From Octopus vulgaris (taxonomy: Eukaryota): a stretch of 64,000 nucleotides of DNA. Each line of letters starts with the position of its first letter. Position 1 is the stretch's first letter. The translations under genes and the position numbers were made by a program. Below the pieces are notes generated by a model. It was not told the DNA's origin, did no database searches, and saw only the letters and a list, made by a program, of their open reading frames with translations. This document shows, piece after piece, positions 1 through 64,000 of this stretch. The stretch spans positions 32,116,001 through 32,180,000 of the forward strand of contig OX597816.1 of assembly GCA_951406725.2 (NCBI GenBank), given 5' to 3'.

Positions 1-861
1 TAAGATCTTTTTCACTCTCCTACAGAAACACTTCCCCACCCAACATAAGTACTACACTATCCTAAATAAGAACACTATTAGACTCTCCTACTCTACCACG
101 CCCAATCTAGCCAGGAACCTAGCCAACAACAATGTGAAAAAACTTAACACATCTACTTTCTCCGGGGCCCATCCAACGTCCGATAGCAATTGCAACTGCC
201 ACGATAAAACCACCTGCCCCCTCAACAACAACTGCCTACAGAGGGACCTAGTATATAAATGCGAGGTAAGATCAGGCCTTGACGATAAAAGTAAATCCTA
301 CATTGGAATGACGTCAAACAGCTTTAAGACCCGCTGCTACGCACATACACACTCGTTCCGGCGACAGGATAAATCCAACCAAACTACCCTCGCCGCCCAC
401 ATCTGGTACCTTAAAAGGAACTCAATCCCCTTCAAGACCAAGTGGAAACTACTACAGAAGGCGCGCTCGTACACAGGAGGACATACCTGCTGTGACCTAT
501 GCATATCAGAGAGCCTAGAGATCTTGTTCGCCAAAGGCCCTCTCCTTAACAAATTTTCAGAACACTCCCCAAATTGCATGCATAAGAAGTATGCGAACTA
601 CAAGAACTATAGACCTACCCGGCAACCTGATTGATGACAACCCCCCCTACAACCCCCTCCCCCCAACCCCACTGTTCCCCTAGCACCCCCGATTACCTTT
701 TCTCCTAAGACCTTTCACATATTATATGTGCACGCTTGTATATGTGTATCGTATGTATGTATATATGTATAGAAATGCATGGGTACAGTAGGAATATACG
801 CATGTATTATGTGTGTGTGTGTGTATGTATGCATGTAGAAATATATATATGTATATGTATT

Positions 862-900
<39 letters not shown>

Positions 901-935
901 GCTTGTATGTGTGTGTGTGTGTACATGTGTATATG
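1..935 (+). mobile_element. Penelope-like element fragment (endonuclease region plus start of 3' UTR), runs off the window start
   Basis: Near-perfect reverse complement of ~4590-5527 (position 1 pairs with 5527); encodes a GIY-YIG domain. Confidence 0.9.
2..634 (+). CDS. PLE linker plus GIY-YIG endonuclease (C-terminal part of RT-EN polyprotein)
   Basis: Frame open from base 2 (KIFFTLLQKHFPTQHKYY...NTIRLSYS); CNC..CPL...CL, LVYKC, YIGMT, FKTR..H..SF, HIWYLK, CDLCISE, LLNK.SE...CMH motifs; ends TGA TGA. Confidence 0.88.
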   Translation, partial: KIFFTLLQKHFPTQHKYYTILNKNTIRLSYSTTPNLARNLANNNVKKLNTSTFSGAHPTSDSNCNCHDKTTCPLNNNCLQRDLVYKCEVRSGLDDKSKSYIGMTSNSFKTRCYAHTHSFRRQDKSNQTTLAAHIWYLKRNSIPFKTKWKLLQKARSYTGGHTCCDLCISESLEILFAKGPLLNKFSEHSPNCMHKKYANYKNYRPTRQPD

Positions 936-940
936 GGTTT

Positions 941-1585
941 CCCGGTCCAGGAATCGAAACCACAATCTTACGATCATGATGTTGACATCCTAACCACAAA
1001 GACACGCGCCTCTACCAATTATGAATAGACAAATATATAACTACATATAGTTCTGTAGTAAATCGTAGAATTAGATTCCTTTGCCAGAATATATATCGAG
1101 AGAGCTCCGTTCACTGTAACTAATTGTCGCGGGCGCGTTTGGAAGCGTCTAGATTTTGAGTTACAGGACTGTTCTGGAAAGCTCTTCTTTTAAAAACAGT
1201 TCACAAATCAAGAGATTTGCCATCAGCTATTATCCTAGAGGCAGTCACGCCTTTACTGTGTCGTAATCTCTTCTTTGTTATTACATATATGATTTTCCTG
1301 CAAAGACAATTTAATTCTAATGTTTGCACAACAAACTTTTGTAATTTGTAATTCTAGATTTAAGTTACTAAACTTTGCAATTCAAATAATAGTAAATATA
1401 ATTTTATGTGGCAATTCGTAGATTTACTTCTTTCCTTCTTTTGTACAAGGAATTTTGTTACTTTGCCACTCGCGGCTCTATCTCAACTAGTAACGATCAG
1501 ATAACTCTCCGCCAAACTGTTTATTGACCACTACATTTTTAAATGCCTAATCATACAAACATAAACACACACACACACATGTATG

Positions 1586-1643
<58 letters not shown>

Positions 1644-1935
1644 GGTCCCGGGTTGATTCGGGGTTAACCACAGTAAGTAAGGTACTCAATACATAGCAGA
1701 GTAAAATTAATTTATTATATAGAAGGAGCTTCTACAGGACTAGTACTGTTTCATTCAAGAGAAATCTTCAGGAAGCTATTTAACAAGAATTGTATTAGCA
1801 TTTATACATTTAGGCAGGTTTAAAGGAGTGGTGGTGGGGGACTTTTTTGGGGGTAGGCATAGCGCAAAATATCATACTTGGGGGAGTGGTCAAGGAGTCA
1901 GTGGTAAGTTAGATGAAAGAATAGATAAATAAAAA
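941..1935 (-). repeat. Inverted duplicate of ~6090-7114 (pLTR, ~700 bp flank and truncated SINE head)
   Basis: 941 cccggtccaggaatcgaaac is the reverse complement of the sequence ending at 7114; colinear to ~1935 with only isolated substitutions and TA-length differences. Confidence 0.92.
1727..1777 (-). ncRNA. Type I hammerhead ribozyme (PLE family 1)
   Basis: Minus strand reads agcttc CUGAAGA uuuc-ucuu-gaau GAAA cag-uacuaguc-cug UA gaagcu: helix I agcttc/gaagct, core boxes, GUA cleavage triplet. Confidence 0.85.
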
Positions 1936-2039
1936 AAAAAAAAAATATATATATAAAAAATATATATATAAAAATATATATATATAAAAAAAGATAGAGT
2001 TATAGGTAAATAAGGAGATTCTCACTTATACCTATACAC

Positions 2040-2069
2040 ACATGTATACGTATCTACACACACATATAT

Positions 2070-2110
<41 letters not shown>

Positions 2111-2994
2111 TATACATATACATATATACACACATACATACATATCTACATACACACATACATTCACCCGCCCACATATACAAATTTATACACATGCACA
2201 TGCCTATACCTGTCTACACATACACACACGTATATATGCATACACTCACTCCCATGCATGCACGCATACACACATGTATATATAAATATACCCACGACCA
2301 CACATACATATATACACAGAAAAATATATATTCATACGCACATACACTCATGCACACACAACACACCTAGTTCCCTATATACACATATTTACACCTATAT
2401 ATACATACACCCACATACACACATGCACATATATATACATATATATATATATACATATACACGCATACATATATATACATGTGTGCACATACATACATAT
2501 ACACATATACATACACATACACATACACATGTGTACCTATACATACCTACACATACACATATACATACATACATATATATACATATATATATATACAATC
2601 CAATACAGGCCCATTCCCTAATTTTAATTTTATTATCTTCATTTATTACTTTTGTTATCTTTGATCGCTAGAGCTAAGGATCCTGGCTATGGCAGCATGT
2701 CCATATGTCTGTCTACTAGAAGGCAAGTACTCATTCCCGCACACACACTCATTAGCACGTACATTCACCCATTCGTACACTCATACACATACACGTACGC
2801 ACGCGTTATATTCATACATACAAACATCTACATACGTTCACGTATATACACATACGTACTCGTACCTACAGATTCGTGTCTACACTTTAGGAGGCTAGTC
2901 TATACATATACACCAATAAATATACATATATATATATATATACACATATACATACACACACACACATATATACTCCTACATACAGATACATACC

Positions 2995-3056
<62 letters not shown>

Positions 3057-3234
3057 TACATACATACACATACACACACATATATACACACACACACATA
3101 CACATATATATACATACACAAACATATGTACACACATATATATACATACACACATACACACATACATACGTATACATACATACATACATACATACATCCA
3201 TACTTACATGCATTTATACGCATACACACACCCA

Positions 3235-3271
<37 letters not shown>

Positions 3272-3550
3272 TCACACATACATATACAAATATACGCACA
3301 CACATACATACATACACGTATACACATACACGCACCTACACATATACATGCGTACCCATACACGTGCACACACGCACGCGCATCCATATATATACACACA
3401 CACACATATATATACACGTGTGCAAGCATACATACATACTCATACGCGCACACATACTTACATATACATATATGCACACACTTACACACATATATATATA
3501 CATACATATATACATGCATACATACATATATGCATACATACACACACGCA

Positions 3551-3616
<66 letters not shown>

Positions 3617-3898
3617 CACATACACATACATACACATATACATATACATACACATACACATACATACACATATATACACATATATACACATACACACATA
3701 CATATATACACATATACATACATATACATACACGCACACATACATATATACATATACACTGATACACATACCCATACATATATATATATATACACACACA
3801 CACATATACACATGCATATACTTATATCTCTACATACTCACATATATAAACATATATACACATACACGCACATATACATACATGTACATACACATACG

Positions 3899-3947
<49 letters not shown>

Positions 3948-3949
3948 AC

Positions 3950-3982
<33 letters not shown>

Positions 3983-4288
3983 TACATATACACATATACA
4001 TGTATACATACGCAATAATGATACACATATATACACATACACACACACAGACATATGCATATACATACATATATATATAAATTACATATCTATATAAATA
4101 CATACATAATACACATACACACACGTATATATATATACATGCATATACATATACAAGTATACATACACATACATACACACACACGCGCACACATACATAT
4201 ACACACACACATATACAAATACATACATACACACATACACACACACACATATATACATACATGTACACATATACATATATATATATAT
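2040..4288. repeat. Complex (TA)/(CA)/(TACA) low-complexity tract inside the PLE 3' UTR
   Basis: Direct reading; homologous tract at ~53500-56110. Confidence 0.95.
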
Positions 4289-4620
4289 CAACAAGGGAGG
4301 GTAAAGTTAATTAGTTATTAATCAATTTCATCAAGTGTTCAGTATGTAAAGGGACCATTATTATTTTGAGTAAACAATGTTAGAGGGAAAAATTCTCTAA
4401 GTAGTGGAAGAGGCTAAAAAACTTTATTGGCTGCTATTTCTAGAAAGTTTAGTATGTGGCAAAGTAATTTATTTTATTTTACTAAGCCCTAATTATATAA
4501 TATTTTATACATACATACACATACATAAACACATACATTTACACATACATATGCATATACATATATACACATATACATACACACACATATACACATATAC
4601 ACACACACACACATACAATC

Positions 4621-4665
<45 letters not shown>

Positions 4666-4893
4666 AATACATATACATATATATATTTCTACATGCATAC
4701 ATACACACACACACACATAATACATGCGTATATTCCTACTGTACCCATGCATTTCTATACATATATACATACATACGATACACATATACAAGCGTGCACA
4801 TATAATATGTGAAAGGTCTTAGGAGAAAAGGTAATCGGGGGTGCTAGGGGAACAGTGTGGTTGGGGGGAGGGGGTTGTAGGGGGTGGTTGTCA

Positions 4894-5571
4894 TCAATCA
4901 GGTTGCCGGGTAGGTCTATAGTTCTTGTAGTTCGCATACTTCTTATGCATGCAATTTGGGGAGTGTTCTGAAAATTTGTTAAGGAGAGGGCCTTTTGCGA
5001 ACAAGATCTCTAGGCTCTCTGATATGCATAGGTCACAGCAGGTATGTCCTCCTGTGTACGAGCGCGCCTTCTGTAGTAGTTTCCACTTGGTCTTGAAGGG
5101 GATTGAGTTCCTTTTAAGGTACCAGATGTGGGCGGCGAGGGTAGTTTGGTTGGATTTATCCTGTCGCCGGAACGAGTGTGTATGTGCGTAGCAGCGGGTC
5201 TTAAAGCTGTTTGACGTCATTCCAATGTAGGATTTACTTTTATCGTCAAGGCCTGATCTTACCTCGCATTTATATACTAGGTCCCTCTGTAGGCAGTTGT
5301 TGTTGAGGGGGCAGGTGGTTTTATCGTGGCAGTTGCAATTGCTATCGGACGTTGGATGGGCCCCGGAGAAAGTAGATGTGTTAAGTTTTTTCACATTGTT
5401 GTTGGCTAGGTTCCTGGCTAGATTGGGCGTGGTAGAGTAGGAGAGTCTAATAGTGTTCTTATTTAGGATAGTGTAGTACTTATGTTGGGTGGGGAAGTGT
5501 TTCTGTAGGAGAGTGAAAAAGATCTTAGCTACAGGTGTAGCGACCTCACGGTTGAAGGGGGGTTGTACCAG
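4894..5571 (-). pseudogene. PLE linker plus GIY-YIG endonuclease frame, out of frame with the RT at a C6 run (5557-5562)
   Basis: ORF 4894-5394 gives the same protein as 134-634; frame extends upstream to FNREVATPVAKIFF. Confidence 0.85.
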
Positions 5572-5956
5572 CTAATGTGTCTTCGTCTATTTTTCCTGGG
5601 TTGGCGTGGGGCTATACTAGTGTAGGTAATCTTATCTTTAAAACCACTACGGGCCAGGGCCTCGTTGTAATAGGGGGCTGCGGCCTTAAAGATATCTTCC
5701 GTGGCGGACAGGCTAGAGATTCTAATTGAGACACTTTTTACTAGGTTATCTAATATATTTCTGGGGTGGTTGGAATTGATATCTATATATCTAAGGGATT
5801 CATTTGGTTTGTGGTACGGGTAATAAAGTGAGGTTTTTAAGTCGAGGGTGACATCTAGGAAGTTAGCCTTTGTTAAGTTGGATTCTAGGGTAATCCTAAG
5901 GCCTAAGTTTTTAAAGAAGGTGTGAAGATTTTTCCGGAACCCATCCGTGGTCCTGG

Positions 5957-6030
5957 TCTAGATTTAAGTTACTAAACTTTGCAATTCAAATAATAGTAAA
6001 TATAATTTTATGTGGCAATTCGTAGATTTA
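5957..6030 (+). repeat. 74-bp templated insertion copied from 1353-1426
   Basis: tctagatttaagttactaaac...gcaattcgtagattta matches 1353-1426 directly and ~6627-6701 inverted; sits at the PLE truncation junction. Confidence 0.9.
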
Positions 6031-6089
6031 TTTTATTTATTTATTTTATTCGTAGATTTATTTTATTTATTTTTTTTTTATTTTTTTAT

Positions 6090-6382
6090 TTTTTTATTTA
6101 TCTATTCTTTCATCTAACTTACCACTGACTCCTTGACCACTCCCCCAAGTATGATATTTTGCGCTATGCCTACCCCCAAAAAAGTCCCCCACCACCACTC
6201 CTTTAAACCTGCCTAAATGTATAAATGCTAATACAATTCTTGTTAAATAGCTTCCTGAAGATTTCTCTTGAATGAAACAGTACTAGTCCTGTAGAAGCTC
6301 CTTCTATATAATAAATTAATTTTACTCTGCTATGTATTGAGTACCTTACTTACTGTGGTTAACCCCGAATCAACCCGGGACC

Positions 6383-6383
<1 letters not shown>
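6090..6383 (+). mobile_element. PLE family 1 3' terminal repeat (pLTR), sense orientation, ending in (TA)n
   Basis: Reverse complement of 1643-1935; contains hammerhead 6249-6299. Confidence 0.88.
6249..6299 (+). ncRNA. Type I hammerhead ribozyme (PLE family 1)
   Basis: agcttc 6249-54, CTGAAGA 6255-61, short helix II, GAAA 6274-77, helix III cag/ctg, GTA ending 6293, gaagct 6294-99. Confidence 0.87.
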
Positions 6384-6468
<85 letters not shown>

Positions 6469-7042
6469 CATACATGTGTGTGTGTGTGTTTATGTTTGTA
6501 TGATTAGGCATTTAGAAATGTAGTGGTCAATAAACAGTTTGGCGGAGAGTTATCTGATCGTTACTAGTTGAGATAGAGCCGCGAGTGGCAAAGTAACAAA
6601 ATTCCTTGTACAAAAGAAGGAAAGAAGTAAATCTACGAATTGCCACATAAAATTATATTTACTATTATTTGAATTGCAAAGTTTAGTAACTTAAATCTAG
6701 AATTACAAATTACAAAAGTTTGTTGTGCAAATATTAGAATTAAATTGTCTTTGCAGGAAAATCATATATGTAATAACAAAGAAGAGATTACGACACAGTA
6801 AAGGCGTGACTGCCTCTAGGATAATAGCTGATGGCAAATCTCTTGATTTGTGAACTGTTTTTAAAAAGAAGAGCTTTCCAGAACAGTCCTGTAACTCAAA
6901 ATCTAGACGCTTCCAAACGCGCCCGCGACAATTAGTTACAGTGAACGGAGCTCTCTCGATATATATTCTGGCAAAGGAATCTAATTCTACGATTTACTAC
7001 AGAACTATATGTAGTTATATATTTGTCTATTCATAATTGGTA

Positions 7043-7300
7043 GAGGCGCGTGTCTTTGTGGTTAGGATGTCAACATCATGATCGTAAGATTGTGGTTTCG
7101 ATTCCTGGACCGGGCAACGCGTTGTGTTCTTGAGCAAGAAACTTCCTTTCATGTTGCTCCAGTTCACTCAGCTAGCAAAAATGAGTAACGCTGCAATGGA
7201 TTGGCGTCCTGTCCAGCTGCGGAAGACAAACGCAATTGAAACTGGGAAACCGGACCCATAAGCATGGCTAGGCTTTAAAAGGGTGTATTTATATTTTTTA
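7043..7300 (+). mobile_element. tRNA-derived SINE
   Basis: Pol III A-box-like gtggttagg and B-box-like ggtttcgattcc, then gttgtgttcttgagcaag body; related head on the minus strand at ~42635-42730. Confidence 0.75.
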
Positions 7301-7837
7301 TTCATAAGTGTGTGTGTGAGAGAGAGTATGTTTTTTATATTAAAATTTGTAATGCAAAGGAAGGTGATAATGGTTTTTATTCCTTCGTTAGGATCGCTTC
7401 AGCAATATATATTTCAGACCCATCATGAATATAGCTAATGTCTATGACATAACTTACATTGCTTGTGAGTCACATGTTCATCAAGTTAGGCAAATATTTG
7501 ACGTAAGCATAGAAATCAAGCTTCCAGTGATTTGCATTACCTTTTTCCCTATGTCTGACGAGATGAAGAAAGATCTGATGTAATATATCGCTATATTCTA
7601 TGATTATTTTGATATTCCCTATCTGTCAGAAATATGCTTTGTTGAAAAAATCTTTCTGAAGTAATGTATGTAATAATATCACTTTCTTTGATTTACTGTA
7701 TTAAATTCTGTGGCACTTAAATTCATCAATAAAATTTCCCCTCATTCGTAAATGTTTACTGTAACGAAACTGTCCATTTGTAAGCAATCTGTATTCCGCT
7801 ATTAACTTAAATGCTGAATTTAATCTCCAATAATTTG

Positions 7838-8035
7838 CGAGGAACAGGCAGAGTCGTTAGGCAAAATGCTTAGTGGCATCTCCTCATTCTTCATGTACTG
7901 AGGTCTTATTTCGCCGAGGTCGATTCTGCATTCACCCTTTCGCTGTCGTTAAAATGCATACCAGTTGAATACCGGGCAAAGTGTAACCAACTTTCTGTTT
8001 CACTAAAATTGCTAGCCCTGCGCCAAAATTTGAAA
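7838..8035 (+). mobile_element. Degenerate tRNA-derived SINE (second family)
   Basis: ggcagagtcgttag...aaatgcttag...cgccgaggtcga...ccctttcg; related copies at ~25789-25980 (+) and ~26345-26655 (-). Confidence 0.6.
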
Positions 8036-9935
8036 ATAATATGTATATATCGTATGTTGGCGAGAGGACAATATTTATTGGTATGGAAAGAGATGTGTTC
8101 AGATCCTCTTATAAGATGATATATTAACATCACTAATGGAAAGAGGCTTACAATATCTGATCAGTATTTCTCTCACTTTACTTTCTATATGGATATTCCC
8201 TATTGAATACAAAATATAAGCTGCCTCCCGGATTAATGAAATGCAGTCACTCACCGATTCCAAAGTCTAAAATTCTATCCATATTTCCAGTAAATCGTCT
8301 CTATCCTCTGGTTCATATGATCCTGAACACTTGATTGCTTGTGGCAAATGAACGTGCTGCGTTAAAGTCAACTTGAAAATACTATCGTTTGTAACCTATA
8401 CAGGAATTTAGTGTGGAAGACCGGCTGCATAAGGAAAAGAAAAGAAAAAGCTTCCCGAAGTTATATATATTTCATACATCTCTGAAAATTTAAATAGAAA
8501 CCTTCGTTATGAAGTATAGGCTACACAGCTAAAAATTGTTGTATACTAACTGTAACGTAACAGTGTGTAGCTAATAATCCTATAAACAATGTCTTATGCG
8601 ATATAGTATTTTGTATGTGTACCCTGCGAAACACAATATCTTAAGTTTTGAAAAACAGTAAATGAGAATAGATATACATACCTATATATGCAAACACACA
8701 TTTATATAAATTGATGCAGACATATACGTGTGAATGTGTATATGTAGAAACACACAAGAATACAAACGCACGCGCGTACAAGCAAAACACACACGTATAT
8801 CTTGCATATATTCATATGTAAATAAATATGTATAAAAAGAAACTTTGCGATTAATATTTTGAAAATTTTCTTTACTTTCACTTTCCATACGATAAAAAGA
8901 AAACGAATGTCACACGAATATTTTATGGCATCCCCAGACAAAGAAAGCCGATATTGTTCAAAATGATGCATTTGTAAACAGAAACTACGAAGAATCACAG
9001 TTATTTGAAGTGCATTGTGTAGAAATCGTGTCTGCAAAACGACAAAGCAAAAAAAGAAACATGAATAAGCTTACCATTTCAGTTTTGAAGATGAACAATA
9101 AAAGTTTGTCATTATTCTTTGCACGAATAATTTTTTTCTAAATTTGGAATATGTTTTTCATGTCATCCACATTGAATTATAGGATTCTGTATAGGATAAA
9201 AATTATCTCACTTCCAGGTTGTCGATAATACAGAAAGTTTTTTTTGCCACAAGGAAGCAAGTGTTCAGGATCATATATTTTTCGACATTTTGAAACAGGA
9301 GAAAGAGGCGCAAGGTAAACCCAAATTTTAACGTGACACATCAACTAATGAACAGTTTCTACAGTATTTGAGAACGATAGACACCGTCAGGAACACGGTT
9401 TTCTTACTAACGTTTGGTTACACGTTCTTAAATATCATACCTACTGAATAGCATCTTCTCATAGACTAGTTATAACACAAACTTTTATCAGAAATGACTT
9501 GCACATGTTGGAGCGAAAAACATCTTGAACAGCATTATATATGATAGGGATAGATATAGGAAGAGCAAAGCACATAAAGACTCTTTGCTTACAGGAAATT
9601 AAAATTAATATAAAAGAATGAAGTAATATTCCACGTCGACCTTTGGGTGTCAAATGGTACATAACGTAAATCAGCAACAGTAGATTTCATATACAGTGCC
9701 ACTAACGAAGCGTGAGCCCCGGATTCTCTCTCTCAAATCCAAAACACACAAAGAGGAAGAGAATCACATTCTAAAAATAAAGGCACCTTCCATTAAATAA
9801 ACAAAAGTGTACGTCATCATAAAGGAATTATCACAGATTGTGATTATGGTATGCTTATGTGAAAAGACGTAACAGAAATAAGGGAACTACAGAAATAACA
9901 TTCATAGCATAAAGATAAAAGATCTGATACAACAT

Positions 9936-9977
<42 letters not shown>

Positions 9978-9980
<3 letters not shown>

Positions 9981-10124
9981 TAAACACATAAATGTGAAAC
10001 AAGGTGGAAAAAAGATTACTCAAATACCAGGGGTAGAGTAATATGCTTTATTTAAAAGCAGCAGAAATTCAACAGAACCTGTTACTCGGAGTTTCACGTT
10101 CCCGTTCGTCGGACAGTTTTGTTA
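9978..10124 (-). mobile_element. ~147-bp hammerhead-bearing mini element (family 2) inserted in (TA)n
   Basis: Reverse complement matches 52806-52952; flanked by TA repeats on both sides. Confidence 0.8.
10079..10116 (-). ncRNA. Minimal type I hammerhead, CCGACGA core variant (family 2)
   Basis: Minus strand: cugu CCGACGA acg-ggaa-cgu GAAAC uccga GUA acag; helix I extends via aacaaaac/guucuguu. Confidence 0.7.
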
Positions 10125-10125
10125 T

Positions 10126-10148
10126 ACATATATATATATATGTATGTA

Positions 10149-10211
<63 letters not shown>

Positions 10212-10236
10212 ATATCTATCTATCTATCTATCTCTA

Positions 10237-10279
<43 letters not shown>

Positions 10280-10280
10280 C
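10126..10280. repeat. (TA)n/(TATC)n microsatellite
   Basis: Direct reading; source of the YLSI/IYLS ORFs. Confidence 0.95.
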
Positions 10281-12099
10281 TGTATATATACATATGTATG
10301 TATTTGTGTGTGCAGCCATACATACACACATGTATTGTGCATAAGACTTTTATTTTGTTTTTGTATTTATCAACATATTTAAGTTGCGTACCTGTAATTT
10401 CATTGTACCTACTTCTACTTGTGTATGTTTTCAATTCTAGCTTTTATCGATAAACAGTTTTATTGATAAGAGAGACATGAATGTATATGATATTTGGTTA
10501 GATGAAATGCAAGAAAATACAATTTATGTGGCAGAAACAAATCATATTCATTTATCGTGTCTGGTTTGGATTGAATATTATTTTCTATTGACCCGAGTAC
10601 TTACTGAATATCTGTATAACTGCGCAACATCAGTTGAACTAAATTATATTAATAACTGTCCACTCTGCTGTAACAAACAATGATTGATTAACACTAGAAG
10701 AGAATTGCTGAAAATTTCGATATTTTGTTTCCCTAATTTTGACACTCGTTTTTATATGTTCCTGACAGTAATTACTATTAATTTCATATATTACGATGGC
10801 TGAAAGTTGTAAAATTTCTGTAATGGTATCAATCATAATCTGAATGATTGAAAACTTGTTAAATGACTTATATTCCTCATATATCTCGAGACAATCATTA
10901 CACAAGATTGTGGCACTTTTGATGTGCTCAAAGTTAAATATTATACAAGCCACACAGTTGTTATATCTGGTTTCTTTTCAAGTGTATTAATGTATCCATT
11001 CTCAATATTTATATAGCAGCATAGGTTTTGCTATATACTTCATTTAAGTTCAAGTGAGTGGAAACACGGAAGCAAACAAAATGTAGAATGAAATATATGA
11101 GTGCGATGGCCCTCAATTCGAATTGAATGTGATAGGATAAATTGTGGAAGAGTAATCCTTGTTTTTAAAACATAATGGGTAGAAAATAGTAGAACAAATG
11201 AAGTATGCCATCTAGGATAATTTTTTACTCATTTAATTAAACAAATTAAAGAAAGGTTTGGCTGAACGTACGCTAAAAAAAACTTCACATAATTTTTCTT
11301 GTTGTGAGATCATGTAAGTCAGTAAATAAAGCGTCTATTATACGGCGCAGAGAGGATTAAAACAAATGTTATACTACTGCTTTTGGTATGATATTTACTA
11401 CTGGAAGTACTTTTAATCCTGATTATATTACTCTATACATTTATACAGAATAACGTCTCGATATGAATCTAAGTAATATCAGATGTAACCGAGTTGCTAT
11501 TTAGATCAATATTGTAGTCTAACAATTAAAATTACAATATATATTTCCAAGGCCACTTCAAACCTAAAAATTACTACAGAGTGTGCTAGTACTTTTGGAT
11601 GTCTCGATTCAGTGAACTTCTCCGCAACATAGAAGTATAACAGAAATTGTTATACTACTTGAAGTACTGGAGGATTTAGTCCGCTTCAGCTATTTAGTAA
11701 GCAAAGATATCAATCTTTGATATTCACTCTCTCGTCACGTCTGCTAAGAAACACTCTTCTGTTTCGTAATTCTCCTATGGACATTTTTGTAGTTACTTTG
11801 TAAAAGACAGTATAATGCTAACTCTCGGGGCTGCATTTATGCAACACTTGAAAGAGCATAATTGCTAGGTGAATAGAGCACATGTGTAGCACTTTTTTTT
11901 CTTTCTGAGTCTCACACTATGTATCAAAGCAAGCTTCCTTTAAGAAATTATATTCTTCTACAATGCCCGGAATAAGTACTAATAGGAGAGATTATGTTTC
12001 ATGGAGATAACCAAATAATGGAATCCACATTGCGAATGTGACATATTATATTAAATATAATAATAATAATAAAATAATAATAATAATCATAATAACAAC

Positions 12100-13160
12100 A
12101 ACAACATGCTGAACACATCTGGATGTAGATGCAAATATTACAGCAAAGCAATCAATTACTTCGTATATATAGATGACCAAAAGTGTAGACTACGAAAGAT
12201 AAACAGCTCAAAACATTAGTACAGGCAGTACATGGATTTACCAAAGAAATAAACATGAAATTAAGCTAGTTAAAAGTACCAATATCGAACTAGATATAGC
12301 AAATAAAATAAGATAATTAGATCAAAACTAGACATACAAATGAGAAAATAAAAAAAAGACAATACTATAGACAAGTTAGATTAATACTTAAAACAGAGCT
12401 GAATGCGAAAAAAACAAGATAATAGATAACAACACTCTAGTCATCCCAGTTATAATTTACAGCTACAATATCCTTAATTGGGCACTAAATGGACTAATCA
12501 AAATAGACAGGAAAACAAGAAAAATAATGACAGTATTTAAGATGCACCACACAAAATCTGACATAGAAAGTCTATATTTACTACATATAGAAGGTAGTAG
12601 AGACCTTATACAGCTAGTAAACTGTTACAAAATAACCACCTTAGAACTATAAAAATAATTACTTCAGAAGCAAGTAAAACTAAAATATATAGCCACAAAA
12701 CATGAACAAAACAAAAAAATGTTTTCAGTCTATAATGAAGCTGAGAAATACAACAAAATTCAAACTACCTAACAACTATGAAGAAAAAGGAGAAACAACA
12801 AAAGCTGTCAAACCACTGGCACTCAATCTAAAAGAAAAAAAAACAAACTTCATGGTTTAAAGTAAACCCAAAAGAAATAGACATAGCAAAATCCCAATAA
12901 TGTCTGGAAAGCTCAGGACCCAATGCAGAGTCTGAAGGATTTTTAAGTACAACACAGTACGAAAGCCACCCCAACAGAATTTACAAAAAAAATATAAAGA
13001 AAAGTAAGAAATATATGCACAGATACGACAGAGCTGGGTCATATATACACTGAGAGCTATGTCAACACTATCGAATAGCTACAGAAAAAAGATTCTATAG
13101 GCATACGCCAGACAAGTTTACAGAGAATGAGAAAGCAACCATAATATGTTATAAGCCAAA
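12100..13160 (+). mobile_element. Decayed non-LTR retrotransposon fragment (R4/Dong-like)
   Basis: Broken-frame motifs YIDD, ELNAK, NTLVIPVIIYSYNIL, KIDRKTRKIMT, KMHHTKSDIESLY. Confidence 0.65.
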
Positions 13161-13189
13161 AGCATGTGATAACTATAAGAATACTTTTT

Positions 13190-13205
13190 TACTACTACTA
13201 CTAGT

Positions 13206-13298
<93 letters not shown>

Positions 13299-13299
13299 G

Positions 13300-13367
<68 letters not shown>

Positions 13368-13368
13368 T
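13190..13368. repeat. Compound (TAC)n(TAA)n microsatellite
   Basis: Direct reading. Confidence 0.97.
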
Positions 13369-13929
13369 ACCCTGATGCAATACCAGGAAGAATACCAGGT
13401 TCTTCGGGTTTATGAACTTAACTAATTAGAAGTGTTTTAATATACATATTCTGCTTAATACCACATATTTGCATGTCAATTTTTCACCTTAACTAGTTGA
13501 GCATGTCACTTCGTGGCTGACGATATGTGCATCTCTGAACACGAGCAGAATTACTGGGGAAGCATCATAGCCATGTGTTGAGAAGAATTCTTTGGGGTTT
13601 GGCTACTTCATATTTAGAAATATGGGTGTTACGCTAAACAGCATTAAATAACCCCTATTCAGGGACCGTTAGAGCGGGATTGGATATCCAACCTGAAAAC
13701 AAAATTCTGTGTTCCGCTAGCAAGGTCATGTGCAATTTATCTTGATATGAGATCACTCTGCCGCGTACATATTGTTATGATGCACGTGTGTGGTGTACAC
13801 TTATTAAACTAGTATACATAATGTGTGTACTGGGCTTCGTATATTTTAACCCAGTGCTACTTTGATTGCATACACTGCTCTCTTACTCAATTATAATGAT
13901 AATAATTAGTCGTCGGTAAGTGAAATATA

Positions 13930-14340
13930 TTCAGACATGTTAGAGTTGGGGCATATATACACTAGAAGCTATGCCTACACTATGGAATAACAACAGAAAA
14001 AAGATGGTATAACCACATCGAAGAAAGATTCACAGAAAATGAGAAAGTAACAATACTCTGCGATACGTACAGATAAAAAAATTAAGGCTAAAAAGCGGGA
14101 TATAGTTGTCAGAGATCACCAAGAAAAATGGTTTATATTCATTGTTTCAATACCAACATATGACAACGTATCTCTAAAAGAAACGGAGTAACTTTCAATG
14201 TAAAAAGATCTGTAAATAGGGATAACTTGAATGTGGACCCTAAAAACAGAACCAATTCCTTTAACAGTAGGCGCATTGCGTATGATAGAAAACATCATAC
14301 GCCACACAAATTACCTTGGACTAATAATTTCCATTCTTTG
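13930..14340 (+). mobile_element. Decayed R4/Dong-like LINE fragment (restriction-like endonuclease region)
   Basis: Motifs ENEKVTIL, KRDIVVRD, SIP.YDNVSLKETE, MWTLKTEPIPLTVGAL; partly repeats 13030-13140. Confidence 0.6.
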
Positions 14341-14595
14341 TTTGAAGACTATTGCTTTTCACGTAGTATAATGTACCTAACTTATATAGACATTTGTGTT
14401 CAAACCGTACTAATTGATAATACAGTACATGAATATCATTTATATTCAGCCGGTACCAAATGATATAACAATTTTTGAATAACGGAAAATGATTAACTTG
14501 CTTAGTAATAAAGCGTTAGTACACATTTACTTCTCTTACCATTAAGCATGTTTTTGTATGGCTTCAAAACATGTAAACTAAATACAAACAACCAT

Positions 14596-16830
14596 CGGTC
14601 TGGGCAGCAGCCATCTATGCTAGATCTGGTATTATCCCGCTATCCAAGATCAGTGTCAGACGTATCTGTGTGCGCCCCTCTTGCCAAGAGTGATCATGCG
14701 GTCCTGAAGTTCGTCATGCACACAACCTTTTCCACGCCCACGTTTACTTCGCTGCCACGTAGAGTCTTCTCTGCAATTAATCTTTAAATTCTAACCGAGG
14801 CTTCCGCGCTCCTGGACTGGCGTTCCCTGATGACGTTGTCCTCAGTTGACGAACTATGGTCATCCCTCAAAGCATATGTAATCTGTTTGACTGACCAGGC
14901 AGTTCCCGTTGGACTTCCCAAGAGGAAGAAACACAAGCCCTGGGTGACGAAGAAGGTTAAACGAGAACGTCGACTCAGAGATATTGCTTGGGCTGAATTC
15001 AAAAATCTGGATTCGACTGCAGCTTTTGAGGTGTACAAAACTCAACGAGACCGAGCCGTGAAAATTGAAATGAAAGAAAGCTTCAGTTATGAATACAAAA
15101 TCGCGGCAAATGCCAGTAGCAATCCAAAAACCTTCTTTGCCCATGTCCAGCGGAATTCCCGCTTGAACAACCAGATTGTAACATTGGTAGACTCAACAGG
15201 CGTATCGATTGAGGACCCTTATCAACAGAGTCAATTATTTGCCGAGGCTTTTTCAACTATTTTCAAACAAGATGATGGTCGTGAACCCCCTCCATTTGAT
15301 AGATCGGTACCTCCAATGCTTCGATTGATCATCACGCGGGACCAAGTCAAACGTGTTATTCAAGGCCTCGATGTCAACAAGGGTCACGGCCCTGACGGCA
15401 TACACCCACGGGTTATCAAAGCGTTGGCTCCGGTCATCTGCGAGCCCTTAACACCACTATTCAATATGTCATTGGCGACGGGTGTTATACCTGCAGACTG
15501 GAGAACAGCGATAATCTGCCCAATTTTCAAGAAAGGGAGCCGCGAAGACCCGCTTAACTACCGACCGGTTTCCCTTACATCAATAATCAGCAAGATGTTC
15601 GAAACCATCCTTAAGAAAAGTATGATGCTCCACCTCCTAAGCACAGCCTCGATCACTGATTCCCAACACGGCTTCGTGCCGAAGAGATCATGCTTGACCA
15701 ACTTACTAGTAATGGAAGAATTGGTGACGCGCATCCTCGATGATAGTGATGCTGTTGACATCGTTTTATTGGACTTTGCCAAAGCTTTTGACTCGGTAAA
15801 CCACCGCCTACTACTTGTCAAGCTTCAAGCATATAGTTTCCATCCGGATATTGTACGATGGGTTGGTGCCTTCCTCTCAGATCGCTCCTTCCAAGTTCAA
15901 GTTAATGGTTCGCGGTCCGACGTCTCCAGTGCGAGCAGTGGCGTGCCTCAAGGTTCAGTGCTTGGGCCCTTGTTGTTCTTAGTCTTCATAAATGACTTGC
16001 CCGACGACCTCACGCAACACACCCTTCTATTTGCCGACGATATCAAACTGGTCGCTCCTCGCGGTAGTATAGAGGATCTTCGTCGATGCCTCCACCAAAT
16101 TTGGAAGTGGTCTAACGATTGGGACCTGTGTCTGAACGTGTCAAAGTGCTGTCATCTGCCTGTCGGCTCTACTCCTGCAACTCAACTTGATTTCGAGCCG
16201 GGTCGTCTGCTGCTGGAGAGGACCGATCAGGTAAAGGACCTGGGTATCTTGGTGGATTCCTCCTTTTCGCCTTCGGCCCAGTGCGTCCATGCTGCCAACA
16301 AAGCGCGCGGAATTCTGTTTTTGATTCGACGGTCATTCGGAATGCTCACAGCAGCCATATTCCTGCCACTCTATGTCAAGCTGGTGAGACCCATATTGGA
16401 GTATGGGATTCAAGCCTCTTCTCCTTATCTCCTCAAAGACATACCGCACCTCGAAAGAGTCCAGAGGCTGGCTACCCGCATGGTTCATGGTCTCAAAAAT
16501 TTGTCCTAGGAAGAAAGGCTGAGGACGCTCGACCTTTATTCTCTTGAAAAACGCCGCCGCCGTGGTGATCTCATTCTCGCCCACAACATCATAAGCGGGA
16601 AGTGTAACCTCTCGAAAGAGCTGTTCTTCACTCCTGCTCCGGAGCGTCGGCTGCGGGGTCATTCCGAAAAGCTCTACCTGCGACGATTTCATCTCAATCG
16701 AAGGAGAGGAGCTTTCTCCGTCCGGGTTGCGGATCCGTGGAACAAGCTGCCAGATGAGATGGTGAAGATGCCGACGACCGCTTTGTTCAAAGCCTCCCTG
16801 GACCTCTAGTGTCCTGAACTCTTTACATGA
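14596..16830 (+). pseudogene. LINE ORF2 (end of APE endonuclease plus reverse transcriptase) with in-frame stops
   Basis: One frame: LDLV, KSDHAV, stop 14785, GPDGIHP, NYRPVSLTS, QHGF, DFAKAFDSV, GVPQGSVLGP, FADD, stop 16507, EERL..LDLYSLEKRR.RGDLI, WNKLP, stop 16807. Confidence 0.9.
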
Positions 16831-16894
16831 ACACCACTCTGTACTTAACTCCATGTCCCCCTACATGGCCTTGCTATTTGCTTTTGAGCCAAAT

Positions 16895-16923
<29 letters not shown>
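14596..16923 (+). mobile_element. 5'-truncated CR1-type LINE with (AACT)n tail and candidate TSD aaccat
   Basis: RT ORF; tail ~16896-16925; aaccat at 14590-14595 and 16924-16929; markedly more GC-rich than the flanks. Confidence 0.9.
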
Positions 16924-16926
<3 letters not shown>

Positions 16927-17310
16927 CATTGATTTATTGTCATTTTATATTGTATAAGATATAAATATTTATGAATATTCATAATTTATGCCATCTTATA
17001 TATAAATGGCGTTGGAACCAACGAAAATAAAATTATTACTCTAGGTCAAATACATTTAATCCTTAGATAGGCCAACTACCAAACCGTTCACTAGCTACTT
17101 CTGATCATATACGAAAATTATTATTGAGGAAGATGACTCATGCAGTCATACTAGTAACAATAATCACTGATACCTAAAACGGATTTCCCTCATAGCATCC
17201 GCTGTAAATTTAGAAATATATTTACACATCTCATCATGCATCACGATAAAACTTTAATATGCATAGTTATTCAATGCTACTACTGCATGTGATATGTATA
17301 TAAAAGTAGA

Positions 17311-18422
17311 CGGTAACTAATTGTAGTGGTAGAAATGAAACCATAAAACATTCGTGAAATATATTATTCTTAAAATAATTATATATATATTTGCGTATTG
17401 AGTTTTTCCAATTATCCTGTTGTTATCTTTTTGTTATCGTTTGTGTCTTATACATATTGTTTCCCCAAAAATGAATGTTTCTGAAAAATACGAATACATA
17501 TATAAGGGTATATCTCAACAAGTAAAAGATCGTTAGTTTACACATTACTCCCTTTTAAGAAGATACGTTCATATAACTATGAATTTGTGCTATATTTGGA
17601 CGAATATTATATCGCCAAGACCTCAAATGATTCCTTACAATGTTGAGGTAGATGATAACGATATGCTTCCTGAATAATGATAATCTATCAAATTTAAGAA
17701 GCTGTCAGTATTTAAGGATGAACCTAAGGGATTATGTTGTTCAAATGGTAAAAATAAATGTTTGAATGACCACCTGAAACTTTGAATACACCAATGCTCA
17801 GGAAAAATCTGCATTACGAATTCCCTTTATTTTAATTATCGAAAATTATAGCGAACCGTCTTCAATGACATCCTTTCGAGGTCATGAATCAATATATCTG
17901 GGCGGGATTCATGTTATTTTTCAAAATACAAAGTCAAATATACCATACAATAGGTTCATTGTAAAACACAGATGAAAGTATTCCTAAACAACCTCAAGTT
18001 TATTTTAATGATGATTTAATTAACCAAAGTATTATCTGAAATAGTGTATTCGCAGCAACGGTAACTAATTGTAGCGGTAGAAATGAAACCATAAAACATT
18101 CGTGAAATATATTCTTAAAATAATTATATATATATTTGCGTATTGGTTTTTTCCAATTATCCTGTTGTTATCTTCTTGTTATCTTTTGTGTCGTATACAT
18201 AATGTTTCCCCAAAAATGAATGTTTCTAAAAAATACCAATAAATATATAAGGATATATCTCAACAAGTAAAACATTGTTAGTTTATACATTACTCACTTT
18301 TAAGAAGATGATTTCATACAACTATGAATTTATGCTATGCTTGGGCGAATATTATATCACCAAGTCCTCAAAGAATTCCTTACAATGTTGAGGTAGATGA
18401 TAACGATATGCTTCCTGAATAA
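17311..18422 (+). repeat. Local duplication A-B-A' (A 17311-17677, A' 18059-18422)
   Basis: cggtaactaattgtag...gcttcctgaataa occurs twice with scattered substitutions. Confidence 0.9.
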
Positions 18423-18845
18423 ACACAAAGAACCTGATCGAAGAAGTTGTTATTCGGGAACTTGGAGATTGCATACCCTAAAAATAGTAACTACAGAAAA
18501 TGAAGAGATAGCGTAAGGAACTTGGTTTGGGGGTACGAGATCAAGCAGACAGGAAAGCCATGACACTGTTAGACGTAGAAAAAAATAGACAGAAAATAAT
18601 ATATCTTGTCATCAGTGTGTGAAATGTCTTGATACGTATGGGGAAGCCAAACAGCGGAAAAGTGCAGTTTAATTGATACCTTGGAGTTTATTTGAACATT
18701 GTTTAAGACGAATAATTTTAAAGCAGAAAATTTTCTTTATAAATTCCAAGACCAATTAGAGGTAAGAATAAATTTTCTAGGACAGCGAATTTCATGTAAT
18801 CATTACAATTTAATGTGACATACGTTACACGGATAAAAAAAGAGA

Positions 18846-18920
<75 letters not shown>

Positions 18921-19145
18921 GCTATACTAGGCATTTCATTCCAGTGTACATAATTCTATAGGAAAAAAATGTGTTTTGAATGAGCTAAAAATAAAATGGA
19001 ATCACATTCATATATAACTGTTGCTCTAAATGAGCAGGGGAGATTACCTTCTTATTAAACACGTTATAACTTATATCGGATTGGACTCAATATGATAGAG
19101 TCCGGTATAATTTATATTAAAACAATTTAGAAAAGTTCCGCTATA

Positions 19146-19547
19146 GGCGCAGGAGTGGCTGTGTGTTAAGTAGCTTGCTAACCAGCCACATGGTTCCGGG
19201 TTCAGACCTACTGCGTAGCATCTTGGGTAAGTGTCTTCTGCTATGGCCCCGGGCCGACCAATGCCTTGTGAGTGGATTTGGTAGACAGAAACTGAAAGAA
19301 GCCTGTCGTATATATGTATATATATATGTGTGTGTGTTTGTGCGTCTTTGTTTGTCCCCCTACCATTGCTTGACAATCGATGCTTGTGGTTTACGTCCCC
19401 GTCACTTAGCGGTTCGGCAAAAGAGACCGATAGAGTAAGTACTCGGCTTACAAAAAATAAGTCCCGGGGTCGATTTGCTCGACTAAAGGCGGTGCTCCAG
19501 CATGACCGCAGTCAAATGACTGAAACAAGTAAAAGAGTAAAAGAGTA
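19146..19547 (+). mobile_element. tRNA-derived SINE with internal TA/TG microsatellite and (aaagagta) tail
   Basis: ggcgcaggagtggctgtgtg...ggttccgggttcag head; shared body with 30504-30935 and 32157-32416. Confidence 0.85.
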
Positions 19548-20972
19548 TAGGATGATGGTAACAGAAACGGTCAGCGATCTTTAAACACAGATTAGTTAAG
19601 TGCGACGATGATTATGACGAAAATCATTCAATCCGTTTTTACTGACATTTAAGTTTTCATAGTCTAGTGAGTAAACATCCTATTTAGGCAGCAAAGCTTT
19701 AAGTCAGGCAAATTAGTCTTCTATTCCTTAAGGGGTGACGCAACTACTGAGATGTTGCTCATTGTTGAAGCTTACTATTTGTGTAACCCTTAAAAACAGA
19801 TAAGATCAGAAATAACTCAGCCAATACATTTCCATAATTTTGTATATCAGGAATTATGGTGGTGTGTATAACGGTTTGAAGTTATGTGTTTCTGTCTGTT
19901 TCTATCTACGAGTGTATGCGTTTGAATATCATTACGTAATGGTCTATTAATAATGATGGTGCAATGCGAGTGTATCTGTGTTTCATGATCATAAAAATGT
20001 TTTCATAGAGTTTATATTAATCAAATTTGGTTAGCCAGAAGGGATATCGAATTGCATCGAACAAAATACTTTCGGACAAAATACATTCTCATTTAACTTC
20101 AGCCTCATAGAATTCCTTCTGATGAATCGGTCAAACCTCCTCTCCTATAAATTGTAATTTACAATATTCCGAGTCCAAAGTACCTATGGTCACATTTGAT
20201 ATTAATTTCAAAAATAACCTCGAAATCTTCTCACATCTGATATTTCTAGCGTTTGGTAACAAACGTCAAGACTAACACGCTATGAATTCTATCAAACCAC
20301 ACATTAATGAATTTGTTTTATAATCTCCGACGTTTCCTAATTGTCACTTCACATACCAGCATTAACTAAAAAAAACAAATGCTTCATATGTCAGTGATTA
20401 ATGAAATAAAATACTATTAGCCACATATTTTTCAACTTGCAACTATGAAATCATAAGTAAATGGTTGAAATTTTGTCACACTGGAAACAGATACGAGCAA
20501 TGTCATTCCGTCGACTGCAGATTTCAGTTGGTACAAATTTCGTCGACACCATGAGTATGAAATGCAAAGTTGACGTCGCTGGAATGAAAGACGAAGAAGA
20601 TAAAGACAGACGAAATGTGCTAAGTATTTTCCCCGCCTTGCTAACACATATTCCATCTCATCCCCTAAGGCAAATGATATGATTGATTTTCAATTGTAGC
20701 TCGAGGCCAGCAGTCCTACTTTTGATGCGTCGATTATATCTTCTTTAGTGCTCAGCTGCTTCGTATTTCATCGACCACCATCCGCAAAGTCATCACCTTA
20801 TTCATATTAGCATATAAACCTTAATATTGGTAAAATGTCAGTAGAACCTCTTTTAATGACATAGCATGTGTGTTCATATGAAGCAGTTTATACACTAAGA
20901 AAATAGTTACATATGAATTTTTCAAATGTAATTCGTGCAGATTTAAAATCGGATGTTTTGTGTGCGTCTGTG

Positions 20973-21007
<35 letters not shown>

Positions 21008-21114
21008 TATGCAACCAATAATTTTAACAACAGTAATATAAGTGTAATTAATACTGGTACAAGGAAACGTTTAAATACCTTAGCAAGAAATCGCCAAAAA
21101 ATAAAAGGAATCAA

Positions 21115-21660
21115 ATGAGTGAAAATGAGAGCGAAATTCAGAGATCAAGAAATCGAGAGTACCAAAGACGGAGACGGAAAAGGACTGTCTATTCAAAGAA
21201 GGAATGAAATTAGAGCAGAACACAGATTGGGTCTCCAAATGTCGAAAGGAAATTCGACACTAGAAAGTATAAGAGATGAAATTAGAATGTCGTACATTAT
21301 GGCAAGAAATGCTCAGCCTATGTAGGAGCAAGAATCAACACAAAATTGAATAATGCAACTAAAAGCTTAAACTACAACAATAATATAAATGTAATAAATA
21401 GCGATACAAGATACATTTTAAATGCCAAAATATGAAAAGACCAAAAAAAAAGAGAAAAAAAAATGAAATTAGTGAAAATGAGAGAGAAATTCAGAGAGCA
21501 TGAAATCCAGATTATCAAAGACAGAGACGGAAAAAGACTCTCATTTCAAAGAAATTCGTCCATCAATTTTTGAGAGAAAATTCGTCACAAGAAATAAGAA
21601 GGGATATTAAAATTTCGCGCTTTGTTCCAAGAAATTCTCAGACTATGGGGCAAAGATCAA
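21115..21660 (+). repeat. Diverged direct repeat (~21115-21330 and ~21470-21650)
   Basis: gtgaaaatgagagNgaaattcagaga...agacggaaaa...tcaaagaa repeated. Confidence 0.7.
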
Positions 21661-21732
21661 TATATGCTGAACTATGTATTTCTTTTAACTCATTTACAAA
21701 TGAAGGATTTGAATAAGATCCAATTACAAATT

Positions 21733-22115
21733 ATGATAATCTATCAAATTTAAGAAGCTGTCAGGATTTAAGGATGAACCTAAGGGATTATTTTGTTTAA
21801 ATGGTAAAATTAAATGTTTGAATGACCACCTGAAACTTTGAATACACCAATGCTCAGGAAAAATCTGCATTACGAATTCCCTTTATTTTAATTATCGAAC
21901 ATTATAGCGAACCGTCTTCAATGACATCCATTGGAGGTGATGAATCAATATCTCTGGGCGGGATTCATGTTATTGTTCAAAATACAAAGTCAAATATACC
22001 ATACAATAAGTTCATTGTATAACACAGATGAAAATATTCCTAAATATCCTCAAGTTTATCTTAATGATGTTTTAAAGAACCAAAGTATTATCAGAAATAG
22101 TGGATTTCATGCAAC
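21733..22115 (+). repeat. Dispersed copy B' of 17677-18058
   Basis: atgataatctatcaaatttaagaagctgtcag...ccaaagtattatc shared. Confidence 0.9.
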
Positions 22116-23791
22116 AATGTTACACACCACAAGAGATATTCAAGAGATCTTGGAGAAAATAATGAACTTACTAGAAACATTAGAACCATGGCATGCTGGC
22201 TTACCAAACCAAATCTTAAATACTCAATTTGTGTAGAAAGAGATGAGCTGGGGAGCAAGAACGAAGATACAATGACCGGATATCTTACGATGTGCGATTA
22301 GCAATGGTTGGAACATAAGTTCCACAAAGAAACAATTTTTACCTATAAAGATAATACTGTAAAGAAAAAAACAATGGATTGCATAGCTCCTATGATCTAT
22401 TGCAACATCCTTTGATTCATTGGATAGAAAATATAAGTTACATCAATATATGACCGTTCATTTTAGCTGTATATATAATATAATATATATAGTATTATCA
22501 CTTACGTTTCGACCTTCGTTCTTAAAACAAAGTATACTGACGATTTTTTTGATAGTATGTACGTATTGCAAATACATCCCCAGATAGTATAGGGCTTTTA
22601 AAATTATTGTTTTTTTTACTTTTTAAGTAATAAATTTATAACACAATAATGAAATGGTAGACTCGCATATGAGACAGCATGTATACACCGTTGTAGAATC
22701 AAACAATGAATTCTCTAGAGGTATGCCAGAACAAAGTATGTTGATTTCACTTGCCATCATCCTATTAAAGTTTTTTTTTTCGGAGTAAAACGTGCAATAT
22801 GGAAGACATTATCAGAGATTCAGGAAAACATGTCAAATATATGAGTTGTATGATATGTTGTTTGTAACGCTGATACCAATTATTTATGGTAGTATATCGT
22901 ATATTGTATATATTAGTACTAATTATCCCTGTAAATAAGTTGAATCTCACAAGGCATTTGCTCGAGTTAGTTATTAATCAGTTTGTCATGCCGCTCAGAA
23001 CTGAGCTTTGGAAGAACAAACGACGATGCGTAAATTGCTTGCTAAGACAATTCTAGTTGCCGTGAATCTAGGTGATTATTGTTGCAAGTTTTATTGCATA
23101 AAGGCAGCATATTGAAACATATGCACGAATATGTTCATTAGATCAATGGACATATTCCTTCATATTTAAAAGACCGCAACCCCATACCATGTAGAAGTGA
23201 AGATGGAGTCGGATACAATTCATTCACCTAAAGTCATATCCTTTGAAAAGAAACAAATCATCAGTTGTATATGGATATCTTGATTATGGAAGATCTATGC
23301 ATTTATACAGATTGTCATAGAAATGAAAAGAATGATAACATGGTGAAATGAAATTTGTTGAATACATAACCCAGGTGATTATGTACATTAAATATGTGCT
23401 AAAGACTACAAAGCAAAACATTCCCTTTCATACGCACAAGGATCACCTTGTATAATTAAGGAGCAATTAAGTTTGAATAAATCGCATGGTCTGGAAGATC
23501 AAACAAATCCCTCATTGAGTAATTTCCACTCAGATAACTCTTGACATTACGCTGACATTCCTTGCCCATGTTTTATATTCATATTTACTGCCTAAATAAA
23601 ATTTCTATAACGGATCCTTTCCTTTAACATTATATCAATATTATTCCAAAGGAACGGAAGAATTAAGATATTCAGAGAATCTTGCATTCTAATTTGTTAT
23701 AAGCAGCAAATTCTCATAACCACAGTTGTGATAGAAACTACTGTACGAAAATTAGTAAATTGTACAGATAATTATGTATCACGTATACCTG

Positions 23792-23838
<47 letters not shown>

Positions 23839-23840
<2 letters not shown>

Positions 23841-23963
23841 CGCAACCGTGACTGTGTAGTAAGAAGTTTGCTTCGCAGACACGTAGTTTCGAGTTCAATA
23901 CTACTGTGTAGCACCTTGTGCAAGTCTCCTAGATCAGGTAGGCGGATACTGAAAGCAGCTCGT

Positions 23964-23968
<5 letters not shown>
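23839..23968 (+). mobile_element. Internally deleted SINE (family of 19146) between TA tracts
   Basis: ggcgcaaccgtgactgtgtagtaagaagtttgctt...gcaccttgtgcaagt...ctgaaagcagctcgtcg. Confidence 0.7.
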
Positions 23969-24015
<47 letters not shown>

Positions 24016-25788
24016 GGATGGAAAATTAAAAAGACGGAAAATAAAAGGTACCCCACTTGCCCCCCCAAAATTACCCAACAAAGTCAACTAAAAACCTGCA
24101 TCCAGAACAAACACACACAACACACAATTATCCTTTTCAGCTGCCCTCAGCAAAGAACCCAGCAAAAACAAAGACAGCCAAAAATCCCCGCGTTCACACC
24201 ATACACACACAAAACACAGATATCATACTCTTTTTTCTCAAACAAAATCACATATGATCCATTTACACAAGACATGTCACCGCCAGTAACAAGGGGGGAA
24301 ATAAACTACCCTAGCTAAGGATACATACAGACATTCACGAGTTACCCCATAATTAGCTCCTCCACACCTGAACTCTAACGAAATGAATAGACAATGCAAT
24401 GTTCTTTTTCATCAGTTGTATGCGTTATTTAGTCATATGGTAAGTCATCCCATTTGGTCTGGCCTGTACTGTGAGAGTGTATGCCTTGATGTATGTGTGA
24501 GATGATTGAATTGAGTACCAGTGATCTTAAGAGAAGATCGAACGACTATTCGATATTCATTTTACCTCAAGTTTTACATATTATCTAATCATATGTTGCT
24601 CCAACCCATTTTGTCTGTCCTGATTTGTGAATGAATAGTGTATGCCTTGTTACATACTAAGTGAGATGACTTGAACGTAAGTAGAAATGAAAACAAAAAA
24701 AAGAAAGATAAATTGTGATTGCAATTCATATAGTATTTATCATTTGGTAAAATCTGGTCGTACATAAAGCACTGTTTGTCCTGTTCTTGTAGCCCTTTGC
24801 TGTTATTTACTCTATGAAATTTTATCATGTAACTCCATATTAAAAAAGACAAAAATCATTCAAATTATAATTAATTACAACTATAAAAAAAAACATTCAA
24901 ATTGTAAGTGAAGTTTAGAAGAACGCTGTCTTGGTGTCTATAATAAATATATACATATATATATATATGCGTGAGAGAATGTGTTTGTGTGTGTAAGCTT
25001 ATGCCTGTACGCATCGTGTGCATTCATGTGTACATAAATGCTTCCATTTTTTTCTGCATAAAGAGAGAGCCATGTTGCTCGGCATGTTGTAAGGCAGTCT
25101 TCAACGAGGTGTCTTTTATATGACTTAAAGCATTTTTCTTTAGGAAAGTTTTCTATAATCCAAAACGCATCTTACACAGAATTCTTTTTTATTTTTCTAT
25201 TTTCTAAATTTTTAGCACAGGTGAAGTTTATGGCGCCATCTCAGTCCTTAATATCTCTTCATGTTTAATGTCAAACATTGTCTTCTCATATATATTGATG
25301 AAACTGCAGCGACTACGGTGCATAATTATGTAGTTGCTGCAATTGTTATATAAGCCGTAGAAAATATTTAATAAAAAAGTTGGATGTGAATAAATCTCCC
25401 CTCTCCTCTTCGTTTTCAATTGTATATATATATATACATATTGGATTCATGTCGATGAGTGTGATCGTATATGGGGGATGTGAGTAAAGGAGCTTAGAGA
25501 CAGAATAAGGAAAGATAAAATAGAAGATAGTCAAATAAAACGTGAGTTAATGAAAAGAATAAAGAAAATCTAGAAGATTGTTGTGAGTAAATGAAATACG
25601 TGATCTTAACAGTAGAATTGCTGATTTAGAAGTTTTTCAGTAACATATACTTTAGTAAATGTAAGGCAAATGAACTTCGTTTAAATGAATATACACCACA
25701 GTATGAATCCTTATCACGGAGAAGAGATCTAAGAGAGTATAAATGCAATTTCTTTAATTTAAATATTCATTAATTTGTTCTCTGTATT

Positions 25789-25980
25789 AAGGAGGTGAGC
25801 TGGGAGAATATTTACCACGCCGAGCAAAATGCTGAGTGACATTTCGGCAGTCTTTTACACTGAATTCGAATTTGCTTAGATTATTTCGTGTTTGATAAAA
25901 TTAGAGCCTGTGGGGTATTGGGGTCGATTTATTCGACTTAACCCTGTTGCTGGCATTGTACCAACATTTAAAACAAATAT
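25789..25980 (+). mobile_element. Degenerate SINE (family of 7838)
   Basis: aaggaggtgagctgggagaat...acgccgagcaaaatgctgag...ggggtcgatttattcgact. Confidence 0.6.
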
Positions 25981-26344
25981 TATCCACTATAATTTTTTAC
26001 AGTGTATATATTAGAGCAGGTATAAAAGTGTTAGTGATTACAGATAGAAAGGACAGAATCATTGTTACAGTGTGCACAAAATGTCAGTATCATATAAATT
26101 ACATGTCTACCGCACTTGCCTATTATGTATATTCCGGCAAACGATTATATTGAAAAAGTTTTCAGTAAACCCGTGTGCATAGGACTAAACATTCCCCAAA
26201 TATCAACATGTCAGACGAAGCGGAGATCATATGTTGTAACTATATACACATTTATACACACATTGGCGTGTGTATGGAATTTCTAGGCGTATAATCCTAC
26301 GTATATGTTTATTTGTAGTTTGGGGGCGTCATAATAACAATCTA

Positions 26345-26655
26345 TTGTACTATAGGCACAATGCATGGAATTTGGAGAAGGGAGACAGTCGATTGCACCA
26401 ATGTCAGAACTCGAACTGTAAGGGATAAAAGGCAAAGTCGACTACGGCGGAATTTAAACTTAGAACGTGTAATGAGATGGTATACCGCTAAAGATTTTTA
26501 CCGGCGTTCTAATGACTGCCAGCACGCCGCGTTATAATAATAATTCTATCTGCTATAATATCAAGGCCTGAAATTTGGGGGAGGGAAGTAGTCGATTACA
26601 CCATTCCCACTGTTTCACTAATACTTAATTTAACAAATCCGAAAGGATGAAAGGA
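26345..26655 (-). mobile_element. Two degenerate SINE pieces (family of 7838)
   Basis: gggataaaaggcaaagtcgactacggcggaatttaaacttagaacgt...ctgccagcacgccgc is the reverse complement of the family head. Confidence 0.6.
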
Positions 26656-27380
26656 TTTATTCAATTTGACAGCCAGATTAATTTTTTAAACTAAACACTT
26701 TGAAATGTCGGATACTGGTAGAATGTGTCACATAGAGAACTGTTTACGTGCAACTTTTTTGACAAAATTTTGTATTTTAGAATTTATTTCGTGTTGAAAT
26801 AGTCGTATTTGCGTAATATTAACCAGTCAATGACGTGTATTAAGCTGAAGAAAAAATACTGCTACTGTTAGTGTGTGTGTGTGTGTGTGTGCGAGTGAAA
26901 GTGTGTGTGCACGTGTGGGTGGGTGACTGTGTAACTGTGTGCTCACACACAAGTGAATAGTCTAGTGTCCGTGTCCATGTGCTTCAGTCGTTTTGGGGAT
27001 TGAGTGTGTTCGTACTTGTGTATGTGAATATCTTCCAGCATGTATGATTATCTGTCTGTTTGTGCGTCTGTGTATCCTGCTACTTTTGGAACGGACGTAT
27101 TTGTGTGTATAGTGGCGTGGGCGCGTTCTTGTTCACCGACAAACATAAATACAAAACACCAAAGACTTAGAGAGGTCACGGATGGCCGGCTCTCTAACAT
27201 CCACAAGTTTATAAACGCAGACGCTCAGAGAAGGACCGAAATGTTGTTTTACGTTTCGAGTGGAGCTATTTTACAGAAACAGGAGACAGGAAAGTCCAAG
27301 AGAAAAGGAATGAAAAACATTGCTAGCGATCAGCATGTAGTTACACACGCGCGCGGGCGCATACAAACACATATACATCT

Positions 27381-27441
<61 letters not shown>

Positions 27442-27442
27442 G

Positions 27443-27493
<51 letters not shown>

Positions 27494-30400
27494 CATGCAT
27501 AGTGGCAAAATTCATGAAAAAAACTGGAAGACAGGTGATGTAGAGAACGAACAGATGTATTAATATAACGCTCGGGAATTGAAAAAGTCTTTAACGTTTC
27601 GAGTCTTCGCTCTTCCACAGAATATATATATTGCTAATAATAACATGACAACATCTCGTCATTTGAGACAAGCAAAAATGCTATAAAAATGACTGTTAAT
27701 GGAAATTTCCTGAATAGGGAGAAAGTTAAATTACTCAAAGAAGATAATTCAACGCTTATAGAATCTGCGTATGTGCGTATGGACATGTGCGAGCAATCAT
27801 ATACTCACTTACACTCGCATGAAACACATACATGCAACCCCCATACATATATATATATGTCTGTTTGTGTGTGTGTGTGTATTCATCCACACTACGAAAG
27901 CACACACATATACATACCATCACGCACACACGTGCGCACAGACGTATATATACCCACACGCGAACAATTATGTACATATTCACGTCTACTTTCGCAGATG
28001 CACAAAAATGGACGGTGAAAGGTAATGTACAGAAAAATATATAAATATATACACCAATAAAATATTATATATATATATATATATATATGTAAAAATATAA
28101 AAATATATATGTAAGAAATGAGATGATTGTACGTGAACACAATATAAAAAGCATGTTCTTTCTGTATACTTGGGAGACTAAAAACGTAACAGATATTTAG
28201 CCAGATATGGACATTACTGAAAACTTTCAGTTCTTGAATAGTTGACAACTTTAACATTCATTAGAATATCTTAGCCAAGTGTAAGTCTTACACCAACAGT
28301 AGTGGAACGTGCGGTGTTTGTGATATGCAAAGATAGATTATCTGGAAAAGCTCTAGTGATATCCGTGTGGTATTGCATGATGGAAGCATGTTGGATTGTG
28401 TGTATGGCTTTTATTACATGTGCTGAATAATTTTATATCACTTCCATTATATATAAATATATGTGAGTCTGTGTGTGCGTCTGTGTGTAGTGCGAAATAA
28501 TAGCATGCTTCTTGCGTCCAATTGTTGTTTTAAGTACCTATGTAGTCGTTACGAAACATAGAATCCCGCTTAGTCCATTAATCTGTAATGTTCATTCGGC
28601 AGTTGGTGGAAGATGTGCCATCTAGAGGGAGAGATGAGTGCTTCAGCAGTCAACAGTTATATAGATTTAAGTGAATTTTTTTGGCAACCCTAAATGAAGA
28701 GGATTTGTCAAGAATTTCCTAACTGTTTGTAGACGTACATTGTTTACAATAATCAGAAATATAACAGTGGAAATCATCCAGCAGCCACCATGATAATGAT
28801 GCATGTGTTCCTTTCCCCATTTGTTCTTCTTCAGTAGCAATTATGTACGGGAAATGGCATGTTAAGAAAACATCAGCTGTTAGGGGATACAGAAAATCAA
28901 AGAATTACTTACTTAATTATAAATGCACATCATACACACACATTCACGTATAGTATTATTCGGGTTACAACCTCGTGAGGTGCATATAATATTTCCTTAT
29001 CATCTACCATATGCCACTCTACAGCAGGTTATTTTCTACGGATGAATACATGTGTGAAACATCATTATTGTATTGGATTCAAATAAGAGTTATATTTCAC
29101 GAGGATATGAAGGAGCAGAGGATAATATTATGGGCTCTAGATTTAGGTTTTGTTAAATATTTCAGCTAAATTATGCCATTTAGTAACGTCCTTTAGTAGT
29201 AGATTTAATAAATACATAGCAATGAATAACATAACTTTTAATAACTGCAGGACTAGATATTCCTTAGTGGTGGAAAAAATAGAAGTATGTACAGCTACTA
29301 ATGTGTTTGTAGATTTGTGAATTTGAAAGGGTATAACGTGAGACAAGTGTGTTTAAAAAGCAAAGTCAAATATAGTAAATAAAACAATACATAAAATATA
29401 ATGGTAAGAAATTAAGCCTGTAATCTACAAATTAATGTCCAGTGGTATCAATGAAGGTCACTTGAAGCCAGACGGCTTGAAAACGTAAGTATAACGATAA
29501 TTCAGTAGAGATATCATGTTTCGTAAAAAGGAAGCAATGAAATCAAAAGAAACCCTCGTAAATGATTTTATTTATTTTATTTTGACTCAGTCACACACAT
29601 CGTACATTATTTGATACAAAACGTCTTCACTTTTATTCTATTTTTATTCTATTCACACTAACACTCAACTAGAGTTCGTTTTTGTTATTACTTTTATTAC
29701 TGCATCATTAAGGTCACATTATGTTTTTGTTTATGGTACTATTATTTTTATATTACTTTCTTTTTATTTCCTTTTGTTCAACTGGAAGAATTGCTGTCAC
29801 CCGAAATATAATGAACTGATTTGTTGAGAGTAACAGACATGGTAAATCTGAAGAAATACAAAAGAAGCCGACAGTGGTTGTTCGCATATCGCCAGAGGAG
29901 GCAGGCACACACGCGCACACACAAACACAAACACACACACACACCTACACACATACACACACGCGCACACACATACACTGCTGTTTCTGAAAAATATTGA
30001 ATTATTTACAATTTCTAAAGAATAATCTTTATATTTCTAATGATATATAAATGTAAATTCAGCAACTACAAGCAGGTGTCCAGTGCAGAAACTAATGATT
30101 TGATTGGCTATTAAAATCTGGTATTTTTCGTTCTGATGTTACCCAATTTATATTTCCCTTATAGATGTCTGCGTGTGTATGGTGACCCAAAAATTGCATG
30201 AGGTTTGGAATCTTTGACATTACTTTTACTTTTTGAAATTTAGTTTCTATTTTCAGGGATTCTATGGACTAAGTACTGGAAATTATAATGTGTACAGTGT
30301 GGTGTGCAATTATCTTCTGAGGAGATAATCGGTTTTATTTTTTTGAATAACTGTAATTGGTAAGCGATACAGGTACCGATCGAAGACTTTTTGCGGACCA

Positions 30401-30503
30401 TTGTGCTTTTCATCACTGTTTACTCTTTTCTTCCAGTTGTTTTCAATTTGGTATATTGATTGAGATTTGTATCCGATGTAATTAAATTTTCCGATACATT
30501 ATA

Positions 30504-30668
30504 GGCGTAGGAGTGGCTGTGTGATAAATAGCTTGCTTACCGACCACATGCTTCCAGGTTCAGTCCCACTGTGTGGCACCTTGGGAAAATGTCTTCTGCT
30601 ATAGTCTCGGGCCAACCGAAGACTTGTGAGTGGATTTGGCAGACGGAAACTTAAAGAAGCCCGTTGTA

Positions 30669-30699
<31 letters not shown>

Positions 30700-30935
30700 T
30701 GTGTGTGTGTATCTGTGTGTGTCTGTGTTTGTCCCCCCCGACATCGCTTGACAACCGATGCTGGTGTGTTTACGTCCCCGTAACTTAGCGGTTCAGCAAA
30801 AGAGTTCGATAGAATAAGTACAGGCTTAGAAAGAATAAGTCCTGGGGTCAATTCGTTCGACTAAAAGTCGGTGCTCCAGCATGGCCACAACCAAATGGCT
30901 GAAACAACTAAACGATTAAAATAGTAAAAGAGTAT
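30504..30935 (+). mobile_element. tRNA-derived SINE (family of 19146)
   Basis: Colinear with 19146-19547. Confidence 0.85.
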
Positions 30936-31639
30936 TCATAATTAAAATGTCATTAACCTTTAGATTTTCCAAATTTGTGTATTTTTGCCAATGAGAAGCA
31001 AGTATTTTACATATCACGGTGGCGAAGATTTCAATATTTCATAGTATCCAAAGCAAAGAAGCACCATGTGCTGCATAGCTAATTGCGAAGAATTATTTCC
31101 GTTGTAGCCAAAGACGCTGCGCAAGCGCACACTGCGCTGGGTTTATAAACTCTAAAGATGGGAGTCACACAACAAATTGAAAGTACCTGGGCATCTTTAA
31201 AACATGGAAACAAACATTGGTGGGGGACACACCGTTCCATAGTTGACTCTTATCGTTGTGAATATATGTGGAGTAGGAGATACGAGAAAGATAATTCATT
31301 TTTAAAAATCTTGGAGTGTATTCCAAATTTTCTTTCTTGAATTTTTGAACTAATAGATGTCTATTTTAAATAATGACTTCACACGCATCAACCCACCCCC
31401 GTCAATGATGGAAGAGGCAGCCACCGCGCTGTTTTCTGACTGGCTGAAAATTCTGAAAATTATCAAACGTTGAACATCTGTAATATTTTTGCAAAATTTT
31501 TCTGAAATAAATGAATAACAAATTTGGCTTCAGTGTCAAACATTACATCTATATGCTTCGTTAAAATATTTGTTTCAAAGCCAATCGTAAACAGTGACGA
31601 AATCTGCAAATATTAATTTTGTCCCCTGGAATTCAAAAT

Positions 31640-32110
31640 AGTCCCGATATGTGGTTTCAGTAGCAGGAAGCAAATGGTTATACTGCAAGAGAGGCAATAG
31701 AGTTGCCGAAGAAATGTTTTGGAGAAAGAATCAACTCGCGCTACCGCAATTTCAAGTGGCAAGTGCATTACTCAAACTTGACCAGCCCTGACTTGAGGGG
31801 GAACATGAAGACATATGAGAACAAACCAGAAACCCTGAAGCAATCAATGGAGAAATCAAGGAATGGATCCTGAATGCTTTGCAGAAGTCACAGAACATAT
31901 TTGTAAAGGAGACAGATGTGTATAGCTGAAAATTGATGCCTATTTTTAAAGATGTCCATTTTTATATGTAATTCAGAGTTTGGATGAAAAAGACTGCCGC
32001 AAATTAATTCCCATTATATCCTCTTTACTGAATTAATGTTTTATACATCTATTTGTAACGAAGAGTTATTGGAAATTAAAACCCTCAGTCACTTTTTGGC
32101 CACCTTTTAT
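31640..32110 (+). mobile_element. Tc1/mariner transposase relic with 3' TIR
   Basis: WFQ*QEANGYT (cf. WFQQDGATAHT) and KCFGERINSRYRNFKWQVHYSNLTSPD (cf. WPPRSPDL); ends cactttttggccacctttta. Confidence 0.6.
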
Positions 32111-32111
32111 G

Positions 32112-32156
<45 letters not shown>

Positions 32157-32158
<2 letters not shown>

Positions 32159-32414
32159 TCTCTTTTCTCTTTTACTTGTTTCAGTCATTTGACTGCGGCC
32201 ATGCTGGAGCATCGCCTTTAATCGAGCAACTCGACCCCGGGACTTATTCTTTGTAAGTCCAGTACTTAATATATCGGTGTCTTTTGCCGAACCGCTATGT
32301 GACGGGGATATAAACATACAAGCATTGGGTGTCAAGCAATGCTAGGGGAACAAACACTGAACCCGGAACCATGTGGTTGGTAAACAAGCTACTTACTACA
32401 CAGCCACTCCTGCG

Positions 32415-32416
<2 letters not shown>
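32157..32416 (-). mobile_element. SINE (family of 19146), internally deleted
   Basis: Reverse complement of tail and head with the middle missing. Confidence 0.85.
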
Positions 32417-32497
<81 letters not shown>

Positions 32498-32531
32498 TGT
32501 ATGTATGCATGTATGTATGTATGTATATCTA

Positions 32532-32970
32532 CAGTGTGCGGTGAATAAATTGTCGTCAAATTTAAGCTAAAATGAAATTAACACTCATATGTCATTATAA
32601 CAGATTTATAAGTTACATAAAAAAACATTTTGAAAAGAAAAAACTAAATGCATTCAATAAAATCGCCTTTGTCTTCAACTAATGCCTCCAAACGACTACG
32701 GATTCTTCTGGGTAGTTTCCCTGTTTAAGTTAGGGAATGCTGCCATCGGTCTCACATGGTGTTTTGCTGCGTCTCACACAACTGCGCCAAAAGCATGATA
32801 AACAAGTGAATACCAGTGTGTGATGTTAAGTTGCCAGATGTTAGGGGCAATGTGGTCGCAAAAAAATTATGACTATCATGACAGGGTTGTTGTACGTGTG
32901 TGGCATGTTGAAATCTCCTGTTGCAAGATATAGGGTCTTCAAGCAATCAATCTTGTGATCTGGAGCAGCA
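32532..32970 (-). mobile_element. Tc1/mariner-superfamily relic, 3' end
   Basis: TA + cagtgtgcggtgaataaatt terminus; minus strand RSRLEALVEDKGDFIE-like C-terminus. Confidence 0.55.
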
Positions 32971-35900
32971 TTATTTCCCACATTTTATAACACATAACCC
33001 CTTGTATTTTGCATTTTATATCTATTCTTATTCATATGTATAACCGAATATATTATGTGCTACATACTCAATTATGTCTTCTGTAACAATAATAATATTT
33101 TTATGCATTCTTTTTTCGCACGGAGGAGAACAGAAATATGTAATTAATTTAATTGTAATTAAATTAATTTCTAATTTTCCCTACCATATTATTTACGATC
33201 ATATGCATGGATCATATGTATGGATTAAATTCTTTTAAAAATTTCTAACATCTCTTCTCCATATTTAGTATTTTGCTGAGCTTCTATAGGCTGCTTATTC
33301 TAAATATTCTCATAACACACCATATTCGTATAGCGATTTCATATACCAGTAAGATACAAATGAAATATGAAGAATCCTTAATAGAAATCGACCTATGGAT
33401 CCCTACAAAAATAAAGGATGAAATAGAACTCAACATGTTCACCCCCCCCCCCATATATATATATATATATAGATATATATATATAGATATATATATATAT
33501 ATATATATGCATATACATGTATGCATTGTGAGGTGAATGTATTAATAGGCGTGAGTGGCAAAGGAAAGGAAATATATGAGAGAAATTCTAGTTGGCTAAG
33601 AGTTGTTTGGCACCACTTACTCAAATGAAGTCTGCAAAATTAATCTCATATGTACTAAGAACAATGCCACGTTAGCAGCAGAAAACATTCAAGGAATTAT
33701 CGGCCATTGTTACAGCAATAGTAAAGATGCTTGCAGTAGCAAGTGACGGAGTATACCTAGCACCGCTATCCAACAATAGCAATAAGGCAAATTTAACCGC
33801 GTAGCATTGGTTGTTAAAAGTCTTTAGTGGTGTGAATAACTATATTGAAGCTTCTGGTGGTGATGAAGACAAGAACGAATATAACTGGGGTAACAATCAT
33901 TGCCAATGTTAGTGAAGCTGACAATAACGATCGTGGTAATATTGTGTTTAATAATAACAGAAGCGTATGCGATGGTGGTGAACGGCTCATATAAACTATC
34001 GTGTAAACCAGTGAGAAGAGCAAATATTCTTAGATTGGAAAATTTCTAACGCTCCCCTCTGTGCCCAGCATTAAATCACTTATGTAGGCCACGAAGTTAG
34101 ATTATATCAGGATGTGTTTACGGAAAGATGACAAGTATGTACGTTCAGCCTGATGTGGAAGGTATAGTTCGTAGGAATCTCTAAGTTTGGAAAACTGTAG
34201 CTGGTAAGTAGACTGGTAACGCAACTGATCATGTGGAAGACAGGGCTGTGAAATATTGTTCAGATGTGTTGTTCAAGGTTCTTCTACTTTTTTCGACGAA
34301 CAAACCTTCTCAAATGCCCTGCAAAGAGTAGACGTTCTCCAGAAATTTTCTATGCGTATAGCCTAACGGACACCAGTGTTTCTCTCCTTCACATGAGGTA
34401 TCTTCCTGAACGAGGTGTTAGACGAATGTATCTTCTCTTTCTCGGGTCGGTTGCCTTAGATACTTGTCGATAAAATGACTGTTGATTCCAATGATTTAGA
34501 TTAGGTTCATTCGTTTAGCCCTGCCAACGTAAGCGCGATATCATTTTCTATGTAGCTGGCAAGAAGTTGTTAAACATGTCATATTCGGATCCTTTATCTT
34601 CGAACTCCGCTTCGATTTTCACACATCCGTAATTTTTAATACTAAGTGAAGAAAGAGGAATCCATCATTGTCTAGTGTTTTGTTGTGAACTATTTGTCCA
34701 AGTTTCGGTTACTGGAGCTCTTCAGTGTGTTTTACAGGCTCCTCAATGGGATATATAAACAAGAGGATTCAATCAATCCATGTAGCAAACAATGATCACA
34801 AGTGACTGATTTTAAGTTCTTTGCACTTTATCCGGATCAAGTGATAAGTAGCCAATTGGTCTGCAAGTAGGAAAATCCTATGTGAAACAGAACAACGTCT
34901 TCATGATACCCAAAGTTGTCTGTGGATTTTGATGGATGTGTGTGCGAGGCTGTTGAGCTAAGATCGGATAAATTTACACATCACGTTTTCAAGTTGATAA
35001 CGAAGAGAGTGGACACCGAGATGCCGAAAAAGTAACGTTCAGGACTAAAAGATTTTATGATGACAAACGTATATCGAGTCTCCGTAACTGTATACATTGG
35101 ATGAACTCCCGAAATAATGACGTGATCTGGAAAAGATAAAGGTAAATATCAGTGTTTTCTCGAATTGTATTACGACGATTTGTAAGATGACATTTCGATA
35201 CTTCAGACTTTGGGTTTGATCGAATGCTAGAATGCATGAATTCTACAGTTACGCAGTAAAGTACCTTTTACTCCTTTCTGGAAGTTTACACAAGCTGCAG
35301 ATATCTACATATATGTTACTGATGGGGTCATCCATGCGATTGTAATAACTCCACTTGTTTTAGTACCACTAATTTTAGTCTGCTAAGATTTCTACCCTAA
35401 TCTATTCTATATACCCTGCATAACTACAAAAAATTATTTCATTTTATGTGAAAGGAGATAGGGAGATATAGTGATGTAATTGTTCTTAAGATGAAGGGCT
35501 GTCATGGAGAAATATTGTGGATGGAGGAACTGGCGCAGTTCAGGAAGATGAAGAATAAGGTTTTTTCCAGCCTGACAAATTCACTATACAGGTTGCTGGT
35601 TGGGTGTGGTTGAAGTTTGATGTTGAAGTGATAGGTAAACGATTCATGAAAAATGGAATGGATGTTCTTAAATGATACCAGCTGAAACAGATGTCCAACG
35701 CTGATACACCAGTTACACTTTAATGAAATAAATCGGTAATTTTCTGTTCCCCAACTTGAAGCAATGAGGCATATGCAATGCAGTATATGAAAACAGTGCA
35801 GTACACATATTCTCGAAGTGCGCAAATGGATTATTAATACTAAATAAATGAGTACTATATTTGTATACAAGATTATCCTACAATACATTATGCGTTTCAG

Positions 35901-38900
35901 ATCAATTACTTATGGTATTCTTGAAAATCTTACAAAAGTATATAATGTTCAAAACAGGAATGAAAAAGTATGGGGTTAACAGTTGTCTATTATAATATTG
36001 TGTCACATGATATATAAGCAACATCTTATTGCATGAAAAGTTTTAAACAATACTAATCAAGTATAATGGTAAATAATTCTCTAGAAACTTGCTCGCGTAA
36101 AATGTGCCTTTAATGTGTAATTTAGCAGGTCTTGATATTTCTTGGAGAATACTAAAGCGGTTTGGGAATTTTAATCATGAGCTGTAAACTGGAAAAAGCA
36201 TATTTCCGTCCAGTTGAAATTGCGGAGGGATTATATACGAGTATAAAAATGTTGTTGTTTATACTACATTGAATCACACAAATGGCTAAAAGTGTTAGAT
36301 ACTCACAATTATGAAATAGTTGTTATCTTACTAAGGAAAGCAAGAACAGATCTTACAAAGCAACATTTTTATAAGATTGATCTTTAGCTTCACTAGGGAG
36401 ATAAATGCAATTAAAGCTACACGAAATTCATAACGCAGATCAAACCTTAAGAAAATGTGTTAGTAATGCTATTATTATCATTATGCATCAAGCTTCAGGT
36501 CAATCAGTAACGGGCTACAACGCGTCGTGCGCCGTTGCACCTCGTTACGGTATTCTACATTTCCTGTACTATCTCGGGCGACTCAGGCACGATTATGTAA
36601 ACTAATTCATAGCTACATAACAATATACATCTCTTTCCATAGAGAAAAGTAATATATAAAAAGAAAGCGTACTCTTTCCCTTATGAGCTGTTATGACCAA
36701 CAGGAGGCGGAGTTCAATTCTGGTATAGTAGAAATTGCTAGAAGTTAATAAATGTGTAGTTATTAGTATAATGCAGATAAAATATTTTCGTTCCAACTCA
36801 GTAAATCTTAGCACCAACTGTATACCCGTACCGGTGCTAATTATAGCAGTACAATTTTGGCTCCAGTCACTAGAAATATAGCCTATGTATTCTTGAATTT
36901 AAATTGAAATGTTTCAAAGATCTCTGCAGAAAAAATTGTAACGTACATTCTTATCTTAAGAACAAAGAAAATGATGGTCATTACTCGATTGCTTTCGGGA
37001 TAAGTTTTCACCGAAATCTGTCTTTTGGCTAGTTTCAGTATCATCACTACCTTCAGCAGCATGAGCAGCAATAGCATCGATTTGTGCCAATCATGTAAAG
37101 CAAAACACAATGTGAATAAATCTAACAATATTATTTAATTATATACCATTGTATTGCTGTTTAGACATCATTTTTTCTTATCCAGTCAAGCCTTTTACAA
37201 TATGTTATAAACGAGTTAAAATTAGTTTGAATTAAGGGTACGTTACTATAGTATACGTAAAAAGAAGGAAATCAATGAAATTTCAAAGAATATTTTGATG
37301 ATGTAAAATTCAGTAAACTTTTAAAAATTCCGATTTGTATTTTTCCAATATTTCTTCTAAATCCATGCAATATAAGTTAAAATCGCGCCGAAATCAAATC
37401 ATCCTTCATCATTTCTGCTCCTTTAAAGGAGAAAAATATCGAATGTGGTGATCTGCATAAATTTTAGAAACTTCGAGAACATATTTTTTTCTCTGATTGC
37501 GTAGTTTCTAGACATCTGTGCACGTGCAACGAACACGCCTTCAAATATCCGACAAACATACATCTTCCAAATAATTCCTAAAGTTATACAGCGTATAAAT
37601 TATATACTGATAGTGCATATCTCAGTGTACTTGTGTACATGAGACCGACTACATAGTCTATTGATTGCAACAACTTTTTTTCGGTTTTAGCTATTATGAG
37701 TGTCAAAAGGAGGAGATTCACAACATGAAAAAAATGCAAGTTTAATCGCTGATTTTTCACTATTGAATATATAAACAACGATACAATATAAGACTTCCGG
37801 TTAAGTGTTTCATCGCATATGTGATGTATAGCAAGTATGATAAAAGTGAAAGATAGAATATCCTGAAGACATGAAATTTGCTTTTAATTCTTCCTAAAAG
37901 CGATAGAATGATGCACTACCTAACTGCTGGAATTGATAACATACTATATGCTACTCAAAAATCTATACTTGTAGGCCCGAATTAAGGATGAGTATCGACT
38001 ACAAATGTATCGATTCATCAAACAAAGAGAACAACTTTAATCTATTATGAAGATGACGTTGATAAGAATTTAATTGATGTAACATAGATTCAATTCCAAG
38101 AGAACACGTTATGATGTTTCATTCCTCATTATAAAGGGTTGATACGGTAGTTACTCTCTTTTTACTACTGAGTGATCATCTCAAACCTGTTTATTTTGCG
38201 CAAAGTATGGAACAGGAAATGGGAACTAAAAGTTACTGAAAGCCTGATCAATATAGTCATGACGTTATTATATTTGCAATAACCAGCGGAGATCATAAAA
38301 GTGTAATCTTTCTCTCAATATAGCACAAGGGAAATGATACTGTGTAATTTATAGAGTAGCTTCCCAAAAGTGAATTGAGATTTTTATACAAAATGCATCG
38401 TGTTTGAGTGGACGCAAAGCAAGAGCGCTAAAAGAATGGACAGGACACAAATATTAAGTGTTTAATATTTTTGATAGGGCGGTCAAACGGTAAGTAACGA
38501 ACAGGAATTTTCGTAGCGGAAAAAAGGCAGCATAATTTTATTTTTTAATAGCTGTTAAATTACTAAAGAGAACTAATATTCTTTGGGTCACAATTACTGT
38601 CTCTCACAATTAATTACTTTGTATTGTATTTCATTCAGTTTCTCATAACTTAGGGAAATTTAAATCTCTATAGATAGTAAGTGATGCACAAAAACTCTGA
38701 GAGCTACGCATGCGTATGCTAAAGTATTCTCAGGTGATTTTATGGAACAAAGTAAATACAAAATAACAAAAGAATACCAGAAAAATAACGTCAGAAAATT
38801 ATATTCTGTATTCTGCTATATAATCCACTTCAACTAAAAACGTTTCGGTATTTAAGAAGAAAAAATACTTGTGTAGCATTTCTAATGTTTCAGTGTAACA

Positions 38901-39069
38901 GCGTTCAGGAATCGGATTTCCATTCAACTACTCAAGGTGATGTTTCTCAGGACGAGATTTAATATTTTTTAAAGAGTATTTCGCTTCCTAAGGAAGCGTT
39001 AAAATTAAATAGGTTGACTAGAAATACGTTGAAAAAGTAAATGGTACTTATTTATGTTGCTATAAAGAC

Positions 39070-39210
<141 letters not shown>

Positions 39211-39929
39211 GCATGCATACATACATATGTATATATACGTATATATATATAATATACATGTACACATAAATACACTCACACATACACTCATACACACTCA
39301 CACACTCATATATTTATATGTATATATATATATGTTCTTACTGTGTATATGTACATATATAAAGAGACACACACGCATATTCATATTTCCATAAGTTACC
39401 TTATAACTCACTGATGTAAATAATTCAGCAATTAGGAATAATATCGATTCAGTAAATTCAAAGTGTGTTTTACAATGCATATACACTAGGATTATTTTTA
39501 TTCGCCTTCATTTGGGCAAAGAAAGTAAAACAATCGAATATAATGGTCTAAATAAGTAATGAATTCAGAATAACTTTTGATTATGTTCCCTTTGCCTTTC
39601 AATTCTCTACAGTAATAAAAATATTTTTCAGTAAATAATGAAATCATTACTGAAAGTCGTGTCACTATAGTTTACAACTGAAATGCCTTAACATGTACAT
39701 ATCTAAATATCTAAACCTTTGTGTTTCGCACACACATGTACACATTTAATAATTTTGTTGGTGGGTTAACAAGGTTAGCAATGGTTTCATATGAAGCGAT
39801 CTTTGCGATCGCTCAAGTGTGCCACGCGGAATAATTGGTACTCGTCTCTAATTGAGAATATTCGATGCTGAACGCGATTCCCAAATAAATACACGGGTCA
39901 CAGGTGACAATATATATAAAAATGACTTG

Positions 39930-40900
39930 TTTATTATCCGATAAATTTCGTACTCCAACCTTGGTAAAGAAGTTTGTATATTCATATGTTCAGGAACATA
40001 AAGATTTTCAGTGGATTATACTATGTGATACATATGTGCTCTGCATATCAATTTACGGAATCTATCATAAGTTCAAGGGGGTACGTGTCCTTTGGAGGTA
40101 GGAATGTTGGCCTACTTGAATTACGAGTGGGGTGGGGTCATTCGAATGCTGAAATGGTGTCGGTATTGCAACGGTCTCAGGCAATCTGTAAAAGATTGGT
40201 AAGGTGAAAAAGTTTGATAAATTGGTGCTGCATGAGCTCGATGAAAATCGGACTCTTCGGCGTTTTGAAGTGTGCTCGATACTCTTTCTGCGAAACAGTA
40301 ATTTTCGTGACTTAATAGTCAGTTGAAACGAAAGGTTGGATCGTTCAGGCAAAAAGTGAAAAAGATTATAGGGATTTTTTGGTTGCATGTAATTGGCGTT
40401 GTCCTTACAGCTTTCTGGAAGTCAATAAGATCATTACAGAAGAGGCTTACTGCAATCTAATCGCTGAAATGCATGCTCACTTGCAAACAATGAGGCCAGC
40501 ATTGGTGACTCGGCGAGGCCTAAATCTGCTCCACGAAAATGCAAAGTCACATTTTGCAAAAATTTCGCTGCAGAAACCCACATATTTGGGATAAAAGCGT
40601 TTACTATATCCTCCATATTCTCCTGATCTTTCACCCATGGACAACATTCTTTTAAGCAGTTAAACACGGTTTTAAGTGATAAGACTTTCAGGTATAAAAC
40701 ATTAGTGGAATCAGTTTTCAAAGATCTCTTAATATCAAATTCAATAATTTTTTTATCAACAAGATATAAATAATCTCCTTGATCAATGGCAGAGAGATAT
40801 AGATATTCACGGCTCATACTTAAACTAATCAAAATATTAATTTTTCCAGAATACAATTGTTTCTGAAATCGGCCATTATTTTTCGGGAAAGAAAATATAC
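39930..40900 (+). mobile_element. Decayed mariner element
   Basis: HELDENRTLRRFEVCS, LLHENAKSH, PYSPDLSP motifs in broken frames; TIR-like end atcggccattattttcggg. Confidence 0.75.
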
Positions 40901-41250
40901 AGTCATGCAGGAAATAAATAGACACTTTTAATTTTCAAAATCTTATATTTATAAAAAATCTGTTTCAGTACTGTTCTATGTATATATGTTTGTGTGTGTA
41001 TCTATTTGTCCAACTACAACAGCTTAAAAAACCGGCGTGGTGCATGTTTGCACCCGTACCTTAGCTCTTCGTCAACGGTAATAAGGTGTGTATTCGTAAT
41101 TTAGAACCTAACGACAGCAGTACAGTCGTCGCTAGAGTCACTAAGGATGGTACTCAGCAACAACATTGCTGGATATCAAATATATTTAAATCGAATATAT
41201 ATAAATATAGATAAATAAATGGAGTGAAATGCAGGTGTTATTCAATTTCT

Positions 41251-41343
41251 TTTACCTCCGACATGTTTCGAAGACAACATTGGTATTATTCTAAACGAAT
41301 AAAATGGTGTAAAACAATGTAATCTTCTCATCAGGGAAATAAA
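41251..41343 (-). ncRNA. Type I hammerhead ribozyme with canonical core and long helix II (family 3)
   Basis: uuuauuucc CUGAUGA gaaga..acauug...caaugu..ucuuc GAAAC AU GUC ggagguaaa. Confidence 0.87.
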
Positions 41344-42640
41344 TAAAGAAACCACTCATCAATATGACATTTTAACAGAATGTGATGGACGTGCATAATG
41401 ACGAACAGAAAGCTATTTTTTTTTAAGCGTTACAAGATATAACATCATAGGTAGCCTATAGAAAAAGAATGGTTTAAAGAAAGAAATAAGCAGAAACTAA
41501 AAAGGAGAAATATAGAATGATATGTGAATTAAAATAAAAGCTTAAATGTTATGAAAAAATATATTTAGTGGAAGTTAAACGTAAGAAGAAAATCAAAGTT
41601 CAAATTATATATAATGGTAAACATTACTTATATGAACTAAAGGTATGTTTCTGCCAAAGTTTACATACATAAGCACTCTCTATAAACATGTTTACAGGGG
41701 GATTCTTAGAATATACAATAGGAAATAGTTCATTATTACAGAGTAGGAAGAATTATTTGCCTTTATCGTATGGGAATGAAATGGAGAGAATCAAGCAATC
41801 TAAATTAAATTGTTTATTGTGTTATTTAGATACCAAATTAATTTACTAAGCCCTATAGTGTTGCGCTTATTACTATCCCTAAATGTAAAGTAATGATTAG
41901 AAATTCTTTTAGATAACTGAGAAAAAACCACCTATATATAAAATACATCTCAACCTGAAGTAATTTTACACTGGAATGTAGAATTACTAGATATAATCTT
42001 AATTCTGTGGGAATTTACTCCAGAGAAATAACCTTGTTATTAATATTTCTAGGGGGATGTTTAATATTAGCTAAGTTAATCTTAGTATTAGTAATTGGAT
42101 ACTTATTTACCAGAATAGTATTATGTGAGGAGATAATTCGTAAGATATTATTTTGTGTTGGATAAACCAATCCTAACCGTGTGCGAGGAGATAATAGAGT
42201 AATACCTAGAATTCTTTAAAAAAACTCCTTATAATAGTTTACCGAAACCTAAAAGGAACATTAGATTTAATTTGTCTCCCGGAATAATCAACCAAATAGT
42301 TTTGCAAGTAGTTGCCTTATTTTTAGTGTAACTATCTTTCAAAGACATCGATTTCCCTTTAGAATGAAGAAAGGGTATTTAATTACTGCTATCTCCCTTA
42401 TGTTGTATAAAAAAAACCTTCCTCTATTTCGTGTTGGCGTATAAATTTAAATTAAAATCGTTTATATCGTAACAACTAGATTTCACATCACCTTAACTAA
42501 AGGTAAAACAAAAAGGAATAGAATTAATGCAGGTAACCTTTTTCTGTATATCCTGCTTTAACTAAGGCAGAGTTATAAAATTCAGCAGTGCCGTTGAAAA
42601 TGTCAACATTAGCAGATAACATAGACAATGTAAATTAAGT
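41251..42640 (-). mobile_element. Old Penelope-like element (distinct family), decayed GIY-YIG plus 3' hammerhead
   Basis: Minus-strand broken frames: RYYSIISSHTVRIG, FQCKIT, YIG, KRISNHYFTFRDSNKRNTIGLSKLIWYL, FPYDKG, LCNNE - colinear with the family 1 endonuclease; upstream boundary approximate. Confidence 0.75.
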
Positions 42641-42734
42641 AATGCCCAAGAACACGACGTATCACCTATTCCAGGAGTCGAAACCGCAATCTTTCGTTCA
42701 TGAGTCTAACACCAACTAAGTCATGCACCAACGT

Positions 42735-43980
42735 GCACCTTATTCACAGTTTCCAAACAATTTCAGCAGTTACATTCGTATATACAGACCAGCACACCCT
42801 CGAGCACAGATAAATACATATGCACACAAATGAAAAGTTATGGATGCGTGCACGTCTGTGTGTGTAGGGGGGTTGTCAATGAACAGGTTGTAGTTTAAAG
42901 CGATGAACATACTTTGACTCACATGAAATGTTAGTGTTGAACTCAAACGAACGGTATTTGTGTGTTCTTGAATGGTTCACAAACACCTTCCATGCTGCAA
43001 TTGTTTTTCTTTCAGCAGACGATCTCACTTTAAGTCACTTGCAATGCAAGTACATCTCCGTCATTTTTAAATTACTGTTGATAAATGCCAGCAATGACCT
43101 TCTCATGCTGTCCAATATTTTAATTTCCCAACAGAAGCAATTGGGGGCAGGTAAGGGGTTTGCAAATCATTCAAAATTTTTCAATTTGGAAAACCGACAA
43201 TTTATTCTATTAATGTATACGTAATATATTATTTATTGAATGATAATTTTTGAAATACCTGTATAATTTTTGAATGCAAAATAACTGTCAGAATAACTCA
43301 GAAATTTACATGATTACAATTAGAAGACAGAGGGGAAAAGATTAGCGACAAATACTCGAAACTTGTACCTTATTCACAGTTTCCAAACAGTCTATACCAC
43401 TAAGTGACACAATGGCGCGCACACATAGATACACATAAACGCAAGTGAAATGTGGTGGGGTTTTGCTGTTTACTAACAAAATTTCGTGCTGCACTACTTT
43501 TGCGAAGATTTGTCAGTGAGTAGGTCACGGTGTCAAAGCGAAAAAATATTTTGACGCATGAAATAATAATATTGAAATGAAACTGGTTCTATTTAAATGC
43601 AACGGTCTCTTAATGGTACTACTTAAATACATGTATTACGTACAAAACATTTTAAATGTACGCTGTAATGAACCCTAACCCAAAATCCAAATAATCCTAC
43701 AACTAACCCTCCCATTCCTTTTGTTACGTAGACACAGTGAGCCCTCTGTAATTAAGTAGTGCCTTGAAACTAACGGTTTCTGTGTGTTCTTGAATGACTC
43801 ACAAACATCTACACGGCAATTGCATTTGTTTCAGCACACGATCTCAGATCGCTAGTACATATCCAAATTTTGTAAAGTCATTGTGTATAAATGCTAGCAA
43901 TGACATTTTCAGGTTCTCCAACATTTTAATTTCGAAACTAAAGCAACTGGGGGCAGAGTGGCGTGTTGCGAAAAATACTT
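42735..43980 (+). repeat. Diverged tandem duplication (~42735-43180 and ~43365-43980)
   Basis: ccttattcacagtttccaaaca, tgtgttcttgaatg and ataaatgcNagcaatgac...tccaaNattttaatttc occur in both halves. Confidence 0.7.
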
Positions 43981-46900
43981 AATCTCTGAAATGTTTATTT
44001 TTTATAGTATATGAGGGAAAATATTGAAAGATGTCAATACATGCGTGAGTGATAAAGATACGTTAAAAACAGGAGCTAAACCGCCCATACATTATTCACT
44101 TTCCCTCTCAAAATATTAACAGCATTTTAAAAAAATTATATCGGAAATGTTCTTTCCATAGATTTGAAGTACTAAAAATATTCGCCAAAATTGGTTCGGA
44201 GAGGGATGATGAGGGAGGAGTGTTTAAGAAAGGTGTTTACAAAACTGTTTGCATCCACAGATGCATCAACATCCCATGATTTCGAAGGCTGTGTTTTTTA
44301 AAAACATTAATAAAACCCTGAAAAACTTTTCCCTACAAATTTCTTTATAATCGTAATCTATACCGTTCGAAATTGGTTTGTAAAAATTTTCATTAAGATA
44401 TGCCCAACTTATGAGGGAAAAAGTTCAGGTCGTGAGAATTTTGAAAAACTCCTCCCTTCACTTCCATTGGTAAAAGTCTTTCACGTAAATCCCTATATAA
44501 TCTGAAGCCACAACCATGAAAGCAATACTTACTAAGCAAGTGAGCATTATTATACAGAAAAATAATTAGACGTGAAATTAATATAATACACAGCATGCAG
44601 TAGACACCTGTAAAAGAAAATTTCAGGATGGAGTTTTGAAAGAAGTTGCATTGGAATTGGGAATCAAATGTAAAAATATCATCAAGAGGCTAGCAGAAAA
44701 GCGCCCAGGGGGCGGTCCTTCCGCATATAATTTATAAATCCGCTATTATTTTATAGTAAATTCAATACTTCTCTCGGGGGATTTTCAAGTCCATATCTTC
44801 TACATACAAACAGGCACACAAACACACGCACCTACACGCTCACACACACACTCACACGTACACACATACACCCACAAGTATATATACATGTATGTGTATA
44901 TACGTATGCATGTGTATATGCATATATATACAAATAGATGTATGTGTGTATGTGTAAATGTATGTATATATGTATGCATATATATATATATATATATGTA
45001 CATATACATATATGTATGCAAGCATGAGTGTGTAAGTATGCATGTATGCAAGTATGCATGCATAGCCGTGTAACTGAGTGCATGTATATGTGTATATATC
45101 ATTCCATCTTTTCCCCTCCAACTAGAATGTATTTGAAGAGCATTTCATATACTTTGTACATTTGGCACGAGTTTGGGACTCTGCGGTTTCGAAATGAATA
45201 CGTGAGCAGTAATGTCTTTTGGACATCAAAATTAATTTTACGCATTCTTGACCATATATTATTTCCTTAATTCATCATCCAAACGTGACACTCCTCATAA
45301 AGCCTATCATTTCTTCACTTGTAAAACTAATTTTTGTTTATGAAATGAACTGCGATTTTTATAAAATATTTCAGTCATGTCATTTTCTGGAGATCAAGGT
45401 TAATTAAGAATTTCTCTGTATATTCTATAAATAAAGATATATGCAGGTAAAAGGCAGAAGGCAAAACATTGTCTTATTAATAGAATACACAGTATGAGTA
45501 TACACATGTAAAAGAAAATTTCAGGATGGAATTTTGAAAGAAGTTGCATTTTAAATTTCGGAAAATCTAAGAATAACTAAAATTCAAAAAATAAAAAAGA
45601 AGAAATTATGCATGCTAAATATACCCATTAGACGTTAAAGTAAAAATGTGAAGAAACGTAAATGAATTTTGCATGCAAAACACAGTCATATTCTGAATTG
45701 AGTTATGTGACCCAAATATATCTAATATTACACATTTTAATAAATATATTTGTTATTACAAATGATTACTAATTAGATTCATCCCTTAGAGAATTTCTTA
45801 AGTTGTACTAGTGTATAGATGTGAAAAGATTCTATGAGAGATAAAATAATCTTTTAAAAATATATGTCAATGAGAACAGCATAAACAATAAGAGCACCAA
45901 CGTGTCATGTCAGGCTTAGAAAATAGCAAGAAAATATTTTGCCTAACGTTATCTAACGTGGGTGAATATGAGACAATTTGGACAATAATGACATTCATGA
46001 TAGCTTTAAAATCCTGGACACGAAGGAGAATACGAAGAAACACTTTTCTTTGTTCTGCAAGATAAGATATTTACTGCCAGAAACATTTATATAATATATC
46101 AAAGCAGAATAATGTATATAAGTGCAGAATAATATATGGAGCTACTGATGTACAGAACAATCATATTTTTCTAGCTACTTAATTTGAACGAGAAGAAATT
46201 TATCTAATTATGATCCAATGGAAGGCTTTATACAACAGAAATAATGCCAAAATTGTGTTTTTCCCATTGAAACCGGCAGGTTTATATATCAGATTATCAC
46301 TCAAGAAATGGCAATTAGGGACAATTATTTGAGTAACCCACAATAAGCATCATCCACAATGAGGAAACTCTAACAGGAACGATATATAAAATATATTAAC
46401 TGCCAAGGATATAATAAATATACCTATGCAAATAAATAATTTCAAAAGACATTAGTACATAAACTTCTCAAGCAAATAATAGCCAAATATAACAGAGCTT
46501 TTCATGGAATTATTGCCATAGAAAGTGCATGCCAATATAACAAATATTCGGCTTCGTTCCGGGACTCACATTCATGAAAGTCAAGAAAATTTCTATCAGA
46601 TTTAGGTTCTGATTTCTATGCTTATGTAACCTTCGTCTTAATATAGAAGTATATCATTTGAAATTAAAATGCTTCGTTTCTCACGACTGGTAAAGGATAT
46701 ATAAAATGACACAAATGACATACAGAATAACTCTGCTTTCCAGGGAATTAGTCAAACACGTAATTTACGGGAAAAGCATGACATATGATTATTAGATAAT
46801 CAGATCGAGTCTTTGTGGGAACAACGCAAAAGAATAACTAATATACGTTCTCTATGAGATATGTCTTATAGACTGGCAATGTGAGTTTAGTTATAAATCC

Positions 46901-47769
46901 TCGGTGACGAAGTATAGGGTCACTGATGAAGATTAATCAAATCTGTAATCGTTGATGATATGACTGTATCTCGCTTGCTGTAGGGTGCCTGTCTACCCTA
47001 CCATTCATATGAAACGTACTCTCACGTAACTAAGACTTGTTGTGATACTTATTTCTAGCAAAGCTGGTGTTGACTTTACTGACGACTATACTTCTGCCTA
47101 TATACAGACACTTTTACACTTTCTTTTAGCCCCATTCACACTGACATTGTTGTTATCCCTTTTCTATTTATTGTTCCCGCTTTCTCAAATTTCTTGGCTT
47201 TCCCTTCGTTCTTACATTCTCTCCTGTTTTACCTCACTCTATCGCTTTTCTTTCTTTTTCTCTCTTCCTCATCCCTCCCTAATACTTCAATCCCTCTGCC
47301 TCTTAACTCTCTCCTCTAATTCCACGTGACCGGTCTTCCGCCAAGCCTGACATTTCTGTCTTGGTTCGACTATCATCCATGTAGCATCTCTTATACTCCT
47401 TCCTATGACTTTCATCTCTTACGGTTTCACTTTCACACACGCCAGCTTAATTCAATTCCGTAATATAAATCATTAGTCGAATGACACCTGTTGTTAATGT
47501 CCTGTTGTTTTTATTTGCAATTGTGTACCATTTCTCCGATTTTTCGTCCTTGTTTTCATATACTTTCGCTCGCATTCTTCCAAGGAGTCTAATACTCTTA
47601 GCATAGAATTTTTGGAGGCCGGACAGATAGTAGCATTCTCGAGTGTTAATGGCTGAAACTACAACGGCGATCTGGTGTTCAACTGAAGATAGGAAGCTCC
47701 GAATGGCCCACTTTGATTTTTCCTGTAGTTTTTTGTATCGTCTAAATCTCCTAAAGTTTTCTTATCAAG

Positions 47770-47818
47770 CGGTGATGGGGTAACACACACAGACAAAAAG
47801 AGAACAAATATATATGTT

Positions 47819-47861
<43 letters not shown>

Positions 47862-47862
47862 A

Positions 47863-47930
<68 letters not shown>

Positions 47931-48112
47931 CATATATATATAAACGTTGGGCTTCTTTCAGTTTCCTTCTACCAAATCCAATCACAAGGCTTTAGTTGTC
48001 CCGAGGTTATACTAGAATTCACTTGGTGAATATGGGACAAAACGCAGCGGGATATAACGTAGAACTGAGTGCTTGGGGAGCAAGCTTCTCACCACACAGC
48101 CACACCTGCTCC
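47770..48112 (-). mobile_element. Degenerate SINE (family of 19146) with expanded (CA)n
   Basis: gggcttctttcagtttcc...ctaccaaatcca...tcacaaggc...ccacacagccacacctgc. Confidence 0.65.
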
Positions 48113-48146
48113 TTTATATCTATCTGTCTACCTACCTACCTACCTA

Positions 48147-48229
<83 letters not shown>

Positions 48230-48544
48230 GTTGTGTTTAGGTGTACAGTAAATATAGATAGCCAAAATCTAAGGTCTATATAGGAAGCATTTCTGATTTG
48301 AAGAGGAGATATAGAGCCCATTTAAGTACCTTTATTAAAGTTAAGTATAAAATCTCAACAAATCTCACCTCATATATACACACCGTCTAAGAGATAGCAA
48401 CACTGGTTATTCTTCCCCCTGTTCCATAATTCCGGAGACCCACCTCTTACCGTGCTACTTCGAATAAATTCAGGTTATGTATAAGGGAATCGTACATCAT
48501 CATTAGATGATATAGTGTGAATACATATAATAAAATTCCCTGAT

Positions 48545-49366
48545 GCCATTCCATTACGAAGTCATAAATTACAGGGTGAAAGGGTGTATTGTCGTTGTGA
48601 ATAATACAATTCTTCGAGCTCCAAAGTTTCAGTCACTTGCGCCAAATATACCCCCTGAGAGGCTTCAAGATGCCGCAGTAGAACGCGCGATTGACGGTCT
48701 GGCTCTGGGGAACGAATTTGCGGGGCAAAATAACGCTGATGTCGAGACAAAACAAAAAAGAATGAGTATGGTCTTGATTCATGCATTCTTCGCTTGTAAA
48801 GATGAAGGGCTCTTCTGTTGTGACGACTGCTGCTTCGTTTCAAAGTCTTACCCGTAGACCCAACTCTCTTCACTGGCGATGATCCTTGATATTAATGAGA
48901 GGTCTTAAGCGGCACTCTGACGGAGATCTTGATAGACTTCGACGCGATGCTCTTTTGCTCGGTGGTCAGCAGATACTGGACAGATTTGGCAGAAATAATC
49001 TGCATTTTGCATTCTGATGTTACAATAGCCTCCACAGACCCAAATGGCATATCAACCTCAGTAAATTCATTGATTGACCTCGGACCATCCACTTGCACAG
49101 GCTCCTGAGTTTCTCCATATTTCTAGCGTTGACGCTCGAAATAGGTCCTCCAGATCGCTCATCGTCTTCCTGTCCATGACTAAATAGCAGACTACAACAT
49201 ACAGGTAATAACAAAAAAAAATTTCACAACTTACGAAGTAAACACAACAATGTCACGCGGCCCACTGCATCATGTATGTCACTGCTAGCTCTCACTGACA
49301 AAGCAAACGTGTCCTTCCAACTGCTCGATACTGTAGGCCCTGAACGTTTTGATACCACCCCTTGTA
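48545..49366 (-). mobile_element. Mariner relic with 5' TIR
   Basis: Minus strand tacaaggggtggtatcaaaacgttcagg terminus; EDDERSGGP and MKRV motifs. Confidence 0.65.
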
Positions 49367-50593
49367 TGTATGTATGCATGTATGTGTGTATGTATAAATT
49401 TGAGCGGGTGTGTTTGCGTATGTATGTATGCGTGTGCATATATATGTATTGTGTGAGTACGTTTATGCGTGCGTATGTGCATGAGCAGAAGTGATTTGAA
49501 GTAGAATATTATCTACATTCTAAATGGTATGCTTTATAAATTAGCCATTTTTTAAAAGCTAGAAACCCTTATATGAGAAACAGTCAATGGCTGGCTTAGA
49601 TTGATTAGAAGGCATATGACAAAGTGAATCACTGAACTGTTCCGACAGGTAATGAGAGAGCTGGATTGGTTAGAGAATGACATTTAATCAGGAAGATTTT
49701 TGGAAGGGATTTTGAGTATGTGAGTGTGTGAAATTGACATCAATATCAGAAAAGATAACTGTCACGGTAACTTCTTGTCACGGTTCCTGCTTTGTGTTAT
49801 CATGTTGCTACTAAAAATCGTTTAAATTGGATGAGAGCTTTTAACAGACAACAGAAGAATAGGAAACCAATTAATCAATTGCATTTCCTGAACGACCAAA
49901 AGCTTCACAGGGCTATTATAGACAAACGTGACGCACAAGTCGCACGCATACCCTCGTTCCAAAACTCCAATTTTCAAAATCTCATCATCTTTAGCAGAAA
50001 ATGTTTTACAAGTTAAATATTTAATTCCATTGTCAATACACGTGAGAAATGAATTGAATCGGTATAAGCTTCCAGGCGCCCAAAATTTATTTGGTATTCT
50101 AATTGACAAATTTTCAATAAATTTTCAATAAATAATTATTAGTCTCAATCCCAAAGTTCTTCGAATTTTTAATTTACAGACACTCACACACACACACACA
50201 CATACACATACACAAACGCACATGCACACTCATGCACGCATACACACACACATATATATCGTATATAACAGAACTTATAATTTTCCACGTACTATAACAA
50301 GTTATATTCCAATTGTTTGTAATAATTTATACACACATATCATTGAAAATATTTCTGACCTTCGAGATTTCAACTATTGGAAACACACATATAATGTAGG
50401 TATTGTGTGAAAAATGCCGATGCCTTTGTTGTTTTGCAATTTTTATGTGCCTTGGTGGACCATCAAAGCCGTTGTCTTATGATTGAAAAATAAAGTGAAT
50501 AAGAAATAATGTGTGCATGCATGCATGTACTCACACACTCACACACATATTCGAACACACATAATCACGCATACACACACACACACACGCGTA

Positions 50594-50668
<75 letters not shown>

Positions 50669-51103
50669 ACAAAACTACATATAATTGGAAATGTTTTGCT
50701 AATTTTTATTCACTGTTACACGTGTTTCATTTACAAATAAAAATTACAAAGTTTTACATATTAGATTTTCATATAACGAATTGTCCTATTTGAAATTTTT
50801 CAGGCTGTACTTCTCCGCTTAAAAGGGATATCAGAAGGGAAATTGGGGGTCGGTGGTGTTTAGAATTTTTTCCACTGACATTTTGAAAATACATTGGCTT
50901 AGATTCCGGAGACTCTAAGACGCTATCTTTTTAGCATTATATTTACGTTCTGAGTGGAAATAACTATTTCTCGCCCATTTTGCTTCTTAATTCATCCTTC
51001 CACTTTTTATATTTACTTCTTTGTAGCCTTTTCTTGCTTTTGTCTCATATTATCATCACATTTTTAGTTGTTTATGACATAAAAAACTATATTGTGTTAT
51101 ATA

Positions 51104-52334
51104 TATTGGTTCATCCCGTAACGAATCCGTTTTTATTTCAGTTGCATGAACTAGAAGTTTGTATTTCTGCTTAGTGCAAGTTTTGAAGAGTGAAGTTCGA
51201 TTCCAACAGTTATTTTTGGAAAACTATAATAGCAGTAAGAAAGAAGCATATATTCGGTTTATTTTGCTTTATGAGTTCAATAAAGGCGACGACGCAACAG
51301 AATGTGCCAGATGTATTAGTGCGGTATATGGGCTTCGGACAATAAGCGTAAGCCAGTGTCAACGGTAGTTCCAGAAATTCCTAGCGAGAAACTACAGCCT
51401 AGAAGACGAGAATCGTCCTGGAAGATATGTAGAGTCCGATGAGGACGTCCTGCAAATCCTAGTAGAACAAAATTCTATCTTAACTGTCGAGGAACTAGCA
51501 AAAATGTTGGATTTCGCAATTTAAACATTCGTCGAGGCCTGAGTGCCATAGGACTATACAACAATGTCTTCCGCACAAACTAGCCGAGCCTAATCGCACG
51601 CAGAAAGTGAATGCGTGGTCTTCTTTGCTGTCAGGTCTCAACAATGAACATTTGTGCGGCCGAAGAGTGACGTGTGACGAGAAATTGGTTATTTATAAAA
51701 ATGTCTAGCGCTGAAGACGGTGGGTTGGGAAATGTGAAACACCGGCATCCCGGACTAAAGAAGGTCTTCAAACACGTAAAGTGTTGTTATCTGTTTAGGC
51801 CACGTAAATTACTGTTACCGTTTGGTGCGATATGTAAAGTTTAGTCAACTTTGAATTTTAAACCCAAATCAAACGATAGCAAAAGAGATTTACTGTGAGC
51901 AGCATGTGTGACTTAAATTAGCGCTTGATGATAAACGATCATCTTTGGTTTCAAGACCAAAGGTGTTCCTCCATTAGGATAAAGCTCGGCTATGTACGGC
52001 CAGGATGACATTCCAAAGGCTGGAGCAGTTTTAATGGGAAACGATTCCCCACCTAACATATTCGCTGTATATTTTCCCATTTGATTACGATTTCTTCCCC
52101 AGACTTCAAAACTACTTGGACGGAAACAATATGAAGTATGTAGACGAGGTAGAAAAGTACTTGAGGAGTACTTTTAGTTACGAACACGCGAAATTGGGAA
52201 GATGGGCCTTCTATCAGTCAGATGGAAGAGCATTGTAGAAAATATAGGGGAGTATATTTTAGATTAAAAAATACCTTTTTCTAATTTTGAATAATATATT
52301 ATATAAAACCGCCTTATTTTTAGGCTGTCACGAT
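51104..52334 (+). mobile_element. Full-length-size decayed mariner element
   Basis: IRFILLYEFNKG, TISVSQCQR*FQKF, SLEDENRPGR, VTCDEK, PFDYDFFPRLQNYLDG; degenerate inverted termini. Confidence 0.85.
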
Positions 52335-52350
52335 ATAGACTTACATATAC

Positions 52351-52440
<90 letters not shown>

Positions 52441-52722
52441 ATATAAGTCTATATCAAATGTATATATATATATATATGTATGTACGTATGTATGTATATA
52501 TAAGTCTATATCAAATGTAACAACCACTCAATAGGGGACAATAAAACAACTGGAAAGACAAACGATACAAGTTCGACACGCATATACGTGTGATCTCTCT
52601 ATCTATCTAGTTATCTATTTATCAAATCTATCTGTATGTCTGTCTGGCCGTCTGTCTGGCCGTCTGTCTATCCATCCATCCATTCATCCATCCATCCATC
52701 TATCTTTATATATATCTATGTA

Positions 52723-52952
52723 TTATTTAAAAGCAGCAGAAATTCAACAAAACCTGTTACTCGGAGTTTCACGTTCCTGTTCGACGGACAGTTTTGTTAG
52801 AACTTTAACAAAACTGTCCGACGAACGGGAACGTAAAGCTCCGAGTAACAGGTTTTCTTGAATTTCTGGTGATTTTAAATAAAGCATATTACTCTACCCC
52901 TGGTATTTGAGTACTCTTTTTTCCACCTTGTTTCACATGTATGTGTTTACTC
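52723..52952. mobile_element. Family 2 mini element as a head-to-head palindrome of two (mutated) hammerheads plus tail
   Basis: Arms 52723-52799 and 52806-52882 are reverse complements; right arm continues into the tail shared with 9978-10050. Confidence 0.82.
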
Positions 52953-53060
52953 CGGTATATATATATGTATGTATATATTTATCTATCTATCAATCAATCT
53001 ATCTATCTACCTATAAACAAGCAAATACACACACTCACACACATTTCATACGTACATATG

Positions 53061-53136
<76 letters not shown>

Positions 53137-53217
53137 TCCCGGGTTGATTCGGGGTTAACCACAGTAAATAAGGTACTCAATACATAGCAGAGTAAAATTA
53201 ATTTATTATATAGAAGG

Positions 53218-53268
53218 AGCTTCTACAGGACTAGAACTGTTTCATTCAAGAGAAATCTTCAGGAAGCT
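53218..53268 (-). ncRNA. Type I hammerhead ribozyme (PLE family 1)
   Basis: Same fold as 6249-6299; only change is in loop 3 (uucuaguc). Confidence 0.85.
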
Positions 53269-53821
53269 AGTTAACAAGAATTGTATTGGCATTTATACAT
53301 TTAGGCGGGTTTAAAGGGGTGGTGGTGGGGGACTTTTTGGGGGTAGGCATAGCGCAAAAAAATCATACTTGGGGGGAGTGGTCAAGGAGTCAGTGGTAAA
53401 TTAGATAGAAAAATAAATAAAAGAATAAAAAAAAGGGAATAAAAATATATATAGAAGAATAGAGTTTTAGGTAAATAAGGAAATTCTATCTTATACCTAT
53501 ACACATATGTATACATATATACACACACACACACAGAAATACATACACACATACATACACACACACCCATATATATATATACACACATACATATACATAC
53601 ATATATCTACATATATATATATATATATACATACACATATACATGCATATACATATACACACACACATGTATATATACACACACACGACCACACATACAC
53701 ATACACACAAAAAATATATACATACACACACATACACATACACACATACACACACAAATCCACATACACACATGCACACACAACACACAAGTCCCTATAT
53801 AATTATATATACATATACACA

Positions 53822-53859
<38 letters not shown>

Positions 53860-54307
53860 CACATATGTGTTCCTATTCATACCTACACATACACACATAT
53901 ACATACAAATACAAACCCATTCCCTAATTTGAATTTTATTATCTTCATTTATTACTTTTGTTATCTTTGACCGCTGGTCACAAGCATCTTGGCTACGACA
54001 GCTAGTCCCTTTCATCTTTCTACTTGAGCACAAGCACTCACTCACGCACGCACACTCATTAGCACGCACACTCACTCATTCGTACACTCATACACATACA
54101 CGCACGCACGCGTTATATTCATACATACATACATCTACATACATACACGTATATACACATACGTACGCGTACCTACAGATTCATGTCTACAATCTTAGAA
54201 GACTAGTCTATACGTATACACCAATAAATATATATACACACATACATATACACCTACATACAAATACATACATACATATATATACACACATATATATATA
54301 TACACAT

Positions 54308-54360
<53 letters not shown>

Positions 54361-54876
54361 CATACATACATACACCCATACATACATACATACATATATA
54401 CACACATACACACACCCACACGTATACATATACATACATATACGCGCATGCATACACATACAAATACATACACATACACATATACATATACATACATATA
54501 TATATATACACATACATACATATACATACATATACATATATACACACACACATACATACACATATACACATACACGCACATACACATATACATGCCTACC
54601 CATACACACTCACACACGCGCGCATCCATTTATACACATAAGTACACACATGCGTAAAAGTATACATATATCTATGCTTACACATACACACACACACACG
54701 CCATTCCTTATATTCATACTTACATGCATACTCAAAAAATAAGTAATAAAATATATATACGTGCAGTTATTCATACATGCATACTCAAAAAATAAATAAT
54801 AAATAATAAAAAATAAATATTAAGTATATATACGTGCAGTTACCTATTATACAGACGGATACATACATATAAACTT

Positions 54877-54921
<45 letters not shown>

Positions 54922-55172
54922 CACATATACATATATATATACATATACACCTACATACATACACACATACATATACATATACACACATACACACACATAT
55001 ACATATATACACACACACAATACATATACATACACACATACATACACATATATATACACATACATATATATACATATATATATATATATATACATACACA
55101 TACATGTGTGCAAACATACATACATACTCATACACACTCACACACTTACATATACATATATACACACACACT

Positions 55173-55230
<58 letters not shown>

Positions 55231-55233
<3 letters not shown>

Positions 55234-55400
55234 GGTCCCGGGTTGATTCATTAACACACAGTAAAATTAATTTATTATATAGAAGGAGCTTCTACACATA
55301 CTAGTACTGTTTCATTCAAGAGAAATCTTCAGGAGCTTCCTGATAGATTTCTTGAATGAAACAGTACTAGTCCTGTAGAAGCTCCTTCTATATAATAAAT
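55231..55400. mobile_element. Family 1 mini insert: 3' tail plus head-to-head hammerhead pair, nested in the element's own TA tract
   Basis: Minus-strand hammerhead 55287-55337 and plus-strand hammerhead 55334-55383 overlap at agct; both carry small indels. Confidence 0.78.
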
Positions 55401-55529
55401 ATATATATATACACACTATATATATACATATATACACACACTACACACACATATATATATATATGTATACATATATATACACACACATATATACACACAT
55501 ACACATATGTACACATACACACACATATT

Positions 55530-55587
<58 letters not shown>

Positions 55588-55638
55588 TATATATATATAC
55601 ACACACACACATATATATATATATATACACATACACAC

Positions 55639-55686
<48 letters not shown>

Positions 55687-55766
55687 GTACATACATACAC
55701 ATACACATACATATACATATACATATACATATACACATGCACATACGTATAACTCTACCTACCCAC

Positions 55767-55797
<31 letters not shown>

Positions 55798-55957
55798 TAT
55801 ATATATACATACACATATGTATATATACACACATATATATATACCCATCTACAATCTGTATATACACACACATACATGCACATACACATAACTCTACATA
55901 CCTACATATACATCGACATACTCGCGTACACTCATATATATATATATATATACACAT

Positions 55958-56014
<57 letters not shown>

Positions 56015-56061
56015 CACACGCACATACATATACATATATATATACATACACACACACACAT

Positions 56062-56115
<54 letters not shown>

Positions 56116-56410
56116 CAATTGAGGGTAAAGTTAATTAGTTATTAATCAATTTCACCAAGTATTCAGAATGTAAAAGGACCATTATTTTTTTGAGTAAACA
56201 TTGTCTGAGAGAAAATTTTCTTTAAGTAGTGGAAAAGGCTAAAAAACTTATTTGGCTGCTATTTCTAGAAAGTTCAGTATGTGGCAAAGTAATTTATTTT
56301 ACTAAGCCCTAATTATATAATATTTTATATATACATACACATACATACACACATACATATACACATACATATGCATACACACACATATACATACATACAT
56401 ATACACACAC

Positions 56411-56442
<32 letters not shown>

Positions 56443-56631
56443 TTACATACATACACACACACACACACATAATACATGCGTATATTCCTACTATACCCAT
56501 ACATTTCTATACATATATACGATACACATATACAAGCGTGCACATACAATATGTGAAAGGTCTTAGGAGAAAAGGTAGTCGGGGGTGCTAGGGGAACGGT
56601 GGGATTGGGGGGGTTTGTGGGTGGGGTGTCA

Positions 56632-57309
56632 TCAATCTGGTTGCCGGGTAGGTCTATAGTTCTTGTAGTTTGCATAATTCTTATGCATGCAATTTGGGGA
56701 GTGTTCTGAGATCTTGTTAAGGAGAGGGCCTTTGGCGAAAAAGATCTCTAGGCTCTCCGAAATGCAAAGGTCACAGCAGGTATGGCCTCCTGTGTACGAA
56801 CGCGCCTTCTGTAGTAGTTTCCACTTGGTCTTGAAGGGGATGGAGTTCCTTTTAAGGTACCAGATGTGGGCGGCGAGGGTAGTTTGGTTGGATTTAGCCG
56901 GTCGCCGGAACGAGTGTCTGTGTGCGTACCAACGGGTCTTAAAGCTGTTTGACGTCATTCCGATGTAGGATTTTCTTTTATCATCAGGGCCTGATCTTAC
57001 CTCGCATGTATATACTAGGTCCCTCTGTAGGCAGTTGTTGTTGAGGGGGCAGGTGGTTTTATCAGGGCAGTTGCAATTGCTATCGGACGTTGGATGGGCC
57101 TCGGAAAAAGTAGATATGTTAAGTTTTTTCACATTGTTGTTGGCTAGGTTCCTGGCTAGATTGGGCGTGGTAGAGTAGGAGAGTCTAATAGTGTTCTTAT
57201 TTAGGATAGTGTAGTACTTATGTTGGGTGGGGAAGTGTTTCTGTAGGAGAGTGAAGAAGATTTTAGCTACAGGTGTAGCGACCTCACGGTTGAAGGGGGG
57301 TTGTACCAG
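56632..57309 (-). pseudogene. PLE linker plus GIY-YIG endonuclease frame
   Basis: ORF 56632-57132 closely matches 134-634; frame open upstream to a TAG near 57310. Confidence 0.88.
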
Positions 57310-58140
57310 CTAATGTATCTTCGTCTATTTTTCCTGGGTTGGCGTGCGGCTATGCTAGTATAGGTAATCTTATCTTTAAAGCCACTGCGGGCCAGGGCCT
57401 CGTTGTAATAGGGGGCTGCGGCCTTAAAGATATCTTCTGTGGCGGACAGGCTAGAAATTCTAATTGAGACACTTTTTACTAGGTTATCTAATATATTTTT
57501 GGGGTGGTTGGAATTAATATCTATATATCTAAGGGATTCATTTGGTTTGTGGTACGGGTAATAAAGTGGGGTTTTTAAGTCGAGGGTGACGTCAAGGAAG
57601 TTAGCTTTGGTTAAGTTGGATTCTAAGGTAATCCTAAGGCCTAAGTTTTTAAAGAAGGTGTAAAGATTTTTCCAGAACCCATCCGTGGTCCTGGGGTTTA
57701 TTTTGTGGAGGGCGAAAAGGCCGTCATCGCGGTAAAGACCACCGGAGAGGCCTGTGAATAGGGTTTTCAGCCTATGGAGGATGAAAAGGCCCACTAGGTC
57801 ACTTATTTCAGCCCGAGTCGCTAGCACCCATGCTGACGTCGAAGGGGGTCACAGATTTTTTTGTTGATCCAGTGGGATCCGTCGTGGAAAAGAAAAGTCT
57901 TACGTGCGTGGAGGATCACATCTTGCTCGGCCTCGGTGATGGTGGAGGACCTCCTGGCGAAGTTAATCAGTCGGACCGACGGTTTATTTTCGAAATGGTC
58001 TTTGTGGTCTTTCAGGGGTTCAGTTCGGTCATCGATTTTAAGGGAGGTGGCAATCTCTTTCCTGGCTAAGTTGGTTTCAGTTAGCGCTGTGTCGTCTACT
58101 TTCTTGTACTTAGCTGTGATGGCGTTATCAGTTAGTCTGT
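57295..58140 (-). pseudogene. PLE reverse transcriptase, 5'-truncated, internally deleted and frameshifted
   Basis: KDHKDHFENKPSVRLIN, ARKTFLF, FDVSMG, AEISDLVGLFIL, GLYRDDGL, NFLDVTLDL, SNHP, SWYNPP. Confidence 0.88.
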
Positions 58141-58462
58141 TGTAGACATGAATCTGTAGGTACGCGTACGTATGTGTATATACGTGTATGTATGTAGATG
58201 TATGTATGTATGAATATAACGCGTGCGTGCGTGTATGTGTATGAGTGTACGAATGAGTGAGTGTGCGTGCTAATGAGTGTGCGTGCGTGAGTGAGTGCTT
58301 GTGCTCAAGTAGAAAGATAAAAGGGACTAGCTGTCGATGCTTGTTACCAGCGGTCAAAGATAACAAAAGTAATAAATGAAGATAATAAAATTCAAATTAG
58401 GGAATGGGTTTGTATTTGTATGTATATGTGTGTATGTGTAGGTATGAATAGGAACACATATG

Positions 58463-58508
<46 letters not shown>

Positions 58509-58697
58509 TGTGTATATGTATATATGAGTATATAGGGACTTGTGTGTTTTCTGTGCATGTGTGTATGTGGATTTGTGTGTGTATGTGTGTATGTGTATGT
58601 GTGTGTATGTATATATTTTTTTGTGTGTATGTGTATGTGTGGTCGTGTGTGTGTATATATACATGTGTGTGTGTATATGTATATGCATGTATATGTG

Positions 58698-58735
<38 letters not shown>

Positions 58736-59076
58736 GATATATGTATGTATATGTATGTGTGTATATATATATATATATGGGTGTGTGTGTATGTATGTGT
58801 GTATGTATATGTGTGTATGTGTGTGTATATATGTATACATATGTGTATAGGTATAAGTGAGAATTTCCTTATTTAGCTAAAACTCTATTCTTCTATATAT
58901 TTTTTTATTCCCTTTTTTTATTCTTTTATTTATTCTTCTATCTAATTTACCACTGACTCCTTGACCACTCCCCCAAGTATGATTTTTTTGCGCTATGCCT
59001 ACCCCCAAAAAGTCCCCCACCACCACCTCTTTAAACCCGCCTAAATGTATAAATGCCAATACAATTCTTGTTAACT

Positions 59077-59127
59077 AGCTTCCTGAAGGTTTCTCTTGAA
59101 TGAAACAGTTCTAGTCCTGTAGAAGCT
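59077..59127 (+). ncRNA. Type I hammerhead (family 1) with core change CUGAAGA to CUGAAGG
   Basis: agcttc ctgaagg tttctcttgaat gaaa cag ttctagtc ctg ta gaagct. Confidence 0.75.
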
Positions 59128-60310
59128 CCTTCTATATAATAAATATATATATATATATATATCCATACATGACATATATACAATGCTCACTTGTATCTAA
59201 TATCATTGGCGCATCCTACCCCAACATTTACGCAAATGCTCGAAATACTACGTTTTTATAATAAAGCGCAATAGAAAATGACGCCGGTTCTTCAGATCCA
59301 ATCTACTTTTCACGCACTTTTCACACGTATTCGTATATATGTATAAGTATGTATATATGTATGTATATGAGTACGTGAGTGTGCCTGTGTTCATATGTAT
59401 GTATAAATGCGTATTTATATCTCTACAAAGAATACATTCTAAGTTGCTATCCGGTTTGCATCCAACTTAGCATACACATACACACACTCATTCACACATA
59501 CACACGTTCACACATGCACGCACACGCACGCGTACGCGCACAACACACGTCATGTTTCTTCTTCTTATGAGCATGCATGTATTGAAGTGTCTACGTTAAT
59601 ATTTCATATGATTATGACTGCAATTGCTCTTTTTTGTAATTGATCTTGTTTACATTACATTATTTCTTTTAAACGTGTAGATTCCCCATATTCAGAGAGA
59701 GAGAGAGATGATGGAGAGAGAGGAGGGAGAGAGAGCAAATGAAATAGGGAGAAAGTGCGAGTGCGTGTGTGATAGATAGCATCTGCTGCATGTTTTCAGA
59801 CACTTGGTATCTTGCATAAACACGGAAAATCTCCGAATCATTTTGCAAATGTTTAGCCTCCTTCATAATTCTTTATTATGCCACCGTATTTATTCTTTTC
59901 AGTTCAAAGACAGCTACTGTTATCCTACGCACTTTTACTTTCTTCTATGGAATCTGACATGCCTGAATCCTTAGACATATTCACTCACCCTGTGGCACAG
60001 AACTTTATTGAATTTTCAGATTTTATTAACTGGTTTCAACCTACGCTGATTTATTTCTATCTTTCTCCAAGTAAAATACATTTACTGGTTCACATTTGTT
60101 CCTTCTTTTTTCTCGAAGAAATATCACTTGCCTACTGATCATATAAGCCTAATATTTTCTTTCAAATATTTGACGATTCGAAATATTACTTACTGGAGTA
60201 CATTAAATGTAATTAGTAACCGAAGAAGAAACAAGTTCTTTGAGTTTCTATATTCCAGTTAACATATAAAATCATATATTTTTCTGAATATATCTCTTAT
60301 ATATAAGGAA

Positions 60311-60704
60311 CTAGCAGTATCGCCCGGCGTTGCTCGGGTTTGTAAGGGAAATAATTATATAAGCATTTTTAGAGAGTTATAGCCAAAAGATAGCAAAAAA
60401 ATGCATTAAAAATGGAAAAAAATGATGGTAATTTTTTTTAAAAATCGTTGACTCATCTTAGACATTTTTAAAGAGTTACTTCCTTATATAATAGCGAAAA
60501 AATGCATTAAAATGGAAAAAAAATGATGGTAATTTTTTTTAATCGTAGACTCATCGTAGACGCGCGCTAATACCCACAAGGGCTCGATATGAATCACGAC
60601 TATAAGATACCCGGTTTTGGTTAAACTGCTCCGCAAAATGTGGGAGTAGTTAGTAATCTAAATCGTAGGAGACAGACACACAACTTCACTTTTATATATA
60701 AAGA
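60311..60704 (-). mobile_element. Non-autonomous Helitron
   Basis: Minus strand starts TC (tctttatatataaaag), ends with hairpin cccgagcaacgccggg then CTAG, inserted between A and T with no TSD; internal ~100-bp tandem duplication. Confidence 0.85.
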
Positions 60705-61091
60705 TTTGTACCACTATTACTGTGTACATTAAAGAATTTCTTTATTTCTCTAAATATATCAAACGATGGTTCGCGTATATTTGCATTTACAACATTGTCT
60801 CATGCGTACAGACACATTAACATATTTACAGGAACACAAAAACTATACATACAAACGTATATATTGATGACATCTATCTAAATAGGATTTCAATCCCGTG
60901 TTTACATGAGCAAGATGAGACATGGATACGGAAGCGCGATGCAAAAAACATTATTACGAACACATGATTTAAATAGGTCACTTGAGAGATTTACATAAGG
61001 GCGATATGGGTGATAGTCTTTCGTGATAGCTCTAGAAAGCAGATTGATTGTATCTCCATCGATGAGAAATTTAAAGTTTCAGTAAAATATG

Positions 61092-61137
<46 letters not shown>

Positions 61138-61982
61138 ACAGACTGCAGATGTTACCATGTACCAGCGGTAGGCACATCACTATAGAGCAAAGAAGTCGAA
61201 GAGAGCAAGAACTATGGAGAAATTGGATAATGGGCGGCTCAATTAACTGTCGGCGGAGAGAGAAGATTTAATCAGCTGATTGATAACGCTGAAGTCATTA
61301 CTTCGTAAGTATTGAGGTGCACCTTATTAGAAACAACCCAGGAGATTCTGCCAAAGAAAACGAATAAGATCGAACCTAAATGTATGACTGAGGAGAACCT
61401 TCCAATGATGAGTAAGACAGGAAATTCGAAACAAAGAATCGAAAGTGTAGAGGGGCCTAGGATAGTCTGCTTAAATAAAAGTTAAGGTAGGCTAAACGGA
61501 CTTTGCCGAATGGACAGTGTGAAGAAACTGAAAGACAATTTGCTGTAGGATACATTAGAAAGCACGTTAAAAAGTAAATAGGTTTTGCGACAGCATTTCC
61601 GGGCGATCAAAATTCGGATGTATCAAAGCAAAGAATGGCGCTATGATGTTTGAGAAGATTGACAGTATATAGATTTATTTCGTGATGCGAAAAAGATCTG
61701 ACCTAGATTTCTTGATTCTAATGCGGGTCCAAAATTTTTTTCCCAGCTGCATAACATCTACCCATGAAATTGGGGAGAAAAATCACTGCTGCTGGACCGG
61801 TCAAAATTGTCATGGAATCGGCAGAGTGACAGACGTAAGAATTGGAAACTCTTTGCACTCTGAAACAAATCAAAATTACGGATCATTATTGCTTCATTAG
61901 TCTCATGAGTCACGTTACAAATATAATTTTGAGAATTTTACTCTTTCGAGCAAGACGCAGAGTAACACATCAGACTGAAATT

Positions 61983-62830
61983 AAACATTAAAGTTTGTAG
62001 GTACGTGGCATTTCGTCATACAAACACAATATGCTATGAAATATACTAAATATTCTCTGAGTCAGTACCACGTCCAAGAGTGTTTGTTACATTAATTTTA
62101 AGATCATTTCGACAGATATACCACAACGTTTCGTATCGTGATGTAAATAAGCAATGAGATCGGAGACAAAAGTGAGTAATGTGTATATATATATGCCATA
62201 CTTTGGGTGTTGCCCCGTCATCAGTACCCATCTAACTCAGTTTCCTCTCCGATCACATCGTGGTAATAAAATATTGGATATACCAATTTATATATTAGAC
62301 GTATTCCTGGCAATGGTATGTAAAAATTAAAGGCTTTAAGGTACGTGGTACTTCGTTAAACGGCAGCTATATAAGCAATGTTTACATCTGACGTTCTCAA
62401 CGCGAAATTTTGATGGAAAAATCAGTGATGGTTATATGTTCTATAGAATATTCTTACAAACAACGTTAAAAACAATGCAGCAAGAACTGGTGACGCGGTG
62501 AGACGTTCTACTGATTTATAAAATCATTTAGTATACCTCATAATATATTCTGATTCCATAACGAAGTGCCACGTACCTACAAACCTTTAATGTTTACATA
62601 TCAGTTCCAGGAATGCGTTTCATATGTAAATAGGTGTATCCAATAACATAACAACGCTATACACCGTAGCAATATAAGCAATGTGTTCAGAGAGAGAAGT
62701 GAGTTGGTTGGATGTTGATGAAAGGGCAACAACACCCAAAATATGGCATATACCCTCAATAGGCATTTTTGTCTCTGGTCTCAATTTTTATTTACATCTG
62801 ATGTCTCTATACGAAACATTATAGCAAAAT
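61983..62830. repeat. Degenerate long inverted repeat (foldback/MITE-like)
   Basis: ~62130-62358 pairs with ~62560-62820 (atatgccatactttgggtgttg / caacacccaaaatatggcatat; ggtacgtgg / ccacgtacc); 61983-62019 repeats the inner motif. Confidence 0.7.
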
Positions 62831-64000
62831 CCGTGCTGGCTATAGTTTCTATAAAATATCTGTAGACACATCCTTAAGAATAATGGAATTCAACAATTTT
62901 GCTTTGCAAAGGGTGCAGGTATAAGGAATGCAATTAACAGAGCGGGCGATGTAGTTCCAAAAGGACACCTCCATGTGTTTCATAGATTACACAGAATATT
63001 TCGATGAAATATGAAGTGAAATTCACAGGTAACGTTGATCTCTCTGTGTGAATGAACTCCGAATCTTGCATATATAGAAGTGGAAACAATAAGAGTGCGT
63101 AAAGTCGGATGAGAAGTGCCGTGAATACACTAACATCTGTTGAGGGCGCAGGCAAATTTGTGTTACGTCACCAAATCTTAATTACTATATTGAATTAGGA
63201 TAAAAGATGTGAAGAAGAAAAGCAATCTTTGAGTAGGGAGACGAAACATCACAAAAATAAGATATGTAAATGACATAGAGTTATTTGCACAATCCGAAAA
63301 GGAACTTTTTCGAACAGGGGTTGTCAGCTGCTTCCCCTTGTTGGTCTGGCATCTACAGACTAGTTTCAGGTTATTTGTCCCTTATCAATGTAGAGCAGCC
63401 GAACCCAGCAGGCGTCGCTACTGAACGTTTGTTCGAAGGATTAATTACCTAAAATTACCTAAAATTCAGTGGAATACATCCACTGGTTTATACTTCTGGA
63501 GTTAATGGTCCGAGGAAAAAGACGGGGCAAAGAAGACAGATTTTATGGTGATGACAACGAAGGGAAGCCCAACGTGCCGCATGATGAAAGTGAATGATCA
63601 AATCATACTTCAAATACATTGGAAATTTGATCAGAAAAGGTCGAAGATGTATGAAGGAGTTCATAAAATCGGTTAGTGTGCGCGGTTCTGGGCGTATGTA
63701 ATATAGAATGTTTGATAAAGGGAATCGTGTACATTTCTTTTATTAGGTGAAGCCTCGCGTTTATATATTGTTTCATCTTAGGAGGCATTTTCTGAAATTA
63801 ATTTACAAACCAACTGTAACAATTTAACAAACTGTTTTCTTACACTTGTCATTGAAATATTTTCTTCATTCGAGTAAACAATATCATATGTTCTTAAATG
63901 ATATAAAGATAATTCGTTAGGCTGATTCAATTTCCAGCGAATGTATTTTGCAACGCATTGTACATGTTTTGTACTTGGTAATCCACAAATTACATTAAGA

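What the first reader, a model, noticed from the sequence alone, without database searches (positions are those of the whole stretch)
55231..55400. Second, independent head-to-head hammerhead palindrome (family 1) with the same architecture
Seen: tail plus minus-strand hammerhead folds back at agct (5' strand of helix I) into a plus-strand hammerhead that ends at CTTCTATATAATAAAT; absent from the equivalent region of the first copy. A family with unrelated sequence shows the same design at 52723. Inference: a general class of ~170-230 bp palindromic ribozyme inserts made when PLE RT copies an uncleaved hammerhead and switches strand at helix I. This is my best candidate for an undescribed system in the window.
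Basis: partly seen in the sequence, partly recalled or inferred. Interest (0 to 1): 0.72.

Follow-up and report, generated by a model that had tools for sequence, protein, structure and literature searches.

The report
Twin run-off stub of Penelope retrotransposon
This 170-base mirror-image sequence is one of over a thousand stub insertions of a Penelope-like jumping gene in this genome, and the stubs likely form when two short DNA copies, one started from each cut strand, run off the start of the element's RNA and are joined end to end, which would explain how these elements make their long-puzzling inverted ends.

Summary
The palindrome is real (z = -15.9). It is a separate insertion nested in the (TA)n of a 6-kb Penelope-like element (53133-59144) of the same family and layout: one arm with a 69-nt tail, one inverted arm without. 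About 1,100 such stubs exist genome-wide (721 + 389 exact-pattern loci); only 19 have both arms running past AGCT. The hotspot is real, but helix I is probably not its cause. A TATA box lies at -29 from AGCT; arms ending there gain an extra C (539 versus 54 G); unpaired solo arms stop there too; and either arm can be the longer (27 versus 33). Best reading: two cDNAs, from two internal start sites and two target nicks, run off the capped RNA 5' end and are end-joined. It is an insertion by-product of a Hydra-clade element, not a ribozyme system. Inverted ends, tails and opposed hammerheads are in print; this mechanism was not found in my searches. The RNA start is inferred, not shown. This scan noted the same on other DNA, including this genome.

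The parts
55231..55269 (-). Tail (stretch between the two inferred RT start sites, +69 to +137 of the inferred transcript); net 30 nt shorter than in intact copies
55270..55337 (-). Tail-side arm: copy of inferred +1 to +68; hammerhead-like motif 55287-55337, predicted cut between 55292 and 55293; helix III 3' strand altered in this copy
   Evidence: motif read by hand
55334..55337 (.). Junction AGCT; one-base-short class shared exactly with 138 other loci; A = inferred transcription start and first base of helix I
55334..55400 (+). Tailless arm: copy of inferred +1 to +68; hammerhead-like motif 55334-55383, predicted cut after 55377; one extra base in the core and a 2-base loss in stem II as assembled
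55149..55230 (.). Left target: (TA)n inside the host element's 3' UTR; about 30 nt recur at about 55424-55453 (possible target duplication, low complexity, uncertain)
   Evidence: empty-site look-alike L139
53133..58140 (-). Host insertion, tail-side arm: 5'-truncated RT + GIY-YIG ORF (56632-58140, frameshifted), 3-kb microsatellite-rich 3' UTR, promoter (TATA box starting 53297), motif 53268-53201, tail; A-allele subfamily, whereas the stub is T-allele
58141..59144 (+). Host insertion, inverted tailless arm, ending at the same +68 base as the stub; TATA box starting 59048
52723..52955 (+). Family-2 stub with the same layout (tailless arm, junction near 52800, tail arm)

Best explanation
55231-55400 is a stub-sized insertion of a Hydra-type Penelope-like retrotransposon, likely built from two short cDNAs that ran off the capped 5' end of the element's RNA and were likely joined end to end by microhomology repair. 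Shown: the layout, the counts, the hard stop at AGCT, the extra C, the TATA box at -29, the full-length parent (promoter, AGCT, hammerhead motif, tail, ATG at +183, RT-GIY-YIG ORF of about 715 aa). Inferred steps: (1) Pol II starts at the A of AGCT, so the hammerhead motif is the first 51 nt of the mRNA; (2) the protein, probably as a dimer, nicks both strands of (TA)n; (3) one nick primes RT at +137 (tail arm), the other at +68 (tailless arm), on the same pLTR copy and probably the same RNA; (4) on the 5' pLTR both cDNAs run through the uncleaved motif to +1 and copy the cap as C; on the 3' pLTR they run on into the 3' UTR and ORF and give the kb-long inverted insertions; (5) the two identical 3' ends anneal by the self-complementary AGCT, or by other short matches after trimming, with templated fill-ins. 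The stub lacks the promoter and is a dead end; a transcript across it would fold into one 65-bp hairpin, not two ribozymes.
For: Hard stop: 721 loci with spacer up to 30 nt; in 47 parsed of the first 50, arm ends lie at reference positions 132-137, 56 of 94 at 137 = AGCT, none beyond; only 19 loci have both arms past it within 80 nt although 6-bp palindromes lie there. Promoter: TATAWAWR starts at -29 in 4 of 4 window copies, chance about 0.002 by composition. Extra base after AAGCT genome-wide: C 539, G 54 of 3,214; 15 of 17 arms at junctions with inserted bases; L1 full-length insertions carry a cap-derived extra G (PMC11702581, passages). Solo arms: 4 of 20 further C-loci stop at AGCT+C and join target DNA, no partner arm in the 9.4 kb beyond; 2 are tailless. 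Two primers: tail on exactly one arm in 86 of 88 parsed stubs; tail arm longer 27, equal 26, tailless longer 33. Same layout in 19 of 19 long pairs. Same template: subfamily allele matches between arms in 47 of 48 stubs and 19 of 19 long pairs; no run-off arm was seen joined to a run-through arm among the 47 + 20 loci read. In vitro, a Penelope protein nicks and extends both strands, starts RT at two internal sites bounding the tail, uses uncleaved RNA, and is predicted to be a dimer (PMC11167929, main text). Family 2: at least one arm reaches an initiator-like A in 31 of 47 stubs (hand count), with a CCAAT box upstream.
Against: No 5' end was observed: only contigs were available. AGCT is both the inferred start and the first base of helix I, so position alone cannot separate them; in family 2 the two lie only 2-5 nt apart. 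Family 2 shows no extra-C bias, and 4 of 47 of its stubs run 5-6 nt past the inferred start. An extra C also appears at two other ends (3 loci, 1), so it may be partly terminal-transferase activity; CC can also be templated by helix I (CCT is the commonest next triplet, 8 of 20). The largest single class (243 loci) has no extra base. Unequal arms could come from later breakage at the palindrome centre. One stub has discordant alleles (L001), and a complex locus left out of the count (L094) too. Parsed loci are the first listed on contigs C1-C2, not a random draw; exact patterns miss diverged copies, including this one.
Confidence: 0.72

Rival explanations
1. One reading: one cDNA starts at the tail, RT stalls at helix I of the uncleaved hammerhead, the cDNA folds back at AGCT and RT copies it back to the (TA)n; later central deletions make the unequal junctions.
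For: The stop is exactly the first base of helix I. Arms share alleles in 47 of 48, and one private variant is in both arms of L007. Self-priming is the published reading of palindromic junctions (PMC3846280, passages). Central break repair of palindromes is established (recalled).
Against: Solo tailless arms exist, so +68 is a start, not the end of a back-copy. Long insertions end at the same +68 with kb-long arms, either of which can be the longer. Up to about 2,100 of 3,214 copies run through helix I. A zero-loop fold-back (243 loci) is sterically poor (inference). True helix-I pairing junctions are 2 of the first 50. RT should stall on entering a helix, not after leaving it (inference).
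Confidence: 0.1
2. Two cDNAs as in the best reading, but the RNA end at AGCT is made by processing (5'-3' decay halted at the folded or protein-bound hammerhead, or a nuclease cut at the stem base), and the C is untemplated.
For: The end coincides with the helix base in family 1 and nearly so in family 2; extra C at other ends; no C bias in family 2.
Against: A consensus TATA box at canonical spacing and an initiator-like A in family 2 would be coincidences.
Confidence: 0.12
3. The stubs are a self-spreading non-autonomous ribozyme element (retrozyme- or MITE-like) amplified as a unit.
For: High copy number; two junction forms recur exactly 243 and 138 times.
Against: Both subfamily alleles occur in both junction classes and the one-base-short form faces either way, so the forms arose repeatedly; many junction variants; no promoter in the stub; no tandem arrays of stubs among the loci read; continuum with long insertions.
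Confidence: 0.04
4. Long-read fold-back artefact.
For: This copy's private indels are unconfirmed; indels limited to one arm are frequent in other loci.
Against: Same site in hundreds of loci with different, non-duplicated flanks and a one-sided tail; a contig crossing the junction in a family form is present in 3 of 4 runs, one of them not marked as a possible source.
Confidence: 0.02

Closest known systems
Hydra clade of C-terminal EN+ Penelope-like elements (Craig et al. 2021, PMC8557442; section on Hydra read, other passages, supplement rows)
   Same: RT then GIY-YIG; DKT; CxCX5C linker; CxxC and CxH in the endonuclease; (TA)n target; hammerhead motif; inverted 5'-truncated copy with a tail at one end.
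   Different: RWR instead of RWK; unit about 5.2 kb (long microsatellite 3' UTR) against under 3 kb; tail 69 nt against 30-40; by eye a different family from Hydra-1_Obim; the paper gives no stub class and no mechanism beyond endonuclease-mediated resolution.
Typical Penelope structure, Adineta vaga Pen2a/Pen3 (Arkhipova et al. 2013, PMC3846280; passages)
   Same: Head-to-head inverted pLTR, one-sided tail, palindromes at the inverted junction, TATA and initiator-like motifs in the pLTR.
   Different: That paper proposes self-priming on an antisense template; the junctions here favour two sense-templated cDNAs. It describes no ORF-less stubs in number.
PAc Poseidon element in vitro (Frangieh et al. 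2024, PMC11167929; main text read)
   Same: Two internal RT start sites bounding the tail, both target strands extended, uncleaved hammerhead RNA as substrate, AT-rich target.
   Different: No joined product or inverted end was explained; there the ORF starts inside the ribozyme, here at +183.
Opposed minimal hammerheads in Schistosoma (Cervera and de la Pena 2014, PMC4209133; results and discussion read)
   Same: Dual motifs about 100-700 bp apart on opposite strands, tied to truncated PLEs; palindromic helix III.
   Different: Noted in one sentence, no junction analysis; the usual G10.1-C11.1 pair is missing here.
L1 twin priming and cap-derived extra G (PMC11702581; passages)
   Same: Both target ends primed, cDNAs resolved by end joining with microhomology, cap copied at full-length ends.
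   Different: L1's second primer copies a different, upstream part of the RNA (inversion without duplication); here both cDNAs copy the same 68 nt from fixed sites.
Animal non-LTR retrozymes (bioRxiv 10.64898/2026.07.22.740005; abstract, introduction and part of methods)
   Same: Non-coding, type I hammerhead, PLE-derived.
   Different: Retrozymes are head-to-tail tandem units; these are head-to-head one-off stubs without promoter.

Membership tests
EN+ Penelope-like element insertion | pLTR joined to a single RT + GIY-YIG ORF | tested here: met
   5 of 8 fetched long regions (L216, L217, L218, L221, L222) show motif and tail running into the ORF start; open frames of 722 and 718 aa in L216, L218. 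Domains read from motifs; Pfam and PDB gave no relevant match.
EN+ Penelope-like element insertion | Inverted 5'-truncated copy with tail at one end only | tested here: met
   86 of 88 parsed stubs; 19 of 19 long pairs.
EN+ Penelope-like element insertion | Partial tandems forming pLTRs | tested here: met
   L217, spacing 5,193.
Hydra clade | DKT, CxCX5C linker, CxxC and CxH in place of CCHH, (TA)n target | tested here: met
   Read in L216 and L218 against the definition and the printed alignment, by eye.
Hydra clade | RWK motif; length under 3 kb | tested here: inconclusive
   RWR here; unit about 5.2 kb. The paper says 'generally' short.
Hydra clade | Placement in the RT phylogeny | not tested
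   No tree built; reference proteins were seen only in a paper supplement.
Type I (minimal) hammerhead ribozyme | Core CUGANGA, GAAA, UH in order; helix I; palindromic helix III | tested here: met
   Seen directly in intact family copies: 6-bp helix I, near-palindromic helix III. The plus arm of this copy has an extra core base as assembled.
Type I (minimal) hammerhead ribozyme | Helix II closed by G10.1-C11.1; match to a curated model | tested here: not met
   U-U at that place; no hammerhead family among 48 Rfam matches; predicted folds differ. The motif is therefore called hammerhead-like.
Type I (minimal) hammerhead ribozyme | Self-cleavage | not testable with these tools
   Hint only: in L118 both arms end at the predicted cut; L097 and L106 are compatible.
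Non-LTR retrozyme | Head-to-tail tandem units, each with a hammerhead | tested here: not met
   Stubs are single head-to-head inserts.

The most novel reading that the evidence does not exclude
Penelope-like elements integrate by a twin-TPRT: one RNP primes both target strands from two fixed internal sites on one RNA and the cDNAs are end-joined. The stubs are its strong-stop products, about half of all insertions of this family, and read out the capped start, both RT start sites and a rare ribozyme cut from genome sequence alone. The ribozyme motif sits at the very 5' end of the mRNA.
Probability: 0.62. Interest if true: 0.65.

Novelty: new variant of a known kind. Interest (0 to 1): 0.48.

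Why it matters
How Penelope-like elements make inverted ends and a one-sided tail is named as open in PMC8557442, and the published idea is self-priming on antisense RNA (PMC3846280). Over a thousand 200-bp stubs of one young family give a sharp prediction that the existing in vitro system (PMC11167929) can test: move the RNA 5' end and the fold point moves; remove the cap and the extra C goes. The stubs also map start sites without RNA data, and each is a 65-bp perfect hairpin if transcribed, a possible source of double-stranded RNA (untested). It is not a new ribozyme system, and this scan has reached the same reading on other DNA.

Tried and rejected
DNA search of the own genome returned nothing because common words are skipped; patterns were used instead. 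Rfam on the whole window was swamped by microsatellite matches to miRNA models (150 of 224 rows shown) and on the stub gave hairpin matches only. Pfam and PDB sequences did not recognise the ORF. First junction parse over-extended with gaps and was replaced by exact matching; 3 of 50 loci did not parse, and 9 of the first 50 were not fetched. No RNA holder listed. Contigs cannot show starts: depth steps near 6250 in runs guessed as RNA may be graph branch points and were not used; no strand-changing joint was listed. Cover of 55231-55254 was missing in 3 of 4 runs. Microhomology alone as the cause of the hotspot was rejected: 6-bp palindromes in helix III are used in about 1 of the first 50 and the one just upstream in 1 of 19. 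Literature searches found no paper giving twin priming or a stub class for PLEs; subscription journals and bioRxiv supplements are not covered, and Arkhipova 2006 and Evgen'ev and Arkhipova 2005 were not read.

Full report
Observation. The window is G000:C3:32116001-32180000 of a 2.8-Gb genome; size, contig number and (TA)n richness suggest an octopus (my inference; earlier notes of this scan say so too). 55231-55400 is a real near-palindrome (z = -15.9) with a tail on the left, arms meeting at AGCT 55334-55337 and a right end at 55400. It is absent from the matching part of the first copy.

Context. The stub lies in the 3' UTR microsatellite of a larger insertion, 53133-59144, whose minus strand carries a broken RT and GIY-YIG ORF and whose layout is the same: a tail arm and an inverted tailless arm ending at the same base, 59144. 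The stub has the T allele in helix III and the host the A allele, so it came from the other subfamily. Full-length copies elsewhere read promoter, AGCT, motif, tail, ATG at +183 or +184 and an open frame of 718-722 aa, with the motifs that define the Hydra clade (by eye, no tree). Pfam and PDB did not recognise it.

Genome-wide counts, all exact patterns and so lower bounds. 3,214 copies of a 19-mer ending in AAGCT. 721 inverted pairs with up to 30 nt between, among them 243 perfect palindromes on AGCT and 138 of this copy's one-base-short form. 389 more join inside the motif. Only 19 have both arms going on past AGCT within 80 nt. In 47 parsed of the first 50, arm ends fall at 132-137, 56 of 94 at 137, none beyond. 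Nineteen long pairs of 0.3-10 kb, out of 20 regions fetched (the other was a stub beside a tandem), have the same one-tail layout: the stubs are the short end of ordinary insertions.

Why the stop is at AGCT. A TATAWAWR box starts at -29 from the A in 4 of 4 window copies (chance about 0.002). After AAGCT the native base is A; genome-wide 539 copies have C and 54 have G, and 15 of 17 arms at junctions with inserted bases have C. An extra G on the sense strand is the mark of a copied cap in full-length L1 insertions (PMC11702581, passages). Four of 20 further C-loci are solo arms that stop at AGCT+C and join target DNA with no partner in the 9.4 kb beyond, so the stop needs no fold-back. In family 2 (47 stubs, 917 copies of a 21-mer) at least one arm reaches an initiator-like A in 31 of 47 by hand count, 2-5 nt outside helix I depending on how far the helix is drawn, with a CCAAT box upstream. 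Against: family 2 shows no C bias, 4 of its stubs run 5-6 nt further, an extra C shows at two other ends, CC could be templated by helix I, and no RNA end was observed.

One cDNA or two. The tail is on exactly one arm in 86 of 88 parsed stubs; the tail arm is longer in 27, equal in 26, the tailless arm longer in 33 (binomial p = 0.52). In this copy the tailless arm is complete and the tail arm is the trimmed one. Where the tailless arm is longer, neither arm contains the other, which a single fold-back cannot give unless the centre was broken later; that remains possible. Two solo tailless C-arms show +68 to be a start in its own right; 63 of 105 tailless ends lie at +68 (overlapping loci not removed). 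Junctions show microhomologies of up to 6 nt and templated fill-ins, as in microhomology-mediated end joining (recalled). Alleles match between arms in 47 of 48 stubs and 19 of 19 long pairs, with one shared private change against eight one-arm changes (4 loci left out, one of them discordant), which suggests one RNA or one source locus. This fits the in vitro findings on a Penelope protein: both strands nicked and extended, two RT starts bounding the tail, uncleaved RNA used (PMC11167929, main text).

The ribozyme. Core motifs, a 6-bp helix I and a near-palindromic helix III are seen directly, but helix II lacks the usual G-C pair, Rfam finds nothing and predicted folds differ. Nearly all arms pass the predicted cut. 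A few end there (L118 on both arms; L097 and L106 compatible), a hint of rare cleavage. In the stub the arm-to-arm hairpin (-85 kcal/mol) would override either fold (inference).

Artefact check. Only contigs were available. A family-type junction crossing 55334 is in contigs of 3 of 4 runs, one not marked as a possible source; this copy's private indels were not seen in the listed rows and may be assembly errors.

What is known. Inverted copies with a one-sided tail are typical of these elements (PMC8557442, passages and one section; PMC3846280, passages); opposed hammerheads 100-700 bp apart were noted in Schistosoma (PMC4209133); Drosophila Penelope has a TATA-less internal promoter in its pLTR (PMC2377424, passages), unlike the TATA box here. 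The published reading of junction palindromes is self-priming on an antisense template. Seven searches found no paper with twin priming or a stub class for PLEs; most subscription papers are not covered. This scan has 234 notes with these words in at least 36 genomes, many with the same reading; my reading was written down before I looked, and those notes are not independent support.

Verdict. Interest 0.48, for a testable route to an open mechanistic question.

Noticed in passing
window 1-7118: The first copy has tails at both ends, and host flank 937-1643 is repeated inverted at 6411-7118 (99%), with a 77-bp piece 5957-6033 copied from 1353-1429: a complex rearrangement or an assembly fold-back.
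   Followed up: no
L118 (G000:C2:62516258-62516306): Both arms end exactly at the predicted ribozyme cut, with an (AT)n filler between: possible record of cleavage in vivo.
   Followed up: partly
L189 (G000:C3:164707231): A tail arm runs off at +1 and continues on the antisense ORF from about +331: a template jump that would make a partial tandem.
   Followed up: no
G000:C17:27730163, C23:3283757, C28:3290582, C2:24200861: Perfect palindromes that need one extra C at ends other than +1; either minor start sites or untemplated C addition.
   Followed up: no
window 9943-10124: Solo family-2 arm with tail, cut off at the same point where the 52723 stub turns. Family 2 has C at core position 4; its parent ORF was not sought.
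   Followed up: partly
L007: Both arms share a private substitution: same template molecule, or later conversion between arms.
   Followed up: partly
L216-L218, +128 to +150 and +60 to +80: Both inferred RT start sites lie at AT-rich words (the tail end is followed by ATAT), so priming may use short homology to the (TA)n target.
   Followed up: no
window 14788-16509: 573-aa open frame of a non-LTR reverse transcriptase, CR1/L2-like by recalled motifs.
   Followed up: no
window 19142-19547, 30500-30926, 32160-32420, 47878-48124: Four copies of another dispersed repeat.
   Followed up: no
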